Virus record (IMG/VR): IMGVR_UViG_3300030328_003618 | Coordinates: 6,738 to 70,737 of that record | Strand: one strand, 5' to 3' | DNA length: 64,000 nucleotides | Source of the DNA: a virus | Shown: positions 1 to 64,000 of the stretch, piece by piece | Numbering within the stretch: the stretch's first letter is position 1 | How the letters are laid out: every line of letters begins with the position of its first letter | The notes under the pieces: model-generated | What the model was told of the DNA's origin: nothing | The model's database searches: none | The model's input: the letters and a program-made list of their open reading frames with translations, nothing else | Position numbers and translations under genes: made by a program

Positions 1-160
1 GAAAGTCAGTTTGTGAACGAGGAATTAAAAATAAGCCATTTAAAGAGGGTTTTAGCTAGAAGAGGTGTAAAGTATAGCGAAGACCATACTTATGTCCTTA
101 GAAACCTTAATATACATTCTCACAGCAAGGCTACATATACTTTAAATAATAAAGATTAGT

Positions 161-481
161 GTGAGTAAGCATTTAGGTGTAAATAGTAAGAATAGGATTA
201 TAGCAACATATATGCGAGATAACAAGCCACCACCTCCTAATTGGTCTTGGGATTATCACAAGTCATGGGATGCTTTAATGCCTGTAATAGATAAGATAAT
301 ATGTGAAGAGAAGACTATGTTTTATTTTACTGCTCCCAACTATGTGCCAGGTATTGAAAAGTATTCTTTTGCTATATCCCCTAATGCTAGTGATAAAATA
401 AAAAAGAAAGGTCTTACCATGTTAGAAATAGCTTATGAAGGAGTTGTTAAACACATTAAAAGAAAACAATCATCGGTATGA
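161..481 (+). CDS. hypothetical phage protein
   Basis: 106-aa ORF overlapping the next gene; YHKSWDALMPVIDKI-type motif typical of Bacteroidota phage proteins. Confidence 0.6.
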   Translation: MSKHLGVNSKNRIIATYMRDNKPPPPNWSWDYHKSWDALMPVIDKIICEEKTMFYFTAPNYVPGIEKYSFAISPNASDKIKKKGLTMLEIAYEGVVKHIKRKQSSV

Positions 482-840
482 ATAATGATAACGTTAGTTT
501 TTACGTACCCCTATACGGTGTACTAATAAAAGTAATTAGGGGTAACACTAAAGATATGCGTAAGGTATTTAAAGAAGTTACTGGCATAGATAGATACAAC
601 CTAATGAATCCATTAGAGTTTGCTAAAACAATTCAAGTAGATAATAAAAAAGAAGGATCATACATAGTCTTACTTCTTACTGAACACGTTAACACCCCAA
701 TACTTGTCCACGAATCTGTACACATAGCTAAAGCTGTTATGCGTATATCTGGCGTTAAACTAATGGATGAAGAAACTGAAGCCTACATAACTCAATACTG
801 CTTCTCCGTTATTGACTCTTACTTTAAAATTGATAACTAA
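478..840 (+). CDS. zincin-like (HExxH) phage protein
   Basis: LVHESVH motif followed by DEETEAY. Confidence 0.6.
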   Translation: MNNDNVSFYVPLYGVLIKVIRGNTKDMRKVFKEVTGIDRYNLMNPLEFAKTIQVDNKKEGSYIVLLLTEHVNTPILVHESVHIAKAVMRISGVKLMDEETEAYITQYCFSVIDSYFKIDN

Positions 841-853
841 TAAATATATAACT

Positions 854-1066
854 ATGTCCGATATTAACTTTTACAAGAAAATACCAGAAACAATCCAAGC
901 TATCCAATACAACGGTACTAACATTAAAGAAGTAATTAAATTCCTTAAAGTAGAAGAGAACTCCCCTCTTATACCCAACAAAGGAGAATACGTTGTTAAA
1001 TACATTTCTGGTGAATACGAAATATTCTCAAGAGAAAGCTTTAATAGATACTTTGAAAATATATAA
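854..1066 (+). CDS. small phage protein (PGDYG-like)
   Basis: KKIPETIQAIQYNG...GEYVVK...F.RYFE pattern; start re-assigned to MSDINF. Confidence 0.5.
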   Translation: MSDINFYKKIPETIQAIQYNGTNIKEVIKFLKVEENSPLIPNKGEYVVKYISGEYEIFSRESFNRYFENI

Positions 1067-1156
1067 GCAACAAAAAGAAAGGGACATACAACCACGCAAT
1101 TAGTCCCTTTCATCTCCTTACTAAACCTTATGAAAAATAATACACTCCTAAGATAA

Positions 1157-1408
1157 CTATTTTTTACCTCCGTACCTGTAAGCTTTTGGCTTACCCGTAG
1201 CCATTGATTTCTTTTTTTCTACAGATGAACCAAAACCAGTGTTCTTATAAGTAGTAGGGTCAAAAAATCCCTTCTCCTTTAAATACCTGCTTTGCCTTTC
1301 TGTTCTATCTTGGTTGCTTTGTCGCTCTCTTGCTTTAATAGCTTTTCTTTTAGCTGTTAACTCTCGTTTAGCAGCATCAGTAGATGACTTATTCTTTTTA
1401 CCTGGCAT
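1157..1408 (-). CDS. basic Lys/Arg-rich protein
   Basis: ORF MPGKKNK...YRYGGKK; start uncertain. Confidence 0.6.
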   Translation of the reverse strand: MPGKKNKSSTDAAKRELTAKRKAIKARERQSNQDRTERQSRYLKEKGFFDPTTYKNTGFGSSVEKKKSMATGKPKAYRYGGKK

Positions 1409-1503
1409 AATATAAATCTTTATAATCCCTAATATACAAAACATTTATACACAATACACCCGTATAGCCATCTACTACGTAATCAATAGCCCCTACTGTT
1501 TGT

Positions 1504-1540
1504 TACTGTGTGAGTCGAGCGATACTGTGTGAACCGAGCG
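1504..1540. repeat. 18-nt tandem direct repeat TACTGTGTGAnnCGAGCG in a GC-richer intergenic patch
   Basis: Copies at 1504-1521 and 1523-1540 with 2 mismatches. Confidence 0.75.
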
Positions 1541-1857
1541 GGAAGTCTTTCTATATAAACCCCCAGTAGGGCTTTATCGTGTCGCTATAGCGCCCCTCTT
1601 TCGTCTTCGCCTCATTATTTCCCAATGTTACTTGAATGTTCTTTAACTCTATTGTAGTATATTTGTAGGCTTTGCATCTTCTATGCGTAAGCTATCACTC
1701 ACATCTTTACTACATCGTTAACAAAGTGTTTGGTTGTATTCGTTATAACCAAAAAAAAGAAACGTTTAATTACGTTGTAGAGATACGAAGTTAGTCATTT
1801 TATTTGACAATGTCAAGTGTTTTCTCCCAATGTGCATTGAACTTTAAATTATATATT

Positions 1858-2190
1858 ATGATACATGCAATTTTATTCAGCACCGATAATCAGTATGAAA
1901 ATGCTGATGAACGAATTGAACTTCAAGACTTCACAAGTCAAGAAGAATTTATCAATGCTAAAAGATTTTATTCTTATTATGATAACGGTGCGAGCCATCA
2001 TCTGCTTAGAATAGATGAAGATTTATCAAATAAATTCTTAGCATTAGATTGGGATAGCAAAAGAATTGAATTATTCCATTCAATAGATTGGAAAAACTAT
2101 CGACCTCAAGAAACGTGTAAATGCGAAACAGGATATGCAGTAACAGAGCATAGTCCTAATTGCAAATACATGAAAAATCTTCATGGTTAA
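1858..2190 (+). CDS. hypothetical early protein
   Basis: ORF; ATG at 1858 follows the motif at 1826. Confidence 0.6.
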   Translation: MIHAILFSTDNQYENADERIELQDFTSQEEFINAKRFYSYYDNGASHHLLRIDEDLSNKFLALDWDSKRIELFHSIDWKNYRPQETCKCETGYAVTEHSPNCKYMKNLHG

Positions 2191-2244
2191 TGTAATCAAA
2201 GCACAAAGTTAACCCTTTGTGCTTTGAACTTTAAATATATAATT

Positions 2245-2445
2245 ATGATGAATGTTAAAGAATTTAACGAAAAATTTAGCAAAGAAATATACGAAAATTG
2301 CAAAGATAAAGAAATGTATCATGCAGTATTGTCGCTTGCTTATTATGATTATCAATCAGATTTTAAACTGGGAAAGACAGATTGGAACGTAAAAGAATTT
2401 TTTAGACCGCTTACACGTGATGAAATAGAAGCTGTATTCTCTTAA
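2245..2445 (+). CDS. hypothetical early protein
   Basis: ORF after the motif at 2213. Confidence 0.55.
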   Translation: MMNVKEFNEKFSKEIYENCKDKEMYHAVLSLAYYDYQSDFKLGKTDWNVKEFFRPLTRDEIEAVFS

Positions 2446-2510
2446 TTTTAACTTTCTAACTAAAAGTATCAAGATACCCAATGTATCTTGAACTTTATAA
2501 ACTTAATATC

Positions 2511-2597
2511 ATGTATAACATTTACAGATTTGCATTAGTAATCATATTAAGTGCAATATTATTAGCATTTAGTATGTACGTATCTTTGCTCGGCTAA
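2511..2597 (+). CDS. 28-aa hydrophobic membrane peptide
   Basis: MYNIYRFALVIILSAILLAFSMYVSLLG*; preceded by the motif at 2477 and an AT-rich leader; absent from the ORF track. Confidence 0.55.
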   Translation: MYNIYRFALVIILSAILLAFSMYVSLLG

Positions 2598-2672
2598 AGC
2601 CTCGTTCTTTCCCTTTGTTATTGGGATAATTCGTTTTTCTTTCAAAGCACATTTCACCCATTGTGCTTTGAT

Positions 2673-3410
2673 ATGACAAATATTACTGAAAATGCACAAG
2701 TAGCTCAAGGAGTTGCTGATGCAAACGCTGAAAACAACAGCGTAAAAACAAATGAAGTTGCTAATGCTGAAACTACTGTACAAACAGAAGAAAAAGCAGT
2801 AGAAACTCAAACAGTATCTGCTATTGACGCTATGCTTCAAAAACATAGCGAATTAATAACAGAAAGCACAGTATCTCCTAGAGATATAGTTGATTGGTTT
2901 GTACCATCAGATGACGGTTCTTCTGTAAACGCAGTTTATAGTGGAATTGCCGACATTAATGGTAGATTTCAAATATTGTTTGAAGTATTTGACAGTAACA
3001 CTTATGTAAGGCTTCCTGATGACTTAGGAGCATTCGTAGGAGGAAGGCAAACTCCTTCTCAATCGTTTGGTAGTTGTAAAAGATTAATCAACATCTTAAA
3101 AGAAGTTGGTGGTTATTATGACGAAAAACTAAGTCAGTTATTTGACATAGCTTATTCTACCTATATGGTAGCAGATGACTATGTTGACCAAAAAGGTTTA
3201 ATCTTTGACAGAGATGAAAAAGATAACTATGGTAATAAAATAACAAGAAAGCTAGTATGGACTATGGATAAGCGTAAAGCTATGCAGTCTGTAATTAATG
3301 ACTTTGTTACCTTTATATCTTCAAAAGGTGTAGAACACCCAGAAATACCAATGGTATTAGATAAGAGGTCAAGAGAAGGTTATTCAGCAATCATAAGTGA
3401 AATTGAATAA
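2673..3410 (+). CDS. hypothetical protein with A/E/N/T-rich N-terminus
   Basis: Long ORF; ATG immediately after the motif at 2657. Confidence 0.75.
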   Translation: MTNITENAQVAQGVADANAENNSVKTNEVANAETTVQTEEKAVETQTVSAIDAMLQKHSELITESTVSPRDIVDWFVPSDDGSSVNAVYSGIADINGRFQILFEVFDSNTYVRLPDDLGAFVGGRQTPSQSFGSCKRLINILKEVGGYYDEKLSQLFDIAYSTYMVADDYVDQKGLIFDRDEKDNYGNKITRKLVWTMDKRKAMQSVINDFVTFISSKGVEHPEIPMVLDKRSREGYSAIISEIE

Positions 3411-3463
3411 TAAAGTAATCAAGGCACAACACCCGTTGTGTCTTGAACTTTAAATTATATGTT

Positions 3464-3691
3464 ATGAAAATAATGAGTGGAAACCGAGAGGTTAATCTTA
3501 ACGATTATTCAAATGAACAACTACAAGTATTAATCAAGGGATTATGTAAAAAAATCGTAAAACTTGAAAAAGAAAATAGATTGTTTAAGTTGCCTACACC
3601 AAAATTAGGTAACATAGAAAGTAAATTCATGGAAGATAAAATAAACGATGAATTTACTGATGATTCTAGTTTTTACCACTATTATCCTTAA
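3464..3691 (+). CDS. hypothetical coiled-coil protein
   Basis: ORF after the motif at 3432. Confidence 0.55.
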   Translation: MKIMSGNREVNLNDYSNEQLQVLIKGLCKKIVKLEKENRLFKLPTPKLGNIESKFMEDKINDEFTDDSSFYHYYP

Positions 3692-3872
3692 TAAAACTAA
3701 AAGCACAAAGGCTATCACCCTTTGTGCTTTGAATTTAATTATATACTTTTTTTATCAGTATTACTAAACACAAGCCTTATCACCTTCCTTGCTAAAGGTT
3801 GCATTTTTCAAGTTTTTTCAAAACATAGTTTTTTTCTTTCCCTTTGTGTTTTGAACTTTAAATTTATTAATT

Positions 3873-5147
3873 ATGTATTTAAGAATTTCTAATGACAATG
3901 AGATTAACTACAAGGCTTTCACTCTTGTAGGAGCATCTACGAAGACTGGTAACGAAACTATTGGTCAATTCGGAACAGGTAATAAGTATGCTTTAGCATA
4001 TTTGTTGAGGAACAACTATCAAGTTAGAATATTTTCGGGAGAGAAGGAGATTAAAATCTCAACTAAAGAAGAAACTTTCGGAGATCAAAGCTTTAATGTT
4101 ATTCATGTAAACAACGAGCCTACTTCTATAACTACCAAGATGGGTAAAGAATGGAAGTTATGGCAAGCTGTAAGAGAGTTTTATTCAAACGCTTTAGACG
4201 CTGGTGATGCAGAACTAAACTGTACTACCAAAATCAAAGGCGTTAAAGGTAAAACTCACATTTACATTAATCTAACAGACGAGCTTACTGACATGGTAAC
4301 TAAAGATTTTCATTTATATTTTTCAGATGATAGTCAAGTTCTTTATGAAAATGAGCATGGTAAGATTCTAGAAAACTGTGGTAAGACAGTTATTTACAGA
4401 AAAGGAATTAAGTGTTATGAAACACATGAAACCTCTGTTTATAACTATGATATACCTAACGTTAAGATAAATGAATCAAGAGTAGTTGTGTATAGTTGGG
4501 AAGTAAACAGAGAAGTCTGGAAGATTATACTAACGTGTGATAATAAAGGAATTATTAAGAATATCCTTACAAATTTCTTAGCACAGCTAGAGTATTCTTT
4601 TGAACCACCTTACGGTATAAGCCCTTCTAAAGAGTTTATTGAAGTTTGTAATGAGATAAACGTGCAACCTTCTGGCTTAATATCTTTGCTTAATAGTAAT
4701 GAGGTTAATGGATATACATTTGTTCCTGAAAGTCTTTATTCTTATGTTAATTCTAAACTAGAAACTAAAGAAGAGTTGAAAGACCTTAGATTTGACAAAG
4801 CAAGTGGCGTTCAGTACAGAATTGTAGAAAAACCTACTCAACTTCAGATGAATACTATACATGAAGCAGAAAACTTTTTAGCTGAATGTAAGTTACCAAA
4901 CAATTTTGACGTAGTTGTAGGGAACTTTTCTAATCCAAGGGTACTAGGACATGCTAATCAAGAAGATAAGCAAATTATACTATCCGAAAAAGGCTTAGAG
5001 AGAGGTTTACATGATGTTGTTAACACTATTATTGAAGAACATATTCATTTAGAATATGATGTACGTGATTGTACTAGGGAATTTCAGCTAGAAGCTATAA
5101 ATTTGCTAATCAACTACGCTAAGAAAATGAACTCTTATAATATTTAG
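3873..5147 (+). CDS. GHKL (Hsp90/MORC-like) ATPase-domain protein
   Basis: GASTK...IGQFGTGNKYA (G2/lid) and AVREFYSNALDAG (N-box); C-terminal IIEEHIH. Confidence 0.7.
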   Translation: MYLRISNDNEINYKAFTLVGASTKTGNETIGQFGTGNKYALAYLLRNNYQVRIFSGEKEIKISTKEETFGDQSFNVIHVNNEPTSITTKMGKEWKLWQAVREFYSNALDAGDAELNCTTKIKGVKGKTHIYINLTDELTDMVTKDFHLYFSDDSQVLYENEHGKILENCGKTVIYRKGIKCYETHETSVYNYDIPNVKINESRVVVYSWEVNREVWKIILTCDNKGIIKNILTNFLAQLEYSFEPPYGISPSKEFIEVCNEINVQPSGLISLLNSNEVNGYTFVPESLYSYVNSKLETKEELKDLRFDKASGVQYRIVEKPTQLQMNTIHEAENFLAECKLPNNFDVVVGNFSNPRVLGHANQEDKQIILSEKGLERGLHDVVNTIIEEHIHLEYDVRDCTREFQLEAINLLINYAKKMNSYNI

Positions 5148-5225
5148 TTTGTTGTATTTTTCATAAGTGAAATCGAAGTACGAAGGGTTTTTGCCCTTTG
5201 TGCTTTGATTGTTTAACTATTTACT

Positions 5226-5504
5226 ATGGAGTTATTTATAAAGCACTATTTTCAACTTAAAGACCTTCTTACAAGGTTGGATTCCCAGAATGAAGAAGTC
5301 AACTCGGAGATTAATAATCTTAGGGCTGAAAGTATTATCAATTCAGAGTTTTTAAAAAAATATTATATTGAACAAGTCAGTCTACACAATTTTAGAAAAG
5401 ATTTGTTGAATTTTATTTTCAAACACGCTGAAAACATTGAGGATACTGATGAAATGAAAGAATTTATCCGAATTGTACAAGAAAAGTACAACGAGGCTAA
5501 ATGA
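5226..5504 (+). CDS. hypothetical protein
   Basis: ORF after the motif at 5194. Confidence 0.6.
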   Translation: MELFIKHYFQLKDLLTRLDSQNEEVNSEINNLRAESIINSEFLKKYYIEQVSLHNFRKDLLNFIFKHAENIEDTDEMKEFIRIVQEKYNEAK

Positions 5505-5556
5505 TTGTTACTAAATTTTGGTTAATTAATTATTTAAAATTTAAGTTAAATTTACT

Positions 5557-5850
5557 ATGGAAAAATTTAAAGATTTTAAAGAACTAAAGGGTATTAACGT
5601 ACCTTTTGATAGAAAAAGAGCAGGTGTATTGTTTAAAAGGCTACTCACAGAGTACCACAAGCACAAGTTGTCATTAATTTTTAATGACAAAGGAAAGGTA
5701 ACGGGTTTTTATATGATTGATACAAAAACAGGAACACCTTTGAAACACAAAATATTTATCAAACACGATAAGTTAATGTGTACTTGCAGTAAATTTGGAA
5801 AACAGGCGTTTGACATGGATATTTATATACCTTCAATAAATAGAGTATGA
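5557..5850 (+). CDS. hypothetical protein
   Basis: ORF track, 97 aa. Confidence 0.6.
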   Translation: MEKFKDFKELKGINVPFDRKRAGVLFKRLLTEYHKHKLSLIFNDKGKVTGFYMIDTKTGTPLKHKIFIKHDKLMCTCSKFGKQAFDMDIYIPSINRV

Positions 5851-6134
5851 AAAAGAAAAGTTCGTTAGTTAGTATGATATTATCAACGTGTTTATTTATA
5901 ACATTATCAATAACTTGCTATGTAGCAAAGTTTAATGACAATGTATTTTTAAGCTTTACGTTCTTAATTTTTTCAATACTTTGTTTTATTACGTCAATAA
6001 GCTGTTTAAGAGATTACAAATATTTATCTGGAAAGTTGAAAGAAAGTCAATTCAAAAGACATTCACAGTATCAGTATTGGTATTACATCTACGGAAAAGA
6101 TGCTTACCAATACTATTTAAAAAGATATAAGTAG
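5847..6134 (+). CDS. small membrane protein (2 TM)
   Basis: Two hydrophobic stretches at the N-terminus. Confidence 0.6.
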   Translation: MKKKSSLVSMILSTCLFITLSITCYVAKFNDNVFLSFTFLIFSILCFITSISCLRDYKYLSGKLKESQFKRHSQYQYWYYIYGKDAYQYYLKRYK

Positions 6135-6159
6135 AAAAGTTAACCATAGTAAGTAGTCT

Positions 6160-6198
6160 TAGGGTGATAAGTAGAAATACTTGTTGCCCTATTTTTTT
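6160..6198 (+). terminator. Rho-independent terminator
   Basis: tagggtgataagta/tacttgttgcccta stem followed by T7. Confidence 0.7.
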
Positions 6199-6260
6199 AA
6201 TACTTGCCTTGCTAAAGACTGTACTTTCCCTTTGTGTTTTGAATTATAAAACTATTTATT

Positions 6261-6467
6261 ATGAGTTTAGAAGAATATGTAGAAGGTTTAAATGATTTCT
6301 TAAAAGCTAATCCAAAAGCTAAAGAACTACCAGTAGTTTATGCTAGTGACCCTGAAGGAAATAATTGGCACTATACTTTTAGTAGTCCAACTATGATAAC
6401 TAAAATTGGTCATTCAAGAAGTACATCTTATGATTTAGATGAAGCTGATGAAATTTGTATAAATTAA
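6261..6467 (+). CDS. hypothetical protein
   Basis: LPVVYASDPEGN motif; ORF after the motif at 6228. Confidence 0.6.
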   Translation: MSLEEYVEGLNDFLKANPKAKELPVVYASDPEGNNWHYTFSSPTMITKIGHSRSTSYDLDEADEICIN

Positions 6468-6472
6468 CAATC

Positions 6473-6643
6473 ATGGCTAAATTTAATATAGAAGTGATTG
6501 AAACATTGTCTAAGACAATTGAAGTAGAGGCTGATGACATGGATGAAGCTAATGTTATATTAAGCCAAAGATATCATAATGAAGATATTATTTTAGATTC
6601 TTCAGATCATGTATCTACAGAATTTAAAATTTTAAAAGATTAA
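6473..6643 (+). CDS. DpnD/PcfM-like small protein
   Basis: FNIEVIETLSKTIEVEADDMDEA...IILDSSD pattern. Confidence 0.6.
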   Translation: MAKFNIEVIETLSKTIEVEADDMDEANVILSQRYHNEDIILDSSDHVSTEFKILKD

Positions 6644-6645
6644 AT

Positions 6646-6836
6646 AAACTCTCCAAGCTAATGGATAAGCAGTGATTATAAGATGATATATGTGAAGATA
6701 ATCACAACACTTCCAAGAGTGTTAGCTTGCCTGAAAAGGCTTTATGAAGTTAGATAACAAATGTGGATACTTTGTAATTTATTGCACCGTGGACGAAGCA
6801 TTATAAGTTTATTCCACTTGGGGACTTGGAGAGTTT
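6646..6836 (+). ncRNA. putative structured ncRNA, family unknown
   Basis: Perfect 12-bp closing stem aaactctccaag/cttggagagttt enclosing hairpins gtgattat/ataatcac, aacactt/gagtgtt, gcct-GAAA-aggc and gtgga/tccac; no ORF. Confidence 0.6.
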
Positions 6837-6843
6837 TTAAATA

Positions 6844-7077
6844 ATGTTAAATGTAAAAAGCGATATGAACGAAGTGAATAATGATTCTTTACATAATGTT
6901 AGTGGCTGGTTTTTGGTTGAAATTACAAAACCAATGTCTACTACATTTAAAAAAGGAATGAATGCTTGGTGCAAGTACACAAGTAATAGAAATGACTTTA
7001 AGCTAAAAACATTGGCTGAGGATTATGAACAAGGATTTGGATTTGCATATAAACCGCACTTTAAAATTTGCCACTAA
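6844..7077 (+). CDS. hypothetical protein spanning a solitary cassette
   Basis: GTTAGTGGC (6898) is complementary to GCCACTAAC (7070-7078); the stop codon lies in TAAC. Confidence 0.55.
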   Translation: MLNVKSDMNEVNNDSLHNVSGWFLVEITKPMSTTFKKGMNAWCKYTSNRNDFKLKTLAEDYEQGFGFAYKPHFKICH

Positions 7078-7080
7078 CAT

Positions 7081-7310
7081 GAGAGAATGGCGGAATTGGT
7101 ATACGTGCCCTACATGGGTAGGGGGTAGAATAAAGAAATAAAGACAGACGTAAGTACTTAAAGTAAGTAAAAACAGTGTGAGAACTGTAATACCTTACAA
7201 TTCGGTGGCTTTTAGGAAGACTTTGACTAAAGAATCTCAATCTTAATCAAGGACACAAAAAAGTAATGCTCCTAATCTCTACACTGCAGGTTCGAATCCT
7301 GCTTCTCTTA
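7081..7310 (+). ncRNA. tRNA-like RNA (Leu-type D arm) with non-canonical anticodon loop and about 155-nt variable-arm insertion
   Basis: Acceptor GAGAGAA/TTCTCTT plus A73; D arm TGGCGGAATTGGTATACG; T arm GCAGG-TTCGAAT-CCTGC. Confidence 0.7.
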
Positions 7311-7406
7311 CAATTACTATTCAGACATAGTGATTTTTTAAAGTTCAATTAAGGCACAATGGGATTACCCGTTGTGCTTTGATGTTTAACTTTAAAAAAT
7401 CGTAAT

Positions 7407-7805
7407 ATGGAAAATTACAAAATTTACATTGATACAGACAAACCGTCTGTAAAAATCAAATTTAGTATTAGTTACTTGAAACCTAGCGAATCTTGGAATT
7501 GGGCTACTAGCGAAACTAGAGAAACTGGCTATCGAGTTACGGGAGTACCAGTTGAAAGATGGGCTGATGGTAAAGGGGAAAGCTTTACAGCTTTTAGTGG
7601 CTTTGGAGCAACCTTATTGCCTTGTAAAAGACGCTCTCAAAAGCGTTATGAACAAGCAATAGATATTTTACAAGAAAGACTACTTGATTATGTTCGTTAT
7701 TTTGAAAAGAAAGGCTATCATATTTGTCGTGATGCAATTAATACGTTAATCGAAGAAAAAGAACACAGAGATTACAAAAAACATTTAAATGCAACAGGAA
7801 TATGA
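7407..7805 (+). CDS. hypothetical protein
   Basis: ORF after the motif at 7368. Confidence 0.7.
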   Translation: MENYKIYIDTDKPSVKIKFSISYLKPSESWNWATSETRETGYRVTGVPVERWADGKGESFTAFSGFGATLLPCKRRSQKRYEQAIDILQERLLDYVRYFEKKGYHICRDAINTLIEEKEHRDYKKHLNATGI

Positions 7806-8005
7806 AAAAGCCAACAAAAAAACAGTACGAAGAATATTTAAATTCTATTTCTCCATCACAAGATAGTGAGGAATGGATAATTGGTGGTGTTCCAAGGTTT
7901 TATTATAAATACCTTAATCAATATGGAACAGCTATTAGAAAATATGATAAAATAGGTTTTCAAGTAGGTTATAATGAATATGTTTTATCTAAAAAATCAA
8001 TATAA
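7802..8005 (+). CDS. hypothetical protein
   Basis: Translationally coupled ORF; YGTAIRKYDKIGFQVGYNE. Confidence 0.6.
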   Translation: MKKPTKKQYEEYLNSISPSQDSEEWIIGGVPRFYYKYLNQYGTAIRKYDKIGFQVGYNEYVLSKKSI

Positions 8006-8271
8006 TGGAAGGACTATTTAAAGCATTAGATGAAATGCCTAATAAATTTAGTAGCACTGAATTTTGTAAAAAAGCAAGAGAATTTGGAATTACTACTAGA
8101 CAAGTACAAGACGCAGTTTGTTCTGAATTTTTAAAACAAAATGCTGTTCATGTAGAAAAAAGAACTTATACTAAAAATAAAGATAAAAGTCATCTTGAAA
8201 AATGTATCGATTATCTTAAATCAAAAGGATATAAAGTTCTTAAACCTGTAACTGAATATAAAGAATTATAA
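8005..8271 (+). CDS. hypothetical protein
   Basis: Coupled ORF. Confidence 0.6.
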   Translation: MEGLFKALDEMPNKFSSTEFCKKAREFGITTRQVQDAVCSEFLKQNAVHVEKRTYTKNKDKSHLEKCIDYLKSKGYKVLKPVTEYKEL

Positions 8272-8274
8272 GTT

Positions 8275-8529
8275 ATGGATAAAGAATTGATTAAAACAAT
8301 AGCTAGAAATGAATATTCTCATTCAATAGAGAATGATTTTGAAAATACTTCTGTATACAAAATTGAAGGTAGTGAAAGCTATTTAATTTTTTGGAATAGT
8401 TCAAATGGCGAAGAGCCAGAATTCAAATACGCATTATCTGAAATACTTGAGCTTATAATAGATGAAGAATATGAAGGTACTGTTAGTGATGGATGGAACG
8501 AAATAATGTTTAAAACCTTTAATATTTAA
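8275..8529 (+). CDS. hypothetical acidic protein
   Basis: Tightly packed ORF. Confidence 0.6.
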   Translation: MDKELIKTIARNEYSHSIENDFENTSVYKIEGSESYLIFWNSSNGEEPEFKYALSEILELIIDEEYEGTVSDGWNEIMFKTFNI

Positions 8530-8531
8530 AT

Positions 8532-8783
8532 ATGGCAAGTAAAGTATATCCAATTTGGACAAAAGTAGAAGCGTGTATCTACAAAAGCGACAAGTCATTT
8601 GGAGCAAAAGAAACAAGTAGCCAAGAAATATTTGTAGGTACAGGACCAAAAAACTCTCACAAAATTGCTGAAATATGCACAACAAGGAGAGAACATGGTG
8701 ATGAAATTGTTTTTAAATTTAGCCTTGATGGAGAAATAGTAAAAACAATTCGATTTGATAAAGAAACTAAAAAGATGATTTAA
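8532..8783 (+). CDS. hypothetical protein
   Basis: Tightly packed ORF. Confidence 0.6.
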   Translation: MASKVYPIWTKVEACIYKSDKSFGAKETSSQEIFVGTGPKNSHKIAEICTTRREHGDEIVFKFSLDGEIVKTIRFDKETKKMI

Positions 8784-8800
8784 AGATCGTTCTTTGATAC

Positions 8801-8847
8801 GGTGAGGAAAGACACATTCGCAAAATTATTTCCTCACCTTTTTTTTT
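8801..8847 (+). terminator. Rho-independent terminator upstream of the cassette array
   Basis: ggtgaggaaa/tttcctcacc stem followed by a T-run. Confidence 0.6.
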
Positions 8848-8902
8848 ACAACGATTAGTATAAGCACATACCCGATAGGGTTGGGTTTATACCTTGTTAG
8901 CT
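8846..8902 (+). repeat. attC-like site 0
   Basis: ACAAC...gtataagc/gtttatac...GTTAGCT. Confidence 0.6.
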
Positions 8903-8945
8903 GACGAAGTGAACTGTTTAAAAATTTAAAAAACAAAATATTATT

Positions 8946-9161
8946 ATGGACAATTATTTAAAAGACTTAGAAGAAATGAGCGAGCGAGGTGCAGACTTTG
9001 CTGAATACTACCACAAATTACTTGATGGTGTAAAAGACCTACAAGACAATCAAAGAGCAATGTTTGTTTGGGTTTTGATGAACAAAATTAGAGAAATTGG
9101 TTATGAGAACGGAAATAGAGCGACAAAAGAAGCTATGATTAAATTTTTAAATTGCAGCTAA
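8946..9161 (+). CDS. cassette ORF A
   Basis: Stop TAA lies within CAGCTAAC, complementary to GTTAGCTG at 8896. Confidence 0.7.
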   Translation: MDNYLKDLEEMSERGADFAEYYHKLLDGVKDLQDNQRAMFVWVLMNKIREIGYENGNRATKEAMIKFLNCS

Positions 9162-9214
9162 CGTATTGTATAAAATGCGTTGAGGAACGAAATGAATTTT
9201 ATATGGTGTTATGC
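9156..9214 (+). repeat. attC-like site 1
   Basis: GCTAAC...gtataaaat/attttatat...GTTATGC; loop gaggaacga. Confidence 0.75.
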
Positions 9215-9238
9215 ACCTTTAATTTAAAACTAATTAAA

Positions 9239-9436
9239 ATGAAAAAAAGAGAACTATATAAATTAGAATTTGTAAAAAACACTGACAACAAATGTATAGC
9301 TGTAATCAGAACTGATAATAATTACGGATTGCAAGGTTATGTTTATTCTGATGGTAGAATAAGAAAAGATTACACACCTTACACTATACCAAACTACATA
9401 GTAGAGGAATGTATGGGTATGTTTAATGGTGCATAA
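9239..9436 (+). CDS. cassette ORF B
   Basis: MKKRELY...; ends in GGTGCATAAC, complementary to GTTATGCACC at 9208. Confidence 0.7.
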   Translation: MKKRELYKLEFVKNTDNKCIAVIRTDNNYGLQGYVYSDGRIRKDYTPYTIPNYIVEECMGMFNGA

Positions 9437-9491
9437 CGGTTTGGCTATGTGCTGAACGAGGAACGAGTATAGCATATAGCTAGTGTTATAT
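9431..9491 (+). repeat. attC-like site 2
   Basis: GCATAAC...gctatgtgct/agcatatagc...GTTATAT; loop gaggaacga. Confidence 0.75.
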
Positions 9492-9522
9492 GCTTTTTAT
9501 TAACAGATTAAAACAGATTAAA

Positions 9523-9720
9523 ATGAGATTTATAGCTTCGATAAAATGGTTAGATAACGGAAACATACAAGATGATATGATTCTAAAAATTGGGGACATA
9601 GAAGAAGACGATGACGACATTTTCTTCTACTTAGATTCTGAAAGAGAATTGGAAGAATTTAAAAAAGAGGGTGTTCACGATTGGATTATTCTTGATGCAG
9701 TTAAAGATAGTTGCATATAA
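9523..9720 (+). CDS. cassette ORF C (acidic)
   Basis: MRFIASIK...; ends in GCATATAAC, complementary to GTTATATGC at 9485. Confidence 0.7.
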   Translation: MRFIASIKWLDNGNIQDDMILKIGDIEEDDDDIFFYLDSERELEEFKKEGVHDWIILDAVKDSCI

Positions 9721-9809
9721 CGGATGAGTATATAAATAGTGGCGACTAAACGCAAAGATAGATGATGGCACTAACGATGCCGAGCCATTATTTATATACA
9801 TTGTTAGGC
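9715..9809 (+). repeat. attC-like site 3
   Basis: ATATAAC...gtatataaatagtggc/gccattatttatatac...GTTAGGC. Confidence 0.8.
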
Positions 9810-9829
9810 ATCTTTTAAACTTATTAGAT

Positions 9830-9991
9830 ATGTATTTTGTAAACCATTATGTTATTGATTGGACTAAAGTAAAAACACAAGAAGATGTAATTGCTATTTT
9901 AAAAAACCTACAATTAGCATTTGAAAACCCCTCTGAAGATTTAGAGAAACTTTGTGTTTTGGTAAATAAGCAGACAGGTGAAAAAGTTTAA
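9830..9991 (+). CDS. cassette ORF D (53 aa, not in ORF track)
   Basis: MYFVNHYVIDWTKVKTQEDVIAILKNL...; flanked by GTTAGGCA and TGCCTAAT. Confidence 0.65.
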   Translation: MYFVNHYVIDWTKVKTQEDVIAILKNLQLAFENPSEDLEKLCVLVNKQTGEKV

Positions 9992-9995
9992 TTGT

Positions 9996-10047
9996 GCCTA
10001 ATGGTATAAGCAAATACCGTTTAAATGGAATTTAATTAATGTTATAA
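9996..10047 (+). repeat. attC-like site 4 (degenerate)
   Basis: GCCTAAT...GTTATAA with a weak internal palindrome. Confidence 0.55.
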
Positions 10048-10058
10048 AAAGTAAAATT

Positions 10059-10238
10059 ATGGAACCAGAGGAAAAAAGAATGTTAAGAACAATGAGATAT
10101 ATGGCTTGGGAAAGAGCCAAAGGAGAGTTAAGGAGTATGTTAGAAACCTATTGGCACGATAATGATAAATATGGCATAATGAAAGAAGCCATAGATGAAT
10201 TTATTGATGATGTTCAAGGTCACGCAAAGCAAGAATAA
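10059..10238 (+). CDS. cassette ORF E (59 aa, not in ORF track)
   Basis: MEPEEKRMLRTMRYMAWERAKGEL...; flanked by a 20-nt imperfect IR gttataaaaagtaaaattat/ataattttattgtttataac. Confidence 0.65.
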   Translation: MEPEEKRMLRTMRYMAWERAKGELRSMLETYWHDNDKYGIMKEAIDEFIDDVQGHAKQE

Positions 10239-10247
10239 TTTTATTGT

Positions 10248-10441
10248 TTATAACGCTACAACTAAACACAGTTATTTTTAAAGATTTATTAAGATGAAAA
10301 GACCAAAACAAACAGATAAAGAATGTAGAAGGCAAGGAATGACAGATGTTCCAGTTGCTAATTACTCTAAAATGCAGGATAAGTATATTGATTACTTAGA
10401 AAAGAAACTTAAAAATAATGGTGTTTTAGATGATGTTATTA
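10248..10441 (+). repeat. attC-like site 5 (long; contains an ORF start)
   Basis: TTATAAC...ctaaacacagttattttt/aaaaataatggtgttttag...GTTATTA. Confidence 0.65.
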
Positions 10442-10560
10442 AACACCGTGAACTGTTAATTGGTTTTTATAGGCATTTCTATTCTGAAATAGGATGGATA
10501 ACACATGAGGATTCAGCTATTGAAACAATTGATAAATACTTAAAATCAATTAATGGTTAA
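10294..10560 (+). CDS. ORF F, read across the attC-like junction
   Basis: Starts in the site 5 loop; GTT at 10435 is an in-frame Val. Confidence 0.65.
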   Translation: MKRPKQTDKECRRQGMTDVPVANYSKMQDKYIDYLEKKLKNNGVLDDVIKHRELLIGFYRHFYSEIGWITHEDSAIETIDKYLKSING

Positions 10561-10685
10561 TAATGGTAAGGCTATGATTAGTGCCATTTAAAATAAATAA
10601 ATTATGGAATACGAACTAAAAAGAATAGAAGCACCAAAAATTGAGGGTATGGATGAAATGGCATTAAATATAGCCAATGTTACCC
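10558..10685 (+). repeat. attC-like site 6 (long; contains an ORF start)
   Basis: TAATAAT...ggctatgattagtgccattt/aaatggcattaaatatagcc...GTTACCC. Confidence 0.7.
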
Positions 10686-10924
10686 AACGTTTTATTTCTG
10701 AGGTGCAAAAACAAGAAGAGGAACTATTTACAACTGCTTTACGAACTATGGCAGAACCTCCAATAAAAGGTGAAATAACGAAGGGAAAAATAAGGTGGAG
10801 AGGAATTAGAATAATAAGGCAACAAATAGGACTTGACTCTTATAGTTGGTTAGAGCAAAGAGGTAAACAAATAAGTCCTAAATTTCACATAGGAGCAAAG
10901 TTGCCTGACTTAAATGTTGGGTAA
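10604..10924 (+). CDS. ORF G, read across the attC-like junction
   Basis: Starts in the site 6 loop; GTT at 10679 is in frame; ends in AAATGTTGGGTAAC, complementary to GTTACCCAACGTTT. Confidence 0.7.
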   Translation: MEYELKRIEAPKIEGMDEMALNIANVTQRFISEVQKQEEELFTTALRTMAEPPIKGEITKGKIRWRGIRIIRQQIGLDSYSWLEQRGKQISPKFHIGAKLPDLNVG

Positions 10925-10984
10925 CGCCCCTTGTATGGTGGCGTATGGAATGCAATGAAATATGCACTATACAAATTGTTGTGT
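10919..10984 (+). repeat. attC-like site 7
   Basis: GGGTAAC...ttgtatggtg/cactatacaa...GTTGTGT. Confidence 0.75.
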
Positions 10985-11020
10985 GTAGTGTGGATTATTA
11001 ACAGATAAAAACTAATTGAA

Positions 11021-11197
11021 ATGAAAAAGTACATTCTAAAAGAATTAAAATACGGTTCTTATTTTCTTGATTTAAAAATGGGATGGGGTGAAGATATAAA
11101 TTTAGCTTTATTTTTTGATAGCGTTGAAGATGCTGAACGAGAGATGGAAAAACAATCAAGCGGTATTTATACTGTTATAACTATTTACATGAAATAG
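11021..11197 (+). CDS. cassette ORF H (58 aa, not in ORF track)
   Basis: MKKYILKELKYGSYF...; flanked by GTTGTGTGTAGTG and CATTACACACAAC. Confidence 0.65.
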   Translation: MKKYILKELKYGSYFLDLKMGWGEDINLALFFDSVEDAEREMEKQSSGIYTVITIYMK

Positions 11198-11203
11198 CAT
11201 TAC

Positions 11204-11255
11204 ACACAACGGTTTGAGTATGGAGCGTTTTAATGCTCTATACTTAGTGTTATGT
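11204..11255 (+). repeat. attC-like site 8
   Basis: ACACAAC...gagtatggagcgtt/aatgctctatactt...GTTATGT. Confidence 0.8.
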
Positions 11256-11275
11256 ACTTTTAATATAAGGAATAT

Positions 11276-11473
11276 ATGAAAGCAAGAGATTTAATAAAAG
11301 AATTGGAAAAACACCCAGATTGGGAAGTTACGGTAAGCGTTGATATTTCAACAAATGAGGATGAAAATGATAGACGAGCATTTGGTGAGCAAATAATAGA
11401 AGTTATAAATGAAAATAGTAGTAACCAATTTACTATATGTTTTGATGGTTATGATAACTATAATTGTACATAA
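11276..11473 (+). CDS. cassette ORF I
   Basis: Ends in GTACATAAC, complementary to GTTATGTAC at 11249. Confidence 0.7.
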   Translation: MKARDLIKELEKHPDWEVTVSVDISTNEDENDRRAFGEQIIEVINENSSNQFTICFDGYDNYNCT

Positions 11474-11537
11474 CATCCTTGTAAACGAGCTTGAGCGACA
11501 GTCGAGGTACGAGATTGCGTTTACAATACTGTTATAT
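11468..11537 (+). repeat. attC-like site 9
   Basis: ACATAAC...ttgtaaacg/cgtttacaa...GTTATAT; loop gaggtacga. Confidence 0.75.
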
Positions 11538-11579
11538 TTTTAAGACACATACCCTATGTGTCTTGATTATTTATAATCC

Positions 11580-11587
11580 TATATTTG
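11580..11587 (+). promoter_or_regulatory. possible Bacteroidota primary-sigma -7 element (TAnnTTTG)
   Basis: TATATTTG 30 nt upstream of the P-II start; a short motif in AT-rich DNA. Confidence 0.4.
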
Positions 11588-11616
11588 CAGTATTATTTAA
11601 TTAAATCAATTATTTT

Positions 11617-11955
11617 ATGAAAAAAGTTGAAACCATCATCAGAAAATCTCAATTCGATGATGTGAAATCGGCTCTCATGAACGTTAAGGTAACTTTCTTT
11701 AGTTATTGGGACGTGACTGGTGTCGGTAATGAGAAAATTGGTAACGTCTACAGAGGTGTTGAGTACAATACATCTGATATTCAAAGACGATACCTATCAA
11801 TAGTTGTATCTGATGAATTTTTAGATAGAACTGTAAAAGCTATTCTTGATTCTGCTTATACTGGCAAAGTTGGAGATGGTAAAATATTTGTAAGTGATAT
11901 CCAAGAAGCATATCGCATCAGAACTCGTGAAAGAGGAAACCAAACGCTTAATTAA
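11617..11955 (+). CDS. glnK: P-II nitrogen regulatory protein
   Basis: 112 aa; MKKVETIIR, T-loop YRGVEY, TGKVGDGKIFVS; adjacent to amt. Confidence 0.95.
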   Translation: MKKVETIIRKSQFDDVKSALMNVKVTFFSYWDVTGVGNEKIGNVYRGVEYNTSDIQRRYLSIVVSDEFLDRTVKAILDSAYTGKVGDGKIFVSDIQEAYRIRTRERGNQTLN

Positions 11956-11956
11956 T

Positions 11957-13183
11957 ATGGAAATGTTAACGGTAAACAACGTATGGATGATGATATGCAC
12001 TGGATTAGTGTTTTTCATGCACCTTGGTTTTTCATTCTTAGAGATTGGATTAACTAGACAAAAGAATACTATCAATATTTTATTCAAGAACATCTTCATA
12101 ATTTGTATGGGGCTTCTTGTTTATTACATTGGTGGTTTTAACCTAATGTATCCTGGATTTTCTGAAGGGGATTTAGGTATCTTAAAGTTTGCAGGATTTG
12201 GAATTGATGCTCCTGTAAATGGTATGACTGCTGAATACGCTAGTGGAGGATATACTTGGTGGACAGATTTCTTGTTTCAAGGTATGTTTGCAGCTACTGC
12301 TGCAACTATTGTAAGTGGAGCTGTAGCAGAACGTATCAAGCTAACGAGCTTCATGCTATTTAGTTTTATCTATGTAGGATTTGTATACCCTATAGTAGGT
12401 AGCTGGAAATGGGGAGGAGGATTCTTAGATAGTCTAGGATTCTACGACTTCGCAGGTTCTACATTAGTACATTCAGTCGGTGGATGGGCTGCTTTAGTAG
12501 CTGTATGGTTACTTGGAGCTAGATTAGGTAAGTTTAATAAAGGCAAAGCTATTCCAATATTTGGTCATAACATTCCTTTTGCTACGGCAGGAGTATTAAT
12601 ATTGTGGCTAGGTTGGTTTGGTTTTAATGGAGGGAGTGTACTTAGTGCAGACCCTACATTAACTAGTTTAACTTTAGTAACAACTTGCTTAGCCGCTGCC
12701 GCAGGAGGAATAGGGGCTGCTATTACATCTTATATTAAAGATAGTAGTTTTGACTTATCCATGTTCTTAAATGGAATCTTAGGAGGTCTTGTAGCTATTA
12801 CAGCAGGAGCAGACCAAATGAGTCCTAATGAATCTGTAGTAATAGGATTAATTGGAGGTATACTTGTAGTTCTTGTTGTAAATCTGTTAGACAAACTTAA
12901 ATTAGATGATCCGGTAGGAGCTATTGCAGTTCACTTAGGTTGTGGAATTTGGGGAACTTTAGCTGTAGGTATCTTTGGTAACATGGCAGGATTCAATCAG
13001 TTCCTAACACAGCTTTCAGGAGTTTGCATAATTGGAGCTTTCTGCTTAATCTCTTCATTCATAATTCTTTTTATCATTAAGAAGACTATGGGGCTTAGAG
13101 TTTCTAGAGAAGAAGAACTTGAAGGACTAGACACAGCAGAACATAAAATGTCAGCTTATCCTGACTTTAGACTTAAATCTTAA
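11957..13183 (+). CDS. amtB: ammonium transporter (Amt family)
   Basis: FQGMFAATAATIVSGAVAER, DFAGSTLVH, LWLGWFGFNGGS, LDDPVGAIAVH (twin His retained); start re-assigned to MEMLTV. Confidence 0.97.
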   Translation: MEMLTVNNVWMMICTGLVFFMHLGFSFLEIGLTRQKNTINILFKNIFIICMGLLVYYIGGFNLMYPGFSEGDLGILKFAGFGIDAPVNGMTAEYASGGYTWWTDFLFQGMFAATAATIVSGAVAERIKLTSFMLFSFIYVGFVYPIVGSWKWGGGFLDSLGFYDFAGSTLVHSVGGWAALVAVWLLGARLGKFNKGKAIPIFGHNIPFATAGVLILWLGWFGFNGGSVLSADPTLTSLTLVTTCLAAAAGGIGAAITSYIKDSSFDLSMFLNGILGGLVAITAGADQMSPNESVVIGLIGGILVVLVVNLLDKLKLDDPVGAIAVHLGCGIWGTLAVGIFGNMAGFNQFLTQLSGVCIIGAFCLISSFIILFIIKKTMGLRVSREEELEGLDTAEHKMSAYPDFRLKS

Positions 13184-13193
13184 TTTTAAAAAA

Positions 13194-14153
13194 ATGAAAT
13201 ATATATTTTTATTATTGGCACTTATTACTACAGTGTCTTACGGACAAGACAACACTAAATCAGTTTCTTTTGAAGGTAGTTTAGATGTTTATTACAGAAG
13301 GAATTTAAGCACAGCAAATACAGAAGTAGCACCAGCTACTTCTTTTGCTAACCTAAATGGATTCTCTCTTGGAATGTTTAATTTAATAAGTAGTTACGAT
13401 ACAAAAAATACTGGGTTTGTAGCAGACTTAGTATTTGGACCAAGAGGTGAAGATGCAGTATTTTTATCAAGTGGAAACTCAAGCATTATCAATCAGCTAT
13501 ATGCTTATTGGGATGTTAGCGACAATGTTACCTTGACGATGGGTAACTTCAATACCTTTCTAGGTTACGAAGTAATATCTCCTACTGGAAACTTTAACTA
13601 TTCTACTAGTTATATGTTTTCATATGGACCATTTTCTCATAGTGGATTAAAGGCAGACATCAAACTAGCAAGTGATTTCACTTTTATGTTAGCTGTTTTA
13701 AATGCTACTGATGAAACGGAATTTAATTCTTCAAACTTCAGTACACTTGGAACGCAATTAGCTTATAAGAACACTTATTTAAACGCTATTTATGGTAAAC
13801 AAAGCCCAACTTCTGAAGCTACTTTTCAAGTAGATTTAACTGGTTGTTATGATTTATCTAAAAAGTTTTATTTAGGAATTAATAGTACCTATAACGATAC
13901 TGAAGGAGATGGATTTTATGGCGTTGCTTTATATCCTCAATATTCATTTGGTAAACTAAAAGCTGGAATTAGAACAGAATATTTTTCTGATAAAGTTTCT
14001 GATGTTATAAACTTAACAAGCACTTTAGATTATACAATTGAGAATTTAAATCTAAAACTAGAATATAGATTTGATAAATCTAGTGATGTAGTATTTGAGC
14101 AAAAAGATAACCTATCTAGCGTTATTCTAGCCGCAATTTACTCTTTTAATTAA
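13194..14153 (+). CDS. outer-membrane beta-barrel porin, Bacteroidota amt-associated type
   Basis: Signal peptide, amphipathic strands, GNFNTFLGYE..NFNYS motif, C-terminal YSF. Confidence 0.8.
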   Translation: MKYIFLLLALITTVSYGQDNTKSVSFEGSLDVYYRRNLSTANTEVAPATSFANLNGFSLGMFNLISSYDTKNTGFVADLVFGPRGEDAVFLSSGNSSIINQLYAYWDVSDNVTLTMGNFNTFLGYEVISPTGNFNYSTSYMFSYGPFSHSGLKADIKLASDFTFMLAVLNATDETEFNSSNFSTLGTQLAYKNTYLNAIYGKQSPTSEATFQVDLTGCYDLSKKFYLGINSTYNDTEGDGFYGVALYPQYSFGKLKAGIRTEYFSDKVSDVINLTSTLDYTIENLNLKLEYRFDKSSDVVFEQKDNLSSVILAAIYSFN

Positions 14154-14218
14154 ATTTATTTTTTTACCAAAACACTTTCTTTCCCCTTGTGTTTTGGTTA
14201 TTTTAAATTTATTTAATT

Positions 14219-15115
14219 ATGGAAAATCAAATTAACGAAGCTCAAAGCAAAGGACAAATGGTAATGGATTTGTTAGAGCAACATGATTTATTCTGGGAGG
14301 TAAGGAAAGAAAAGCTTTACACAAGAGAAGGAATTGAGTCTAAGCATGTTTCTGTTCGCAGGACTGATGTAGACACAGAGTTTATGGCTTGTAAAGACAG
14401 TTATGAAATATTTCAAAACTGGGATTTAGCAGAATTAACTCATGAAATCTCCACAAAATTAGGAGGTGATATAGTAAAAGGAGGTTTGTTGCAAAAAGGA
14501 CGTAAAGTCTTTATGCAGATTGATAGTGGTACAATTAAAAATATTGGTCAGAATAACGATCAGATTGATAAATACATAACTATAACTAATAGTCATGATG
14601 GTAGTTCGGGAGTAGGTCTTGGAATGACTAACAAAACTATTAGTTGTTCTAATGTCTTTCATAAGGCTTATAGAGATTTAAATCATAAAGTAAGACATAC
14701 TAAAACTATGCGTGAAAAAATTGACGCTATTATGTTTGGTATGGATGATTTTAAAAATTCTGAATTAAACCTTTATGATACATTTAGAAGAATGAGTGAT
14801 GTAAAAGTTGAACCTAATCATATTAAGAATTTAGTTAAAAGTCTACTAGGTGTTGATTTAGATATGAAAGCACAAGAGGCTCAAGAAACTTTTTCTAAAA
14901 ACGCTCTTAATAAAGCAAAGAATTTAACTATTCGTATTGCTGAAGAAACTGCTCAAAAAGGTCAAACTTTATGGGGATTATTTTCAGGTGTAACTTCTTA
15001 CACCAATAGAGATTTACCAGGAAATAAAGATTTAATGGAAAGCAAAATGATAGGTTCTGGTCAAAAACTAGACAATAAAGCATTTAGCGAAATCTCTAAA
15101 TTAGTTTATTCTTAA
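14219..15115 (+). CDS. DUF932/DUF945-like phage/plasmid protein
   Basis: NSHDGSS, ISCSN, KVRHT and TLWGLFSGVTSY motifs. Confidence 0.85.
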   Translation: MENQINEAQSKGQMVMDLLEQHDLFWEVRKEKLYTREGIESKHVSVRRTDVDTEFMACKDSYEIFQNWDLAELTHEISTKLGGDIVKGGLLQKGRKVFMQIDSGTIKNIGQNNDQIDKYITITNSHDGSSGVGLGMTNKTISCSNVFHKAYRDLNHKVRHTKTMREKIDAIMFGMDDFKNSELNLYDTFRRMSDVKVEPNHIKNLVKSLLGVDLDMKAQEAQETFSKNALNKAKNLTIRIAEETAQKGQTLWGLFSGVTSYTNRDLPGNKDLMESKMIGSGQKLDNKAFSEISKLVYS

Positions 15116-15173
15116 TTATCAAAAGCCACGATGGGTATATCCCGTTGTGGCTTGATAATTAAAAATTTAAACT

Positions 15174-15782
15174 ATGATTTTTACACAAATTTTAGAGAAG
15201 TTAGACAACTTAGATGTTGTCGTAACATTTAAGAAGCTTGGAGATGAATTTACTGTTTCAGTATTGCCAAAACCAAGAACTTCTGATGAAAGCTCAAAGC
15301 TAATTGTTCCATTTATTGTAACTGGTACTAATATACCTAGCATAATAGATGAAATCAGTAAAGCCTTAGAAAGTCAATTAACTCAAATTTCGGAAGTAAC
15401 TACCAACATGAATGCTTTTATCGATTCAGCAGAAAAAATGAAAGCAGAATCAAAAATGGAGGAAGAGAAGAAAAAGAAACAAAAATCTCTTGACGAAAAA
15501 GTAAAAAAGAAATTAGAAAATTTCGACAAATTAATCGACGAGAAATCTTTTAAGGAAGCACAAAAGCTAATCGATAGTGCGTTTAAAATAGACGCAGAAA
15601 GCTCGTTAGCCAAGTCGTGTAAACAGAAACTTGATGACAACAACAAAAGTATTGGATTGTTCCAAGAACAAGCTTATACAGCACCAGCGCAACCAAAAGT
15701 TAATGAACCAAAACCATTAAGTCCTGACCAAATAGAGGCTATGATGGAAGATAGATATCGAAAATTAAATTTCAATGGCTAA
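15174..15782 (+). CDS. PRTRC system protein E-like
   Basis: FTVSVLPK...PFIVTGT N-terminus plus coiled tail; gene context. Confidence 0.75.
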   Translation: MIFTQILEKLDNLDVVVTFKKLGDEFTVSVLPKPRTSDESSKLIVPFIVTGTNIPSIIDEISKALESQLTQISEVTTNMNAFIDSAEKMKAESKMEEEKKKKQKSLDEKVKKKLENFDKLIDEKSFKEAQKLIDSAFKIDAESSLAKSCKQKLDDNNKSIGLFQEQAYTAPAQPKVNEPKPLSPDQIEAMMEDRYRKLNFNG

Positions 15783-15981
15783 AACTGAAAGATTAGAAAG
15801 AGTATTTAAGTTCAAGGAACTTACTCTTGCAGACCCAAATCAGAACTTTACATTAAAGCAAGTGTTAGATTTTTACGCTAACTCTTATCCTGAATTAGTA
15901 AATTCTCATTTATCAGAACCTAATGTTGTAAACAATAAAATTGAATACACATTTGAAACTAAAATAGGAACTAAGGGATGA
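15775..15981 (+). CDS. PRTRC system protein C (prokaryotic ubiquitin-like)
   Basis: LERVFKF..LADP...VLDFYANSYPEL...F..KIGTKG C-terminus. Confidence 0.9.
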   Translation: MAKTERLERVFKFKELTLADPNQNFTLKQVLDFYANSYPELVNSHLSEPNVVNNKIEYTFETKIGTKG

Positions 15982-16181
15982 GTTATTTAATGGAAAAAGT
16001 TTATAGGTCACTTCCAGATGAAGTAATAAAAACTGTAAGAAGAATATGCAGAAGGGAAAAGAAAAACCACGTTATATTGGACAATGCGTTACATACGACA
16101 ATATGCCGAAGAGTGCTCAACGAATCAGAAAGAGAAAAACGTATAAAGGTTCCGAAAGGAACCTCACGTTTTACCCTGTAA
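15978..16181 (+). CDS. small hypothetical protein within the PRTRC cassette
   Basis: Coupled to protein C (ATGA overlap); overlaps the next ORF. Confidence 0.4.
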   Translation: MSYLMEKVYRSLPDEVIKTVRRICRREKKNHVILDNALHTTICRRVLNESEREKRIKVPKGTSRFTL

Positions 16182-17050
16182 TATCTGTAATTGATAAATA
16201 TCGCATATTTAAGATAGACAATGTTTTTCTTTCTTTATTAAGCATATTAAACAAACATACAGAAATTGATTTAAAAGAAATAAATAGTTTTAATCAAGAT
16301 CAGTTGATAAGTTTTCTGAATTTAAAAATGAACAATCTTCTTAAAGATGAAAGGGAATTTTATAATTTTGATAACATAACTTTTAATGGAAAGTCAATTA
16401 TACTTTATTCTGAAGAATCAGAAATGGGTAATTGCTTTACATTAGATTGTATTCATAATGTTGATGACGAAAACCTTAAAAAAATTGTAAGGTATGTTGT
16501 AGGAGCTTTAATTATAAAATATAAGTTTCCTACAATGAGTAGTTTTTTTGATAGCACAGTAGAGTATTATTTTAGTGCCGATAATGAAAATTTAGAAGTA
16601 GATGGTACTGAAGATGAATATAGGTTATCGTTTAACAAAGAAATAAATTTATGTATAAATGAATTTATTAATGGAAACAACGATTGGCATCATGAATACA
16701 TAATGGAAATGCCAAATCATACTGCTCAAGTAAAAATTATTTTAGAATTGATTAATCATTATAAAACTTATAGTTGTAATGATTTTTCTTTTGATTTGTT
16801 ACTTTATGATGAATTAACAAATGATAATGAAGAAAGCATTTCTTACGAAAACTACAATTGTATTTTACCAAAAAACGATTCTGTTTTTAACGAATATGAA
16901 GTTCATTTAAACGATTATTGGAATAATTATAAATTTCAATCTCTTGTTTATAAGAAAGAATATTCTTTAGATGGAATCAAAAGCACGATAAAATATAATG
17001 ATACATATAATTACATTAAAAAAATAATATCCATTTTATGGAAGATTTAG
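16046..17050 (+). CDS. acidic protein in the PRTRC protein-F position
   Basis: Located between C and B; start uncertain; assignment by synteny only. Confidence 0.5.
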   Translation: MQKGKEKPRYIGQCVTYDNMPKSAQRIRKRKTYKGSERNLTFYPVISVIDKYRIFKIDNVFLSLLSILNKHTEIDLKEINSFNQDQLISFLNLKMNNLLKDEREFYNFDNITFNGKSIILYSEESEMGNCFTLDCIHNVDDENLKKIVRYVVGALIIKYKFPTMSSFFDSTVEYYFSADNENLEVDGTEDEYRLSFNKEINLCINEFINGNNDWHHEYIMEMPNHTAQVKIILELINHYKTYSCNDFSFDLLLYDELTNDNEESISYENYNCILPKNDSVFNEYEVHLNDYWNNYKFQSLVYKKEYSLDGIKSTIKYNDTYNYIKKIISILWKI

Positions 17051-17745
17051 AAAAAGCTGTGTTTAAGCCGATACAAAATTTAAATCCTAAAAAAACTATG
17101 ATTTTTTATAGTAATGAAGAGGATAAAAATTATGTAGAAGTTAGAGAAGTAAATGAAAACGGTAAAATGTTAGTAGGTAAGCCTGCTAGTTTAAAAACAA
17201 TAAATTTTCTTAAAGATTTAGTTGTTGATAATGATGATGAAAAAAACATAACTAAAATAGATTGTAAACCTAACAACTTTTTTTGGTTAGATAATAGTTT
17301 TGATAATACGTTAATTGCGTGGACTTGTAAACCAGAAAAGAAAATTATTTCAATTGGTGCTAAAAATAGAACTTATTATTGCCCTAATACTTTTTGGGTA
17401 TATGATGGAGAAGATGTTTATGTTTTTGCATATAAGAAGTTTAGACATTTTCAAACAAGATTGTATAGGTTAGCTACTCCAAATGTTTACGATAACGGTA
17501 AAATATGTTGGGGAAATGCTCTTAATAAAAGAAATTATGTTTTTAAAAGTTTAAAAATGATAAAGCATAACGTTCAAAGTCTTTTTTGGGAATCTGATTT
17601 TAACAATCACTTGCAAAGTGGTTTACCAATAGATGAAGAAGTGTTTTACAACATGGGAGAAAAAGACCAATATAAAAAACACATAGAGATAAAAAGCAAT
17701 ATTAAAGACGTTTTAAATGCACTTAATAAAAAGTTTTCTATCTAA
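17038..17745 (+). CDS. PRTRC system protein B (prokaryotic E2 family D)
   Basis: LYRLATPNVYDNGKICWGN...FWESDF with E2-like Cys. Confidence 0.85.
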   Translation: MEDLEKAVFKPIQNLNPKKTMIFYSNEEDKNYVEVREVNENGKMLVGKPASLKTINFLKDLVVDNDDEKNITKIDCKPNNFFWLDNSFDNTLIAWTCKPEKKIISIGAKNRTYYCPNTFWVYDGEDVYVFAYKKFRHFQTRLYRLATPNVYDNGKICWGNALNKRNYVFKSLKMIKHNVQSLFWESDFNNHLQSGLPIDEEVFYNMGEKDQYKKHIEIKSNIKDVLNALNKKFSI

Positions 17746-18466
17746 TCCATTATCGCCTATTAATATAGATTTAATAGGCGTAGGTGGTACTGGTTCTTAT
17801 GTTCTTCAAGGTTTAGCTAAATTAAATTTAGTTCATCAAGAAGTTGTGATTAACAGTCAAGGCTTTAAAGTAAACGTTTATGATCCTGATATTATTAGTG
17901 AATCTAATACTGTTAGGCAGTTATACAACGAATATGAAATTGGAGAAAATAAAGCTATGACTATTGTTAGCAATATCAATAGAAATTATGGCTTTGATTG
18001 GAATGCTTTTGAAGAAAAGTATGATGTAAAAAATGCAAAAGAAACACAAATTATTATATTGTGTCCTGATAACATGAAGTCAAGAAAAAAAGTCTATGAT
18101 TACGTTGCTCATAAAACAAAAGGACAAGCAATAAATTATGGAGAAGGTGTTTATATTATTGATTTTGGTAACAGTTACGACTATGGACAAGTATACGTAA
18201 GTTACGTTCCAGGCAAAAACGTTAAAAAAGATGTAGCTCAATATGGTTTTCCTAAAGGTTATTTAGAAACCAAAGAAGATTTAGAAGAGCCTAGTTGCTC
18301 TGTTGCAGAAGCTATATCAAAACAAAAATTATTTATGAACCCAATCTTAGCTAATCATGGACTTAACTTGTTAGACGAGCTTCTAACAAAAGACCAAATG
18401 ATTCATAAAGGAATATATGTTTCTTTAGAAACGTTAGCGTCTAAAAGTATTCATTGGCATGAATAA
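17717..18466 (+). CDS. PRTRC ThiF family (E1-like) protein
   Basis: IGVGGTGS, YDPDIISESNTVRQ, DFGN...GQV, SCSVAEAISKQKLFMN. Confidence 0.9.
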   Translation: MHLIKSFLSNPLSPINIDLIGVGGTGSYVLQGLAKLNLVHQEVVINSQGFKVNVYDPDIISESNTVRQLYNEYEIGENKAMTIVSNINRNYGFDWNAFEEKYDVKNAKETQIIILCPDNMKSRKKVYDYVAHKTKGQAINYGEGVYIIDFGNSYDYGQVYVSYVPGKNVKKDVAQYGFPKGYLETKEDLEEPSCSVAEAISKQKLFMNPILANHGLNLLDELLTKDQMIHKGIYVSLETLASKSIHWHE

Positions 18467-18572
18467 TACAACATTATAGTTGTGATAAAAAAACTGTATT
18501 AAAGACATAAAGGAAGTCAAACATTAGTTTGGCTTTCCCTTTGTGCCTTGGTTATTTAATATATTATTTATT

Positions 18573-20006
18573 ATGGGAGAACAGTTAAGTTTCGATAACT
18601 TACCAAATTTCATTGGACAAACCAATGTAGAGATAGAAGAAATTGTTTTAGGAACTTTTATAAATTATGCAGACACATATTATTTGTTGTCAGATAGCGT
18701 ATCTGTAAAAGACTTTTCAAATACTGAAACAAGACTTATTTATGCAGCTATATCAGAATTAAGTAAAATATCAAAAATTGATATTACAACTGTAACTGAT
18801 ATGCTAATTAAAAAAAAGTATGTTCTTTTATCAAACGTCAAAAGCGAAATCAATCTTATTTCTTATTTAGAGATAATATGCGATAAAGCAGACAGTGATA
18901 AAAACATTAAAGACCACGTTAAAATATTAAATGGATACACACAAAGAAGAGAGTTATTTTCTTTGTCCAGAAATATTAGCGAAATGTGTAATGATAGCCA
19001 AGATGGATTAGAAATTATTCAATCTATTCATAAAAGCTTGTTAGATATTCAAGAATTAGCAGAAGTTGAGGATTTTAATGTTGAGAAATCTATGATTAGT
19101 TTCATGGATGATTTAGAAAGCGAAACGTTTTTAGGAGTTAAAAGTGGAATACCATGCTTAGATAATTTTATTTATCAGTTTGATTTAAATAATCTAATAA
19201 TTATTGCTGGCGCACCATCTATGGGTAAAACAGCATTTGCATTAGAAATATTTAAAAACAATATAATGAACGGAGATAATTTTCCTATTTTCTTTTCATT
19301 AGAAATGACTGATTTAGAATTAACAAAAAGATTAATCAGTTCTTTTACTTGCATAGAAATGCACAAGTTTAGAGATAAGTCTTTAGACAGTATTGATAAA
19401 AGTCAAATAAAAGAAACTGTTAATACTTTTAAATCTAAAAGTTATTTTATTGATGACAAATCAAGAAAGCTAGGTAAAATAGTTAATCAAATTAGAAAAC
19501 AAGTAATAAGACATGGTAGTAAGCTAGTAATAATCGATTATCTTCAGTTAATCGGCTTTAAATCTAAATCTGGAAATAGAGAGCAAGAAATTGCTACTAT
19601 ATCGAGATCACTTAAAGAAGTAGCAGCAGAATTAAAAATCGTTATAATAGCTTTAAGCCAACTTAATAGACAAGTTAACGCTAGGACTAATAAAAGACCT
19701 ATGTTATCTGATTTGAGAGAATCTGGTGCGATAGAACAAGATGCAGACATGGTTATATTTCCATATAGACCTGCTTATTACGAAATGCAAGATAAAGGAA
19801 TACCAGAATTAGAAACTGATGTTGAAATTATTATTGCAAAAGGTCGTAGTACGGGAGTAGGAACTGTTTATGCAAACTACGTAAGTAAATATGTAAAATT
19901 CATTAGCGACTTTAAAGAAAATGCGAAAATCCAAATATTGGCAAATTCAACAATCGGTATCCAAAACCACTGGACTAAAATCGGTAATAGTAACAATAAT
20001 AATTAA
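18573..20006 (+). CDS. dnaB: replicative DNA helicase
   Basis: GAPSMGKT, FFSLEM, IIDYLQL, ALSQLNR, SDLRESGAIEQDAD. Confidence 0.97.
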   Translation: MGEQLSFDNLPNFIGQTNVEIEEIVLGTFINYADTYYLLSDSVSVKDFSNTETRLIYAAISELSKISKIDITTVTDMLIKKKYVLLSNVKSEINLISYLEIICDKADSDKNIKDHVKILNGYTQRRELFSLSRNISEMCNDSQDGLEIIQSIHKSLLDIQELAEVEDFNVEKSMISFMDDLESETFLGVKSGIPCLDNFIYQFDLNNLIIIAGAPSMGKTAFALEIFKNNIMNGDNFPIFFSLEMTDLELTKRLISSFTCIEMHKFRDKSLDSIDKSQIKETVNTFKSKSYFIDDKSRKLGKIVNQIRKQVIRHGSKLVIIDYLQLIGFKSKSGNREQEIATISRSLKEVAAELKIVIIALSQLNRQVNARTNKRPMLSDLRESGAIEQDADMVIFPYRPAYYEMQDKGIPELETDVEIIIAKGRSTGVGTVYANYVSKYVKFISDFKENAKIQILANSTIGIQNHWTKIGNSNNNN

Positions 20007-20137
20007 AGCTTTTTGGAACTCGATTAGAAAAATATTAAAACAAAAACATGAGGTAAACTTAAAAGGATACTTCATGTTTTTGAAAAATAAAGAGAACTAA
20101 AAGTTATGAAATTAATTGTAATTTAATTACATTTGTA

Positions 20138-20380
20138 ATGGATAATAGTATGTTTAGACTTATATTAAAACGAAGTGTTGTTGATGAGTGCGACGACATT
20201 GAAAAAGTTTGTAGGCAGCTTTTAGAATTAGGAATAAAAACTTTAAACGACAAGGAAAACATGATGAAAACTGCTTTGTGGTATCACAGAGATACAGGAT
20301 TCTTAGAAAAGATAGAAACAAAGGAACAATTAGAATTTGCAGAAGAAAACGACGAATATCAACTTTTATTTTTAAATTAA
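20138..20380 (+). CDS. hypothetical protein
   Basis: ORF track, 80 aa. Confidence 0.6.
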   Translation: MDNSMFRLILKRSVVDECDDIEKVCRQLLELGIKTLNDKENMMKTALWYHRDTGFLEKIETKEQLEFAEENDEYQLLFLN

Positions 20381-20381
20381 T

Positions 20382-21068
20382 ATGAAGCCGAATACACTTA
20401 TTCTCGGAGCATCTGGTACAGGAAAATCTTCTAGTATCAGAAATTTACCAAAGGACACAACGATTATCTTTAATACAGAGAGAAAAACGTTGCCGTTTAG
20501 AGAAGGTAAAGATTTTAAAATGAACTTTGCGATACACAACTACGCACAGTTTGAAAAAGCCTTTGACAAGGCATTAAAAAGCGATAAGATAACTCACATT
20601 GTTGTTGAGTCTTTAACGTCTTTGATAGAAATGATTGATGAACATGCTGAACGTATTACGGGAGGTGGTTTTGACAAATGGGCTCTTTATAATACTACAT
20701 TAGCAGAAGTCTTTAAAAAGTCAAAGTCATCTTTAGACAAGTATGTTTTTATGATTTCGATTGACCAAGTAATTGAAACTTCTGAAGGTATTGCAGAAAG
20801 ATATGCAGTAGTTCAAGGTAATAGATGGAAAAAGTCTATTGAGAAAGAATTTGTTAACGTATTGTATTCTACTGTCGAAGAAAAAGATGGAGATTTTAAA
20901 TACGTATTTTTAACAAACAAAAATTCTAAATACAGTAACGTTTCAGCTAAAACTCCTTTAGATTTAGCACCAGAGTATATTCCTAACGATTTAGATTTAT
21001 TTCAAAAGCGTTGTGAAAAATACTTTGAAACAGATGAAAAGTTAGAAAGTATTGATATTTATTTATAA
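20382..21068 (+). CDS. AAA_24/Sak4-like P-loop ATPase
   Basis: LILGASGTGKSSSIRNL, NTERKTLPF, SAKTP. Confidence 0.85.
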   Translation: MKPNTLILGASGTGKSSSIRNLPKDTTIIFNTERKTLPFREGKDFKMNFAIHNYAQFEKAFDKALKSDKITHIVVESLTSLIEMIDEHAERITGGGFDKWALYNTTLAEVFKKSKSSLDKYVFMISIDQVIETSEGIAERYAVVQGNRWKKSIEKEFVNVLYSTVEEKDGDFKYVFLTNKNSKYSNVSAKTPLDLAPEYIPNDLDLFQKRCEKYFETDEKLESIDIYL

Positions 21069-21087
21069 ATCCTAAAATTTAATTAAA

Positions 21088-21744
21088 ATGGATGCATTCG
21101 ATTTTGTACAAAAATCAGAGTTAAAGTCAACACCTACTTATGCTCAACACCCAGATATTGCTTTAGCAGTAATTGAAAGTGCCGAGTATAAGCAAGGACC
21201 ATTTGGTAAAACGCCAGATGCAGAAATGTTTGACCTTGTTTTTAGATTAATTACTACAGCAAGTCAAAACAAAGCTAAATCAGCCGATAACGCTGGTGAT
21301 ATAATTAGGTATAAAGCAGTATTACCTCACACGACTTTTAATGAAAGGACAAATGAAGTTAAGGCTTCAGTATTTAAAAGATTGTGCGAAAGTTCTGAAT
21401 CGACAGATTACGCTAGTTATAAAACAAACAGAAAAAAACTTTGTTCTGATTTAACTGGAAAACAAGTTAAGATTGTTATAGTTTTAGAAGAAGCGTTTAT
21501 AGTTGATAAAGTAACTACGGAGCCTTTGTTGAAGAATTTTACAAAGGTTACTATTGTAGAACATCCTAACAATACGATTAATAAAAGTATGAATGATATT
21601 CAAAAAATCATTCCTTTAAATCCTAAAAAAAGACTAAAATACGACAAGGCTAAGTCTTATTGGGATAAATTGCATGGTCAGCAAGAACCTAAAGATGATG
21701 TTTTAGAACAAAAGTCTGATGATCCTTGGGATAAAATAATGTAA
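21088..21744 (+). CDS. putative ssDNA-binding protein
   Basis: Follows the Sak4-like ATPase; acidic tail SDDPW. Confidence 0.45.
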   Translation: MDAFDFVQKSELKSTPTYAQHPDIALAVIESAEYKQGPFGKTPDAEMFDLVFRLITTASQNKAKSADNAGDIIRYKAVLPHTTFNERTNEVKASVFKRLCESSESTDYASYKTNRKKLCSDLTGKQVKIVIVLEEAFIVDKVTTEPLLKNFTKVTIVEHPNNTINKSMNDIQKIIPLNPKKRLKYDKAKSYWDKLHGQQEPKDDVLEQKSDDPWDKIM

Positions 21745-21783
21745 AAATAAAAAGGAAGTGTAAAGGCTTCCTTTTGTTTTCTT

Positions 21784-22224
21784 ATGGAGTATATAGCAAA
21801 AGTAGAACAAGGTCAAATAATATTCTCTAATAGAGAGATATTAGAATTACAAATACAAAGCCTAGAAGGTAAAAACATTATTGTTAAGCTTCAAAAATTT
21901 GTAAAAAAACGTAGTGATAGACAAAATAGATGGTATTGGGGAGTAGCTATTCCAACCATTATAAGAGGAATAGAGCAACAAAACGGAGAAGTATTAGACA
22001 AAGGTACTGCTCATGCGTTAGCGTTGAATATAACTGATGGTATTAAGCTAGAATCTAAAATGCTATTTGGTTATAACGTTATAGAAGTTAAACAAAAAAG
22101 AACTTCTGATATGACTGTTGAAGAATTTAGTGAGTTTTATAAAAAATTACAAAAAGCTTTTGCAGAAAAAGACATTATAATACCAGACCCTAATCAAGAT
22201 AATTTCATAAATCAGATATGTTAA
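21784..22224 (+). CDS. NinB-like protein
   Basis: KRSDRQNRWYWG...RTSDMTVEEFSEF...IPDP. Confidence 0.75.
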   Translation: MEYIAKVEQGQIIFSNREILELQIQSLEGKNIIVKLQKFVKKRSDRQNRWYWGVAIPTIIRGIEQQNGEVLDKGTAHALALNITDGIKLESKMLFGYNVIEVKQKRTSDMTVEEFSEFYKKLQKAFAEKDIIIPDPNQDNFINQIC

Positions 22225-22338
22225 ACATTGAAGAAAAAATAGAAGAAATTGCTGATACTGTTGAATTAAAATTTGATTTAGAAAAGTTTTATCCTTTTGA
22301 AGAAAAAATAAATGAATTGTTTAATAGAATAGAAGACA

Positions 22339-22722
22339 ATGTTAACAGTTACAAAACACAAAAAGATAATAGAAGCATTTAAGGAAATTAAGCTACCAAA
22401 TAATTTTGGTTTAGAAAGTAAACAAATTAAATGGAAAGTTCCTGGCGAAATTCTTAACGAAGAATTTGAGTTTGTTTTAAAAGATGAATTAATATCTTAT
22501 TTTAAATCAATTAATTATACTGTATCAACATGGAGTTGTGTGTATAATGATGAATCTTTTACTTCAATATCTGTTCACGTAGAACCTATACATGGAGAAG
22601 ATATGATGTATAATTTATTTTTCCTCAAAAAACTTTTTGACGATATAAATCAAATACATGGAACAGAAGAATATGAAGAAAGGTTTAGAGAAGTAATGAA
22701 AAAAGTTATATCAAACCCTTAA
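22339..22722 (+). CDS. hypothetical protein
   Basis: ORF track, 127 aa. Confidence 0.6.
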   Translation: MLTVTKHKKIIEAFKEIKLPNNFGLESKQIKWKVPGEILNEEFEFVLKDELISYFKSINYTVSTWSCVYNDESFTSISVHVEPIHGEDMMYNLFFLKKLFDDINQIHGTEEYEERFREVMKKVISNP

Positions 22723-22768
22723 TATTTAAAAGAGCATTGGTTTTTCCCTTTGCTCTTTGATTTTTATT

Positions 22769-23380
22769 ATGAACGATTTATTTCCAAAAGTAAATACTGA
22801 TAATTTTCAGTCGAAAGAAGAACGTTATTTTTATTGGTTTTTAGTTGATTTATACAACGAAGGTTATGTTTCTAATGTTTTGTATGAGCCATTTACTTAT
22901 GACTTGTCAGAGCCTATTACAAAGCCTTATGTTGTGAAAGAACAACTAAAGACAAAAGTAAAAATAACTAAAGGGGAAGAAACAATTCAAAAAGGATTGG
23001 TTTATACTCCTGATTTTGTAGTCCATTTTACAAGAAAAGCTTTAGGTGTTTTTGTAGAAACATTAAATACTGAAGATAAGCTGATGAAAGGTCAATCTCA
23101 AACTAAATTTATTGGAACAGAAAGAGGTTTTGATATAATATCTGTGTTTGAGGTTAAGCCTGATTTTGACCAAAACAATATGACTAGGTATACAAAAGTA
23201 AAAATGAATTGGCTTTGTCAAAGAGAACAAATATTTGTTAATCTTGTTAAAGTGCCAAGCATATTTAAAAAGTATTTTGTTCCTAGTCGATATTTAATAA
23301 CTGATAAAAGTGCAAAACTTAGAAAAATTGACTTTAACGTTAGAAAGTTGGAACAATTTGTTAGTGAGGTATCAAAGTAA
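22769..23380 (+). CDS. PD-(D/E)XK endonuclease (DUF1064-like)
   Basis: FQSKEE...YTPDF...EVK. Confidence 0.7.
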   Translation: MNDLFPKVNTDNFQSKEERYFYWFLVDLYNEGYVSNVLYEPFTYDLSEPITKPYVVKEQLKTKVKITKGEETIQKGLVYTPDFVVHFTRKALGVFVETLNTEDKLMKGQSQTKFIGTERGFDIISVFEVKPDFDQNNMTRYTKVKMNWLCQREQIFVNLVKVPSIFKKYFVPSRYLITDKSAKLRKIDFNVRKLEQFVSEVSK

Positions 23381-23387
23381 AAACATA

Positions 23388-23879
23388 ATGATTGATAGCT
23401 TCGATAGAGGATATGTTATATTACATAATCAATCAAATGAATACGTTAATACAGCAGTAACTAAATTTAAGTACAGTAAACATTCTTTAAATCATTTAAT
23501 AGAAAAGTTAAAAGAAAAAGAAGAAGTTCCTAAAGAGTATGTTAATGAAATAGAAGAATTTTACAGAGAAAAAGATAGTGTAGATACTATACCTTTAAGT
23601 CTTACTCAAATTCGAGATGTTTTATTAGATGCTGATTTATTAATTGAATTTGTAAAGAAAAAACAAATTGATTGGGAAATAATAGACATTAATAGTGTTA
23701 TTAGTTTATTTCCAAAAAAGAAAAAAGCTCGAGCAAATCCAAAAGAAAAAGTTCTTTTAGAGAACATGAGTAAAAATGCATTACGGTTTGAAGCATTGAA
23801 ATTAGAAGAACAAACCGAAAGACTAATTGAAGAGGTAAAAAGTTTAATTGAAAAAGCAAAAGGAAATGATTACAAGTAG
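23388..23879 (+). CDS. hypothetical protein
   Basis: ORF; likely start MIDSFD. Confidence 0.6.
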   Translation: MIDSFDRGYVILHNQSNEYVNTAVTKFKYSKHSLNHLIEKLKEKEEVPKEYVNEIEEFYREKDSVDTIPLSLTQIRDVLLDADLLIEFVKKKQIDWEIIDINSVISLFPKKKKARANPKEKVLLENMSKNALRFEALKLEEQTERLIEEVKSLIEKAKGNDYK

Positions 23880-24723
23880 CGACCAAGCAAGGGATTATTT
23901 AGAACATTTAAAAAACACAGACCCGAACAAAAAACGTCGAATAGACGAAGATGACAATTGGTATTTTGACGAAAAAGAGTATATCTCTAATTCAATGTTA
24001 AAACAATTTCAGAAAGGTGGTATAAGAAATTATATGTGTTATCTAAATGGAGAACTTAAAAAGTCATCAAAGGCTTTTAATATAGGTAGTGCTTTTCATT
24101 GCATGGTTTTAGAGCCAGAAGAATTTGGAGCAAGATACTACGTTATTGATGACGAAGAGATTTGTGAAGAAATAGGTGGTAAAAAACCTAGAATGACTAA
24201 GAAGTATAAAGAGTGGTATCAAAACGAAGTTGTTCCATCTGCAGAAGGGTTAACTATTCTATCTCAAGATGAGATGAACAATTTAGATAAAATGTTTGCA
24301 TCATTCTCTAAGATAGAAGAAGCAACAAGTTTAATTAAAGCTTGTGATTTAGTTGAAAGTATTTATACTAATAATTTTAACGGTACTAAAGTAAAGTGTA
24401 AAGTTGATGGTATAAAGTTTGACAACTTTGTAATGGATTTAAAAAGCACAAGTTCTAATGTAATGGAATTTGAAAAGAGTTGCAGAATGTTTGATTACGA
24501 TCAAGCTGCTGCTTTATATTGCGATATTGTAGATATTAAAGACTATTACTTTATTGTAGTAGAAACTATGTATCCTTACAATGTAGGTGTATTTAAAGCA
24601 GATAGTTCTTTTCTAGAAAGAGGTAGAGCAAAGTATGAGCAAGGATTAAAAGACTTGACTTATCATTTGTCTAATCCTGATTTAGATGTAAGTAAAAAAT
24701 TCATTAGTCAAACATTGTATTAA
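23866..24723 (+). CDS. RecE/ExoVIII-like PD-(D/E)XK exonuclease (DUF3799-like)
   Basis: ISNSMLK, GSAFHCMVLEPEEF, KCKVD, DLKST, YDQAALY. Confidence 0.9.
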   Translation: MITSSDQARDYLEHLKNTDPNKKRRIDEDDNWYFDEKEYISNSMLKQFQKGGIRNYMCYLNGELKKSSKAFNIGSAFHCMVLEPEEFGARYYVIDDEEICEEIGGKKPRMTKKYKEWYQNEVVPSAEGLTILSQDEMNNLDKMFASFSKIEEATSLIKACDLVESIYTNNFNGTKVKCKVDGIKFDNFVMDLKSTSSNVMEFEKSCRMFDYDQAAALYCDIVDIKDYYFIVVETMYPYNVGVFKADSSFLERGRAKYEQGLKDLTYHLSNPDLDVSKKFISQTLY

Positions 24724-24724
24724 T

Positions 24725-25003
24725 ATGGCAAAAACTAGGAAACAGTTTGAAGAATTTCATGCAAACAATCCTCAAATTTTTAGATTGTTTTGCTATTTTA
24801 CTAAACAAGTAATTAATGCTGGACATCAAAAATATTCAGCAGAAGCTATCTTTAATCAAATAAGATGGTATACCACAGTAGAAACTCGTGGTGATGAATA
24901 CAAAGTAAATAATGATTACAAGCCTTATTATAGTCGTAAATACATGAAAGAATTTAATTCTAATGTGTTTAGAGTAAGAGCAAGTGTAGCAGATATTGAA
25001 TAA
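24725..25003 (+). CDS. conserved phage protein
   Basis: FEEFHANNP...IRW...KVNNDYKPYYSR pattern. Confidence 0.7.
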   Translation: MAKTRKQFEEFHANNPQIFRLFCYFTKQVINAGHQKYSAEAIFNQIRWYTTVETRGDEYKVNNDYKPYYSRKYMKEFNSNVFRVRASVADIE

Positions 25004-25053
25004 CCATAAGCGATAATAGTGTAATGCTATTGTCGCTTTTTTTTAAATTAATT

Positions 25054-25431
25054 ATGAGAGATATTTTAGTTAAAGCAAAAAATATAGACAGTCCTAAAGA
25101 ATGGATAGTTGGTGTTCCACAATATAATTGGGTAGGTAAAGAAGGTTTAGAATTACAAGAAATTAAAAACACTTTAGGCAACGCTTATAATATTGAAAAA
25201 GAAACTGTTTGTCAGTTTACTGGATTAAAAGATTCTAAAAAGAACGATATTTTTGAAAACGATATTATTGAAATAACCTATGAAGGCGAAAGTGCTACAA
25301 AGTGGGTAGTATATTTTAATAAGATAATGGGAGTTTACAGACTTAAAATGTTTTCTGGACATGGAGAGAGAATGATATTCCCATTAAACGAAAGAGCAGT
25401 TGTAGTTGGTAACATTAAGGATTTAAATTAA
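25054..25431 (+). CDS. YopX family protein
   Basis: TVCQFTGLKDSKKNDIFENDI...VVGNI. Confidence 0.9.
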   Translation: MRDILVKAKNIDSPKEWIVGVPQYNWVGKEGLELQEIKNTLGNAYNIEKETVCQFTGLKDSKKNDIFENDIIEITYEGESATKWVVYFNKIMGVYRLKMFSGHGERMIFPLNERAVVVGNIKDLN

Positions 25432-26060
25432 TGAAAGACTTATACGAATTATTAGAAGTAGATAAGAAAGCTACTAAAGAAGAGATTAAGCTAGCCTATA
25501 AACGGCTAGTTAAACTTTTTCATCCAGACTTAGTGCCTGGTAAGGAAAAAGAATTTAAAGCTATTAAAGAAGCTTATAACGTGTTGTCTGATGATAGACG
25601 TAGGCAAACGTATGATATTACTGGTAGTACAACAGAGATAACTGAAAAGATTAAGATAGAATATTTTAAAGCTGTTTTTGATGGTCTTATAGTAAACATT
25701 ATTACTGAATCTAATTTTCAAACTTTAAGCGATGTCATTGGTGGCTTAAACAAAATGACAATGAAACTGAAAGAGAAAAAAAAGGATATTGTTAATCAAG
25801 TAGATATGCTTACAAGCTTCTATAAGAAAATACACAAAAAGAAAGAGTCCAAGCCACAGTTTTTTTACGAAAATTTTATATTTAAAATAGAAGAGTTGCA
25901 AAAGAACGCAAATGAATTGTCTGTAGAAATTGAAATGTTCGATGAATTAATACAAGAAATACACAAGAACCACGATTTTTTCTACTCTTATCAAGACAAT
26001 CCTAGTTCGGTAACAATGCTAGAAAGATTTCAAGGGAATGAAGATAGAGAGTTAGGCTAA
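25431..26060 (+). CDS. J-domain (DnaJ-like) protein
   Basis: DLYELLEV...IKLAYKRL...FHPD...AYNVLSD..RR.YD. Confidence 0.9.
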   Translation: MKDLYELLEVDKKATKEEIKLAYKRLVKLFHPDLVPGKEKEFKAIKEAYNVLSDDRRRQTYDITGSTTEITEKIKIEYFKAVFDGLIVNIITESNFQTLSDVIGGLNKMTMKLKEKKKDIVNQVDMLTSFYKKIHKKKESKPQFFYENFIFKIEELQKNANELSVEIEMFDELIQEIHKNHDFFYSYQDNPSSVTMLERFQGNEDRELG

Positions 26061-26079
26061 CTAAGGTTAGCTTTTTTTT
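26056..26079 (+). terminator. terminator at the convergence of the early and late halves
   Basis: gctaac-taag-gttagc followed by T8. Confidence 0.7.
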
Positions 26080-26104
26080 ATTCTATAATGCTAGGGCAGT
26101 CGTT

Positions 26105-26326
26105 TTATTTATTAAACTTACGCTTAAATTCATCGTAACTAATATCTAATATCAAAGCCTTAGTGCTTCCCATTAGATATACAGCAGTTTTAAGTTTAGG
26201 TTGAGCCTTTACCTCGGAGCTAGTTTCGACATACCCTCTAAAGTAGGTTACTTTGTCTTTGTTGATTACATAGTCTTGAGCATCACCTTTCTTATTGACT
26301 ACTTTTACCTCAATTATTTCTGTCAT
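26105..26326 (-). CDS. hypothetical protein
   Basis: ORF track, 73 aa. Confidence 0.6.
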   Translation of the reverse strand: MTEIIEVKVVNKKGDAQDYVINKDKVTYFRGYVETSSEVKAQPKLKTAVYLMGSTKALILDISYDEFKRKFNK

Positions 26327-26358
26327 TTTCTTTTGCTATCTAATTAAAGACGTTAAAA

Positions 26359-26565
26359 TTAATTAACGTCTTTAAATAATTCTATAAAAGTTTCTTCACT
26401 AATTACACCTAGTAAAGCTAAAATAGCTAAAACTATAGTAACTAATAAAGCTACTTTCTTTCTATCGACTCTTAGCTTTCCAATCTTTTCAATACCATCT
26501 ACAGTTTTTTCTACTGTCTTTGGTTTTAATAAAAAAGACTTAGCTAACCCTAACAACTTTTTCAT
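26359..26565 (-). CDS. small membrane protein (holin-like)
   Basis: Single strong TM segment; near the lysis and tail genes. Confidence 0.5.
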   Translation of the reverse strand: MKKLLGLAKSFLLKPKTVEKTVDGIEKIGKLRVDRKKVALLVTIVLAILALLGVISEETFIELFKDVN

Positions 26566-26572
26566 TGCCAGA

Positions 26573-26683
26573 TTATTTTGATTGAGGTCTAATGTACGTA
26601 TTGTTCTTAGTTCCTCCGTAACTTTTAGGTTTAGTTAAAACTACTAATCCTTTTGTCGGTTTTTTACTTCCTCCGTATCCCAT
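26573..26683 (-). CDS. 36-aa basic peptide
   Basis: MGYGGSKKPTKGLVVLTKPKSYGGTKNNTYIRPQSK*; fills the gap. Confidence 0.5.
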   Translation of the reverse strand: MGYGGSKKPTKGLVVLTKPKSYGGTKNNTYIRPQSK

Positions 26684-26712
26684 GATTTAAAATTTAAAAA
26701 TTAACAATTTAT

Positions 26713-26769
26713 TTAATAACCTGTTTTTGGTGTTGTTTTTGGTTTTTTTGGTTTTTTCTTTTTTCCCAT
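26713..26769 (-). CDS. 18-aa Lys-rich peptide
   Basis: MGKKKKPKKPKTTPKTGY*; starts 4 nt after the previous stop. Confidence 0.4.
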   Translation of the reverse strand: MGKKKKPKKPKTTPKTGY

Positions 26770-26773
26770 AATA

Positions 26774-27130
26774 TTACTTTTTTCCTTTGTCGCACATTGC
26801 TTTCATATAACCTTCAATATTGGCAATACCTACTGTTATAGTGTTGACTTCTTTTTCAATATTACAAATCTTATTTTCTAGTTTTGTATAAGCTTCATCA
26901 CAATTTTGCTTATAAGAATCTATTTTCTTTTCTGAATCAGAAACATGTTCAACTAGTTTTTCTTTTAGTTCTTTGTTTAGTCTTGTGTTCATAGAAGTTT
27001 TGTTTTTTATATTATACCAAAAACCAACAAGCGATCCTACAAAAATAACTAATTGAGCAACTACCATAATCGGTAAATCAACATCTGTAACCGAAACATT
27101 ACTTGTAGCATTAAGTAAAAAAAAATTCAT
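26774..27130 (-). CDS. TM plus coiled-coil protein (holin- or lysis-related?)
   Basis: N-terminal TM followed by heptads. Confidence 0.55.
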   Translation of the reverse strand: MNFFLLNATSNVSVTDVDLPIMVVAQLVIFVGSLVGFWYNIKNKTSMNTRLNKELKEKLVEHVSDSEKKIDSYKQNCDEAYTKLENKICNIEKEVNTITVGIANIEGYMKAMCDKGKK

Positions 27131-27234
27131 TTCACTAGGTTTTTTTAAAAATAAGTTTTTTATACTATTATTACTAAATGAAATGTATTTATTATTTCTA
27201 CGTTAATAGTAATATATTGTTTTTAATCAGTCTT

Positions 27235-27900
27235 TTACATTATTGCAAAAAAGTCGCCTCCTGTTGTATCTACTGAGCTTCCTAGCCCTTTTATCTCTGT
27301 CCTATCTAAAGTTAAGTTACCACTAGAACTAGTAGCCCTTACATTAATAGTACCAGCACTATGACCAGCATTAGCACTAATTGCACCCGTTGCTACTTGT
27401 CTATTAACATTGTGGGTAGTAAAAGTTCTGTTAGTTCCTGTTGGTATCTGTTGAGTAAGAATAACATTTACACAGCATGAAGTAATCATAATTAATGAAT
27501 CCTCTTCTACTGTTATATCTCCACTATGAGGACTTGGCTGTCCTCCCGTTCTTTGTGATGCTCCTACTCCTCCTGAATCTGTAAAACTTCTAATATGAAC
27601 ACTAACACCATTCCAAACACTAGCACTAAAACTAAGCGTTAATGTATTGCTTCCAGTTGGAGGATTCTCTAAATAATAAAAAGCCATTTTTTGACCTAAA
27701 CCACCTCTATTAATTTGGTACAATTCAGTCATGGCTTGACCTCCATACGTAGCTCCTGTAAAATTTCTATTATTAGTCATAGAAAGTTGGACAACAATTA
27801 ATCCATCACTACCAGTATTTTGAGTATGAGTATAGTTTTTAGAACTAGCTCCAGGAGTAGCACTTGAGTTAGTTGTATTTCCTTTAGTAGGAGTTGCCAT
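27235..27900 (-). CDS. tail fibre-associated beta-rich protein
   Basis: T/S/G-rich; FYYLENPPTGSNTL; GGDFFAIM tail. Confidence 0.6.
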   Translation of the reverse strand: MATPTKGNTTNSSATPGASSKNYTHTQNTGSDGLIVVQLSMTNNRNFTGATYGGQAMTELYQINRGGLGQKMAFYYLENPPTGSNTLTLSFSASVWNGVSVHIRSFTDSGGVGASQRTGGQPSPHSGDITVEEDSLIMITSCCVNVILTQQIPTGTNRTFTTHNVNRQVATGAISANAGHSAGTINVRATSSSGNLTLDRTEIKGLGSSVDTTGGDFFAIM

Positions 27901-28182
27901 TTATAACTGATTTATATTAGTTACCTCTATTAAACCTAAATCTTCTGTATTATCAACTTGAGTTCTAGCTTCATGTACAAAAGGAAAATCAGCAAAAAAT
28001 GTACTAATACTAACAATACCTAATTCAATTTTTGTTTTGTTTTCTCCTATAAACTTACCTAGAGAAGAATCGTAATCTTCATTAATTTGATTAATGATAT
28101 TAACGTCTTCAGTATGACCTACATCGGTATATTTAAGGCTATCAGTTCCTTCTAATTCTATTTTAGAAATAATTGTTATCAT
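27901..28182 (-). CDS. hypothetical tail-region protein
   Basis: Packed ORF. Confidence 0.55.
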   Translation of the reverse strand: MITIISKIELEGTDSLKYTDVGHTEDVNIINQINEDYDSSLGKFIGENKTKIELGIVSISTFFADFPFVHEARTQVDNTEDLGLIEVTNINQL

Positions 28183-28183
28183 A

Positions 28184-28528
28184 TTATTCTTCTTCTACTA
28201 GTGCAACATTAGCAACGTCAATACCAAAAGTATCAGCAATAATCTTTCTTTGATCTTCTGCATAAGTAGCTATTGACCATGTTGGAACATCGCTAACTGG
28301 ATAAGTAAAGTTTTTTAACCTTTCTCCTTCCTTCTCTGCCTTGAAAAAATACTTTCCTTCGTTATATGCTTCAGAAGAAACATACACGTTGTATTCAACC
28401 TTTAACAGCCCATCGTTTACAACTCCTTTATCTGATACAGCAACCTTAATAATTGGATTTGTGAATGTAGTTCCAAAGTCTGCAACTAAATCTCCTGTAA
28501 TTTGATAATGTATTTTATTCTTAATCAT
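28184..28528 (-). CDS. hypothetical tail-region protein
   Basis: Packed ORF; likely start MIKNK. Confidence 0.55.
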   Translation of the reverse strand: MIKNKIHYQITGDLVADFGTTFTNPIIKVAVSDKGVVNDGLLKVEYNVYVSSEAYNEGKYFFKAEKEGERLKNFTYPVSDVPTWSIATYAEDQRKIIADTFGIDVANVALVEEE

Positions 28529-28547
28529 CTCTTTTATATTTATATAT

Positions 28548-29687
28548 TTATGCTTCTTGTTGTACTGCAATTACATCCCACTTAGTATCTGTTGAATTAT
28601 ATTTACATCCTACGTATGTGAGTTTGTTTGCTACTGTTGTTGTTGGTAATGTTACTCCTATTGCTCTGAAAATAGCATTCCATGTTAATGTTCTTGCGGT
28701 TCCATCGTCCTTAAATCTAAATACTAAATCTTGGCTTTGTACTGGTGTTCCTGTTGGCGCTGCTAAAGTTGTGTTAGCTGACATAGCCGTTAAAACTCCA
28801 TCAGTTTCCTCATCAGCATTAATTGTAAACGTTGCCGAGTTGGTAGCTTCTTGGACACTTGGAAGTAATAAGGCATCTTCTATTTTAGCCCCGTTATACC
28901 CTTTCATTGTGCCATTATCTAACCATTCCCAAGTTTTATTTGGTGTTGTGTCATTGTCATATAAAGCTAATGTTATGCCCGTAGTTGTGCCTGCTCCTTT
29001 TATTGCAGTGCGGTCTTGTAGACTTATTTTTTCGCCATCTATGTCATCTCCTCCTCCGACGTTAAAGCCTCGTCCAGTAACTCCCTCAATAAAAAAACAA
29101 GCTTGAGCTGCACCATCCCCGTTTCTTATCCAATGACTTTTTACATTGTTTTTAGTCATTATCCATTGTTGATAAACATTGGTAACGGTTTGCTCTATTC
29201 TGTCCGTAATATCGCTATTTGTTGCTAGGTGTCTAAATTGTTGTGTTGCAATGTCTGAAACGTTATTTGCAAGCGTTAAGCCTTGCGTTCCTGCTCGATT
29301 TTCTATTTTAGCTATTGCGGTTGTATAGTCTGAGGTCGAAATAAAGTAACCTCTTGAATTTAGATTAAAAACTTCATTTCCACTTAATCCTAAAACCTTA
29401 AAAATGGCAGGTGCAGCAGTTCCCGTACTAAAAACGTTTCGAGAATCTAAAACAATACCAACGGGCGCTGTTGTTGTTGTTGTTCCCGCGTCAAATGTTA
29501 AAACTTTAGTGTCTAAGCTAACTGTTCTATCTGATGTTACTGTATCATCAGCAGTATAAATGGTATCACCACCACTACTAGCATTTCCTAGCTGACTTGC
29601 AGGAACTTGACCTGAATTATCAAGTGTAGCAACACCATTATTAGCACCTTTTTCACTTGTTGTTATGTAATCTCCTATCTTTCTCAT
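28548..29687 (-). CDS. tail fibre protein
   Basis: KGANNGVATLDNSGQVPASQL repeat; C-terminal DDGTARTLTWNAIFR...KWDVIAV domain. Confidence 0.8.
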   Translation of the reverse strand: MRKIGDYITTSEKGANNGVATLDNSGQVPASQLGNASSGGDTIYTADDTVTSDRTVSLDTKVLTFDAGTTTTTAPVGIVLDSRNVFSTGTAAPAIFKVLGLSGNEVFNLNSRGYFISTSDYTTAIAKIENRAGTQGLTLANNVSDIATQQFRHLATNSDITDRIEQTVTNVYQQWIMTKNNVKSHWIRNGDGAAQACFFIEGVTGRGFNVGGGDDIDGEKISLQDRTAIKGAGTTTGITLALYDNDTTPNKTWEWLDNGTMKGYNGAKIEDALLLPSVQEATNSATFTINADEETDGVLTAMSANTTLAAPTGTPVQSQDLVFRFKDDGTARTLTWNAIFRAIGVTLPTTTVANKLTYVGCKYNSTDTKWDVIAVQQEA

Positions 29688-29696
29688 AATTTATTT

Positions 29697-30059
29697 TTAT
29701 GATGTTTCAGTTATTCTAGCATTTCCATTTACAGAAGCCCAAACACCATGCAAAATACCGTTGTATTTGTCAACAATAAGAGATTCGTTAGGACTTAAAC
29801 TAATAGTATAATCAGAAGTAGTAGCACCAGTACCTAATTTAATATACAAAATAGCTGTACTATCGTTTGTAATAACAGCTTCTACTCTATTTGCATTAGC
29901 AGCTAATAGTTGAACAGAAGTTGCACTAGAAGCAACGCTAGACGTTACAGAAGAACTTGCAGAACCTCCCCCACCAGATACACTAATAAGGTTTGATACT
30001 AATCGATTGTTTTCTTGAACTAAAAACTCTAATGGAGTTCTTGGGGTTAAATTTCCCAT
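29697..30059 (-). CDS. virion structural protein
   Basis: LLAANANR...NDSTAILYIKLG...G.W...NGNARITE pattern. Confidence 0.6.
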   Translation of the reverse strand: MGNLTPRTPLEFLVQENNRLVSNLISVSGGGGSASSSVTSSVASSATSVQLLAANANRVEAVITNDSTAILYIKLGTGATTSDYTISLSPNESLIVDKYNGILHGVWASVNGNARITETS

Positions 30060-30065
30060 AGCAAT

Positions 30066-30884
30066 TTATTTAAGTTTAATTATACCGTAATTGCCATTGG
30101 ATAAATTTCGTTTTCTTTTACAAAGTTCATAACCTTCTCGGCTACCTTCGTCATTTGTATTACCTTCTATACAAGAGGCAACACTTTCTTCTACCTTTTC
30201 TATAACACCAATGTGCCTTGCTCGGTTATCAGACTTTCTAATAACCAAAAATAAATCCCCTAATTCGGGAACTACCTCTCCTTTCTTTAACTCTTCGGGA
30301 GAGTAATATGTTGCAGTAGTGCTATCTTTTATAGCGTACTGTTTTGTTTCTTCACACGACCAAGACCACTTCATAATGTCTTTCATATCTATTCCTAAAG
30401 AAGCGCATGAATGATCTAATGCAGTCGATACAACACCATTACACCAAGCAGCCCATTCTCCTTCATTACCTTTCATAAACGCTCTTACCCAAGGTCCAGA
30501 ATTAGGATGAATTTCTGTAGGATGCTCTTCGCAAAATTGTTGCATATATTGAACAAGCCTTTGTTTAACATCAATCTCTCCTTCAACTTCTCTAAATGCC
30601 CTTCTCATAGGAGCTACTAAACGTAGCCAAGTAGTTGTATCTACTTGACCAGTTTGTTCAATGTTTTTTAACGATTGAAATTCTTTTACAGCAGAAGCAG
30701 TTGCTTTGCCATACCAATCGTCTATATCAACACGAGTGCTAAATTTAGGAGAATGATACCTATGTAGGTTTAACCATTCTTGAACTTTTTTAGCCCAACC
30801 ATCTTTTTTAGTTCCAACCTCTATAATGTCTTTAGGAGGTTTTAACTCGGCTAAGTAATCAGTTCTATTTAACAACTCTTCCAT
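30066..30884 (-). CDS. endolysin: peptidoglycan-binding plus CHAP domain
   Basis: IDDWYGKATASAVKEFQ...TGQVDTTTW; AWC...HIGVI...IEGNTN. Confidence 0.9.
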   Translation of the reverse strand: MEELLNRTDYLAELKPPKDIIEVGTKKDGWAKKVQEWLNLHRYHSPKFSTRVDIDDWYGKATASAVKEFQSLKNIEQTGQVDTTTWLRLVAPMRRAFREVEGEIDVKQRLVQYMQQFCEEHPTEIHPNSGPWVRAFMKGNEGEWAAWCNGVVSTALDHSCASLGIDMKDIMKWSWSCEETKQYAIKDSTTATYYSPEELKKGEVVPELGDLFLVIRKSDNRARHIGVIEKVEESVASCIEGNTNDEGSREGYELCKRKRNLSNGNYGIIKLK

Positions 30885-30886
30885 TT

Positions 30887-31348
30887 TTACTTTGATAGAA
30901 AGTCTACTAAAATAGTAAAACTTCTATTTTTTTGAGGATTAATACTCAATGCTTCAAAAGCAGACTTGTCTACTTTATGTAAATCTAAATCTTCAATAGG
31001 AGCATTTAAATATTTAGTCATTTCACTTTGATATTTTTGCTCTTCGTCTTCTCCTTTAAAAACAAATCTGTTAGGATTTCCATTTGCTTCTTCTTCAGAA
31101 ATAAGTTTAACAGAACCATCTTCGTTCTTTTCAACAAACTCATCTAAAAGCTCCATTTGTTTCCTTCTGTAACTATTAGCAATAGACTCAAATTTAGCTT
31201 CGTTTTTACCTAAAGCGTAAAGCATTTTACCACTTACCGTTGGCGTTGAATTTAATAAATCAACTACTGCTCTTCCTAAAATTAAAACAATTTCGTTTGT
31301 AATCTGTTGCTCTTCTTGCACTTCTTGTGCCTCTGCAATTACTTCCAT
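30887..31348 (-). CDS. acidic hypothetical protein
   Basis: ORF track, 153 aa. Confidence 0.65.
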   Translation of the reverse strand: MEVIAEAQEVQEEQQITNEIVLILGRAVVDLLNSTPTVSGKMLYALGKNEAKFESIANSYRRKQMELLDEFVEKNEDGSVKLISEEEANGNPNRFVFKGEDEEQKYQSEMTKYLNAPIEDLDLHKVDKSAFEALSINPQKNRSFTILVDFLSK

Positions 31349-31403
31349 TTTCTTTTTCTTTTAAATTAAAAATTAACTATTCACTAAAATAGTGAAAAAA
31401 ACA

Positions 31404-32114
31404 TTATGGTCTAACATGCTCCATACTAACATATGATAGTTCAAAAACATCTGAAGCGTCTTCTCTTAAAGCTGTAAAATCAATAACTAATTCGTGTGAT
31501 GATAAATCAGCCATTGCTACATTATTACTACTTATATTAAAAGGAAAATAATCTAACCTACTTTTTGCGTAAATATTAAAATGCAATATAGTATTACTTA
31601 CTTTTGTAATTTCTACATTAATCCAAAATTGATCTAAAACAGTATTTCCAGCAGAAACATTCCAAATTAAAAAATTAGTTGGAGTAGTGTAAATTCCTGC
31701 AGAATCTTTACCATAAACTCTAGCGTCAATATCTAATTTACCAGTTGTAGCTACAGTGCTCATTTTACCTGTATAAACAACTCTTATCATTTCGTTGTTT
31801 TTAAGATTGTTAATACCAGTAAACTCAACTAAATTTAAAGTTTGCCTAACATTTATTGCGTTTGTTAAAGCGTGGTCTCTACTAGTGTGAGCTAAATAAC
31901 TTTGAGGTTTAGAAACAACACACAATTTATCTAATATTTTTTGCAAAACAGTATTAAAGCTATCATCTGTTGCTACATCAATTGAACTGTCAATAGAACA
32001 AGATTTACTAGGACCATCGTATTTTAGATTTCCAGTTACTTGTGCATTTTTTGCATTGCTATCTAAATTATCTGTGCAATTACCATCTGAACTGCCACAT
32101 CCACAATCACTCAT
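31404..32114 (-). CDS. putative tail structural protein with Cys-rich N-terminus
   Basis: MSDCGCGS...; tail-module context. Confidence 0.6.
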   Translation of the reverse strand: MSDCGCGSSDGNCTDNLDSNAKNAQVTGNLKYDGPSKSCSIDSSIDVATDDSFNTVLQKILDKLCVVSKPQSYLAHTSRDHALTNAINVRQTLNLVEFTGINNLKNNEMIRVVYTGKMSTVATTGKLDIDARVYGKDSAGIYTTPTNFLIWNVSAGNTVLDQFWINVEITKVSNTILHFNIYAKSRLDYFPFNISSNNVAMADLSSHELVIDFTALREDASDVFELSYVSMEHVRP

Positions 32115-32118
32115 ATTT

Positions 32119-33588
32119 TTATATTTTTGAAGTTATACATCTAAGTTTTTCTATTTCATCACAAGTTAAGCAGTCAAAAGTTGTTATCCAAAGCAACGCT
32201 TCAAGTAATTCAGAATCTTTAAACATTCCACTATAATGTCTACCTACTATTGCTCTATTTGTAGCTTCACAACTCTTCTTAGCTAACTTAGTATTTATTT
32301 CACACTTTAGTTCATCTAAACAACAATCCTCAGTTGTAGGCTCTGTAACTACTGGATACGCAGTAACAGGATTTACATTAAGAACTACTGATGAAGTACC
32401 ACCATTACTCCCACCACCTCCTAACGTAACTGGTATGTTTATATCAACTTCATCATTAGATAAAGGTTTAAATTTTTGGTTTAAATTAATAGGCGCATAA
32501 TGTTTTCCACTAATAGTAGAAGCGTATGTTTGGTGCGAAGCATCCATTGGATCTGTTAATGCTCCACTATAATTTTCAAATAAATATTTTTCGTAAGTTA
32601 AATTTTTAGTTAAATCAGTATTAAAAGAAATCGTATACCAAGCACCACTATTAAAAGCTGTTATTTTGCAATTTACAATTATAGTTTTACCTACATATAA
32701 AAAAACAAAATAATCTATATCTCCTAGGTTAACAACAGTATAAACAGTAGCAGGCGTTGATAAATCAAACTTTGTTAATTTAACATCGTCTCCATCAACA
32801 TAAGCATAATATCCTATTTGACTTCCTTCTTCAATCATCAAGCCTAATATATCTGTTCCTTTTGTTATTATAGTTGTTGCTACTCCCGTTGTTGGGTTTA
32901 CTTTAATGATATTATTATCTTCAGAATAATAATACATATCATCATGTGTACTATGAGTTAAAAACTTAACTGCATTTCCAGAAGTTTGATTTAAATAATT
33001 ACGAGCTAATTGATTAGTTAAACCACCACCTTCGTTTGTAACTTCTCCTTCTAAATCTAATTGCGTTATCCATTTACCAACAACACCATCAAATCTACTA
33101 CCAGAAGTTATAATATAATTTCTTTTATAATCATAACACATAGAAGAGTTTGGGTCGCTAAAAAAATATCCTCTTGGCGTAGGATTATAATCACTATCGT
33201 ATTCCCCAGTACCAGCGCCTATAATGTAGTATGTGTTTAATTTTTTTGAATAAATCCAACCCCAACCAATTCCTCCAAAAATTTTAGGATGACCTGATAT
33301 TTGTTTTTTAAAAACCCATTTGTTTGTACTATCTACTTCTAAAAGTTTGTTAGAGCCACCACCTATACCCTGAATCATTTGGTAAGAATCTTTTTTTTCA
33401 TCCCACCAAACAGTTCCCCAACCTAAACCTACATTGTTATCAGATTCTTGAAGAACTAATTCTTTATGCCTGTATTTGTTTCCATCAGTATAAGTATTAA
33501 TAATAGCATAAAATCTATTAATTAATTCTTGTCTCTTTGCAGCGAAATTATTTATAGAATTATTTAAAGTAATAGCGTAAGTTCCCAT
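32119..33588 (-). CDS. putative tail protein (beta-propeller-like, Cys-rich C-terminus)
   Basis: Aromatic/Gly-rich beta repeats; EDCCLDELKC...DCLTC. Confidence 0.6.
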   Translation of the reverse strand: MGTYAITLNNSINNFAAKRQELINRFYAIINTYTDGNKYRHKELVLQESDNNVGLGWGTVWWDEKKDSYQMIQGIGGGSNKLLEVDSTNKWVFKKQISGHPKIFGGIGWGWIYSKKLNTYYIIGAGTGEYDSDYNPTPRGYFFSDPNSSMCYDYKRNYIITSGSRFDGVVGKWITQLDLEGEVTNEGGGLTNQLARNYLNQTSGNAVKFLTHSTHDDMYYYSEDNNIIKVNPTTGVATTIITKGTDILGLMIEEGSQIGYYAYVDGDDVKLTKFDLSTPATVYTVVNLGDIDYFVFLYVGKTIIVNCKITAFNSGAWYTISFNTDLTKNLTYEKYLFENYSGALTDPMDASHQTYASTISGKHYAPINLNQKFKPLSNDEVDINIPVTLGGGGSNGGTSSVVLNVNPVTAYPVVTEPTTEDCCLDELKCEINTKLAKKSCEATNRAIVGRHYSGMFKDSELLEALLWITTFDCLTCDEIEKLRCITSKI

Positions 33589-33589
33589 A

Positions 33590-34501
33590 TTAACAATCTA
33601 AACAAATATTAGTACATATCTTATTAGCAGACTTAATTGTTTTATTAGCACAATCGCTTAAACCTTTTTCTAGTTGAGCTTTAGCTTGCTCTAATTTAGA
33701 TTTAATTAATAATACTTTTTCTGCTAATTCATCATGGCAGTCAGAACAACAATCGTCTCCTAACTTAATTATAGCGTCTTTAACACACTTTTGCACATTA
33801 CAATCAAACAATACACATTTTTGCTTTCTAGCTACTTCTACGTTTGATTTATTATATACAATATAAGTAAATTCATATACACCATCTTGAAAATCTGGAC
33901 CACTATTACCAGTAGGAGGTGTGTTAGTTCCGTATAAATCAGTAATTTCAAACTCTACAGAGTTGTCAGTTCCTACCCCATAAGCTGTAGGGTCATCAAC
34001 CATAGTTACAGTTAAGTTACCACTTAAACCTACGTTTACATCTAATCCATTATACGTAGTTCCTGGGTTTTTAGATATAACTTTAACAGTATCAGCATTA
34101 ACTTTTTCCATGTACCAACCAGAAGTTTGACATTTTCCATTAGCTGTATTTACTAAGTTGTCAACTACTGTTTCTATGTTAGTGAAAAAATAGGAATTAG
34201 AAACGTCTACTCCATTAACATCTACAACAATAACTCCTTCATTACCACCAGTTATTTGAAACTGTCCATAGGCTTTTGTAGCTGGCACAAAGTCTTTTAT
34301 ATTAATATCGTTATACATTGTTCCATCAGGAAACTTAACATTAAATCTAGTTTTACCAATATCGTATTTGGTAATGTTACTTCCTATACCATATCCATCA
34401 GTACACGCTACTGTTTCGCATGGTTCAGTTTCACAAGTTATGTCAGATAGCTTATACTTACTACAACATGTTACTGTACTTATACTAAAATCTAATTTCA
34501 T
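33590..34501 (-). CDS. putative tail hub or structural protein
   Basis: FQDGVYEFTY motif; Cys-rich ends. Confidence 0.6.
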   Translation of the reverse strand: MKLDFSISTVTCCSKYKLSDITCETEPCETVACTDGYGIGSNITKYDIGKTRFNVKFPDGTMYNDINIKDFVPATKAYGQFQITGGNEGVIVVDVNGVDVSNSYFFTNIETVVDNLVNTANGKCQTSGWYMEKVNADTVKVISKNPGTTYNGLDVNVGLSGNLTVTMVDDPTAYGVGTDNSVEFEITDLYGTNTPPTGNSGPDFQDGVYEFTYIVYNKSNVEVARKQKCVLFDCNVQKCVKDAIIKLGDDCCSDCHDELAEKVLLIKSKLEQAKAQLEKGLSDCANKTIKSANKICTNICLDC

Positions 34502-34503
34502 TT

Positions 34504-37500
34504 TTAATCATTTACTCGTTTAACAATATTTTTAACAACAACATAAGGATATAATGGTGTTCCTGTAAATTTAAAACTTCCTTCAATAATATCTGTTGCA
34601 GCTTTTCCAAAATTACCTTTAGCAGTATTTACTATAACATCTAAAACATCTTGAGTCATAGCTTCAGCAGGCATTTGTATTTGCCTTCTCCAAGGTTCGT
34701 CATCTAAATTAGAAGCAACATAATCACTAAATGTTCCTAAACCATAAAAGTTACCAGTTACGGTGCTTAACGTTTTCCAACCAGCAAACTTTAAAGCTTC
34801 TTCAGGATCATCAAAACTACTACCTAATGTAAATGTTTTTAAAATATCAACAGCAACAATAGCGGCAGCAGATAAAACAGTAATATTTGCAAACCTTTTT
34901 AAAAGCTTTTGTGCGTTATCTTTACTCTTATCACTATTTTGGTAGTCTATAACCCCTTCAATTAATAACATTGATAATTTACTACGTGCACTACCAAACA
35001 TAGTAAAAAATCTTGCAAATACATTTTTATCACTAGCTAAAGCAGTTCTGTTATTTAAATCAAAAGTTGGTTGAGTTTTATTTACAATCTCTTCCGTTCT
35101 TCTAGCTACGTGCTCAAAATACTCTTGTTCATTTTTATTTTTGCTAACCATTAAAGTTCCATCTTTATTAGCGTAAGGTCCGTTTTTATCTTGTGCTTCA
35201 AGTTCTACAGCTTTCCATATAGAAGTAACAGTCGCAATATCAAAAGCTTTAATACCAGAAAGCATAGCATTTTTAGAAAATTCAAGGTCTTCTTCTTTAG
35301 ATGACCCAAATATTTTACGTAAGTTTTTTGTAAAAGGTATTCTAACACTATCTTCTGCTATACGAGAGTCTTGTAAAGCTTCTCCCAACTCCCTACTTAT
35401 TGCACCTAAAAATCTTTCTTTTAAAATTGGAGAATATTTTAAAATACTAGCATAAGTAGCATCGCTTTTATCCATGTTCCATTCAGCAGGAAATATCGAT
35501 TTATTACTACCTATTTTTTTTCTTTTTAATTGCTTATATATTTCTTTAGGATTAATACCAGCAATCATTCCAACACCCCATCCCGCTTCTTTTAAATATT
35601 GATTATCAATTACTTCAGCAGCAGCTAAATAAGATATTGGTTGTTTAAAATAAACAGGCAAAGATAAAGCTAACACTGATGAACTAAAGTTAGCCATCAT
35701 TTTGTTTATATAGTTTGTAATTTTCTTTTCTCCTTTAGAACTATATAGATTACTACTATCTGTTAATCTATTTACGTTACCTTGCAACGCATCAATTAAA
35801 TCTATTATTTGTTTGTAGTCTTTTCTTGATTTATCTTTTTTATATTCTTTTCTAAGTTTAGATAAAATCTTATTTGCGTTTTTAATAGATAAGTTATATC
35901 CAGCGTAATAACCAACATTATCAATATACTTATTAAGAACTTCGTATGCATCACTAATTCTAATAGCGGCTTTTTCATTTCCTTTTTTAGAATATCTACT
36001 ACTTAAAAAATCAACATTTCTTTTTTGTTGACGTTCTATCTCTCTATCTGCAACACCATAACTTGTAGGAAAATAATTAGATTCTAGTGGTAAAGGAACA
36101 CCCGTTTCTGCAATATGAGCTTTATTAAGTTCTATACCCATATCTTTAAGTGCTTGGTCAATTTGACTTACAACTTCAACAAGTCTTTTATTATTTTTAA
36201 TTATATTATTAATATTAATTTCTTGTTCGCTAGTTAAATACATGGCTTTTTGCTCTTCTCCTTTGTTTGAAGGTAATACCCTACCTTCAATAACATCTTG
36301 TAAAACGAACCCTGTTCTTTTCTCAGGATTACCACCTGACATTTTTTCTCTATTTTTTTCCATTCTAAGATTTAGAAAAATAGACAACAATTCGGATTCA
36401 GTAACTTTTACTTTACGACCTTCTTTATTAACTTCTATTTCATAAGTTTCAATTTGGTCTATATTTTTATTTTTATTCCAAAAATATGAACCATCAATAT
36501 TTTCTATAATATTTGTAATTTCTGCAAAATGATCTCTAGCTTTTCCTTGAACTCTCAAACTTCTATCTCTAGCAGTGTTAAATTCATCATATAGCATTTT
36601 TTGTAAAGCACTATCTGATTGACCACTTAAAAATTTAGAATGAAGCCTAGCGTTACTTGAAATGTTAGTTAAGTATTTTGATATAATTTCAACTAGCCTA
36701 TTTAAGACTTTATTATCTTTAAAAACCCCCTTGTTAAACCAATAATTATTTCTTTTTTTAGAAGCATCTTCAATTTCTTTTTCAAGAACTTTAAAAGCGT
36801 CTTCAATTGTAATATGACTATTGCCAGGTAGAATTAAATTTAAATTATCTAGGTTTACTTTTTTAATTCTTTTCTTTATCTCTATAAATTTATTAGCTAA
36901 TTCAGTTCCTTTTTCAACAACTGTTTTTCTTTCTCTTTCTGTAGGAGTTCCAAACAATCTTTCCCAAGGATAATTTTTAACTTCTTTTTCTCCTTGTGCT
37001 AATTCAGATAAATAAAATAAAGAATATAAAGTAATTGGATTACTAAGGTTGTTTTCACCACTCTTTAATATTTTGTCAAAATCTTTTAAATCTTCTATCT
37101 CGTCAAGACCTACTACATTTTTATAATCATTTTTAGAGTCTACATCAATCTCTTTTAATTCGTTTACACTTTCTCTATAAGCATCTTTTAAGATAGTTAT
37201 ATGCTCGTTTAAATCATTTATAGAATAGTTTTCTTTATCGTTACTTCTTTCTAATAAAAAATTTATTTTTAGTTTTCCAGTTAAATCTAAAAAGCTTTCT
37301 TCTAAAACAGTATTTTGCTTTAACTCACCTTTATTATTTATTATTTCATCTTTTTGAATATTATAACTTTTACGAACTAAATCTTCTAATTTTGAATCTT
37401 CGGTATAAGATGTTGATGACCTTTTAAATGGCGCTTTCTGATAGCTTATAATATCTGTTCCTTGTGTTATATCCCTAGATAACGTTTTGTTTTCTCTAAA

Positions 37501-38106
37501 GGCTTTAAACAACTCGTATTTAATGTTTGGAGAACCAGCTAATCTTCTAACCATGTTCCAAAACTTTCTAACCCATTTTTTAAAACCAGGGGCAGTATAT
37601 TCTTCTGTATAATATCTACCTATTTTTTCAACTAACTTTTCTTCCCCATATTTTTTAATAGCCTTTTTTACCATTGGAGCATTACGATACATACCTATGT
37701 ATATATGTGCATACTCATGCGGTGGCGTTTCTAAATAAGCATCGTTAGCCCAAGCAACCATAGAATGTAAACCATTCCTAATACTCATACCTTTATCGCC
37801 AGGCTCTAACGGTACAAAAGTTCCATCTTCTTTTACAACCCCTCCTTTGTTTATTACAAAATCTGGAAATGTTTTTTTTAAGCTATCTATTATTTCGCCA
37901 GATAATAAAGGATTTTTGTTTATTTCTTGTAAAGTTTTATTTTGAGGAATTATATTTTCGTCTAAAACACTTTCTTCTACTTTAATTTTCTTTTTTACAG
38001 TAGGTACTTCAGATTCATTATTAGCAAAAATTTGCCAAGCCTTATCTTCACCATGCTTTTTTACTAAAGCTATAAAATCAGGATTATTTATATTAGGACA
38101 TAACAT
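34504..38106 (-). CDS. large virion cargo protein with zincin motif
   Basis: 1200 aa; MLCPNINN start; TPPHEYAH at about 37705-37719; directly downstream of the RNAP gene. Confidence 0.7.
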   Translation of the reverse strand: MLCPNINNPDFIALVKKHGEDKAWQIFANNESEVPTVKKKIKVEESVLDENIIPQNKTLQEINKNPLLSGEIIDSLKKTFPDFVINKGGVVKEDGTFVPLEPGDKGMSIRNGLHSMVAWANDAYLETPPHEYAHIYIGMYRNAPMVKKAIKKYGEEKLVEKIGRYYTEEYTAPGFKKWVRKFWNMVRRLAGSPNIKYELFKAFRENKTLSRDITQGTDIISYQKAPFKRSSTSYTEDSKLEDLVRKSYNIQKDEIINNKGELKQNTVLEESFLDLTGKLKINFLLERSNDKENYSINDLNEHITILKDAYRESVNELKEIDVDSKNDYKNVVGLDEIEDLKDFDKILKSGENNLSNPITLYSLFYLSELAQGEKEVKNYPWERLFGTPTERERKTVVEKGTELANKFIEIKKRIKKVNLDNLNLILPGNSHITIEDAFKVLEKEIEDASKKRNNYWFNKGVFKDNKVLNRLVEIISKYLTNISSNARLHSKFLSGQSDSALQKMLYDEFNTARDRSLRVQGKARDHFAEITNIIENIDGSYFWNKNKNIDQIETYEIEVNKEGRKVKVTESELLSIFLNLRMEKNREKMSGGNPEKRTGFVLQDVIEGRVLPSNKGEEQKAMYLTSEQEININNIIKNNKRLVEVVSQIDQALKDMGIELNKAHIAETGVPLPLESNYFPTSYGVADREIERQQKRNVDFLSSRYSKKGNEKAAIRISDAYEVLNKYIDNVGYYAGYNLSIKNANKILSKLRKEYKKDKSRKDYKQIIDLIDALQGNVNRLTDSSNLYSSKGEKKITNYINKMMANFSSSVLALSLPVYFKQPISYLAAAEVIDNQYLKEAGWGVGMIAGINPKEIYKQLKRKKIGSNKSIFPAEWNMDKSDATYASILKYSPILKERFLGAISRELGEALQDSRIAEDSVRIPFTKNLRKIFGSSKEEDLEFSKNAMLSGIKAFDIATVTSIWKAVELEAQDKNGPYANKDGTLMVSKNKNEQEYFEHVARRTEEIVNKTQPTFDLNNRTALASDKNVFARFFTMFGSARSKLSMLLIEGVIDYQNSDKSKDNAQKLLKRFANITVLSAAAIVAVDILKTFTLGSSFDDPEEALKFAGWKTLSTVTGNFYGLGTFSDYVASNLDDEPWRRQIQMPAEAMTQDVLDVIVNTAKGNFGKAATDIIEGSFKFTGTPLYPYVVVKNIVKRVND

Positions 38107-38115
38107 ATTGCTAAA

Positions 38116-41100
38116 TTAGTTTTTTATTATTTTACACCTTTTCTTTAAATCTTCTGCGTCTTCTAAATTTACTGTTTCTTCGTTATTAAAAACAATGTAA
38201 TCTAGTTTTCTTTCAGCAGCAAAAGATTTAATTTTTATAACTTCACTCCTTCCTGTTCCTTCTACTTTCTTAAACTGATATAAGTTTTCATCACCTTCTA
38301 TTGTAAATCTTACACCATCTGCTCCTTTAATTGCATTTGGTGGTCCGTATTTGTTTTCAATAAACGCATATAAACTTTTACCCTCTTCTTCTAAGAAAAC
38401 GTTTTTCTTGTATTTCTTAATTGGATAGTTTAAGTCATTATAACTTTGAGCAAGCCTAAATTGTTTTAAATCGTATACTTTTTTCTCTTTTTCACCTCTA
38501 CTTTTAATGTTTGAAATTTCTTTTAAATATTCTAATGTATAGCTATTAGGCATTATCGATATAATACTTCCTAGCTTATTACTTAAACCATATTTAAAAA
38601 GTTGGTAGGCTAAAAATCTATTTTGTTCTTGATAACTTAACTTTTCAAAATCTCTTTTAGCAATTTGCTTTTGTGTACTTGTTAAAAATCTAATGTCTTG
38701 TTTACCAGATAAAACACTTTCACTTACATCTGTTATGGGGTCTACAACATTTCTTAGTTGCAATAATTTTATAAACTTATTATTTGCTTTTTCATTTGTT
38801 TCTAACGACTCAATGCTTTTAATTTCTTTAAAATCTTTATAGTCTTTAACTGTGTCTACTAATTTTTTTAGATTTTTCTTTGGTCCTTTTCCAATCTCTA
38901 ATTCAGTATTCTTTTGTAAAAATTGATTAACTTTTTCAATGTCATTTTCATTTTCGGTTAATACATTTTCTATATAAGCACCTAAATTAGTTTTTGCTCC
39001 ATCTATGTTTATGTCTTCTTTTAAGTATTTAAACAATAAACTATAATTGTTTCTAGCTGTTGTTTTAGCTTTTCCTTTTATTGTTTCTATTTTTTCATTA
39101 ACATAATCTGTAACAGTAGCATCTCCTGTTATTTGTTTGTAGCTATATTCAATTGATTCTAAAACAGTATCTTTTAAGTCTTCAATAATGGTTGTTACTC
39201 CGTTTTCTAGTATGTCAGCTATTTGACTTTCATCAAGTAAGTTTTGAGAAATCATTAAACTAAATAAATCATCAACTCTTCTTTTTTCTACAGAAGGATC
39301 ATACTCTCTAACATCAGAATAATTTCTTGAATTTTGAATTGCTTCTATTTCTTTGTAATAGTTTTGATTTTCAGTAATAAAATGATGCGACATTAAACCA
39401 ATCGCAGCGTCAACTAACTTTTCATAATGACGAACAAAAGGTTTTTGAGAATAATTATTGTAATTTAATTTAGTTTTACTTTCTTCACTTTTAATAGTAT
39501 TAAAAACTTTTTTTAAATCTCTTAGCAAATAACCATCATTCGGTAAATCACCATCTAATTGAACAATAGAAGTTACAGCGTTTAACTCTTGAGATAGTTG
39601 ACTAAAATATTGTAGAGTTTCTAAATTATTTCTTTCCTCACTATCTTCTTTTTGTTTTTCTATTTCTTTAGATAATGTTTTTTCAAATTTATTTTTATTT
39701 GCTTTTTCAGTATAAGCGTTATTTTCAAACTGGTCTTGCGTGTAGTATGATTTAACTTCTTTTTTATTGATAAACTTAATAACAGTTTTTAAAGGAATAC
39801 CACCTATTAACATTGCAACAACAACATTAATGTTACGACCATCAATACCAGAACGAAGTAATATTGGATTAGAAGCCATATCTAAAGCACCTTGTAATAA
39901 CATTGCGAGGTCATTAGAAGTCTTGTCATATTCGTTTACACCTACTCCATTTAGATTATAAGTTACACCATCAATAGTAATTTCTGTTTCTTCTCTAAAC
40001 CTAGTATTAGCTTGATACAAAGCAGAATTTAATTTACCAGCAACAGCAAGTATACCAACAGCAGTTTCTCCAAATGACATTCTAGCGTCAGTAGCTGACA
40101 TTTCAGAAGATGAAGCAAAGTCAAACTTACTAGGAAGACCTTCTGTTTTTTTACTTGTTTTTTTAGATACAAAATCTTTAAATGCTTGCACATCTTCTTT
40201 TGAACCTAATATTTGATATTGATTTTCATTACCTATTACAAGTTCGTCAGTAACACCTGATTTTTCAATATATAATATTTTGTTTTCTTTTTGTAAATTT
40301 TTAACGTACTCATCAATTTGTTCAGCAGTAGGTACTGTTGTTTTACTTATTGCTTGTAAAAAAGCAACTTTATTTTTAAAAGAAACTACATTAGAATTGT
40401 CAACTAAAACTGTATATTTTTTACCATCGTTTTTTTGAGCAAACTGATTAGCATATTCTTCGTTTGATGTTAAATAAATTCCACTTCCAAACTTATTACC
40501 TCTTTCTTTTTGTAATGATTCAGAGTAATTGAATTTTGACAAACCTTTTTTTGCACCCTTGTAAAATATTTTATTATTAGGAAACACACTATTTAAATAC
40601 GCAGAATATTGTCTTTCTGTACCTATTTCAGCTAATTCAGGTGTTTGTTTAAATATTTCATCAACTCCTTCTTTAACATCAGCCTCTCCTTCTGTTTCTC
40701 CTTGTTTTAACTCTTCATCTATTTCTTCTACAAATTTTTCAAATTCATCAAGATTGATAGTACCGTCTTCTATCCTTTGTTTATAATCTTGAGATTGAGA
40801 TAACCTATTTATAATTTTATAAATTTCATTAGCCTTACTGTTTTCATTTATAACAGTTTTTCCATCTTTAACTCTAACGTCTGGTTTATAAATAAATACT
40901 TTATCTCCATCGTGGTCAGCATCAGATTTAATTGTAAATGAATGTGGAAGTATTGCAATGTTTGCATCTCCTTCTATAAAACCTACAACTCTTGCGTTAA
41001 TAGTAGAAATCGCGTCAGAAGCGGGAACTCTAACTCCTGGTACAAACAGTCCACCTTTTTCATTTTGTTCTTTTAAAAACTTCTCAGCTTGCTTTTTAGC

Positions 41101-44100
41101 TTCTTCTCCTTGACCAAACATGCTATATGGCAATATGATTTCATTTTCTTTTAGTCTATTGTCCATATCAGGAACCATCTTTAGATAAGCACCTGGCACT
41201 CTAACATCAAGACCTTTAGATTGTAACCTACTAAGTATAACTTGCTTTAATTGCGGAGTCATTGCAGGATGGTCAATTTTGTTTATTGTCTTTTTATTGT
41301 CTAAAACACTTTGTGCTTCATCTAAATCTTCTTGTTGTTCTGGCGTTCTATTTTCTATAGCTTCTAAACGCTTTTTATTCCTTCTTGCTCTATCTAATAT
41401 TTTACCTTCTTTTTTGTTGTATTTAATAATATCTTTTAATAATTCAGAAGTGTCTGGGTCTTGTAAATCATCAACTTTTTTTAATAACTCATTTAGTATT
41501 TCTTCAGTATTAAAAAGTTTGTCAAACTCTCTAGAATTTAAGTAATTATCCTCACCTTCTTCAAGCCCCATTTGCTCCCATATATACTCTATAATTTTTT
41601 CTTCAAGTTGTTTAGACTCATTTAAAGCATTTTCTTGATCGCTATTATTAGTCCATATTTTTACACCTTGAGTAGATAATTTAGCAAACTGTCTATTTAA
41701 CTCTTTAGCTTCTTTGTTTTCATTAAAAGGAATATAAAAGTTTTGACTAACGTATTCGTATTTAGAGTTTTTAATTTTATCAAAATCATTTTCTGAAACA
41801 GCATTATAAAGTTCTTCAACTTTCATAGCCTTTATATCGGCTTTAGAGCCTTTTATAGCGTCTTTATCAATTATTTGAATATAATGTGTATCTCCATATT
41901 TTTCTTCAAGCATTTCAAGCATTTTAGCAATTCTGTAAAAATTACTTTCTTCGTAATTATCACCCATCATTGCTTTAGCCATTTCAACAATGTTGTTGTT
42001 TTCTTCATCCCCAAAATAATTTACTGAAGAGTTTTTATGATAAATATTTTCTCCTTTATTATTAATCATATACTCCCCATCTTTAGAGTTATAACTAATC
42101 GGGTCTAACTGTTTATCTCCTAATTGTTTTTGAATAGCTTCTGTCATCCCTTTACTTCTCCAAAGAAATGAATCAGAAATAGGGTTTCCATCTTTGTCGT
42201 TCATTTCATAAACAACAGTCATTGTTTTTTTATCGCTTAAATCAACACGTAAACCAGTAGAATCAAAACCACTATTACGTTTTAAAATATTTGATTTATC
42301 TACTTTTCCTTTTTTAATTAATCTTGTAGCAACTGGTTCAGATAAAATATCATTAATAGCAAGTCTATTAACACGTTCATTTAATACATAAGACAATATC
42401 ATCTCGTCAATAGTCTTGTATTTACCATCTTTTCCTACATGGTCTTTTTGAACAGTATCTAACAAACCTACTTTTGTTAATACTTTTTTAAGTATTGAAG
42501 TTTCTTTTTTTATTGCTGATACTTTCTTTTTAATACCCTTTTTTTCTATTTCGCTTAAATTATTTTTTTCTAATTGAGAATCTAATTTTTCATCTGTTTC
42601 TGCTTTTAAATAGATTGGGTCAAAACTTTTAACTACAACTTCACCATCAACATCATAAGCAAAATTATATGATAATTTATTCCACTCTTCTAAGTATTTC
42701 TTTTTTTGTTCTTCGTTTTTAAGCTTTTTATAACCTTGATTTAAATGATATTGGTCAACTCTACGTTGTTCGTTTAATCTGTTTTTAATAGCATCGTTAT
42801 CTAATCTATCTACTTGTATATAGTTAGAATGTGAACGATCATTAATCATTACTTTTTGATAATACCTACTACGGTCTTGGTCGTTACTAAAAAACATAAA
42901 TTGACTTATAAATAAATCAATACCACTTAATGCACTATGTTCTTTAACAGAATCTCCAAAATAATTTACAGCATCGTCTATAGCCCATTTAAAAATACCC
43001 GTTTGATATATTGAATTAAAAACAGGGTTATCTCTAAATAAATAAACATCTCCATCTTTAGTTTTTACTTTAGAGTTATTTTTTTCTTTTGCAAATCTCC
43101 CCCTATTTGATATGTCTGCAAAAATTCTATTTAAGGCTGAACCAAATCTAATAGTGCTTACTGTGTTTCCAGAAGAATTAATAAACATGTTTGCATTCTG
43201 AATAGAACCATCATACATTTGACTTGCAAAGTTCATTAAAGTGTTAACTCTACCTTTATCTTCTGCAAACTTTCCTTTATATCTTTTGTTTTCAGGATTT
43301 TTATCTTTAGTTAATTGTTCTGCTGCTGTGTTTAAAATATCAGACATAAAAAACTTTATAGATAAATTTTGTCGTTTTTTAACATCAATTTCATTTGCAA
43401 TATCTTGTAACGCTTTTGCTCTTTTAGTAAGCTTACCTTTATCGTTTTTTTTGTTTAAATTTTGCTCGTCATTAATTAGCCAATTAGTATATTCTTCAAC
43501 ATGAAACTCTCCGTTTACGTCAAACAATACATTTCCAAGCCTATTAACTTCGTTTAATTCAAACCTTAAAAGTTTATCTGTAAAACCAAACCCGTACATT
43601 GACCTTTCTTTTCTATTTATTAATTGCTTTAAAAGTTCAGCAATTGATTTCTTTTTACCTTGGTCTTCTTCTGTACCAACGATAGGTGATGCCAAAAACG
43701 GTGCGCTTGTTAATCTTAATTTTAAATTTAAGGTTCTGCTTTTTCTTTTATTAGATTGACTTACATCTCTTATCTGTATTTCTTTTAAACCTTCTTTGTC
43801 TTTTTTTATTAATATTGCTTTTTGAGGTATTGATTGATTAGACAAAGATTGATGCAATACTGTTTGTAAAGAATCAGTACCAAACTGTTCGTCATATTCT
43901 TGTAATGCTAATAAAGTATTGTAAAGAGCAAGAGGTACTTCATTGTTTCCTTTTTTTGAATCTTCAGCGATTCTAGACATTAACTCTTCTGTAGTGCTAC
44001 TTTTCATAGCGGCATTAGTCAAATAAGCATAGGCTTCGTCATTATGTATCATTTGACCTTGACTATTGATTAATCTGGCTAATAATGCATTAACAGAAGT

Positions 44101-47100
44101 AATCATTTTTTTAGAACCCTTTATTGCTTCTTTTTCTATTTTACCTTTTTCAGATTCAGACTTTTCGTTTTCTTTAATAGATTTATTAATTTCTATTTCA
44201 TCAATTTGTTCTGTAGGTAAATGAACTAAATACTCAACTACATTGTTTATGTGTTGCTTATAGGTTATTCCATCTTCGTAAATAGTTTCATTTAATAGAA
44301 TTTCAGTTTGGTCTAAATAACTTAAATCATTAAAATTAACTCCATCAAACTTATTGTTTTCTTCTTTTAATAAGTTGTATTTATAATTTAATTTATTTGT
44401 TTGAGCATCACCTTCTGCTAACTCTTCACTAAATATCTCTTTAATATCTCCAAGTATATTTTGTGCCTGAAAAGAAGTGTCTCTAAAAAATAAAGCGTTT
44501 ATTGTAAACTTCTTAATGTAGTTTAATAAAAACTCATTATTAAAATTAGCATCAGTTGTATCAAGAGCCTTTCTTTCATATTTTTCAATACCTTCTAAAT
44601 AAGAAGTTTCAACCATTATAGGCTTACTGTTAAATACTAAAGAGTCAGATAAGTAATCAATATAGTTGCTAGGACTATACCCAGTAAACATTCTTTTAAT
44701 CGTTCTCCACAACTTTTTTGCTATTGACAACCATTTAGTTATTTGATTCTTAGAAAGCTTCTCTTCGAGCTTAGGAATAGCGTTTTCAGACATAGCTTGA
44801 ACCAAGGCTTCCATAGCTTGTGTCTGAACAGTATCATTTGAATACGCTTTTTGTGCGTTAGTAAAAAACTTTGTTCCTTTAATCCAGTCTAATGCTAGAC
44901 TAACAATTTTTTTATCAGCTATTAAATCAATATAGACATGAGCAAATTCATGAGCTAATGTACTTTGAAAAGCTTCGTTGCTAATAGTAATACCTTCTTG
45001 GCTAACTTTACCTAATATTTCTACACCGTATTTATCAAAAAGAATATCAACAGTGCTAACAGGAATCATCGGGAACATCTTTTTAAAATGTTCTTTTATT
45101 TTTTGATATAACTGTAGATTATCTGCTATTTTTTGCGATTCAGCAGCTTTAGATAAAATACCCTTTCTTTGTTTTTTTTCTTTTCCTTTTTTTCTTCTAA
45201 AGCTTTTTATTTGATCCTTTCTATCTTCTGCTTCTTTTTGATTTTTTTGATTCTTTTTTTCATCAAGCTTATCTTGTTGATTTATTGTAGAAGGTGTTTC
45301 ATCACCAGATACAGTATTATCGCCAGTAAGATTAGAATCCCCAACATCTTCTTTAGTTTCTTCTACTACGTCTTCTTCTGTTTTAGGTTTGCCAAATTTA
45401 GAATTAAAAAAATCTGTAATTTGTTTTTGAGTTAAGCTAAATTCTTTTTTTCCATCAAAAAAGAATCCAGCCTCTTTTGCATCCATTGTTAAGTTTATTA
45501 TCGGAATACCATAAACTTTACCATAATGGTCAGTTACTCTTTGTATTTTAGAACCATCTTCTGATGTTATTCTTTGTATAACACCATATTGATAAACTTC
45601 TTGTTCTGCTTTTCCCCCTTCTACTTCTTTTACATCTTTGGATATTAACTGACCTAACCCTTCAACAGCTTCATTATTACTATTTTTTGCTATTGCATTT
45701 ATTTCAGCATTATCGTATTCTCTTAAAACTTCTACTGATGTTTCTTTTTCAATTTTTACTATATCGGTAGTTTCTTTAGTAGTAGGTTTTATTTCTTCTA
45801 CTTCTACTTCTTCTATTTTTTCTTCTTGTTTAGCTTCGGGTTTTGTTTCTTCTTTACTGTCCTTATCAGTTTCTTTGCTACCTTCGGTTTTTTCATCCTT
45901 TTTAGGTTTTATTGCATTTGAAAATCTTTCATCTTTTTCTGCTCTTTTTTCTATTTCATTCTTTATAACAGACGCACTTCTTCTATTTTTTTTATTTTTT
46001 ATATCAGATAGTGCTTGATTATAAGTTTCACGAATATCATCTTCAGTAATACTTTTATCATTAATTGCTTGTTTAAGAGAAGTATTTGTTCTATATGTTG
46101 TAGGTTCTTTAGTTTCTTCCGTTGGTTTAGACTCTTTCTTTTCTTCTTTTTTCCCTTCTTCTTTCTTTTCTTTTGTAGGATTCTTTAATTCATTAGAAAA
46201 CTCTTGCATTTCTATAGCAGATAGCTTTTCTTTTTTATTTGAGTCTTTATTTTCCTTGTTTTCTAAATTTTCTTTTTCTTGAGCAAGTTCTTCTGCTGTT
46301 AATGATTTTAGACCTTCTCTGTACTTAAATGCATCAAAAGTTTCTGTTTTTTCTGTCTTTTTTTCTTTAGGTTTTTCTTCTTTCTTTTCTTTCTCTTTTT
46401 CTTTGAGCATTTTTTCTTTAGCTTCTTCTACTTCAGTTTTTAAAGCATCAGCCATTTCTTGCTCTCGTTCTGTAAAATCTTGTTCGTCTATAATTTTACT
46501 AGCTAAATAATTTACTCTTTCTTGACTTACATTACCTTCTTTAAATTCTTGATATTCTTCTTCTGTAATTTCTCCTGCTAATCTTCCTTCTTTTTTAGCC
46601 TTAGAAACTTTTTCTTTAAAATCAGTTTTGTAAACCTTGTCTATTTCTTGATTTAAATCTTCTTGAGTAGTAATTGCACCACCAACTATTTTTTCTGCTA
46701 TAGCTTGATAAGCCAATACCTTATCACTAAACTCATTTGCATTTAAAGTTTCGGGCTTACGTAGTTCTAAAATTTCACTATAATTAACTCTAATAGCATC
46801 AATTAATGTTTTAAACAAACTGTTTTTTTCTTGATTAAGTTTTACAGATTCTTCAACTTGTGCGTCTATTATATCTCCTGATTTTTCTCTTACTTCTTCA
46901 TCAGTAACAATTTTTGACTGTATGTTTTTAAACGCTCTATTAAGATTAAATAATTGATATTGAGCTACAGGGTCATTTATAGCACTTACAACTTTTTGCT
47001 GATCTACAAACTCAGCCATTTCATCAATTATCTCACCAGTTACTTTATAATCGCTTTGTGTAATTTGTTTTTTCTTTAAGGCTTTATCTAAAGCTAATTT

Positions 47101-48534
47101 TATATCATCTCTGTTTTTTGTTTTATCACGTATTACATCATCTGCAACAAGATTAAACAAACTTTCATTTCCAATATTTCTTTCGCCAGGGTACGCTCTT
47201 AGTTTCATACCAGCCATACCACCACCGATAATACCACCAAGTATACCAGCAAATACGCTATTAGTAAAAGTGCTTTTAGAGTCTTTACCATCAGTAAAAA
47301 AACCACCAAAAGAATCAGATTCTAAATCAAAAACTTCTTTACCAAATTTTCCTTTCCCTTCCGTAGCTTTTTCATCAGCAAAGATTTCATCATACATTTG
47401 TTTAGCACCTTCCTCAATATATGTTTGAGAAAACTCTTGACCAAACTCTATTGCAGCACCTTCAAACAAATCTATACCTCTTAATGCTTTAGTATAATTA
47501 GGTAAGAAAGAATCCATTAATTGTTTAGGAGACTTTCTAGCCGCACCTTTAAATGTTTTTTTAGAAGCAGCTTTTACTATTTGTTTCTGAATACTTCTTG
47601 CTGGTATTTTACCAATCCATTCTAATGCCGCACCTTCTGTTAAAGAAACTAAAGAAGCAACTCCTAATGAAAATCTTGCAGCACTAGTAGGGTCTAAGCC
47701 TGCTTCTCTTGCTTCATCTTGAACCATGTTATACATCATGGTTGTACCACCAATAAAACTTCCCATACGGGCAGAGTTTTTAATTGATTTTTCAGAAAGT
47801 TTTTTAATTTTATTTAGGTTAAGCCTCATGCTTTTTTCTACAGCATCATCAACTTTACCAACTATTCCTTCATTAAACTTTGGTGTCTTTTTTACTACTT
47901 TACCAGTTTTACTTTTATTAAATATGTTTTTAACTGCATCATCAATAGCATATCTAGCTTTAGCACCAGCTTTATAGGCATCACTTGTTCCTTCAATAAG
48001 TTTTTCACCTCTTGCTATTGCTCTGCTACCTTTTGAAAGCATTTGACCTGCTTTAGCAAACTTGGCAATACCCGCAACAAATCCAATTCCATTTCCTAAT
48101 CCAGCCCAAAAATGAGAAGATGTAATATCTCCAAATTCTTTTATTGGTTTATAGTAATCATCTGAATATATGTATTCAAAATTTTCTGATACTTTGTTAA
48201 CGTTTTCAATCCAATCATTTGCAAACTCTGTTTCATGTATTGCATTAGAAATTGTAGGTAATAGATTAAATGCACCTTCTACTGTACCAACAACAAAGCT
48301 ATTCCAAAAACCAGATGCAGCATCATATAACGCTCCTTGGTCAAACTCTACATCGGTATCAATTTCTTTTTGTTGCCTTATACCAGGATTATAAGGGTCT
48401 ATTGTTTCTTGTATATTACTAAGATTTTTAGATACGTTATCTAAATTAAAATTTTGATCTAAATTAGATAATGCTTCCTTGTGTAGTTCAGGATTAAATT
48501 GTCTTTCGTTTTCAGAAGTTGGGTTTTCTGGCAT
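38116..48534 (-). CDS. giant virion-packaged RNA polymerase (crAss-like) polyvalent protein
   Basis: 3472 aa; GVRVP...SDADHDGDK (DxDxD, 40903-40917); HEFAH zincin; ART-like insert; position typical of crAss-like vRNAP. Confidence 0.8.
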   Translation of the reverse strand: MPENPTSENERQFNPELHKEALSNLDQNFNLDNVSKNLSNIQETIDPYNPGIRQQKEIDTDVEFDQGALYDAASGFWNSFVVGTVEGAFNLLPTISNAIHETEFANDWIENVNKVSENFEYIYSDDYYKPIKEFGDITSSHFWAGLGNGIGFVAGIAKFAKAGQMLSKGSRAIARGEKLIEGTSDAYKAGAKARYAIDDAVKNIFNKSKTGKVVKKTPKFNEGIVGKVDDAVEKSMRLNLNKIKKLSEKSIKNSARMGSFIGGTTMMYNMVQDEAREAGLDPTSAARFSLGVASLVSLTEGAALEWIGKIPARSIQKQIVKAASKKTFKGAARKSPKQLMDSFLPNYTKALRGIDLFEGAAIEFGQEFSQTYIEEGAKQMYDEIFADEKATEGKGKFGKEVFDLESDSFGGFFTDGKDSKSTFTNSVFAGILGGIIGGGMAGMKLRAYPGERNIGNESLFNLVADDVIRDKTKNRDDIKLALDKALKKKQITQSDYKVTGEIIDEMAEFVDQQKVVSAINDPVAQYQLFNLNRAFKNIQSKIVTDEEVREKSGDIIDAQVEESVKLNQEKNSLFKTLIDAIRVNYSEILELRKPETLNANEFSDKVLAYQAIAEKIVGGAITTQEDLNQEIDKVYKTDFKEKVSKAKKEGRLAGEITEEEYQEFKEGNVSQERVNYLASKIIDEQDFTEREQEMADALKTEVEEAKEKMLKEKEKEKKEEKPKEKKTEKTETFDAFKYREGLKSLTAEELAQEKENLENKENKDSNKKEKLSAIEMQEFSNELKNPTKEKKEEGKKEEKKESKPTEETKEPTTYRTNTSLKQAINDKSITEDDIRETYNQALSDIKNKKNRRSASVIKNEIEKRAEKDERFSNAIKPKKDEKTEGSKETDKDSKEETKPEAKQEEKIEEVEVEEIKPTTKETTDIVKIEKETSVEVLREYDNAEINAIAKNSNNEAVEGLGQLISKDVKEVEGGKAEQEVYQYGVIQRITSEDGSKIQRVTDHYGKVYGIPIINLTMDAKEAGFFFDGKKEFSLTQKQITDFFNSKFGKPKTEEDVVEETKEDVGDSNLTGDNTVSGDETPSTINQQDKLDEKKNQKNQKEAEDRKDQIKSFRRKKGKEKKQRKGILSKAAESQKIADNLQLYQKIKEHFKKMFPMIPVSTVDILFDKYGVEILGKVSQEGITISNEAFQSTLAHEFAHVYIDLIADKKIVSLALDWIKGTKFFTNAQKAYSNDTVQTQAMEALVQAMSENAIPKLEEKLSKNQITKWLSIAKKLWRTIKRMFTGYSPSNYIDYLSDSLVFNSKPIMVETSYLEGIEKYERKALDTTDANFNNEFLLNYIKKFTINALFFRDTSFQAQNILGDIKEIFSEELAEGDAQTNKLNYKYNLLKEENNKFDGVNFNDLSYLDQTEILLNETIYEDGITYKQHINNVVEYLVHLPTEQIDEIEINKSIKENEKSESEKGKIEKEAIKGSKKMITSVNALLARLINSQGQMIHNDEAYAYLTNAAMKSSTTEELMSRIAEDSKKGNNEVPLALYNTLLALQEYDEQFGTDSLQTVLHQSLSNQSIPQKAILIKKDKEGLKEIQIRDVSQSNKRKSRTLNLKLRLTSAPFLASPIVGTEEDQGKKKSIAELLKQLINRKERSMYGFGFTDKLLRFELNEVNRLGNVLFDVNGEFHVEEYTNWLINDEQNLNKKNDKGKLTKRAKALQDIANEIDVKKRQNLSIKFFMSDILNTAAEQLTKDKNPENKRYKGKFAEDKGRVNTLMNFASQMYDGSIQNANMFINSSGNTVSTIRFGSALNRIFADISNRGRFAKEKNNSKVKTKDGDVYLFRDNPVFNSIYQTGIFKWAIDDAVNYFGDSVKEHSALSGIDLFISQFMFFSNDQDRSRYYQKVMINDRSHSNYIQVDRLDNDAIKNRLNEQRRVDQYHLNQGYKKLKNEEQKKKYLEEWNKLSYNFAYDVDGEVVVKSFDPIYLKAETDEKLDSQLEKNNLSEIEKKGIKKKVSAIKKETSILKKVLTKVGLLDTVQKDHVGKDGKYKTIDEMILSYVLNERVNRLAINDILSEPVATRLIKKGKVDKSNILKRNSGFDSTGLRVDLSDKKTMTVVYEMNDKDGNPISDSFLWRSKGMTEAIQKQLGDKQLDPISYNSKDGEYMINNKGENIYHKNSSVNYFGDEENNNIVEMAKAMMGDNYEESNFYRIAKMLEMLEEKYGDTHYIQIIDKDAIKGSKADIKAMKVEELYNAVSENDFDKIKNSKYEYVSQNFYIPFNENKEAKELNRQFAKLSTQGVKIWTNNSDQENALNESKQLEEKIIEYIWEQMGLEEGEDNYLNSREFDKLFNTEEILNELLKKVDDLQDPDTSELLKDIIKYNKKEGKILDRARRNKKRLEAIENRTPEQQEDLDEAQSVLDNKKTINKIDHPAMTPQLKQVILSRLQSKGLDVRVPGAYLKMVPDMDNRLKENEIILPYSMFGQGEEAKKQAEKFLKEQNEKGGLFVPGVRVPASDAISTINARVVGFIEGDANIAILPHSFTIKSDADHDGDKVFIYKPDVRVKDGKTVINENSKANEIYKIINRLSQSQDYKQRIEDGTINLDEFEKFVEEIDEELKQGETEGEADVKEGVDEIFKQTPELAEIGTERQYSAYLNSVFPNNKIFYKGAKKGLSKFNYSESLQKERGNKFGSGIYLTSNEEYANQFAQKNDGKKYTVLVDNSNVVSFKNKVAFLQAISKTTVPTAEQIDEYVKNLQKENKILYIEKSGVTDELVIGNENQYQILGSKEDVQAFKDFVSKKTSKKTEGLPSKFDFASSSEMSATDARMSFGETAVGILAVAGKLNSALYQANTRFREETEITIDGVTYNLNGVGVNEYDKTSNDLAMLLQGALDMASNPILLRSGIDGRNINVVVAMLIGGIPLKTVIKFINKKEVKSYYTQDQFENNAYTEKANKNKFEKTLSKEIEKQKEDSEERNNLETLQYFSQLSQELNAVTSIVQLDGDLPNDGYLLRDLKKVFNTIKSEESKTKLNYNNYSQKPFVRHYEKLVDAAIGLMSHHFITENQNYYKEIEAIQNSRNYSDVREYDPSVEKRRVDDLFSLMISQNLLDESQIADILENGVTTIIEDLKDTVLESIEYSYKQITGDATVTDYVNEKIETIKGKAKTTARNNYSLLFKYLKEDINIDGAKTNLGAYIENVLTENENDIEKVNQFLQKNTELEIGKGPKKNLKKLVDTVKDYKDFKEIKSIESLETNEKANNKFIKLLQLRNVVDPITDVSESVLSGKQDIRFLTSTQKQIAKRDFEKLSYQEQNRFLAYQLFKYGLSNKLGSIISIMPNSYTLEYLKEISNIKSRGEKEKKVYDLKQFRLAQSYNDLNYPIKKYKKNVFLEEEGKSLYAFIENKYGPPNAIKGADGVRFTIEGDENLYQFKKVEGTGRSEVIKIKSFAAERKLDYIVFNNEETVNLEDAEDLKKRCKIIKN

Positions 48535-48567
48535 TTTCTTTTTTTTTGTATAAACAAATATAATATC

Positions 48568-50178
48568 TTATTGATAACCGTATTTAGATAAACTATAATT
48601 TACTAACTCTTCAGCTTCTTGCTGTGTATATGGTTGATTAGTATTAGGATTAATTTGCCTTATAGTATTAGATACCATTTGTTGAAATATTTGTTCGTTG
48701 TTTATCATATCTCCTTGATTGGTATTTCCTGGCTCATAAGCTTGAACATTAGTACCTATGTTTCTAAATTTAGCATGTTCAGCAGCAAACCCTTTATCTT
48801 TTACTAAATTTTCAACGTTAATGTAAACATAACCAGTATATCCAGGTATTTCTTCAATTTCTGTTTTTTCATCATCATTAATAAAAGGTCTATATTTTAC
48901 GCCTTCTTGCCAGTTTCTTCTGTTGTACGTATCTTTAAAATTGTATTGGTCAGCAATAGCTTCTGGATAAAAAACTTTAGCTTTTATAAAAGATTCTACA
49001 TTTCCGTTGTCTGGATTTGTTAAAGCTAATTTCTGTATTAAATTAACGGTAGCACCTCTTAAATCATACTTTCCTTTATTATCTTCTACATCATCTTCAC
49101 TTCTGTTTCCATAATGCATATCATAAACTTTTGGATTAGTATTATTTAACCATTCTGTAAAAAATTTAGTATCACGTGGAGTCATTGGCTTTGCAGCACC
49201 TAAAGCATTAGGACTTGCGTTTGGTCCTTCGGTTGGCATCATTTCGCCAGGTTGTTGTTTTAATTTATCATATGTAGTTCCTAAAGTATTTGTAATTTGT
49301 GTTTTGCTTGAACCTTTACCTTTACCTTTTCCTCTACTTTGATTGTATTGTATTTTTGATTTAAGAAATTCTAAATCATATGGATTCATAGCATTCCATT
49401 TCATAGCTGTTTCTGGACTTCCAGCATGTTGCTTTCCATATTTATTAGCCATTTCATTAGCTTGTTCCTCGCTAGTTCCAGTTGAAATTAAATAATCGTA
49501 TACATTTTTTTCTGTAACAATGTTATCTGCTGACCAAGGCTTTAAAGGGTCTTTAAAGTTCTTTTTAAAGAACTGTGGATTTATACTCCCTTTCTTTTCA
49601 ATCATACCTACTTGTATTCTATCTAACAAACCTCTTTTACGCAAAGCCATTTGTTCTTCCATACTTAGTCTTTTTCTTTCCCTAACTATTTCACCATCTT
49701 TCATTTTAGGATTTCCTTTGCTATCAAATACGGGAACATCAATTTCTGCTTTACCTACAAACATATCCTTTTGTTTAGCATCAATATACTGTGCGTATTG
49801 AGCTTTATTAGATACAGCGTTCTTCATTTCGCTAGAAGTTAAGATACTTCTTTTATACTCTCCTAAATCAGTTAAGCCACCAGAAGAAACATATTTTTTT
49901 AAATCACCATTAAACTTAGTAATTCCTTTTATAATATTCATTCTTGCTCTTTGCTCAACTTCTTCAAGTGCTTTTTGGTCTTCTGGCAAAACATCAAACT
50001 GCGCCATTAAATCTAATTGCTCTTGTATACCAGCTTCGGCTTGCATTTGAGCAGCTAACTGTTTTTCAGAACGTTGCTCCATTCGTTCTAACATCATTAA
50101 GTTAGAAGCCTTGTCTTGACGTTTTTGAGCCCAATTATCTGTTCCTGATAATGCAGCGTATAATCCGAAATCTCCCAT
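48568..50178 (-). CDS. putative ejected cargo protein
   Basis: 536 aa, helical; located between the tail and vRNAP genes. Confidence 0.65.
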   Translation of the reverse strand: MGDFGLYAALSGTDNWAQKRQDKASNLMMLERMEQRSEKQLAAQMQAEAGIQEQLDLMAQFDVLPEDQKALEEVEQRARMNIIKGITKFNGDLKKYVSSGGLTDLGEYKRSILTSSEMKNAVSNKAQYAQYIDAKQKDMFVGKAEIDVPVFDSKGNPKMKDGEIVRERKRLSMEEQMALRKRGLLDRIQVGMIEKKGSINPQFFKKNFKDPLKPWSADNIVTEKNVYDYLISTGTSEEQANEMANKYGKQHAGSPETAMKWNAMNPYDLEFLKSKIQYNQSRGKGKGKGSSKTQITNTLGTTYDKLKQQPGEMMPTEGPNASPNALGAAKPMTPRDTKFFTEWLNNTNPKVYDMHYGNRSEDDVEDNKGKYDLRGATVNLIQKLALTNPDNGNVESFIKAKVFYPEAIADQYNFKDTYNRRNWQEGVKYRPFINDDEKTEIEEIPGYTGYVYINVENLVKDKGFAAEHAKFRNIGTNVQAYEPGNTNQGDMINNEQIFQQMVSNTIRQINPNTNQPYTQQEAEELVNYSLSKYGYQ

Positions 50179-50189
50179 TGTATCTTATT

Positions 50190-52841
50190 TTATTGATTGT
50201 TAGCTTTATTTAATTCATCTTCTATCTTTGCTTTTCTATCCTTTAAAGTATCTGTTGCTTTATCTACTTGAAATTGTTGAGCCATTTTTAAAGCATGAGT
50301 ATTATATTGCTTTCCTTTTAGCATCTCTCTTGATAATTCATCATATATACTTCCTTTTCCGTATTGCTTTTCAAACATTGAACGCTCATGTATGTTTTTC
50401 ATTTTATCACGAACAAGTTGAGCACCCATTTCTTTGTTCAACATAGCAACTTTAAAGCTATCTTCAAATTTTCTTCTATTTAAAGTTTCATCAGCACTTG
50501 CCGCTCTATCAAACCTTTGTTGATTCATTCTACGAACTCCCGAATCTTCTGCAGCTATTTGAGCATATCTATTCTGTAAAGTTCCAGCAGCCCTACCTAA
50601 GTTTCCTAAAGCAACACCCGAAGAACCACCAGACAACCTTCTAATGTTTTTTACGTCATAACCAAATCCACGTTCAGCTAATTGTTTACGTAATCCCATC
50701 TCTTTACCAGTAAGCCCCATGTTTCTTTGCCTATATGCTTCGTCTGTATAAGCATTAAACATTGCTCCTTTCTGATACTCTGGCACTTCTTCCATAGCTC
50801 CTTTAAGACCTATCATTCCCATGCCAATATCTCCTGCTGTAGCAATTAAATTACCGTATTTATCTCCACTATCTAACATAGATAAATCAGGCGTAAACTC
50901 TTCTAATTTTTTAGCGTTGTTTAACTGTTTATCTATTTCAGCTAATTGTTCGTTTAAATAGTCTTTGTCTATATAGTCATCACCTTCTGTATCATAATCT
51001 ACATCTGTTTCAGCCATATCATTAGGGTCTGGCTGTTTTGTGTTATCAATTGTAATTTCTTGATTTACAATTTTGCTTGTGTCAGAAGTTCCAGTATCTG
51101 CAGTAGCTTTTTTATCTAACTCAGTTTGTTGTAAACTTAAATCATAGTCTTTAAAAGAATCTAACTCTTTTATTTTATTAAATTCTTTTTCAAGGTTTGC
51201 AAAATCTTGAAAGCGTTCTCTTTGTTGAGGACTTCTGTAATCATCGCCAGCTTTAACAGAAACACCTCTTCCTGCATAACCTCCAATAGGTACGTTTTTT
51301 CTGATTTCTTTAACTTTTTCAGCAAAGTTGTTTTGAGCATTTTCTATTGAAGCTAATTTAGATTCTGTTGCTTTTACTTGTTCCCTAAGCTTTTTTTGAT
51401 CTTCGGGTTTAGCTGTTAAAATTTCAGAATTTAATTTATTTAATTTATTTTCAGCAAAGACTTTTGCGTTTTCGATGTTTTGTTCTATAAATGGTATTCT
51501 AGCTTTATTTTCATAAACCTCTCCTATAACATCATGGTCTTTATCTTCTTGATATAAATCGTTTTCTGATTGTTCAAATATTTGCCTTGCCTTTTCAACA
51601 GACTCTTTAGTTACACCTTCTTTTTTAATTATATTTTCAATTTCATCAGTGTATAATCTAGTCTTGTCTTTTATATTAGAAGTTTGAACAGAACCGTCTT
51701 CACCTATTTTTATTTTTTTATATGAATTAGATATTCTTTTTTCTTCAACAGTTTTTGTATCTCCTTTTTTAAGAACATTAACTGCTTTACGTTCACTAGC
51801 AACAACATATTGATTATCTCCAATAGTAACAACATTAATACTTTCTTTAAAAGGATATTGAGATTTATTATAAGTGCCAAGCAATCTATCTCTTTCGTCT
51901 CCGTCTTTATTTGTTGTTTTTAAATAAGCCACCCATTTTTTATCATCAGTAGAACTTCTTATGTCAAAGTTAGGTTCAGCATCTAAATTAGTTTTATTGC
52001 TACCTGAAATATAAGTAGATGGGTCTATATGAGTTTCTAATTGTGTACCTACATCTCCCGTAAATACTCTATATTTAATGTGAGGACCTGTACCAGAACC
52101 AGAACCTACTCCGTATCCACCTAAATCATCACCTCTTTTTACTCTCTTCCCGATTATGTTTTTTTGTTCTTCAGGAGTCATAGCATCTAAGTGCATATAT
52201 TGCGACCTCGTACCATCATCGTTTTTAATTATAAGATAATAACCACCCGATTGTTCTTTGTCTGTACCTACTAACGTTGGAGAACCATCTAAAGAAGCTA
52301 CTTCTACAACACCATCTGTTAAAGATATAACCCTGTCATTATCAGTAGTCATATCTATTCCTTTAGAATGTTGTCCTTCTCTATTTTTAAAATCTTTACC
52401 TCTTACACCGTAACCATCTGTAATATTTATAGTCCTATCTCCTATAGTAACTTTTTGTTGTTTTTTTAAAGTTTTTCCTTTTGCCATATTCGTAGACTTA
52501 AAAATTTCATATTTATTTTTATCAGGCTCTTCTTTAAATGTATAAATTTTACCCGTTTCTTTATTTCTATAAGCTTTGTATCCAGCTTTTATATCACCTT
52601 CAATAGCCATTTTAAATGTAGGGTGATTTTCTTTTTTTAATATCTCTCCCGTTTGAGGATTTCTACTAAAAGCGTGATAAGCACCATCAGTTTCTTTAGG
52701 TTGAGAATAATCAAACTCTTCTGGTTTTCCTAAAGCCTCCCAATAACCCCTTAAATTATAAGTTTCTTCATTTGTATTTTTTATATTATCAGGAAGAGTT
52801 TCTTTAAACTTTTTAAACTTAATATCATCACTATTTGGCAT
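50190..52841 (-). CDS. cargo protein with degenerate M23 peptidase domain
   Basis: HSKGID...GGYYLII...YMHLD...VKRGD.LG..G.SG.GTGPHIKY...IDP. Confidence 0.7.
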   Translation of the reverse strand: MPNSDDIKFKKFKETLPDNIKNTNEETYNLRGYWEALGKPEEFDYSQPKETDGAYHAFSRNPQTGEILKKENHPTFKMAIEGDIKAGYKAYRNKETGKIYTFKEEPDKNKYEIFKSTNMAKGKTLKKQQKVTIGDRTINITDGYGVRGKDFKNREGQHSKGIDMTTDNDRVISLTDGVVEVASLDGSPTLVGTDKEQSGGYYLIIKNDDGTRSQYMHLDAMTPEEQKNIIGKRVKRGDDLGGYGVGSGSGTGPHIKYRVFTGDVGTQLETHIDPSTYISGSNKTNLDAEPNFDIRSSTDDKKWVAYLKTTNKDGDERDRLLGTYNKSQYPFKESINVVTIGDNQYVVASERKAVNVLKKGDTKTVEEKRISNSYKKIKIGEDGSVQTSNIKDKTRLYTDEIENIIKKEGVTKESVEKARQIFEQSENDLYQEDKDHDVIGEVYENKARIPFIEQNIENAKVFAENKLNKLNSEILTAKPEDQKKLREQVKATESKLASIENAQNNFAEKVKEIRKNVPIGGYAGRGVSVKAGDDYRSPQQRERFQDFANLEKEFNKIKELDSFKDYDLSLQQTELDKKATADTGTSDTSKIVNQEITIDNTKQPDPNDMAETDVDYDTEGDDYIDKDYLNEQLAEIDKQLNNAKKLEEFTPDLSMLDSGDKYGNLIATAGDIGMGMIGLKGAMEEVPEYQKGAMFNAYTDEAYRQRNMGLTGKEMGLRKQLAERGFGYDVKNIRRLSGGSSGVALGNLGRAAGTLQNRYAQIAAEDSGVRRMNQQRFDRAASADETLNRRKFEDSFKVAMLNKEMGAQLVRDKMKNIHERSMFEKQYGKGSIYDELSREMLKGKQYNTHALKMAQQFQVDKATDTLKDRKAKIEDELNKANNQ

Positions 52842-52843
52842 GG

Positions 52844-53644
52844 CTATAATAAATTAAATTGTGGGTCTTTAGCAGTTTTAGTTAAATACTTTCTAGCTTC
52901 TTTTTCTGATTCTAAGGTAACGTTTCTATTAGCGGCAATTAAATCTAAACCAGCACTAGCGGCATCACCAACCAAAGGTATTTTATCTAACAAATTAGAA
53001 GCTTGTCCTAATCTTTCTTGACGTTTTGCTTCTTTTCTAGCTTTTACACCTTCGGGAGTTAAATCTAATTCTTCTCCTTCATTATTTTTATAAATCTTTC
53101 TTCCCGAACTATCTATAAAATATTCTCTATCTTCCTTACCTACAGATTTAATTAATTCTGAATCAGATTTATTACCTATAATACTATTAACATCAGAATC
53201 AGATTTATCTCTAGCAACTCTTGTACTCTGTTCTTCTAACACTTTAGTTAAATTATTTCCAGCAGTGCTTGTAGCTATATCTTTACCTCCACCAATTCCA
53301 CCTCCTTCAATCATATTTCCAGCATTACTTCCTCCACCAATACCACCCAATCCTACAACAGCTTTAGCAGTTTCAAAACCAAATTTTGCTTTAGCCATTT
53401 GTGCGGCAGCATATTCATCGTCTGTTTCTTTAAATACTTCTGCAGTGTCAGTACCTTTTGCTAAACTTTTTGAAATACCTCTTGATAAACCACCTGGCAA
53501 TCCTGTTTTACCCCACCAGTTTTTTTCTCCCGTATCTTTATATCCCATTACAGCTAAGGCAGTTTTTTTCCAACCATCAACCTTATCCATCCCAACAAAT
53601 CTTTCTTGCCTAGCTAGTTCTCTATTATCTTCAAATATTGCCAT
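52844..53644 (-). CDS. Gly-rich putative ejection protein
   Basis: Gly-rich stretches; context. Confidence 0.55.
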   Translation of the reverse strand: MAIFEDNRELARQERFVGMDKVDGWKKTALAVMGYKDTGEKNWWGKTGLPGGLSRGISKSLAKGTDTAEVFKETDDEYAAAQMAKAKFGFETAKAVVGLGGIGGGSNAGNMIEGGGIGGGKDIATSTAGNNLTKVLEEQSTRVARDKSDSDVNSIIGNKSDSELIKSVGKEDREYFIDSSGRKIYKNNEGEELDLTPEGVKARKEAKRQERLGQASNLLDKIPLVGDAASAGLDLIAANRNVTLESEKEARKYLTKTAKDPQFNLL

Positions 53645-53646
53645 AA

Positions 53647-56600
53647 TTATTTCCTATTAGAAAGTCTATAATGATTTATTAAGTTATCAATTTTAATTGG
53701 ATACTCTGTGTTATTACTAAATTCAAAAATCATAGATAACCATCTACCTCTCATACGGTCTGGTTGAGTTTCTGTTCTAACTGGAAGTCTAAGGTTATCT
53801 TCTAAGAACCTAACTCTTCCATCTTGGTTTACGTCATAAAAACGTTTCTGTTCTTCTGTGGAAAAAATAAAATTATTTAACTTTTCTGAACCTTGCTTAT
53901 TTACAGCTAATCTTACACTATCAAATATTTTTGCAAACTCTCCATTATCACTTACAGTAACTCTTAAACTTGTTTTCCAATTTTGACCGTAATAGTTAGC
54001 GTGTAACAAATTTTTACCATGTACAAAAAATTGCTTACTAACTACATCTGCTTGTTCTGTAATTAAGAACTTGTTGTGAGAGATGTAGAAATTAGGTTTA
54101 AAGCTATGAAATTGTGTAAACGATTGTATGTATTCAGAATAAACAACAGTTGCTCTAAATGGCGTTATTTTGCTTTTATCAGCTAATAAAGTATATGACC
54201 AATCATCAGAAGATGAATTTCTGTAAAACAAATAGTTTTGACCAGCTCCAATTTGAGCCAAAGGAGTAACAACATTGTTTTTTACTTGGTTAACAAACAT
54301 TAAGTTTGAACCAGTTTTTAAGGAAACATATTGTAATACATTGTAATTGTTGCCTACTGTGTTTGCTTCTACGGGAAGAATAATACCGTTATTTACTGTG
54401 CTTGCACCAGTCCAATGAACAAATACTGTTTCGTTATTTGAATAATGATTAACCGAATCAATTATATCTGATGTTACTACAAGGTTTGCTCCTGTGCTTA
54501 TATATTCATCTCTATTAAAAGTCCAAAGTACATCTCTATCTTTTGAGTTCCATGCACCAGAAATACCTTCACCAAAAGCAGGATTATCTTTGTTTAAGAA
54601 ATATTTTGATTCTCTTTCAAAGAAAGAATGCATACCTCGTTGATCTGACAAGTAGTTTAATCCATCTTGTGCAAATCGCATTGCTTTACCATTGAAAACG
54701 TCTATCCAATAAAACGCTTTTCCAGTATTTACTAACGACCATTGGTTTTGATTACCTACTGATGTAGATATGTAATCAATACCATCTAATGCTGGACCGA
54801 CACCCGTTGTTAAAGATTGTGTTGTTTCACTTTCTAATGCTGCTCTATCAAAGGCTCTTAGTCTACCAAAAGCTTTTTCTTGTAATGAATATATTTGATT
54901 AAACAAAAAAGTTGAACTTGTAATCGGACCATGCACTCCCATTAAATCTTCAAAAGAGTTTACTTCAAAACTTCTCCAAGTATCAATAGTATCACCGTAA
55001 AACTTATTCTTTGTATGCCTCCATCTTACTGGGTATTGATTTATATTTTGAAAACCAATAGGTACAGAAGCAAAAAACGAAGTTAATTCACTAAATGTTA
55101 AAACATCGTTGTAATTAAATTCTTCAATTAAACTTCCGTTGCTGTTGTCAAACAAACCATTAGGAAAAGCATTATCTTGACCGTCTTGAGTTCGCCCAGG
55201 TCTTGCTCCAACATCTGTATACATTGGGTTTAATATAGAGGCGGCTTGTCTTAAACTATAATTATTTACACTTTCTAAAGGAAACACTACTCCATAAGAA
55301 ACATCGGTGTTATAATTATTTCCATTAATCCTTCCATAAACTCTTAAAAACCCTACAAAATCTAAATAACAATCACCACCATAAACTTCAATTTGATTGT
55401 AAGTATCATTATTAGGAGTGCCAAATGTAATGTTGTTTACTGGCTGAAAATGACCTGTTGAATAAAAAACAGTTTGCTCTAAAGAACTTTGTGTTAAGCC
55501 TCCGTATGCGTTATTAGGTAATTGGTTTTGATTGTTTCTTGTATAATTACATATTAAAGCACCAGCTTGTGTGTTGTGTGCAAACGTAGAGTTATTTGTT
55601 CCATCATAAGCAAAACATGAACTTGTTGCGTTATTTGGTAGCCAATTTCCATGTTTGTAAAAAATAGAGTTTTTAGCAGAACCATAATACTCGTCATTTG
55701 TATTTCCAAAATTTTCTTCGCTATCTGCATAAGCGGGAGTTTTAAAAAAAACTAAATTTTTAAAAGTTAAACCAGTTTCATAATCTGGTATTGTTTGACC
55801 TTTAGCTATATTTAATTGATAACTTATTGTTGCGTAATTACCATATTGAGGTCTTATATTGCTAGTTATAGAATCATGACTAGTATTATAGCTTCTATAC
55901 CATTTACTTATAACACATGGAGAGTTTACGTTGTTTGTTCCATTAGAATATGTTTGAGCAGCGTTATTATAATAAGAACCATTGTTGCTTATGCTACCAC
56001 CAACATAACAAGAACCAACAATTTTTAATCTATCAGAAGATTGTACTGTTGGTATAGTTGTAGGGTCAAAATCATTATCTGGCGCGTGTAATATTGTTTG
56101 ATTAGGTCTTGTTTTGTATTTATCATTACCGTTATTGCTATATGAACAACCATATAATAACCCATTAGTTACCCCAGTAGTATTGTCATACCTTTGATGT
56201 CCTACAGGGTGAGGTCTTGATTCACCTCCTATAGCTACATTGTTTACAACTGGTAATACAAAACCTTGATGTAATATTGTTTTATGTCTATCTGTTCTTA
56301 CTATTGAAAATCCACTTATCTTATCTTTAATTCCAGTAATATTAATACCTCCTACCTCAATACCCATTATTCTTAATTGACAATAATTGGTATTATTATA
56401 AGTGTTGTTATTTAATATAGATGTTACATTTAAATTTGCATTGTAATAATCGTTAGTTGTTGAAGCTGGATATGATAAACTACCACTTCCGTTAACAACC
56501 GTTCCATCTAATTTTAACCTTCTCCAATTATAATCAGTATCATGTTGTTCTGGAAATTGAAAATCAGCTAAATGAAAAGCAAAATATGGATTACCTATCT

Positions 56601-57951
56601 TGTCATAAAAAAGAATAGCAAACCTATAAACTTCTCCACGAAAATAACCAGTATACAAATGTTCTACTTGAGTACCTTTGTAGTTAGCATAGTCATCATT
56701 AATAGTATAAGCCTCTATATCAGATTGATTTAATCTTTTTATAGTGTCAGTAGTCATTGTTGGTTGATTAGTCAACGGTGGCGATGTAGGTGCTAAACCA
56801 AGCGTATCGCTAATCATACCTCTAAACTTAGGAGTTATAGTAAGACCAGATAACACATTTTCTATTTCTTCAGAAGTAATTTCTAATATGTTTTCATTAA
56901 TGTTTCCGTAATACAGAACACTATCTTTAATATCTAAAGTTTTTGCTGCTCCAATACCTTGAAACCTCTCTGCTATTGTAGCAGTTATTAATGGCTCACC
57001 ATCGTTATTTAAATGGTCAAACGTAGCACTATCAACACCTACTGTTTTATCTATTGCTGTTTCTATAAATATATTGGATGAATCTACAACAGAATTTGTT
57101 TTTGAATATAAATAAGCTACTTGTATTCTATCATATCTTTGGTCTATACCTTTTACTTCTATTTGATTTCCTTTTGGAGTGTCTATACCACTACCCTCCA
57201 TTTCATAGGCGTTCCAATTGCTACTGTTAACTTCATCGGAAGTAACAAATATTTTTTTAGTTGGTGTAGTCCAAGGTGTAGAATAACCACTATTAGTTAA
57301 AAGTCTATATGTATATTGATAAACGCCAGATAGCAATCCTCCATTAATAGTTTTTACAAACTTAATTATACCTATGTTAAAGTCAGCTTGACTATTCATA
57401 TCATGAACTGTAGCCGTAACTGCCGAATATGCGTTTACATTATTTTTTTCTCCTATAGATTCGTTAAATTCAAAAGTAAAAACTCTTGGTCTATTACTAT
57501 CAGTCTCTACCCCATCTACCCAATAAACCCTAATAGTTTTATTGTTTTCATATAAGAATCTAGCACATATTTGATTTGTTTTTTTAAAATTTAACTTTTC
57601 TGTTTGATTAGTGTCGTTAAATAAAGTTTTATACGTACCATTTCCTTCTGAATCAGTTCCTAATATTCCTATTTCAGATAATGTTTCATCAACTCTAACA
57701 GAGAAAATAATTTTAATATTTCCATCGCCAGTATATCCAATAGGAATGTATCTATTTGCGTCAGCACCATCATTACCGTCTAATGTAAAAGAAACTGTAT
57801 TACCGTTGTCTTCTACCCAATCAAGAGTACCACGTTTGTTAAACATCAACTTACCATTAATGTTGTCAATCATAGATTGAGAAGAAACATTAGTCGGGTC
57901 GTAATCTCTGTTTAATCCTTTGCTAAATATATTTTTACTTATCTCCCCCAT
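53647..57951 (-). CDS. tail stabilization/muzzle protein (P22 gp10-like)
   Basis: 1434 aa; FSKGLNRD start, GVYQYTYRL, GYFRGEVYRFAI, YGGDCY, RMRGRW end. Confidence 0.8.
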   Translation of the reverse strand: MGEISKNIFSKGLNRDYDPTNVSSQSMIDNINGKLMFNKRGTLDWVEDNGNTVSFTLDGNDGADANRYIPIGYTGDGNIKIIFSVRVDETLSEIGILGTDSEGNGTYKTLFNDTNQTEKLNFKKTNQICARFLYENNKTIRVYWVDGVETDSNRPRVFTFEFNESIGEKNNVNAYSAVTATVHDMNSQADFNIGIIKFVKTINGGLLSGVYQYTYRLLTNSGYSTPWTTPTKKIFVTSDEVNSSNWNAYEMEGSGIDTPKGNQIEVKGIDQRYDRIQVAYLYSKTNSVVDSSNIFIETAIDKTVGVDSATFDHLNNDGEPLITATIAERFQGIGAAKTLDIKDSVLYYGNINENILEITSEEIENVLSGLTITPKFRGMISDTLGLAPTSPPLTNQPTMTTDTIKRLNQSDIEAYTINDDYANYKGTQVEHLYTGYFRGEVYRFAILFYDKIGNPYFAFHLADFQFPEQHDTDYNWRRLKLDGTVVNGSGSLSYPASTTNDYYNANLNVTSILNNNTYNNTNYCQLRIMGIEVGGINITGIKDKISGFSIVRTDRHKTILHQGFVLPVVNNVAIGGESRPHPVGHQRYDNTTGVTNGLLYGCSYSNNGNDKYKTRPNQTILHAPDNDFDPTTIPTVQSSDRLKIVGSCYVGGSISNNGSYYNNAAQTYSNGTNNVNSPCVISKWYRSYNTSHDSITSNIRPQYGNYATISYQLNIAKGQTIPDYETGLTFKNLVFFKTPAYADSEENFGNTNDEYYGSAKNSIFYKHGNWLPNNATSSCFAYDGTNNSTFAHNTQAGALICNYTRNNQNQLPNNAYGGLTQSSLEQTVFYSTGHFQPVNNITFGTPNNDTYNQIEVYGGDCYLDFVGFLRVYGRINGNNYNTDVSYGVVFPLESVNNYSLRQAASILNPMYTDVGARPGRTQDGQDNAFPNGLFDNSNGSLIEEFNYNDVLTFSELTSFFASVPIGFQNINQYPVRWRHTKNKFYGDTIDTWRSFEVNSFEDLMGVHGPITSSTFLFNQIYSLQEKAFGRLRAFDRAALESETTQSLTTGVGPALDGIDYISTSVGNQNQWSLVNTGKAFYWIDVFNGKAMRFAQDGLNYLSDQRGMHSFFERESKYFLNKDNPAFGEGISGAWNSKDRDVLWTFNRDEYISTGANLVVTSDIIDSVNHYSNNETVFVHWTGASTVNNGIILPVEANTVGNNYNVLQYVSLKTGSNLMFVNQVKNNVVTPLAQIGAGQNYLFYRNSSSDDWSYTLLADKSKITPFRATVVYSEYIQSFTQFHSFKPNFYISHNKFLITEQADVVSKQFFVHGKNLLHANYYGQNWKTSLRVTVSDNGEFAKIFDSVRLAVNKQGSEKLNNFIFSTEEQKRFYDVNQDGRVRFLEDNLRLPVRTETQPDRMRGRWLSMIFEFSNNTEYPIKIDNLINHYRLSNRK

Positions 57952-58670
57952 TAAAAGTATTTCTTATTAGGTAATGGTAATAATTGATTGAACATATTTG
58001 CAAGATATTCTAACTTTGCTGGACTAGGCATTTCATCATCTCCCCTAGCTTGAGCGCATAAGTAATACCATCTTGATTCTAGTTCTTTGTAAACATGATG
58101 TTGAACTTTGCCAGCGTAATAATCAATAGACTTACATTTCCACATAAGATAATGAGATACAGCAAGTTCATGACTTTTTGCTATTAAAGGAAACCCTTCA
58201 TCATCTATAGATATACCCTCATAGCTAATACCTATCTCCGTAACATCTTTACTGTTTACATATATGTATCTGTTTTTTAAAGTAAATATAAGATTATACG
58301 TACTACCTATGTTTTCTTGCCTTGTGTTGGCGTTATTTAACATAGTTGCAGATATACTAGCCAAGTGAACAGAACCTCCGTTAGAAGAACTCTTATCGAA
58401 CATTGCAAAGTTTTTATCACTAAACTCTACTTCTAAATTGTTATACTTTAATCCACTAAGAGTAATTAAATCGTCTGGCAGACAAGCCTTCATGTTTTTT
58501 ACAGATAGCAAACATTCTTTATGAGTGTATGAGTTGTCTGTTCCAATTAAGTTTTCAGCTTCAACAGACCATCTTGCGAAATCGTCTATATACTGATTAA
58601 CGTTTTTTAATCCTAAATTACCAGCTACATCACCAATAATTCTTCTTATAGAAATTTTTTCGCTATTCAT
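57951..58670 (-). CDS. tail ring (tubular) protein
   Basis: ACLPDDL...ISYEGISIDDEGFPLI motif. Confidence 0.7.
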   Translation of the reverse strand: MNSEKISIRRIIGDVAGNLGLKNVNQYIDDFARWSVEAENLIGTDNSYTHKECLLSVKNMKACLPDDLITLSGLKYNNLEVEFSDKNFAMFDKSSSNGGSVHLASISATMLNNANTRQENIGSTYNLIFTLKNRYIYVNSKDVTEIGISYEGISIDDEGFPLIAKSHELAVSHYLMWKCKSIDYYAGKVQHHVYKELESRWYYLCAQARGDDEMPSPAKLEYLANMFNQLLPLPNKKYF

Positions 58671-58678
58671 ATTTTTTG

Positions 58679-59122
58679 CTATTCTGTAAAATCAGCATAC
58701 TCAAAACCTCTATTGACTTGTTTCATCATTCTTTTAGTCTGAGTAGGACTTAACTTTACGTTAATATTTTTCCATTTGTCAGGTCTAAACCAATATAACT
58801 CATGCCAATATCCTTTTGTGTAAAAATCATCAACATCTTCTGGTTTGTAATATCGTTGCTTTTTGTTGTTTTTCTTTTTAATAATTCTTAAACCTCCAAA
58901 CTTATTAGGCAAAGTATATTCAAACCCTCTCATTATATAGTCTACAATAAAACCCAAATAAGGTTTTACTACACTTCTAAACTCTCTAAACGTAATAGTA
59001 CGTTTATTTAAATATGGTCTTTTAGCAAGTTCTCTTTCTATCTCTTTAATAGCTTCTTCGTATACACCAATAAGTGTTATACGATTTTGTCTATCCAATC
59101 TTTTGATTGTCTTTTCTTGCAT
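58679..59122 (-). CDS. IHF/HU-like protein
   Basis: GFEYTLPNKFGGLRIIKK; position as in crAss-like tail modules. Confidence 0.55.
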   Translation of the reverse strand: MQEKTIKRLDRQNRITLIGVYEEAIKEIERELAKRPYLNKRTITFREFRSVVKPYLGFIVDYIMRGFEYTLPNKFGGLRIIKKKNNKKQRYYKPEDVDDFYTKGYWHELYWFRPDKWKNINVKLSPTQTKRMMKQVNRGFEYADFTE

Positions 59123-59789
59123 TGTTTAATTCGTCGTTTACAGCCGCTTCATTCCATTGTAATTCTTTCTGTAATATATTTGAAAGAACATAAACGTAAA
59201 GATTAAGAGGTAAAGGATATTCGCTTGTAGCGTCATTAAAACAAGCTGGCTTACAGCCTGCTACTGCATACTGGTCTACCTTTGTTGGGTCTTCAAATAC
59301 ACCTCTAATGTTTACGTATTCTAATTCAGAATCTCTATCGTTTAATTGGAAATACATATTATCTCCAATCATAGAAACTCTTGACATCATTGTTCCAAAT
59401 TGAGTAGCAGATTTAAAATATGATACATCGGCATTACCCAATATAAACGGTTCTCTTTTATCAATCTTACCGACAAATACTATTGCTCTGTCTTTAGGAA
59501 AATCTACAAATTTAGGTACAACTACTTTTTTTATTTTACAACCCCATTGTACCGTAGGACAATCAGAATCAGTAGCGTCTACTTCTACTAATGGAACAAC
59601 ACCTAAGTCTTGAACCATTTGTGGATGTATTTCTTTTCCGTAATTAGTAGTTTGTAATATTCCTTCAGAACGATAATATCTTATCCAGAATTTAATTTGA
59701 GAAATAGTTAAGCGATCATCATCAGAATTACCTTGACCACTTCTGGCTATATTTCTAATATTGTATGCTAATTCATTTAATGTTGCCAT
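59091..59789 (-). CDS. tail ring protein
   Basis: MATLNELAYNI...IRGVFEDP...EYPLP. Confidence 0.7.
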   Translation of the reverse strand: MATLNELAYNIRNIARSGQGNSDDDRLTISQIKFWIRYYRSEGILQTTNYGKEIHPQMVQDLGVVPLVEVDATDSDCPTVQWGCKIKKVVVPKFVDFPKDRAIVFVGKIDKREPFILGNADVSYFKSATQFGTMMSRVSMIGDNMYFQLNDRDSELEYVNIRGVFEDPTKVDQYAVAGCKPACFNDATSEYPLPLNLYVYVLSNILQKELQWNEAAVNDELNNARKDNQKIG

Positions 59790-59804
59790 ACTTTCAAATT
59801 TAAT

Positions 59805-59839
59805 AAAAAAAAGCTCGCTAAAAACTGCGAGCTTTTTTT
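59805..59839 (-). terminator. Rho-independent terminator after the capsid operon
   Basis: A8-gctcgc/gcgagc-T7, bidirectional form. Confidence 0.75.
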
Positions 59840-59873
59840 AAATTACTATCGAGTTGTTCTTTAAAAGCTACTC

Positions 59874-60575
59874 TTAAATTGCATCAATAATTGTCTGCAA
59901 ATCTGATTGATAGTTAGCAGCACTTGCAAAAATCTTCAAGTGAGTAGCAACTTCTCCTTTTGAATCAATAAAAGGTTGTGCAACTTGAATGTTGTAAGGT
60001 ACTAATACAGTAGCGTAATTTGCCGCAACAATTTTATCTGCAGGAATACCAGCATCAGCTAAATCTGAAGGTTGACCTTCTGAAATAGTAGTTTGAGAAA
60101 TAACACTTCCTATTGCTCCACTATCTGAAGATGTTGCGTAAACAAATACTTCTAAACCATGTGAGTCATCACCAACTTGAGTAACAGTTACAACACCAGC
60201 AACATTACCAACTGATGCAAATGGATAATCAATAAGCCCTGCGTCTATTTCTCTTTGAATCTTTGAAACTAAAGACGCTGCTATATTTGTAACAGTTGTT
60301 GCTCCCGCCACAACATCAACAGTATAAGTTTTTCTAAACTTTTGTCTTGATGTAAGGTTAGAAGATATTGTTACTTTAGCTTGGTCTCCTGCTGCATAAG
60401 TTCCTGAAAAAGTTATTGCTACTGAACCTGCTGAACCTCCATTTTGTGCAATATTAATTGATGTTGCATTTGCTAATGCAGCTTCTGGAACTACAAAGTC
60501 AGGAGCTAATGTTACTAATCCCCCACTTGCCGAAGGAGAACCTTCTGTTACGATTGCGATTGTTTTTCTTGCCAT
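59874..60575 (-). CDS. putative auxiliary capsid or structural protein
   Basis: A/G/S/T/V-rich; precedes the terminator. Confidence 0.55.
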   Translation of the reverse strand: MARKTIAIVTEGSPSASGGLVTLAPDFVVPEAALANATSINIAQNGGSAGSVAITFSGTYAAGDQAKVTISSNLTSRQKFRKTYTVDVVAGATTVTNIAASLVSKIQREIDAGLIDYPFASVGNVAGVVTVTQVGDDSHGLEVFVYATSSDSGAIGSVISQTTISEGQPSDLADAGIPADKIVAANYATVLVPYNIQVAQPFIDSKGEVATHLKIFASAANYQSDLQTIIDAI

Positions 60576-60590
60576 CTTAATGAATTTTAA

Positions 60591-60842
60591 TTATTGTTTT
60601 TTAAATAAAAATGAATTGAATTTTTTAGGTTTCCCTCTATGGAAAACTGGCTTTGAACTAACCTCTTCTTTTTTAACGGGTTCGTTCTTTATTTCTTTTT
60701 TTGCTTCATGGTATGCTAAGGTCAAAGAATCTAAAGAACCTTTGATTTTTCCTTTACTGGCACCTGATTGATACTTAGGATAATCAAGACCTTCTTTTTC
60801 AAATGCCTTTTGCGCTTCTTCTTTTGACTTAAACTTTTCCAT
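60591..60842 (-). CDS. basic hypothetical protein
   Basis: Packed ORF. Confidence 0.55.
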   Translation of the reverse strand: MEKFKSKEEAQKAFEKEGLDYPKYQSGASKGKIKGSLDSLTLAYHEAKKEIKNEPVKKEEVSSKPVFHRGKPKKFNSFLFKKQ

Positions 60843-60847
60843 AACTT

Positions 60848-61492
60848 TTATCTTTTATTTTCATTTTCACTTGCAATCTCATTAGCTTGCATTTGGTATT
60901 GAATTTGACTTTCAACAGTACCCAACATTTTTCTAACTGCTAAATTAACAACCTCTTCGTGTACGCTATCAGGCAACTCACAATCTACAATTGGAGCTGA
61001 TGAAGCATCTACATCAACTGGTGTTTTTAAATATACCAAAGTAACATTAGTAGGTGTAGTATCGCTTAATATTTTTAATACGTTACCAGTTCCAACTATG
61101 TTTTCTTGTACGTAACCTAAATTAGTATCACTATTCTTGTTGAATGGATCATTTTGATTTCCAGCTTCATCATCCCATTGTACGGGAGATATTTTTCTAG
61201 AAACTAAATTACCACAACTGTCTGGTGTAGTACCTTTTAAGGCTAACGTATATCTAAAATCAGTTATTGCTGTTAAATCAACTTGTGCAACCGAACCTAA
61301 ATTAGTAGTTCTAACTATTGTATTTAACTTTGCACGAGCCTCTTCATTTTTTTCAAACTCTCGATAATTAACATCAACAATTTGCTTAATGGCAAGGTTT
61401 ATAAACATATCCTTTTCCTCCGAGGTAAACCAAGGAGCATTTGCTTTATCAATAAGCAAATCGGCTAGTTTGTGCATTTCAGTAATAGTCAT
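60848..61492 (-). CDS. ring or head-tail connector protein
   Basis: E.D.FIN.A...NDPFNK...YLKTP...CELPDSVHEEVV.LAV. Confidence 0.75.
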   Translation of the reverse strand: MTITEMHKLADLLIDKANAPWFTSEEKDMFINLAIKQIVDVNYREFEKNEEARAKLNTIVRTTNLGSVAQVDLTAITDFRYTLALKGTTPDSCGNLVSRKISPVQWDDEAGNQNDPFNKNSDTNLGYVQENIVGTGNVLKILSDTTPTNVTLVYLKTPVDVDASSAPIVDCELPDSVHEEVVNLAVRKMLGTVESQIQYQMQANEIASENENKR

Positions 61493-62218
61493 TTAATCTA
61501 CCGCTTTTTCTAATTCGTTTGCAATGTCTTTATTGTTTTTCAAAAATGTAACAGCACCATCAAATGTAGTACCCATGTTTACAGAACCAAACATCATTCG
61601 ATTCAATGAGTCAATTACAGTCTTTTGAGCTATCGCATTTCTTAAAAGGACTTTGATAGGATAGTCTGGTGAATTGTATTCCTCTAACAACAGTTCTGCA
61701 TTGCTTTTACGCTTTGTGCTATCATAGTTGTCTATAAACTCATACAACTCTCTTTTAATAACATTAAAACTACTTCTAGGTCTAATGTTTATATTCAGAA
61801 CTCTTACCAAAGAAATCAATTCTTTATCAGACGACTTGGAAACTATTGTTTCAGCTTTATTTTTAAACTCACGTTTGCTAATAAAATCAATAGCACCTTC
61901 TTCTAAATTAACTAATTTAATTATAGGTCTTGAACTATTAACGTAATGAGGATGATGAATTAACTGACCATATAATAGTCTATCGTTTTCATTCTCAAGC
62001 CTTAACATTTTTTTCCTAGTAATCTTCTCTATTCTTTCAGAGCCATTTGAATCAACAAATGGTCGCCAAGTATGATTACCAAAATCGTCTATAGAATTAA
62101 AACCTCTTACGGTAATAGTTCCAGTACGCTTAGGGTTAACTAAGCGTACCTCAACTATTCCTGATATGGGTAATCCTTTTGTCAAATTCTTTATTTCTGC
62201 TTTTGCTAACTTTTCCAT
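61493..62218 (-). CDS. conserved protein downstream of MCP
   Basis: 241 aa; MGTTFDGAVTFLKN; crAss-like synteny. Confidence 0.6.
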   Translation of the reverse strand: MEKLAKAEIKNLTKGLPISGIVEVRLVNPKRTGTITVRGFNSIDDFGNHTWRPFVDSNGSERIEKITRKKMLRLENENDRLLYGQLIHHPHYVNSSRPIIKLVNLEEGAIDFISKREFKNKAETIVSKSSDKELISLVRVLNINIRPRSSFNVIKRELYEFIDNYDSTKRKSNAELLLEEYNSPDYPIKVLLRNAIAQKTVIDSLNRMMFGSVNMGTTFDGAVTFLKNNKDIANELEKAVD

Positions 62219-62244
62219 TTTCCTTTTCCTTTATCTTTAGATTT

Positions 62245-63615
62245 CTATGCAAAAATTAATTGTCCACAAGATAGTGGGTTTCTAACTACCATACCTGATT
62301 CTGAAAGTACTTCCATAGAGAAACTATCTCTAGAAGATACAGCCATCATTTGCGACTGATTGAACGGGTCAACCATTCCAGGTAAATACTTGATAATCAT
62401 TGAACGATTGATACCACCAGCACCTTTAACTTTTCTTTCGATGTTTGCAACACCATCAGTTTGTCCAAAGTTTAAGAATACCATTCTGAATGACTCTTTC
62501 AAGTAACCAGAAGCAGGGTCAATGTCAGTATGTAAGTTAGGATCATCAAAGATAGGACAGTGAGCAAGTGTAAGTCTACTTCCTAACGCATTGTACGTTG
62601 TAAAGTTAACTCCAATCTCTGTTTCTGCTCCTACTTTTGCATCATAGATTAAGTTTCCTGAAGGATATACTAAATCTTTCATTGCTTTATGGAAAGCTAC
62701 TTTACCAGCAGTACCAGTGTAAACAATCCAATGAGAATTAGTTTCTCCTGTGTTAAGAGATAATTGAGCCAAGAAGTCAGTAATTCTTTCTTCTGTTAAA
62801 GTTCCGTTGTAAGTATCAACGTTAGCAGCATCAATCTGTCTTAAAATACCATCACCAGCAACAATAGGTTTTCCGTTGTTATCAAAAACTTTAGCGTTTC
62901 CGTTAGCATCCATTGTTGATTGGTCATACCAGTCAGAAATTTCTCTTTCATACAAGAAATCTTCTTCCATGATTTTTTGCTCTGTAAAGAACCAAAGTCT
63001 TTCTCCGTTGTTCTCTATCCACGTAATGTCAGTTAAAGCTGAACCTGTAATAGATTTTGCTTTTCTACTGACCTTCATGTAGTTTACATACCAGTCTGGG
63101 TATACAGAGTTTTCGTAACCTCTTTCAGAACCTTCTGTAAACGCTGAACCAGCACTGTTTACAGTTTTACCAGCAGTAAAGTTTGTGTTAGCAATAGTTG
63201 CAGTAGCATCATTAGTTTGAAGCTTTGCTGAAAAAGTAAAACCACCAGCACTTGCAGTAGCTTCTCCAATAACGATTGCTTGAGTTCCATCTTGGAATCT
63301 TACAATATCATTTGGGTTAATGTAGTTTTCTTCTACTTCAAAAGTAAATGGTGCGTTAGCAACTCCTGTTCCTGAATAAGTTCCAGTAAGAGTAGAAGGT
63401 CTGTTAGTACGACCTAAAACAGCCCACTTAAATGCGTTATCTCCGATAACTTCTTCTTTTGCAAAACGTGACGTACCATCTACAAAGTAATTCAAAGAAT
63501 ACTGTGGGTATTGTCTAATTAACGTTTTAGCGATTTCTGGATACTTTAGTAAGTTAGTTACCAAAGCATTTGACTGTACGGTATCTTTACCGTATGAACC
63601 TTTGTGAAATTTCAT
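62245..63615 (-). CDS. major capsid protein
   Basis: 456 aa; GSAFTEGSERG, GDGILRQI, YTGTAG, HCPIFDD, ESGMVVRNPLSCG. Confidence 0.85.
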   Translation of the reverse strand: MKFHKGSYGKDTVQSNALVTNLLKYPEIAKTLIRQYPQYSLNYFVDGTSRFAKEEVIGDNAFKWAVLGRTNRPSTLTGTYSGTGVANAPFTFEVEENYINPNDIVRFQDGTQAIVIGEATASAGGFTFSAKLQTNDATATIANTNFTAGKTVNSAGSAFTEGSERGYENSVYPDWYVNYMKVSRKAKSITGSALTDITWIENNGERLWFFTEQKIMEEDFLYEREISDWYDQSTMDANGNAKVFDNNGKPIVAGDGILRQIDAANVDTYNGTLTEERITDFLAQLSLNTGETNSHWIVYTGTAGKVAFHKAMKDLVYPSGNLIYDAKVGAETEIGVNFTTYNALGSRLTLAHCPIFDDPNLHTDIDPASGYLKESFRMVFLNFGQTDGVANIERKVKGAGGINRSMIIKYLPGMVDPFNQSQMMAVSSRDSFSMEVLSESGMVVRNPLSCGQLIFA

Positions 63616-63647
63616 TTGTCTATTTCTTTAATTAATAATTTTTGTTT

Positions 63648-64000
63648 TTATCCCATAAACTTGCCAGGGTTAAACTCTCCGCTACCTTTAGGGTCTGCAA
63701 ACGTTCTAGAGTTGGCGTTAGCATCAGGGTTTCCGATTTGGTCTAGAACATCTCTTCTACCACTGTTAAAGCCTTTTGTCTGCATTGCCTTTAGGATAAC
63801 ATCTTTGTTCGCCCATAACCAAGCACAATCTGCTAATGATTTTTCTGTTTGAGTAATATCTTGTAAGAATTTCCCGCTAACAATATACTCTTGATGGCTT
63901 TTACGAATTTCGTTTGCCTTTTCAGGAGTACTAGCTATTTTAAACCCAAACATTTTTTCTGTTGAATTTAAATAGTCATTAAGACTTTTAATAGACTCTT
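63648..64000 (-). CDS. scaffold-like protein upstream of MCP (5'-truncated by window edge)
   Basis: Frame stays open to the window end (…ESIKSLNDYLNSTEKMFG…). Confidence 0.55.
   Translation of the reverse strand, partial: ESIKSLNDYLNSTEKMFGFKIASTPEKANEIRKSHQEYIVSGKFLQDITQTEKSLADCAWLWANKDVILKAMQTKGFNSGRRDVLDQIGNPDANANSRTFADPKGSGEFNPGKFMG

Follow-up and report, generated by a model that had tools for sequence, protein, structure and literature searches.

The array described here, from a marine phage, is likely to be an integrase-less cluster of attC sites (CALIN), whose cassettes are exchanged through a recombinase of host type and whose genes, relative to the site, occupy the other strand than in bacteria. 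The window, i.e., the whole stretch of 64,000 nucleotides analysed from the virus record IMGVR_UViG_3300030328_003618, contained ten sites, each a hairpin between an AAC and a GTT core, bounding nine one-gene cassettes within 2.7 kb (Table 1). At least two close attC sites with no integrase nearby define a CALIN; here all ten lay within the 2.7 kb, as called with our own covariance model R1, built from 18 phage sites only. All ten sites were found where the preliminary description had placed them, together with each of the nine pairs of cassette ends which it quoted. Its count of six ORF stops in the TAA of the end motif was fair, five being in the core (c1, c2, c3, c7, and c9) and that of c6 just ahead of it. 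A six-frame search of the complete 70,737-bp record gave no tyrosine recombinase and no PF00589 match, in agreement with the earlier view of an array phage without integrase, and such a gene was absent from all six virus records searched, comprising the array phage and five others. Neither attI nor a Pc promoter was identified in the array phage. The label crAss-like found distant support only, the major head protein being 25-29% identical to its counterparts in crAss-like phages; the phage is presumably lytic. By BLASTP, no ORF of the array phage had homologues in all three other array-bearing phages. The cassette ORFs were accepted as real genes because third-position and synonymous changes predominate, with 11 synonymous versus 2 non-synonymous codon changes in c7 and 12 versus 6 in c9. 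A solitary tenth cassette was located 1.8 kb upstream of the array, outside the coordinates of the preliminary description.

Table 1. Features of the cassette array and of the solitary cassette. Sites are given from AAC core to GTT core; cassettes run from the C of an AAC core up to and including the AA of the core that follows. R1 scores are in bits.
Feature	Position	Strand	Contents	R1	Cassette ends
Terminator-like hairpin with T-run	8801-8845	+	intrinsic type, read from sequence; abuts first AAC core directly		
Site S0	8849-8899	+	CAAC ... GTTA; training-set member	35	
Cassette 1	8852-9161	+	S0 hairpin; ORF c1 (8946-9161, 71 aa)		GTTAGCTG/CAGCTAAC, 8/8 paired
Cassette 2	9162-9436	+	S1 hairpin (site 9159-9211); ORF c2 (9239-9436)		15 nt, 14 paired
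Cassette 3	9437-9720	+	S2 hairpin (site 9434-9488); ORF c3 (9523-9720)		9/9 paired
Cassette 4	9721-10001	+	S3 hairpin (site 9718-9806, 16-bp stem), outside training set; ORF c4 (9830-9991)	20.5	
Cassette 5	10002-10253	+	S4 hairpin (site 9999-10044), outside training set; ORF c5 (10059-10238)	34.5	20 nt, 18 paired
Cassette 6	10254-10563	+	S5 (10251-10438), stem 10264-10281 with 10409-10426, 127-nt loop; ORF c6 (10294-10560), start inside loop		
Cassette 7	10564-10924	+	S6 (10561-10682), stem 10570-10589 with 10656-10675, 66-nt loop; ORF c7 (10604-10924), start inside loop		
Cassette 8	10925-11209	+	S7 hairpin (site 10922-10981); ORF c8 (11021-11197)	37.6	13 nt, one G.T
Cassette 9	11210-11473	+	S8 hairpin (site 11207-11252); ORF c9 (11276-11473)		
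Site S9	11471-11534	+	last site		
Solitary tenth cassette	6842-7078	+	site 6842-6901; 47-aa ORF 6934-7077	25.1	GTTAGTGGC/GCCACTAAC

The cores flanked an imperfect palindrome in 10/10 sites, two of which have AAT. Across the 18 phage sites, 9/10 stem pairs changed on both sides, a covariation score matched by 0/500 shuffles. With filters off, R1 detected nine sites on the + strand between 6000 and 12500 and none on the - strand, six of the nine having belonged to the training set; S5 and S6 were missed under the same setting and rest on their 18-nt and 20-nt stems. No consistent unpaired, extrahelical base was seen in the sites, a conserved G.T pair occurred in 9/18, and the spacers were unequal (5-6 versus 3-4 nt). 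The two ends of a cassette matched each other: over the five bases beyond the 4-nt core in the nine pairs, 41/45 positions were complementary, a sum reached by 0/100,000 permutations, while pairs from the same site averaged 1.4/5 and other pairs 1.8/5. In nine phage loci, 24/28 neighbouring site pairs had a complementary repeat of at least 8 nt. Ends that pair in a manner specific to their own cassette are expected if there is a circular intermediate.

R1 was also run on bacterial genomes, as the preliminary description had proposed, and matches (E<=0.001) were found in 21 of the 151 Flavobacteriaceae genomes sampled. The same site family stood there in long arrays beside a Xer/IntI-like tyrosine recombinase. 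In G126, R1 gave 25 matches on a single strand, spread across some 70 kb and 23 of them with E<1; the opposite strand had one match (E 1.4). The array of G126 begins about 2 kb after a 376-aa recombinase, with the cassette genes on the other strand, and complementary ends were seen in 9/16 of its site pairs. Five sites lay beside a homologous recombinase gene in G150, and one site 12-13 kb from such a gene, on the same contig, in both G156 and G157. The host recombinase scored 223 bits on NF040815, "site-specific tyrosine recombinase/integron integrase" (cut-off 220), and stayed below the integron-integrase cut-off of TIGR02249 (192 versus 265 bits). It has 21 residues where TIGR02249 has 62 positions, and we infer that the stretch thus shortened is the extra domain specific to IntI. 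Co-occurrence of the recombinase N-terminal domain with the sites was weak (7/21 genomes with sites, 30/130 without).

There were two kinds of evidence for exchange of whole cassettes. Firstly, cassette content varied at one locus when relatives were compared, a comparison suggested earlier: the number of cassettes at the same position is one in L010, two in L020, about six in L023, and nine in the window, and L021 and L022 have no site there. The arrays of L010, L023, and L020 likewise begin directly after a terminator-like T-run, and L020 retains the S9 hairpin at its right array end; S9 therefore looks like a resident half-site. Secondly, two cassettes recurred in other neighbourhoods, which had likewise been raised as a check, and array units were common to unrelated phages. 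The unit 10561-10926 (cassette 7) recurs at 96% identity in L023, where another cassette precedes it, and the unit 11208-11474 (cassette 9) at 93% identity in L001, where it has other cassettes on either side. The S1 module was also found in L045, L007, Polaribacter phage P12002S, and metagenome contigs, and the S2 module sits ahead of different ORFs in 10 loci. In P12002S, two sites of the family flank a gene annotated as a methyltransferase on the same strand.

The crossover had first been placed at G^TT of the + strand. Homology breaks instead at the AAC 5' of the hairpin, the G^TT of the complementary strand, and therefore each hairpin travels with its downstream gene. Among homology blocks shared with other phage loci, 16/19 have their start 2-5 bases ahead of the C in an AAC core. 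Contigs from four metagenome runs start at 8850 and 9157-9160 (the borders of cassette 1), 9433-9435, 9999, 10561, and 11206, and end at 9721, 10924/5, and 11474, some spanning cassette 7 (10561-10925) or cassette 9 (11206-11474). At least seven different upstream contexts are joined to the S2 module, in each case precisely at the core of 4 nt. By comparison of these borders, exchange would take place in the AAC of the folding, or bottom, strand. No circles or excision junctions were seen in the assembled contigs; three joints were found, with short sides of 22-34 nt. A second class of breaks fell near start codons, and identical hairpin-plus-end frames surround ORFs without tblastn match to each other, which suggests that homologous exchange may act as well. 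In L020, the S4 hairpin and both ends of cassette 5 enclose an ORF with no tblastn match to c5, and L023 keeps the S5 stem arms and the following GTTAT core, then continues with a different protein tail.

These data also bear on the idea that the phage captured a piece of a host chromosomal integron by illegitimate recombination and that this piece is passive and exchanged no further. Vibrio phages with pieces of chromosomal integrons have been published (PMC9892861, consulted in excerpt), and the site family is present in host chromosomes, yet one locus varies by entire cassettes among relatives, unrelated phages have units in common, and relative to the site the genes have the reverse of the polarity seen in bacterial arrays. 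Moreover, a search of 401 Flavobacteriaceae genomes did not find c7, and a collection with a single genome per species (185,579 species) had the exact S2-type pattern in only 2 small MAG contigs. We consider such a passive origin very improbable.

The assignment of the phage + strand, which is the coding strand, as the attC bottom strand, i.e., the folding one, was supported by the marks listed for bottom strands in PMC5027507 (consulted in excerpt), namely G:T mispairs, G enrichment, and better folding. G.T exceeded A.C mispairs 13:0 in cassette ends and 42:9 in stems, the latter counted on an alignment that had been fitted to the model. G outnumbered C on the + strand (233 versus 122), and DNA folding was better on this strand in 5/6 sites. 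The spacer asymmetry, earlier regarded as odd for a classical attC, vanishes when the + strand is read as the bottom strand. All nine array ORFs and the solitary ORF lie on the bottom strand, none being a top-strand gene read from a Pc. In bacteria, the site strand was antisense to the abutting genes in 11/11 loci; the orientation of the genes relative to the site is thus opposite in the phage and in bacterial arrays, and the strand bias is therefore no property of mRNA.

The strand bias would also suit a folded single strand moved by a hairpin transposase of the IS200/IS605 kind, or by another HUH enzyme cutting after TAAC. The same tetranucleotide bounds the units, and the hairpin lies a few bases inside the left end, an arrangement that may be comparable to that of IS608. 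We hold this to be extremely improbable, as a local hairpin is absent at the right end, the annotated parts of the genome showed no gene for such an enzyme, and the bacterial arrays adjoin a tyrosine recombinase.

A more serious competitor, though still an unlikely one, holds that the hairpins are RNA-level signals for processing, stability, or termination of early transcripts, and that genes are shuffled by homologous recombination between hairpin-plus-leader modules, as has been put forward for PeSL in T4-type phages. It would account for sites in phages being always on the sense strand, for a conserved module reaching from the AAC core to just ahead of the start codon, and for the G.U pairs, which would be stable in RNA. 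The array phage encodes an AAA_24 protein, which we take to be Sak4-like, and a PDDEXK nuclease, both in line with this alternative, as is the lack of a recombinase in the array phage and the five other virus records. In addition, PeSL cassettes and mini-circles have been documented (PMC2839356, PMC4122927, both consulted in excerpt). Against it stand the antisense bacterial sites beside a tyrosine recombinase, the complementarity of ends specific to each cassette, and the many upstream contexts joined to S2 at a core of 4 nt, for which homologous exchange fails to account; sigma-70-like promoter matches were not enriched either (16 found, 26.4 expected). Being on the sense strand, the phage sites may have an RNA role in addition.

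The core of the original proposal, that integron-type cassettes are mobilised by a tyrosine recombinase of a host or a distant source, is supported by the host arrays, the whole-cassette turnover, and the recurrence, while the exchange point and the spacer asymmetry had to be corrected. Judged from sequence comparison, a host tyrosine recombinase is probably what mobilises the phage cassettes. The sites would belong to the family which separates cassettes in long Flavobacteriaceae arrays beside a Xer/IntI-like tyrosine recombinase. The + strand would fold as an attC bottom strand, with exchange in the AAC 5' of the hairpin, giving the cassette order C, spacer, hairpin, spacer, GTTA-extension, gene, extension-TAA. 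The excised cassette would be circular, with its two ends pairing. Phages would gain and lose cassettes, which would also pass from one marine phage to another, unrelated one; the most likely enzyme would be a flavobacterial host recombinase which acts on phage DNA during infection.

A further reading, to which we give slightly less than an even chance, is that phages of marine Flavobacteriaceae have a mirror-image cassette pool of their own, with genes on the recombining strand, traded between unrelated lineages through a borrowed Xer-like host recombinase that is not IntI. A single integron-like system, which standard integron tools may overlook, would then be common to phage and host, and every site would also fold in the early mRNA of the phage. 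If the integron-type interpretation is true, virulent phages hold fast-changing accessory early genes by means of host integron-type recombination machinery, and two fields, phage genome plasticity and integrons, are joined. The mirrored polarity would inform on how cassettes arise and why strand choice matters. The site family indicates the host group of this uncultured phage, Flavobacteriaceae and perhaps Polaribacter, and the small genes in the cassettes would be good candidates for a role in host takeover or counter-defence. The Polaribacter phages P12002S and P12002L are isolated relatives of the system, which makes bench tests possible.

The array shares with classical and sedentary chromosomal integrons the AAC/GTT cores, the imperfect palindrome, and the complementarity of own ends, as well as an exchange point within the AAC on the strand that folds, with G:T and G enrichment there (PMC5027507, excerpt). 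It differs in that no integrase, attI, or Pc promoter was identified in the array phage, the genes lie on the bottom strand, no clear extrahelical bases are seen, and the host recombinase is under the integron-integrase cut-off. The rAID-1 arrays of gut Bacteroidales (Ross et al., 10.1101/471110, consulted in excerpt) hold immunity genes and consist of a 5' XerD-like recombinase followed by a long series of co-directional genes with intergenic repeats "reminiscent of integrons"; criteria for membership include a recombinase >44% identical to that of B. fragilis rAID-1 and low G+C of the array. Compared by arrangement, G126 and G150 share this layout, a 5' XerD-like recombinase co-directional with at least two downstream genes. 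The excerpt of the preprint does not mention phage arrays.

PeSL of T4-type phages are alike in their small genes without assigned function, repeated stem-loop modules, differences by whole units, and lack of a dedicated phage recombinase, and are described as a promoter plus terminator exchanged by homologous recombination (PMC2839356, PMC4122927, excerpts). In the array phage, by contrast, there was no promoter signal and a terminator-like overlap at only 3/10 sites (9205, 9471, 11214), the ends are unique and complementary, the breaks fall at a 4-nt core, and the site family adjoins a recombinase in bacteria. Among the closest known systems are the phage CALINs of Qi et al. (2023; PMC9892861, consulted in excerpt), who recorded 17 CALINs of at least two attC sites each among 10,705 phage genomes, so that integrase-less attC clusters in virulent phages were already published. 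These too have attC-type sites and cassettes and no integrase, and they include Polaribacter phage P12002L, of which one site recombined with attI1 under IntI1; its sister P12002S bears the site family of the array phage. Turnover, sharing between unrelated phages, and bottom-strand genes are not discussed in the consulted sections of that paper. To the published CALINs the array phage, with ten sites in a row, adds a large array, turnover between relatives, and mirrored gene polarity.

The stretch belongs to a virus record of 70,737 bp rated complete. It carries genes for the portal, large terminase and major head proteins, the last of which shares 25-29% identity with its counterparts in crAss-like phages. 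Other encoded products include DnaB, an AAA_24 protein, a PDDEXK nuclease, a PRTRC-type set, DUF932 and a P-II/Amt/porin operon. The array consists of nine short ORFs on the + strand (c1-c9) and the ten sites separating them (S0-S9), enclosed between two hairpins. All sites of the array have the form xTAAC, 5-6 nt, stem, loop, stem, 3-4 nt, GTTAx. The preliminary description had paired the start of each cassette with its own end, and all the quoted pairs were found in the sequence. Over the five bases past the 4-nt core, start and end of the same cassette were complementary at 41 of 45 positions in the nine cassettes, and none of 100,000 permutations attained the observed sum. The two sides of the same site matched on average at 1.4 of these five bases, compared with 1.8 for unrelated pairs. 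The stems covaried, nine of ten pairs being altered on both sides among 18 sites from the window and other phages, with a score reached by none of 500 shuffles. Long loops were found in S5 (127 nt, closed by an 18-nt stem) and S6 (66 nt, 20-nt stem), and they contain the start codons of c6 and c7, respectively. Rfam at gathering thresholds gave no matches in the window.

The left end was visible in four arrays, and in each of them the first AAC core abuts the T-run of a terminator-like hairpin, a junction that may serve as the entry site. One further cassette of this type stands alone at 6842-7078, with a site at 6842-6901, a 47-aa ORF at 6934-7077 and the ends GTTAGTGGC/GCCACTAAC. It is flanked by a structured element (6646-6836) and a tRNA-like element (7081-7310). 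The latter is not a standard tRNA, since ARAGORN reported neither tRNA nor tmRNA in 6000-12000. The conserved genes flanking this locus are ~760 nt apart in the window, compared with ~130 nt in the collinear virus record G005.

On comparison with their homologues, the cassette ORFs are real genes. Between c7 and its homologue in contig L023 there were 11 synonymous and 2 non-synonymous codon changes, and between c9 and its homologue in L001 12 and 6, respectively; the adjoining sites were identical at 43 of 43 and 67 of 69 positions in the same comparisons. PHROGs gave weak matches for three of the nine cassette proteins, all to families of unknown function, and Pfam a single sub-threshold match (c6). 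The c7 query used gave no match in 401 Flavobacteriaceae genomes.

The same two cassettes recur as units in new surroundings. The S6 hairpin with c7 (10561-10926) is 96% identical in L023, where it has another cassette before it and another site after it, and the S8 hairpin with c9 (11208-11474) is 93% identical in L001, with other cassettes on both sides. When the array was compared with 14 other loci, 16 of 19 homology blocks started 2-5 bases ahead of the C in the AAC core, and two ended at an AAC core. In assembled contigs from four marine metagenome runs, where array parts lacking contig coverage carry no meaning, starts fell at 8850, 9157-9160, 9433-9435, 9999, 10561 and 11206, and ends at 9721, 10924/5 and 11474; three joints had short sides and were not counted. 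The crossover had been placed at G^TT on the + strand, but both the blocks and the contig ends break at the AAC that precedes the hairpin. The hairpin therefore moves together with its downstream gene, the unit being bordered by the AAC 5' of the hairpin. On the basis of the anatomy, HUH or IS200-like transposition was weighed but not adopted.

Close to start codons there is a further class of breaks (9229-9233 and 9503-9513, together with starts at 9522 and 11279). In ten loci, the S2 hairpin, together with the GTTATATGC end and the leader, stands ahead of different ORFs, with at least seven different upstream ends. In L020, the S4 hairpin and both ends of c5 enclose an ORF that has no tblastn match to c5. 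In the pattern scan of viral contigs, 8 of 18 matches were due to chance and had no hairpin. Combinatorial assembly of proteins across cassettes was also considered, and was rejected because, with the border set at AAC, the start-codon loop and the gene body lie in one cassette and the unit travels whole.

The gene at 7407-7805 was found in seven viral contigs, and the interval from the conserved gene at 8532-8783 to the next conserved gene differs between these relatives, as listed in the table. L022 belongs to the full record G005, which has no sites and runs collinear with the phage of the window over its whole length. A search with the neighbouring DUF932 returned three loci only. The P-II/Amt/porin operon (window 11617-14153) follows the array in the window and in L020, whereas L010 and L021-L023 lack it at this locus. 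In L019, where no site matched the covariance model R1 (described below), the operon lies ~9.7 kb upstream, not downstream, of the 7407-7805 homologue; thus the operon, too, is mobile among phage loci.

Features of the array region, its relatives and the matching bacterial loci
Feature	Position or length	Remark
Terminator-like hairpin	8801-8845	left border of array
Promoter-like hairpin, upstream of P-II gene	11540-11566	right border of array
T-run/first-core junction, window	8801-8852	
T-run/first-core junction, L010	~4805-4845	
T-run/first-core junction, L023	~2085-2125	
T-run/first-core junction, L020	~4250-4300	
Interval between conserved genes, L021 and L022	174 and 245 nt	no site
Interval between conserved genes, L010	~680 nt	one cassette
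Interval between conserved genes, L020	~680 nt	two cassettes
Interval between conserved genes, L023	2.4 kb	~six cassettes
Interval between conserved genes, window	2.8 kb	nine cassettes
Array locus, Flavobacteriaceae genome G126	contig 14, 465-545 kb	L061-L064, L069
Array locus, Flavobacteriaceae genome G150	contig 3	L065, L070
AAA_24 protein and PDDEXK DUF3799 nuclease	window 20382-21068 and 23848-24723	

Sites of the same family were found in other phages. The sole blastn match of 7000-14000 to phage records was a stretch of 67 nt in Polaribacter phage P12002S, which has two sites of the family around a methyltransferase gene. At 6015-7900 this phage carries two DNA methyltransferase genes in cassettes of the family, and the ends of its first site match within the site (CAGGTAAC ... 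GTTACCTG), like an unrecombined site. In the unrelated 68-kb phage G002 (L035), at least 11 sites occur at ~41.5-57.5 kb, where they form small clusters scattered through 16 kb of short genes of early type, on one strand throughout. The array-bearing records G001, G002 and G003 have almost no genes in common with the phage of the window, and no BLASTP homologue was present in all of G000, G001, G002 and G003 that could be an enzyme common to them.

In the proposed search of bacterial genomes with a covariance model, R1, built from 18 phage sites, matched 21 of 151 sampled Flavobacteriaceae genomes (E<=0.001), with scores of up to 50 bits, equal to those of phage sites. The loop motif CGTTTTAATG is common to many bacterial sites and to phage sites. 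G126 has 25 matches on one strand over ~70 kb (23 at E<1) and G150 has five; in both, the best match of the genome to the integron-integrase model heads the array and points into it. The 376-aa recombinase passed NF040815 ('site-specific tyrosine recombinase/integron integrase'; 223 bits, cut-off 220) and failed TIGR02249 (192 bits, cut-off 265). Among solved structures it is closest to XerA, followed by IntI4, and its N-terminal extension of 110 residues is present in 37 of the 151 sampled genomes. Cassette ends in G126 were complementary in 9 of 16 site pairs.

Bacterial and phage arrays differ in gene polarity. In 11 of 11 bacterial loci, and all through G126, the genes abutting a site are on the other strand from the model, whereas phage genes lie on the model strand (in the window, in G002 and, by the depositors' annotation, in P12002S). 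According to the available part of PMC5027507, the bottom strand of attC is marked by exchange between A and C of AAC, by more G:T mispairs, and by an excess of purine/G with lower folding energy. The phage + strand has all three marks. Besides the breaks at AAC, G.T mispairs outnumbered A.C by 13 to 0 in the ends of 24 cassettes and by 42 to 9 in stems (in an alignment fitted to the model), the + strand counts were 233 G and 122 C, and the DNA folded better on the + strand in five of six sites. G126 shows the same bias on the same strand (5 G.T, 0 A.C), which in that genome is not the strand of the mRNA, so the bias belongs to the DNA site. The spacer asymmetry, earlier regarded as unlike classical attC, is real, but it is no longer anomalous once the + strand is read as the attC bottom strand. 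A mirrored polarity in phages was not found described in the parts of the literature searched, where the supplements of PMC9892861 may hold coordinates and strands for P12002L sites.

As already noted for the window, an integrase is missing: a six-frame search of the whole 70,737-bp record gave no tyrosine recombinase. With this record included, none of six virus records has one, five of the six carrying sites (of the five besides the window, three were rated >=90% complete). Since the array-bearing phages also share almost no genes, the simplest reading is that a host enzyme moves the cassettes. Homologous exchange between repeated modules, aided by phage recombination genes, is probably a further source of shuffling, as it is in the promoter-stem-loop cassettes (PeSLs) of T4-type phages so far as available accounts of these go. 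The AAA_24 protein, which we take to be Sak4-like, and the PDDEXK DUF3799 nuclease probably form a recombination pair of the phage, one that could promote exchange at short repeats.

Clusters of this kind are already known, since Qi et al. 2023 (PMC9892861), in the part of the paper available to us, report 17 attC clusters without integrase in 10,705 phage genomes, the virulent Polaribacter phage P12002L included, and P12002S has sites of the present family. In the same source, five of six phage sites assayed recombined with attI1 under IntI1. By title and abstract, none of the listed papers on attC and crAss-like phages dealt with such arrays. The present analysis adds a ten-site array in a crAss-like phage, together with direct comparative evidence that cassettes are gained and lost at the core, and the sharing of cassettes between unrelated phages. 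It further adds a match to arrays adjoining a non-classical recombinase in the host family, and a mirrored gene polarity between phage and bacterial arrays. The layout of the G126 and G150 arrays matches that of the rAID-1 clusters of gut Bacteroidales, which, in the available part of the preprint (10.1101/471110), combine a XerD-like recombinase at the 5' end with co-directional genes and with intergenic repeats resembling those of integrons.

Follow-up and report, generated by a model that had tools for sequence, protein, structure and literature searches.

The stretch of DNA analysed here (the window) comprises 64,000 nucleotides of a viral genome, positions 6,738 to 70,737 of IMG/VR record IMGVR_UViG_3300030328_003618. 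It carries an array of attC-like sites with small open reading frames (ORFs) between them, and a solitary unit that lies apart from the array. The features, by their coordinates in the window, are the following.

6843 to 7078, plus strand: solitary unit with AAT at 6843, a short hairpin, ATGs at 6844 and 6865, GTT at 6898 and a closing AAC at 7076-7078
8850 to 11533, plus strand: array of ten attC-like sites, S0 to S9, with small ORFs between the sites, all on the plus strand
AAC 8850 and GTT 8896, plus strand: site S0
AAC 9160 and GTT 9208, plus strand: site S1
AAC 9435 and GTT 9485, plus strand: site S2
AAC 9719 and GTT 9803, plus strand: site S3
AAT 10000 and GTT 10041, plus strand: site S4, recognized by eye only and missed by the detector
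10252 to 10437, plus strand: site S5, a long hairpin with R'' box AAC at 10252-10254, R' box GTT at 10435-10437 and an ATG at 10294 in the loop
10294 to 10560, plus strand: ORF5 (88 amino acids), consisting of a head (codons 1-48, 10294-10437, ending in VLDDV), a tail (10438-10557) and the stop codon TAA (10558-10560)
10435 to 10564, plus strand: tail unit U5, with inverted ends GTTATTAA (at 10435) and TTAATAAT (ending at 10564)
10561 to 10926, plus strand: candidate mobile unit made up of hairpin S6 and ORF6 as far as the AAC of ORF6, conserved as a single block between differing flanks
10562 to 10681, plus strand: site S6, a long hairpin with R'' box AAT at 10562-10564, R' box GTT at 10679-10681 and an ATG at 10604 in the loop
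10604 to 10924, plus strand: ORF6 (106 amino acids), consisting of a head (codons 1-26, ending in ALNIANV), a tail (10682-10921) and the stop codon TAA (10922-10924)
10923 to 10980, plus strand: site S7 (AAC 10923, GTT 10978), the short hairpin that closes U6
AAC 11208 and GTT 11249, plus strand: site S8
AAC 11472 and GTT 11531, plus strand: site S9

Sites and cassettes of the array

All ten sites possess inverse core boxes, R'' (AAC, replaced by AAT in S4 and S6) and R' (GTT), which enclose an imperfect stem-loop. The spacers beside the boxes are unpaired and typically measure 6 nt (left) and 4 nt (right). S1 is an 84% match to Polaribacter phage P12002S with an identical layout. Sites of the attC type range from about 57 to 141 nt, and S5, with 186 nt from AAC to GTT, is longer. 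Its 18-nt arms (10264-10281 and 10409-10426; I9) are 89% complementary, and the pairing reaches 29 pairs with duplexfold. In the relatives L011, L023, and L024, the arm sequences of S5 vary, yet the pairing is kept (20-26 pairs). S6 spans 120 nt from AAT to GTT, and its 20-nt arms (10570-10589 and 10656-10675; I7) are 85% complementary, forming 19 pairs that include two G-T wobbles on the plus strand. The folding energy of S5 is unremarkable (z = 0.09; 110 of 200 shuffles fold equally well); for S6, z is -2.4 and 2 of 200 shuffles equal it. An extra G was seen by eye in the left arm of S7.

Cassette-specific inverted ends are clear in five of the nine cassettes of the array (I2, I10, I23, U5, and U6), and the cassette start is complementary to the cassette's own R'' box in I2, I10, I23, U6, and the solitary unit (I13). 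The ends of U6, GTTACCCAAC (10679) and GTTGGGTAAC (10916), form a perfect 10-nt inverted pair. Those of U5 match at seven of eight positions, all of them A/T, and are therefore weaker evidence. The inverted ends of the solitary unit lie at 6896-6913 and 7063-7080; its hairpin is weak (a stem of 7-9 bp, by eye) and has no partner site, so that it falls outside the validation of the detector.

Ten sites in a row without an integrase constitute an integrase-less attC cluster (CALIN). Profile searches with TIGR02249 and PF00589 gave no match in the whole 70.7-kb record, recombinases of four families are not encoded in this phage, and the record holds no adjacent IntI and attI of a complete integron. 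Scans of the window for Rfam families and tRNAs were negative.

The lack of an encoded recombinase fits a reading in which no site-specific enzyme acts. In this reading, which we rate as rather unlikely, the hairpins would have a regulatory role as RNA or DNA (a start codon presented in a loop, processing sites, or terminators, for instance), and modules would be exchanged by other kinds of recombination (see below). G-T wobbles favour the mRNA-sense strand, as this reading would have it. On the other hand, sigma-70-like promoters are not enriched (14 versus 16.3 ± 4.7 in shuffles, with Bacteroidota promoter types outside the scan), and just one of the four terminator-like matches (versus 0.8 ± 0.9 in shuffles), at S8 (11214-11247), coincides with the stem of an attC-like hairpin. 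Moreover, Qi et al. (2023, PMC9892861) showed that an attC of the sister phage P12002L is recombined by IntI1, which argues against a reading without an enzyme.

Reading frame across the GTT box

In the first-pass annotation of this DNA, the ATGs at 10294 and 10604 were placed in the long loops of S5 and S6, and both ORFs were described as continuing through the right arm and including GTT as a Val codon. The coordinates confirm this layout, with GTT in phase 0 for ORF5 and ORF6, and the solitary unit behaves likewise, its GTT at 6898 being an in-frame Val in phase 0. It also proved correct that the cassette after S5 has no in-frame Met of its own, as the tail of ORF5 is devoid of Met; the first in-frame ATG of the tail after S6 lies at 10748. 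Three of three in the window is weak evidence for a common phase, since 0.46 cubed is about 0.1. The suspected frame bias of GTT was, however, found across many arrays: at the 60 validated sites of related phages, 41 ORFs start in the loop, of which 36 have GTT in phase 0 and the other five in phase 2, with no case of phase 1, against a phase-0 null of 0.461 (binomial p = 3e-8). At least ten distinct arm peptides are represented among the phase-tested sites, and the counts are not independent because many of the hairpins are homologous. The shared phase could also be explained by a common origin of all sites, without selection for compatibility.

The seed-based detector alone returned 1022 hits versus 548 in shuffled sequence, and given this noise, only sites chained by inverted cassette ends were counted. 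Hairpin detection by energy alone flags sites everywhere, and loose chaining is too noisy as well. The chained set leaves out true single sites such as those of L006, L007, L010, and L011, S4 of the window, and the solitary unit.

A division of the cassettes into two classes by frame, with own-ATG cassettes out of frame with their GTT, had also been proposed. This holds for four of the seven own-ATG cassettes; the other three (S3, S4, and S8) are in phase 0 by manual reading, and the rule is thus not strict.

Codons 1-36 of the ORF5 head differ from those of L011 by ten synonymous and one non-synonymous codon differences, and the ratio against L018 is 14:5. The ORF5 head is under purifying selection and hence coding. 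Beyond GTT, the frame is open for at least 28 codons in nine of ten distinct hairpin-bearing loci (manual reading), and tails include in-frame CxxC..CxxC motifs. The stop codon of ORF5 adjoins the R'' box of S6, and that of ORF6 sits within the R'' box GGGTAAC. A structure model of ORF6 predicts, with low confidence (pLDDT 64.7), a helix of residues 16-50 that spans the junction. In 185,579 species genomes, the ORF6 family is nearly absent, with two loci, both on MAG contigs, which does not support a host-integron origin of this cassette, and tblastn of ORF5 and ORF6 against 50,697 deposited phages gave no match.

The idea that the loop ATGs are chance ORF extensions, with true starts beyond GTT or no genes at all, is scarcely credible. 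The ORFs are short and AT-rich, and no Pfam family scored above the cut-off for ORF5, ORF6, or the ORF of the solitary unit, as would be expected of such an artefact. It is contradicted, however, by the purifying selection on the head, the Met-less U5 tail, the phase counts, the CxxC motifs, and the 229 homologues found for ORF6.

Ownership of the hairpin and the folding strand

Homology blocks start at the AAY edge in 34 cases and at GTT in one, and they end at the AAY edge in 27 cases and at GTT in 13. When units were compared in pairs, a similar hairpin and downstream unit were combined with a different upstream unit in seven pairs and the converse was seen in none; the identity threshold of this comparison is near background for AT-rich DNA, so that the high-identity pairs alone are meaningful. 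Between the window and L006-L010, the upstream cassette is unlike up to AAC/AAT, and the hairpin is 93-98% identical. The block 10561-10926 is kept in eight loci (L026-L033), in which both flanks and the next hairpin vary; S7 differs in every relative that has U6. Record 3 of sequencing run X16 covers 10561-10927, record 4 of the same run matches 10922-10985 alone with unlike flanks, and additional contigs from X16, X5, and X4 (three other studies) have their breakpoints at 10561 or 10922-10925. Parts of the stretch are also represented in RNA contigs of run X16; as contigs of an RNA library, these are no proof of transcription here.

Judged by these comparisons, the hairpin is part of the gene that follows it and not of the cassette in front. 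The usual attC, 3' of its own ORF with a folded bottom strand and a G|TT cut, is not what was found, as the hairpin accompanies the ORF downstream and the coding strand folds better. The proposal that 'headless' cassettes borrow an N-terminus from the attC upstream is not supported on the same ground, and ordinary cassette moves would consequently keep head and tail together. The linkage of S6 and ORF6 could be explained by selection on the spanning ORF instead of by the cut point; the variable downstream hairpin escapes this objection.

The coding strand is the better folder at 53 of 60 sites, and with a strand-neutral detector at 60 of 68 (Wilcoxon p ~ 2e-11), a bias that hairpins with a role in mRNA would show just as well. 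At two loci in Bacteroidota chromosomes, all three hairpin-bearing matches of the arm motif are flanked only by opposite-strand ORFs, in a small sample of nine motif matches examined, six of which have no hairpin. With one mismatch, the 15-nt arm motif occurs in 145 of 401 Bacteroidota genomes, but a reversed control is frequent too, and for this motif, only exact and clustered matches are meaningful; among the matches listed, exact ones occur at no fewer than (at least) 18 places in 17 genomes.

Exchange of heads and tails

A separate search of the two halves, which had been suggested as a check, revealed the 47-residue head of ORF5 in near-identical form in other contigs, joined exactly at the Val to nine unrelated tail clusters (counted among the 23 proteins, out of 40, that have the same arm). 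In L007, L009, and L010, identity to the window is 93-98% in the 60 nt that lead up to GTT and 25-32% beyond it. The ORF6 tail was found with at least six other head clusters. Of 106 anchored ORF6 homologues, 93 retain the same head family, so that they are mostly full length. The expectation raised against fusion, that homologues always align over their full length, therefore fails for the ORF5 head and largely holds for ORF6. By manual reading, L009 and L027 have a common tail with different heads, and L009 and L001 have a common head start with different tails. Contigs of other runs diverge at 10438 and 10980-10985. A search with the ORF5 tail only (residues 48-88) found no candidate. The protein matches derive from gene calls with set length limits, in which heads with an early stop (L013) are under-sampled.

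The claim that shuffling creates new fusion proteins thus stands insofar as re-paired heads and tails occur in nature, and it falls for ordinary moves, which would transfer both jointly. It would hold for every reshuffle if the hairpin served as attC to the preceding cassette, with the cut at G|TT, which we consider very unlikely. The sites do resemble attC, in which GTT is the canonical crossover (PMC9892861), and both the nine tails joined to one head exactly at GTT and the 13 homology blocks that end there are what this arrangement would produce. The single block start at GTT, the lack of any pair with a shared upstream and a changed downstream unit, the dissimilar upstream cassettes of L006-L010, the ever-changing hairpin after U6, the constancy of the ORF6 head, and the coincidence of coding and folding strand all speak against it.

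In the rather unlikely reading without a site-specific enzyme introduced above, modules would be swapped by homologous or illegitimate recombination at the hairpins as conserved repeats, like at the PeSLs of T4-type phages. The arm sequence is conserved across many cassettes (e.g., ALNIANV) and offers microhomology, and PeSL shuffling with minicircles provides a precedent (PMC2839356). However, the junctions at AAY and GTT are sharp, with unrelated sequence beyond, which homologous exchange cannot produce. Furthermore, the cassette-specific inverted ends, such as the 10-nt pair of U6, suit a folded R''/R' circle and are needless for homologous exchange, and the antisense position of the arm motif relative to genes in Bacteroidota chromosomes, in a small sample, points the same way.

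For S5, a composite structure has to be weighed as well. The head could be a small nested unit (GTT 10273 to AAT 10419) between pairing half-sites of 15-16 nt, and head and tail would then be two adjacent cassettes with a hairpin-less site between them that is read through; we regard this as distinctly unlikely. The inner inverted ends GTTATTTTTAA and TTAAAAATAAT belong to I9. L026 and L027 share the outer arms and carry other inner ends and heads, and in contigs of run X16, 10234-10255 and 10414-10443 are retained but separated by 151 or 773 letters of other sequence, all of which would fit a composite. By contrast, manual reading showed no inner GTT/AAY pair in S6 or in the sites of about 120 nt of jumbo phage G001, a 15-nt hairpin-less site has no known activity, and in L006-L010, the outer arms always accompany a head of the window type.

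A probable integron-type array with reversed genes

The locus is probably an integron-type array (CALIN) of a lytic phage of marine Bacteroidota, in which the genes lie opposite to the usual strand relative to the hairpin. Each cassette would begin with its hairpin and end in TAA|C, the folding strand would be the coding strand, and the main crossover would take place at the AA|C edge before the hairpin. With the hairpin at the 5' end of the gene, the start codon comes to lie in the apical loop for many cassettes. The 3' arm and the R' box would be translated together (into peptides such as ALNIANV or VLDDV), and GTT would encode Val, always in the same phase. Normal moves would transfer head and tail jointly, and a rarer exchange at or near the GTT edge, in which the other strand or the conserved arm may recombine, would re-pair heads and tails. 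Since all sites share the phase, every exchange at the GTT edge would yield an open chimeric gene. As the phage encodes no recombinase, an Xer/IntI-like enzyme of the host or of a co-infecting phage would presumably act on the sites. In G001 (265,845 bases), a similar array lies directly upstream of, and co-directional with, a gene for a 267-residue Xer/IntI-like recombinase, a short enzyme that reaches 177 bits with XerA and 158 bits with TIGR02249, under the cut-off of 265. The geometry of the G001 array likewise assigns the hairpin to the following gene.

Integrase-less attC clusters have been described in virulent phages (Qi et al. 2023, PMC9892861). The present array resembles them in its AAC..GTT inverse cores with imperfect hairpins, its small promoterless ORFs, and the absence of an integrase, and it shares the cassette-specific complementarity of start and end with integron cassettes. 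Unlike in the cassettes and attC sites described there, the hairpin stands ahead of the gene that it accompanies, folding and coding fall to one and the same strand, the start codon lies in the loop, and the 3' arm and GTT would be translated in a fixed phase. An ORF that runs from a recombination site across GTT into a cassette is also known from ORF-11/ORF-18 of attI1 and from N-terminal fusions of aac(6')-Ib (PMC8876359, PMC4670013), and some cassettes of class 1 integrons use a start codon from upstream (PMC8876359). These known cases are single ones at attI1 or due to attC loss, and mostly represent translational coupling. Here, in contrast, whole arrays of intact attC-like sites carry heads of 14-50 residues under purifying selection in a common phase, and S5 and S6, unlike fused class 1 cassettes, retain both R boxes and long paired arms.

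The PeSLs of T4-type phages (Arbiol et al. 2010, PMC2839356; PMC4122927) likewise combine stem-loop repeats, small non-essential genes, and modular shuffling, and are described as a promoter plus terminator that recombine by homology (PMC2839356). The present sites differ from them by the lack of promoter enrichment (with Bacteroidota promoters outside the scan), the R boxes, the cassette-specific inverted ends, and a coding repeat. The internal-protein genes of T4 share a capsid-targeting N-terminal leader with diverse bodies at a hypervariable locus and resemble the heads in this respect, but that leader system is not known to involve a hairpin recombination site. Literature searches, in sources available in part, found no description of the present arrangement.

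Integron sites are usually seen as the non-coding tails of cassettes; here the site is reversed to the front of the gene and would supply the coding start and the first 14-50 residues. The orientation of attC relative to the gene is accordingly not fixed, which is relevant to the question of cassette origin, and the array suggests how phage genomes could shuffle domains in frame, by a mechanism concrete enough to be tested. More speculatively, Bacteroidota phages may possess an inside-out integron, whose hairpins serve as phase-locked coding leaders and in which site-specific exchange at either edge builds small proteins combinatorially. If true, such a system would parallel exon shuffling in prokaryotic viruses and open a way for new cassettes to be born. 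It is conceivable, at a similarly tentative level, that a pool of heads is combined with a pool of tails of zinc-ribbon and other kinds, possibly early-gene effectors. For annotation, start-codon calls are corrected for many small phage ORFs, and Met-less tails come into view that would otherwise be missed or truncated.

Cassettes and hairpins of the array

The virus record, 70,737 bases long and rated complete, carries terminase-like and portal-like genes (by reading of ORFs) before the start of the window, which covers bases 6738-70737, and long structural genes on the minus strand. The ten attC-like sites of the array (S0-S9) are of one kind, and each is built in the order of AAC (AAT in two of the ten), a short unpaired spacer, an imperfect stem-loop, a second spacer, and GTT, where AAC or AAT (AAY) is the edge of the R'' box and GTT the R' box. 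The first bases past GTT are clearly complementary to the bases preceding the unit's own AAC in five of the nine inter-site units. Such complementarity between cassette start and cassette end is a hallmark of integron cassettes. By reading, six of the nine cassettes have an ORF that stops at the TAA within the closing ..TAAC or ..TAAT box, with the gene ending on the last bases of its cassette.

Features of the window
8850-11533: ten-site array, with small ORFs between the sites on the plus strand
6843 (AAT), 6898 (GTT), 7076 (AAC): solitary unit, hairpin weak
10252 (AAC) to 10435 (GTT): S5, arms 10264-10281 and 10409-10426, extended by duplexfold to 29 pairs
10562 (AAT) to 10679 (GTT): S6, arms 10570-10589 and 10656-10675
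10294-10560: ORF5, starting in the S5 loop
10604-10924: ORF6, starting in the S6 loop
10041-10060 with 10235-10254: complementary unit ends, 20 nt, 90%
9208-9222 with 9423-9437: complementary unit ends
9159-9161, 9434-9436, 9718-9720, 10558-10560, 10922-10924, 11471-11473: stop-codon TAAs in closing boxes

No integron integrase, other tyrosine recombinase, serine recombinase, or Y1 transposase, the four families searched, is encoded in the record, and the array is therefore a CALIN in a phage. CALINs in virulent phages have already been published by Qi et al. 2023, whose report includes Polaribacter phage P12002L and the recombination of one P12002L site by IntI1 (PMC9892861). S1 has an 84% match in the sister phage P12002S, where the layout is the same. 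Past the array, at 11617-14153, lie P-II-like, ammonium-transporter-like, and porin-like ORFs (by reading of ORFs).

The first-pass annotation had placed ORF starts inside attC-like loops and had read the crossover GTT in frame. Both observations hold, as ATG 10294 and ATG 10604 lie in the loops of S5 and S6, and each ORF has the GTT of its site as a codon (the part up to the GTT Val is termed head, the rest tail). The cassette after S5 indeed has no Met in its tail, and the solitary unit behaves like the S5 and S6 units despite its weak hairpin. The boundaries of U6 (the unit after S6) inside the ORFs are real, with GTTACCCAAC (10679) and GTTGGGTAAC (10916) forming a perfect 10-nt inverted pair; the inverted ends of U5 (the unit after S5) are weaker than those of U6 (7 of 8 positions, all A/T). 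Taken alone, the folding energies are unremarkable (S5, z = 0.09; S6, z = -2.4), and the case for the long stems comes from covariation in the relative loci L011, L023, and L024, where the head protein is homologous and both arm sequences differ, yet 20-26 pairs are still formed. S5 may be a composite in which two half-sites enclose a small head unit.

A 190-nt structured non-coding element lies upstream of the solitary unit (6646-6836) and recurs at 80% identity in L006 (1078-1223), directly before an ORF5-type hairpin. Several short hairpins have a GAGGAACGA(A/G)-like loop motif in common, sometimes followed by ATG (window 9180-9195 in S1, 9455-9470 in S2, and 6865-6880; L026 3340-3355; L027).

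Assignment of the hairpin to a gene

Four independent lines of evidence, namely homology blocks, contigs from other metagenomes, strand, and the geometry of a jumbo phage array, assign the hairpin to the gene behind (downstream of) it. The earlier premise, in which the head is part of the preceding cassette and headless cassettes would borrow an N-terminus from there, is thus not supported.

The block that the window has in common with eight loci spans 10560/61-10926 (S6 and ORF6 up to its AAC), and in every one of these loci the upstream unit and the next hairpin are unlike the window. When 38 sequences were compared all against all, homology blocks started 34 times at an AAY edge and once at a GTT edge, and ended 27 times at AAY and 13 times at GTT, most edges lying elsewhere (191 and 196) and each pair being counted from both sides. 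In seven site pairs, hairpin and downstream unit are similar and the upstream unit differs; the converse was seen in none. Contigs of three other metagenome studies stop or change at 10561 and 10922-10925, one of them corresponding exactly to 10561-10927 with flanks unlike the window.

Hairpins were chained via the inverted ends of the intervening units, and this validated 60 sites, distributed over 16 of the 38 sequences. At 53 of these 60, folding is better on the coding strand than on the complement; with a detector giving no credit for wobble, the coding strand was better in 60 of 68 cases, the other strand in 5, and 3 were equal (Wilcoxon p ~2e-11). A less likely alternative, in which the hairpins act only in regulation or as RNA and homology drives a PeSL-like shuffling, would also explain this bias but leaves both the cassette-specific inverted ends and the sharp junctions unexplained.

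Assignment to the downstream gene also fits G001, a complete jumbo phage of 265,845 bases with terminal repeats (L053, L054, L055, and L029). Its array of about 9 kb, with hairpin sites of about 120 nt, runs across the record ends and ends directly upstream of a co-directional 267-aa tyrosine recombinase (Xer/IntI group). Read away from the recombinase, the unit precedes the hairpin as in a normal integron, the one difference being that the ORFs lie on the opposite strand. Array and recombinase together would make up an integron-like system, encoded by a phage, whose genes are inverted.

The conserved arm motif is also found in Bacteroidota chromosomes, sometimes clustered. At matches with a hairpin, the flanking ORFs are on the opposite strand (3 of 3 flanking ORFs), but a hairpin was absent at 6 of the 9 motif matches. 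In the genome G301, a 378-aa tyrosine recombinase is encoded about 9 kb away from two of the arm-motif matches.

Clustered arm motifs, antisense to the neighbour genes
L072 (G383:C3)
L073 (G144:C6)
G301:C1 2606854-2617559

Reading phase and pairing of heads with tails

An in-site ATG with an ORF running at least 20 codons past GTT is present in 41 of the 60 validated sites. The suspected frame bias is evident across many arrays: GTT is in phase 0 (read as in-frame Val codon) at 36 of the 41 sites, in phase 2 at 5, and never in phase 1. Since homology links many of the hairpins, these counts are not independent of each other. The background rate of phase-0 GTTs, measured within ordinary ORFs from these sequences, is 46.1% (p = 3e-8). 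Of the five exceptions, four do not start in a loop (three ATGs overlapping or just before GTT, and one false site in a 349-aa ORF). At least 10 different arm peptides obey the rule (e.g., ..ALNIANV, ..ELLNLFSV, ..NNVLDDV, ..LNLGSV, ..LTIPV, and ..CAIQIV), and 13 of the 20 validated G001 sites are phase-0 loop starts.

A comparison of ORF5 codons 1-36 between the window and L011 shows 10 synonymous differences and 1 non-synonymous difference; the counts are 10 and 2 for L014, and 14 and 5 for L018. Judged by this synonymous excess, the ORF5 head is under purifying selection in the ORF frame. The frame stays open for at least 28 codons beyond GTT in 9 of 10 distinct hairpin-bearing loci, and several of these tails contain CxxC..CxxC motifs. 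The head ORF of L013 ends three codons past Val, and the unit that follows brings an ATG of its own. We infer that the heads are translated. In a low-confidence model of ORF6, the arm-encoded residues are predicted to start a long helix entering the tail.

The ORF5 search matched 39 proteins. The arm peptide NNxVLDxx is present in 23 of 40 proteins (the window's included), whose tails fall into 9 clusters with no detectable mutual similarity, and a head profile search returned 30 representative clusters among 1.84 billion proteins. In L001, L006, L007, L009, and L010, identity to the window is 93-98% over the final 60 nt before GTT. Over the 60 nt past GTT it is 25-32% in L007, L009, and L010, and 50-52% in L006 and L001, where the tail is a diverged homologue. 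The 60 nt preceding AAC/AAT show 25-45% identity, and the differing tails have their own inverted ends and are closed by an ordinary short hairpin. The ORF6 search gave 229 homologues, analysed from 120 listed; among the matches listed, 93 of 106 anchorable homologues keep the window head family, 8 proteins have six other heads, and 6 have very short heads. The expected fusion of one head to different tails exactly at Val is therefore seen for ORF5, whereas ORF6 homologues mostly align at full length, with exceptions.

In another phage group (L012, L014-L022), the ORF5-type head is found on proteins without any hairpin site. The genes are separated by a direct repeat ending ..AACTAAAACAAGACTAAGATG, and the tails look shuffled too (common ..VIEELEE.. 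segments). A second conserved DNA box, GTT-N10-G(T/C)GAAC(T/A)GTT, lies at a fixed distance past R' (window 8896-8918 and 10435-10457; L006, L011, L024; L056 1303-1325 and 1567-1589). It is translated as ..RELL.. in ORF5-type tails and is non-coding after S0 and in P12002S, so that the RELL protein motif is partly a DNA motif.

Proposed mechanism and known systems

Most likely, the array is an integron-type cassette store whose genes are inverted relative to the site. A cassette would consist of a hairpin and a gene that often starts in the loop and has as its stop the TAA in the ..TAAC box closing the cassette. Crossover would usually take place at the AA|C edge and keep head and tail together, while rarer exchanges at GTT, or a few bases away from it, would re-pair heads and tails, and the common phase would keep every re-paired product open. 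These rarer exchanges might proceed via the less active strand, whose activity for other sites is described by Qi et al. as lower but not zero (PMC9892861), or within the conserved arm. We infer both the enzyme and the cut points. Several observations are evidence for the rarer exchanges. Heads of the ORF5 family are joined to 9 tail clusters, and ORF6 occurs with foreign heads. Either a tail or a head start recurs in varying combinations among L009, L027, and L001 (by table reading). The S5 arms enclose other loops and heads in L026 and L027, and contigs diverge at 10438 and 10980-10985.

Our literature search found no paper on intact attC-type sites preceding their gene and encoding phase-locked leaders. 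Like the window ORFs, ORF-11 and ORF-18 of attI1 begin in the recombination site and read across GTT, and N-terminal fusions are described for aac(6')-Ib and fused cassettes in the same source (PMC8876359).
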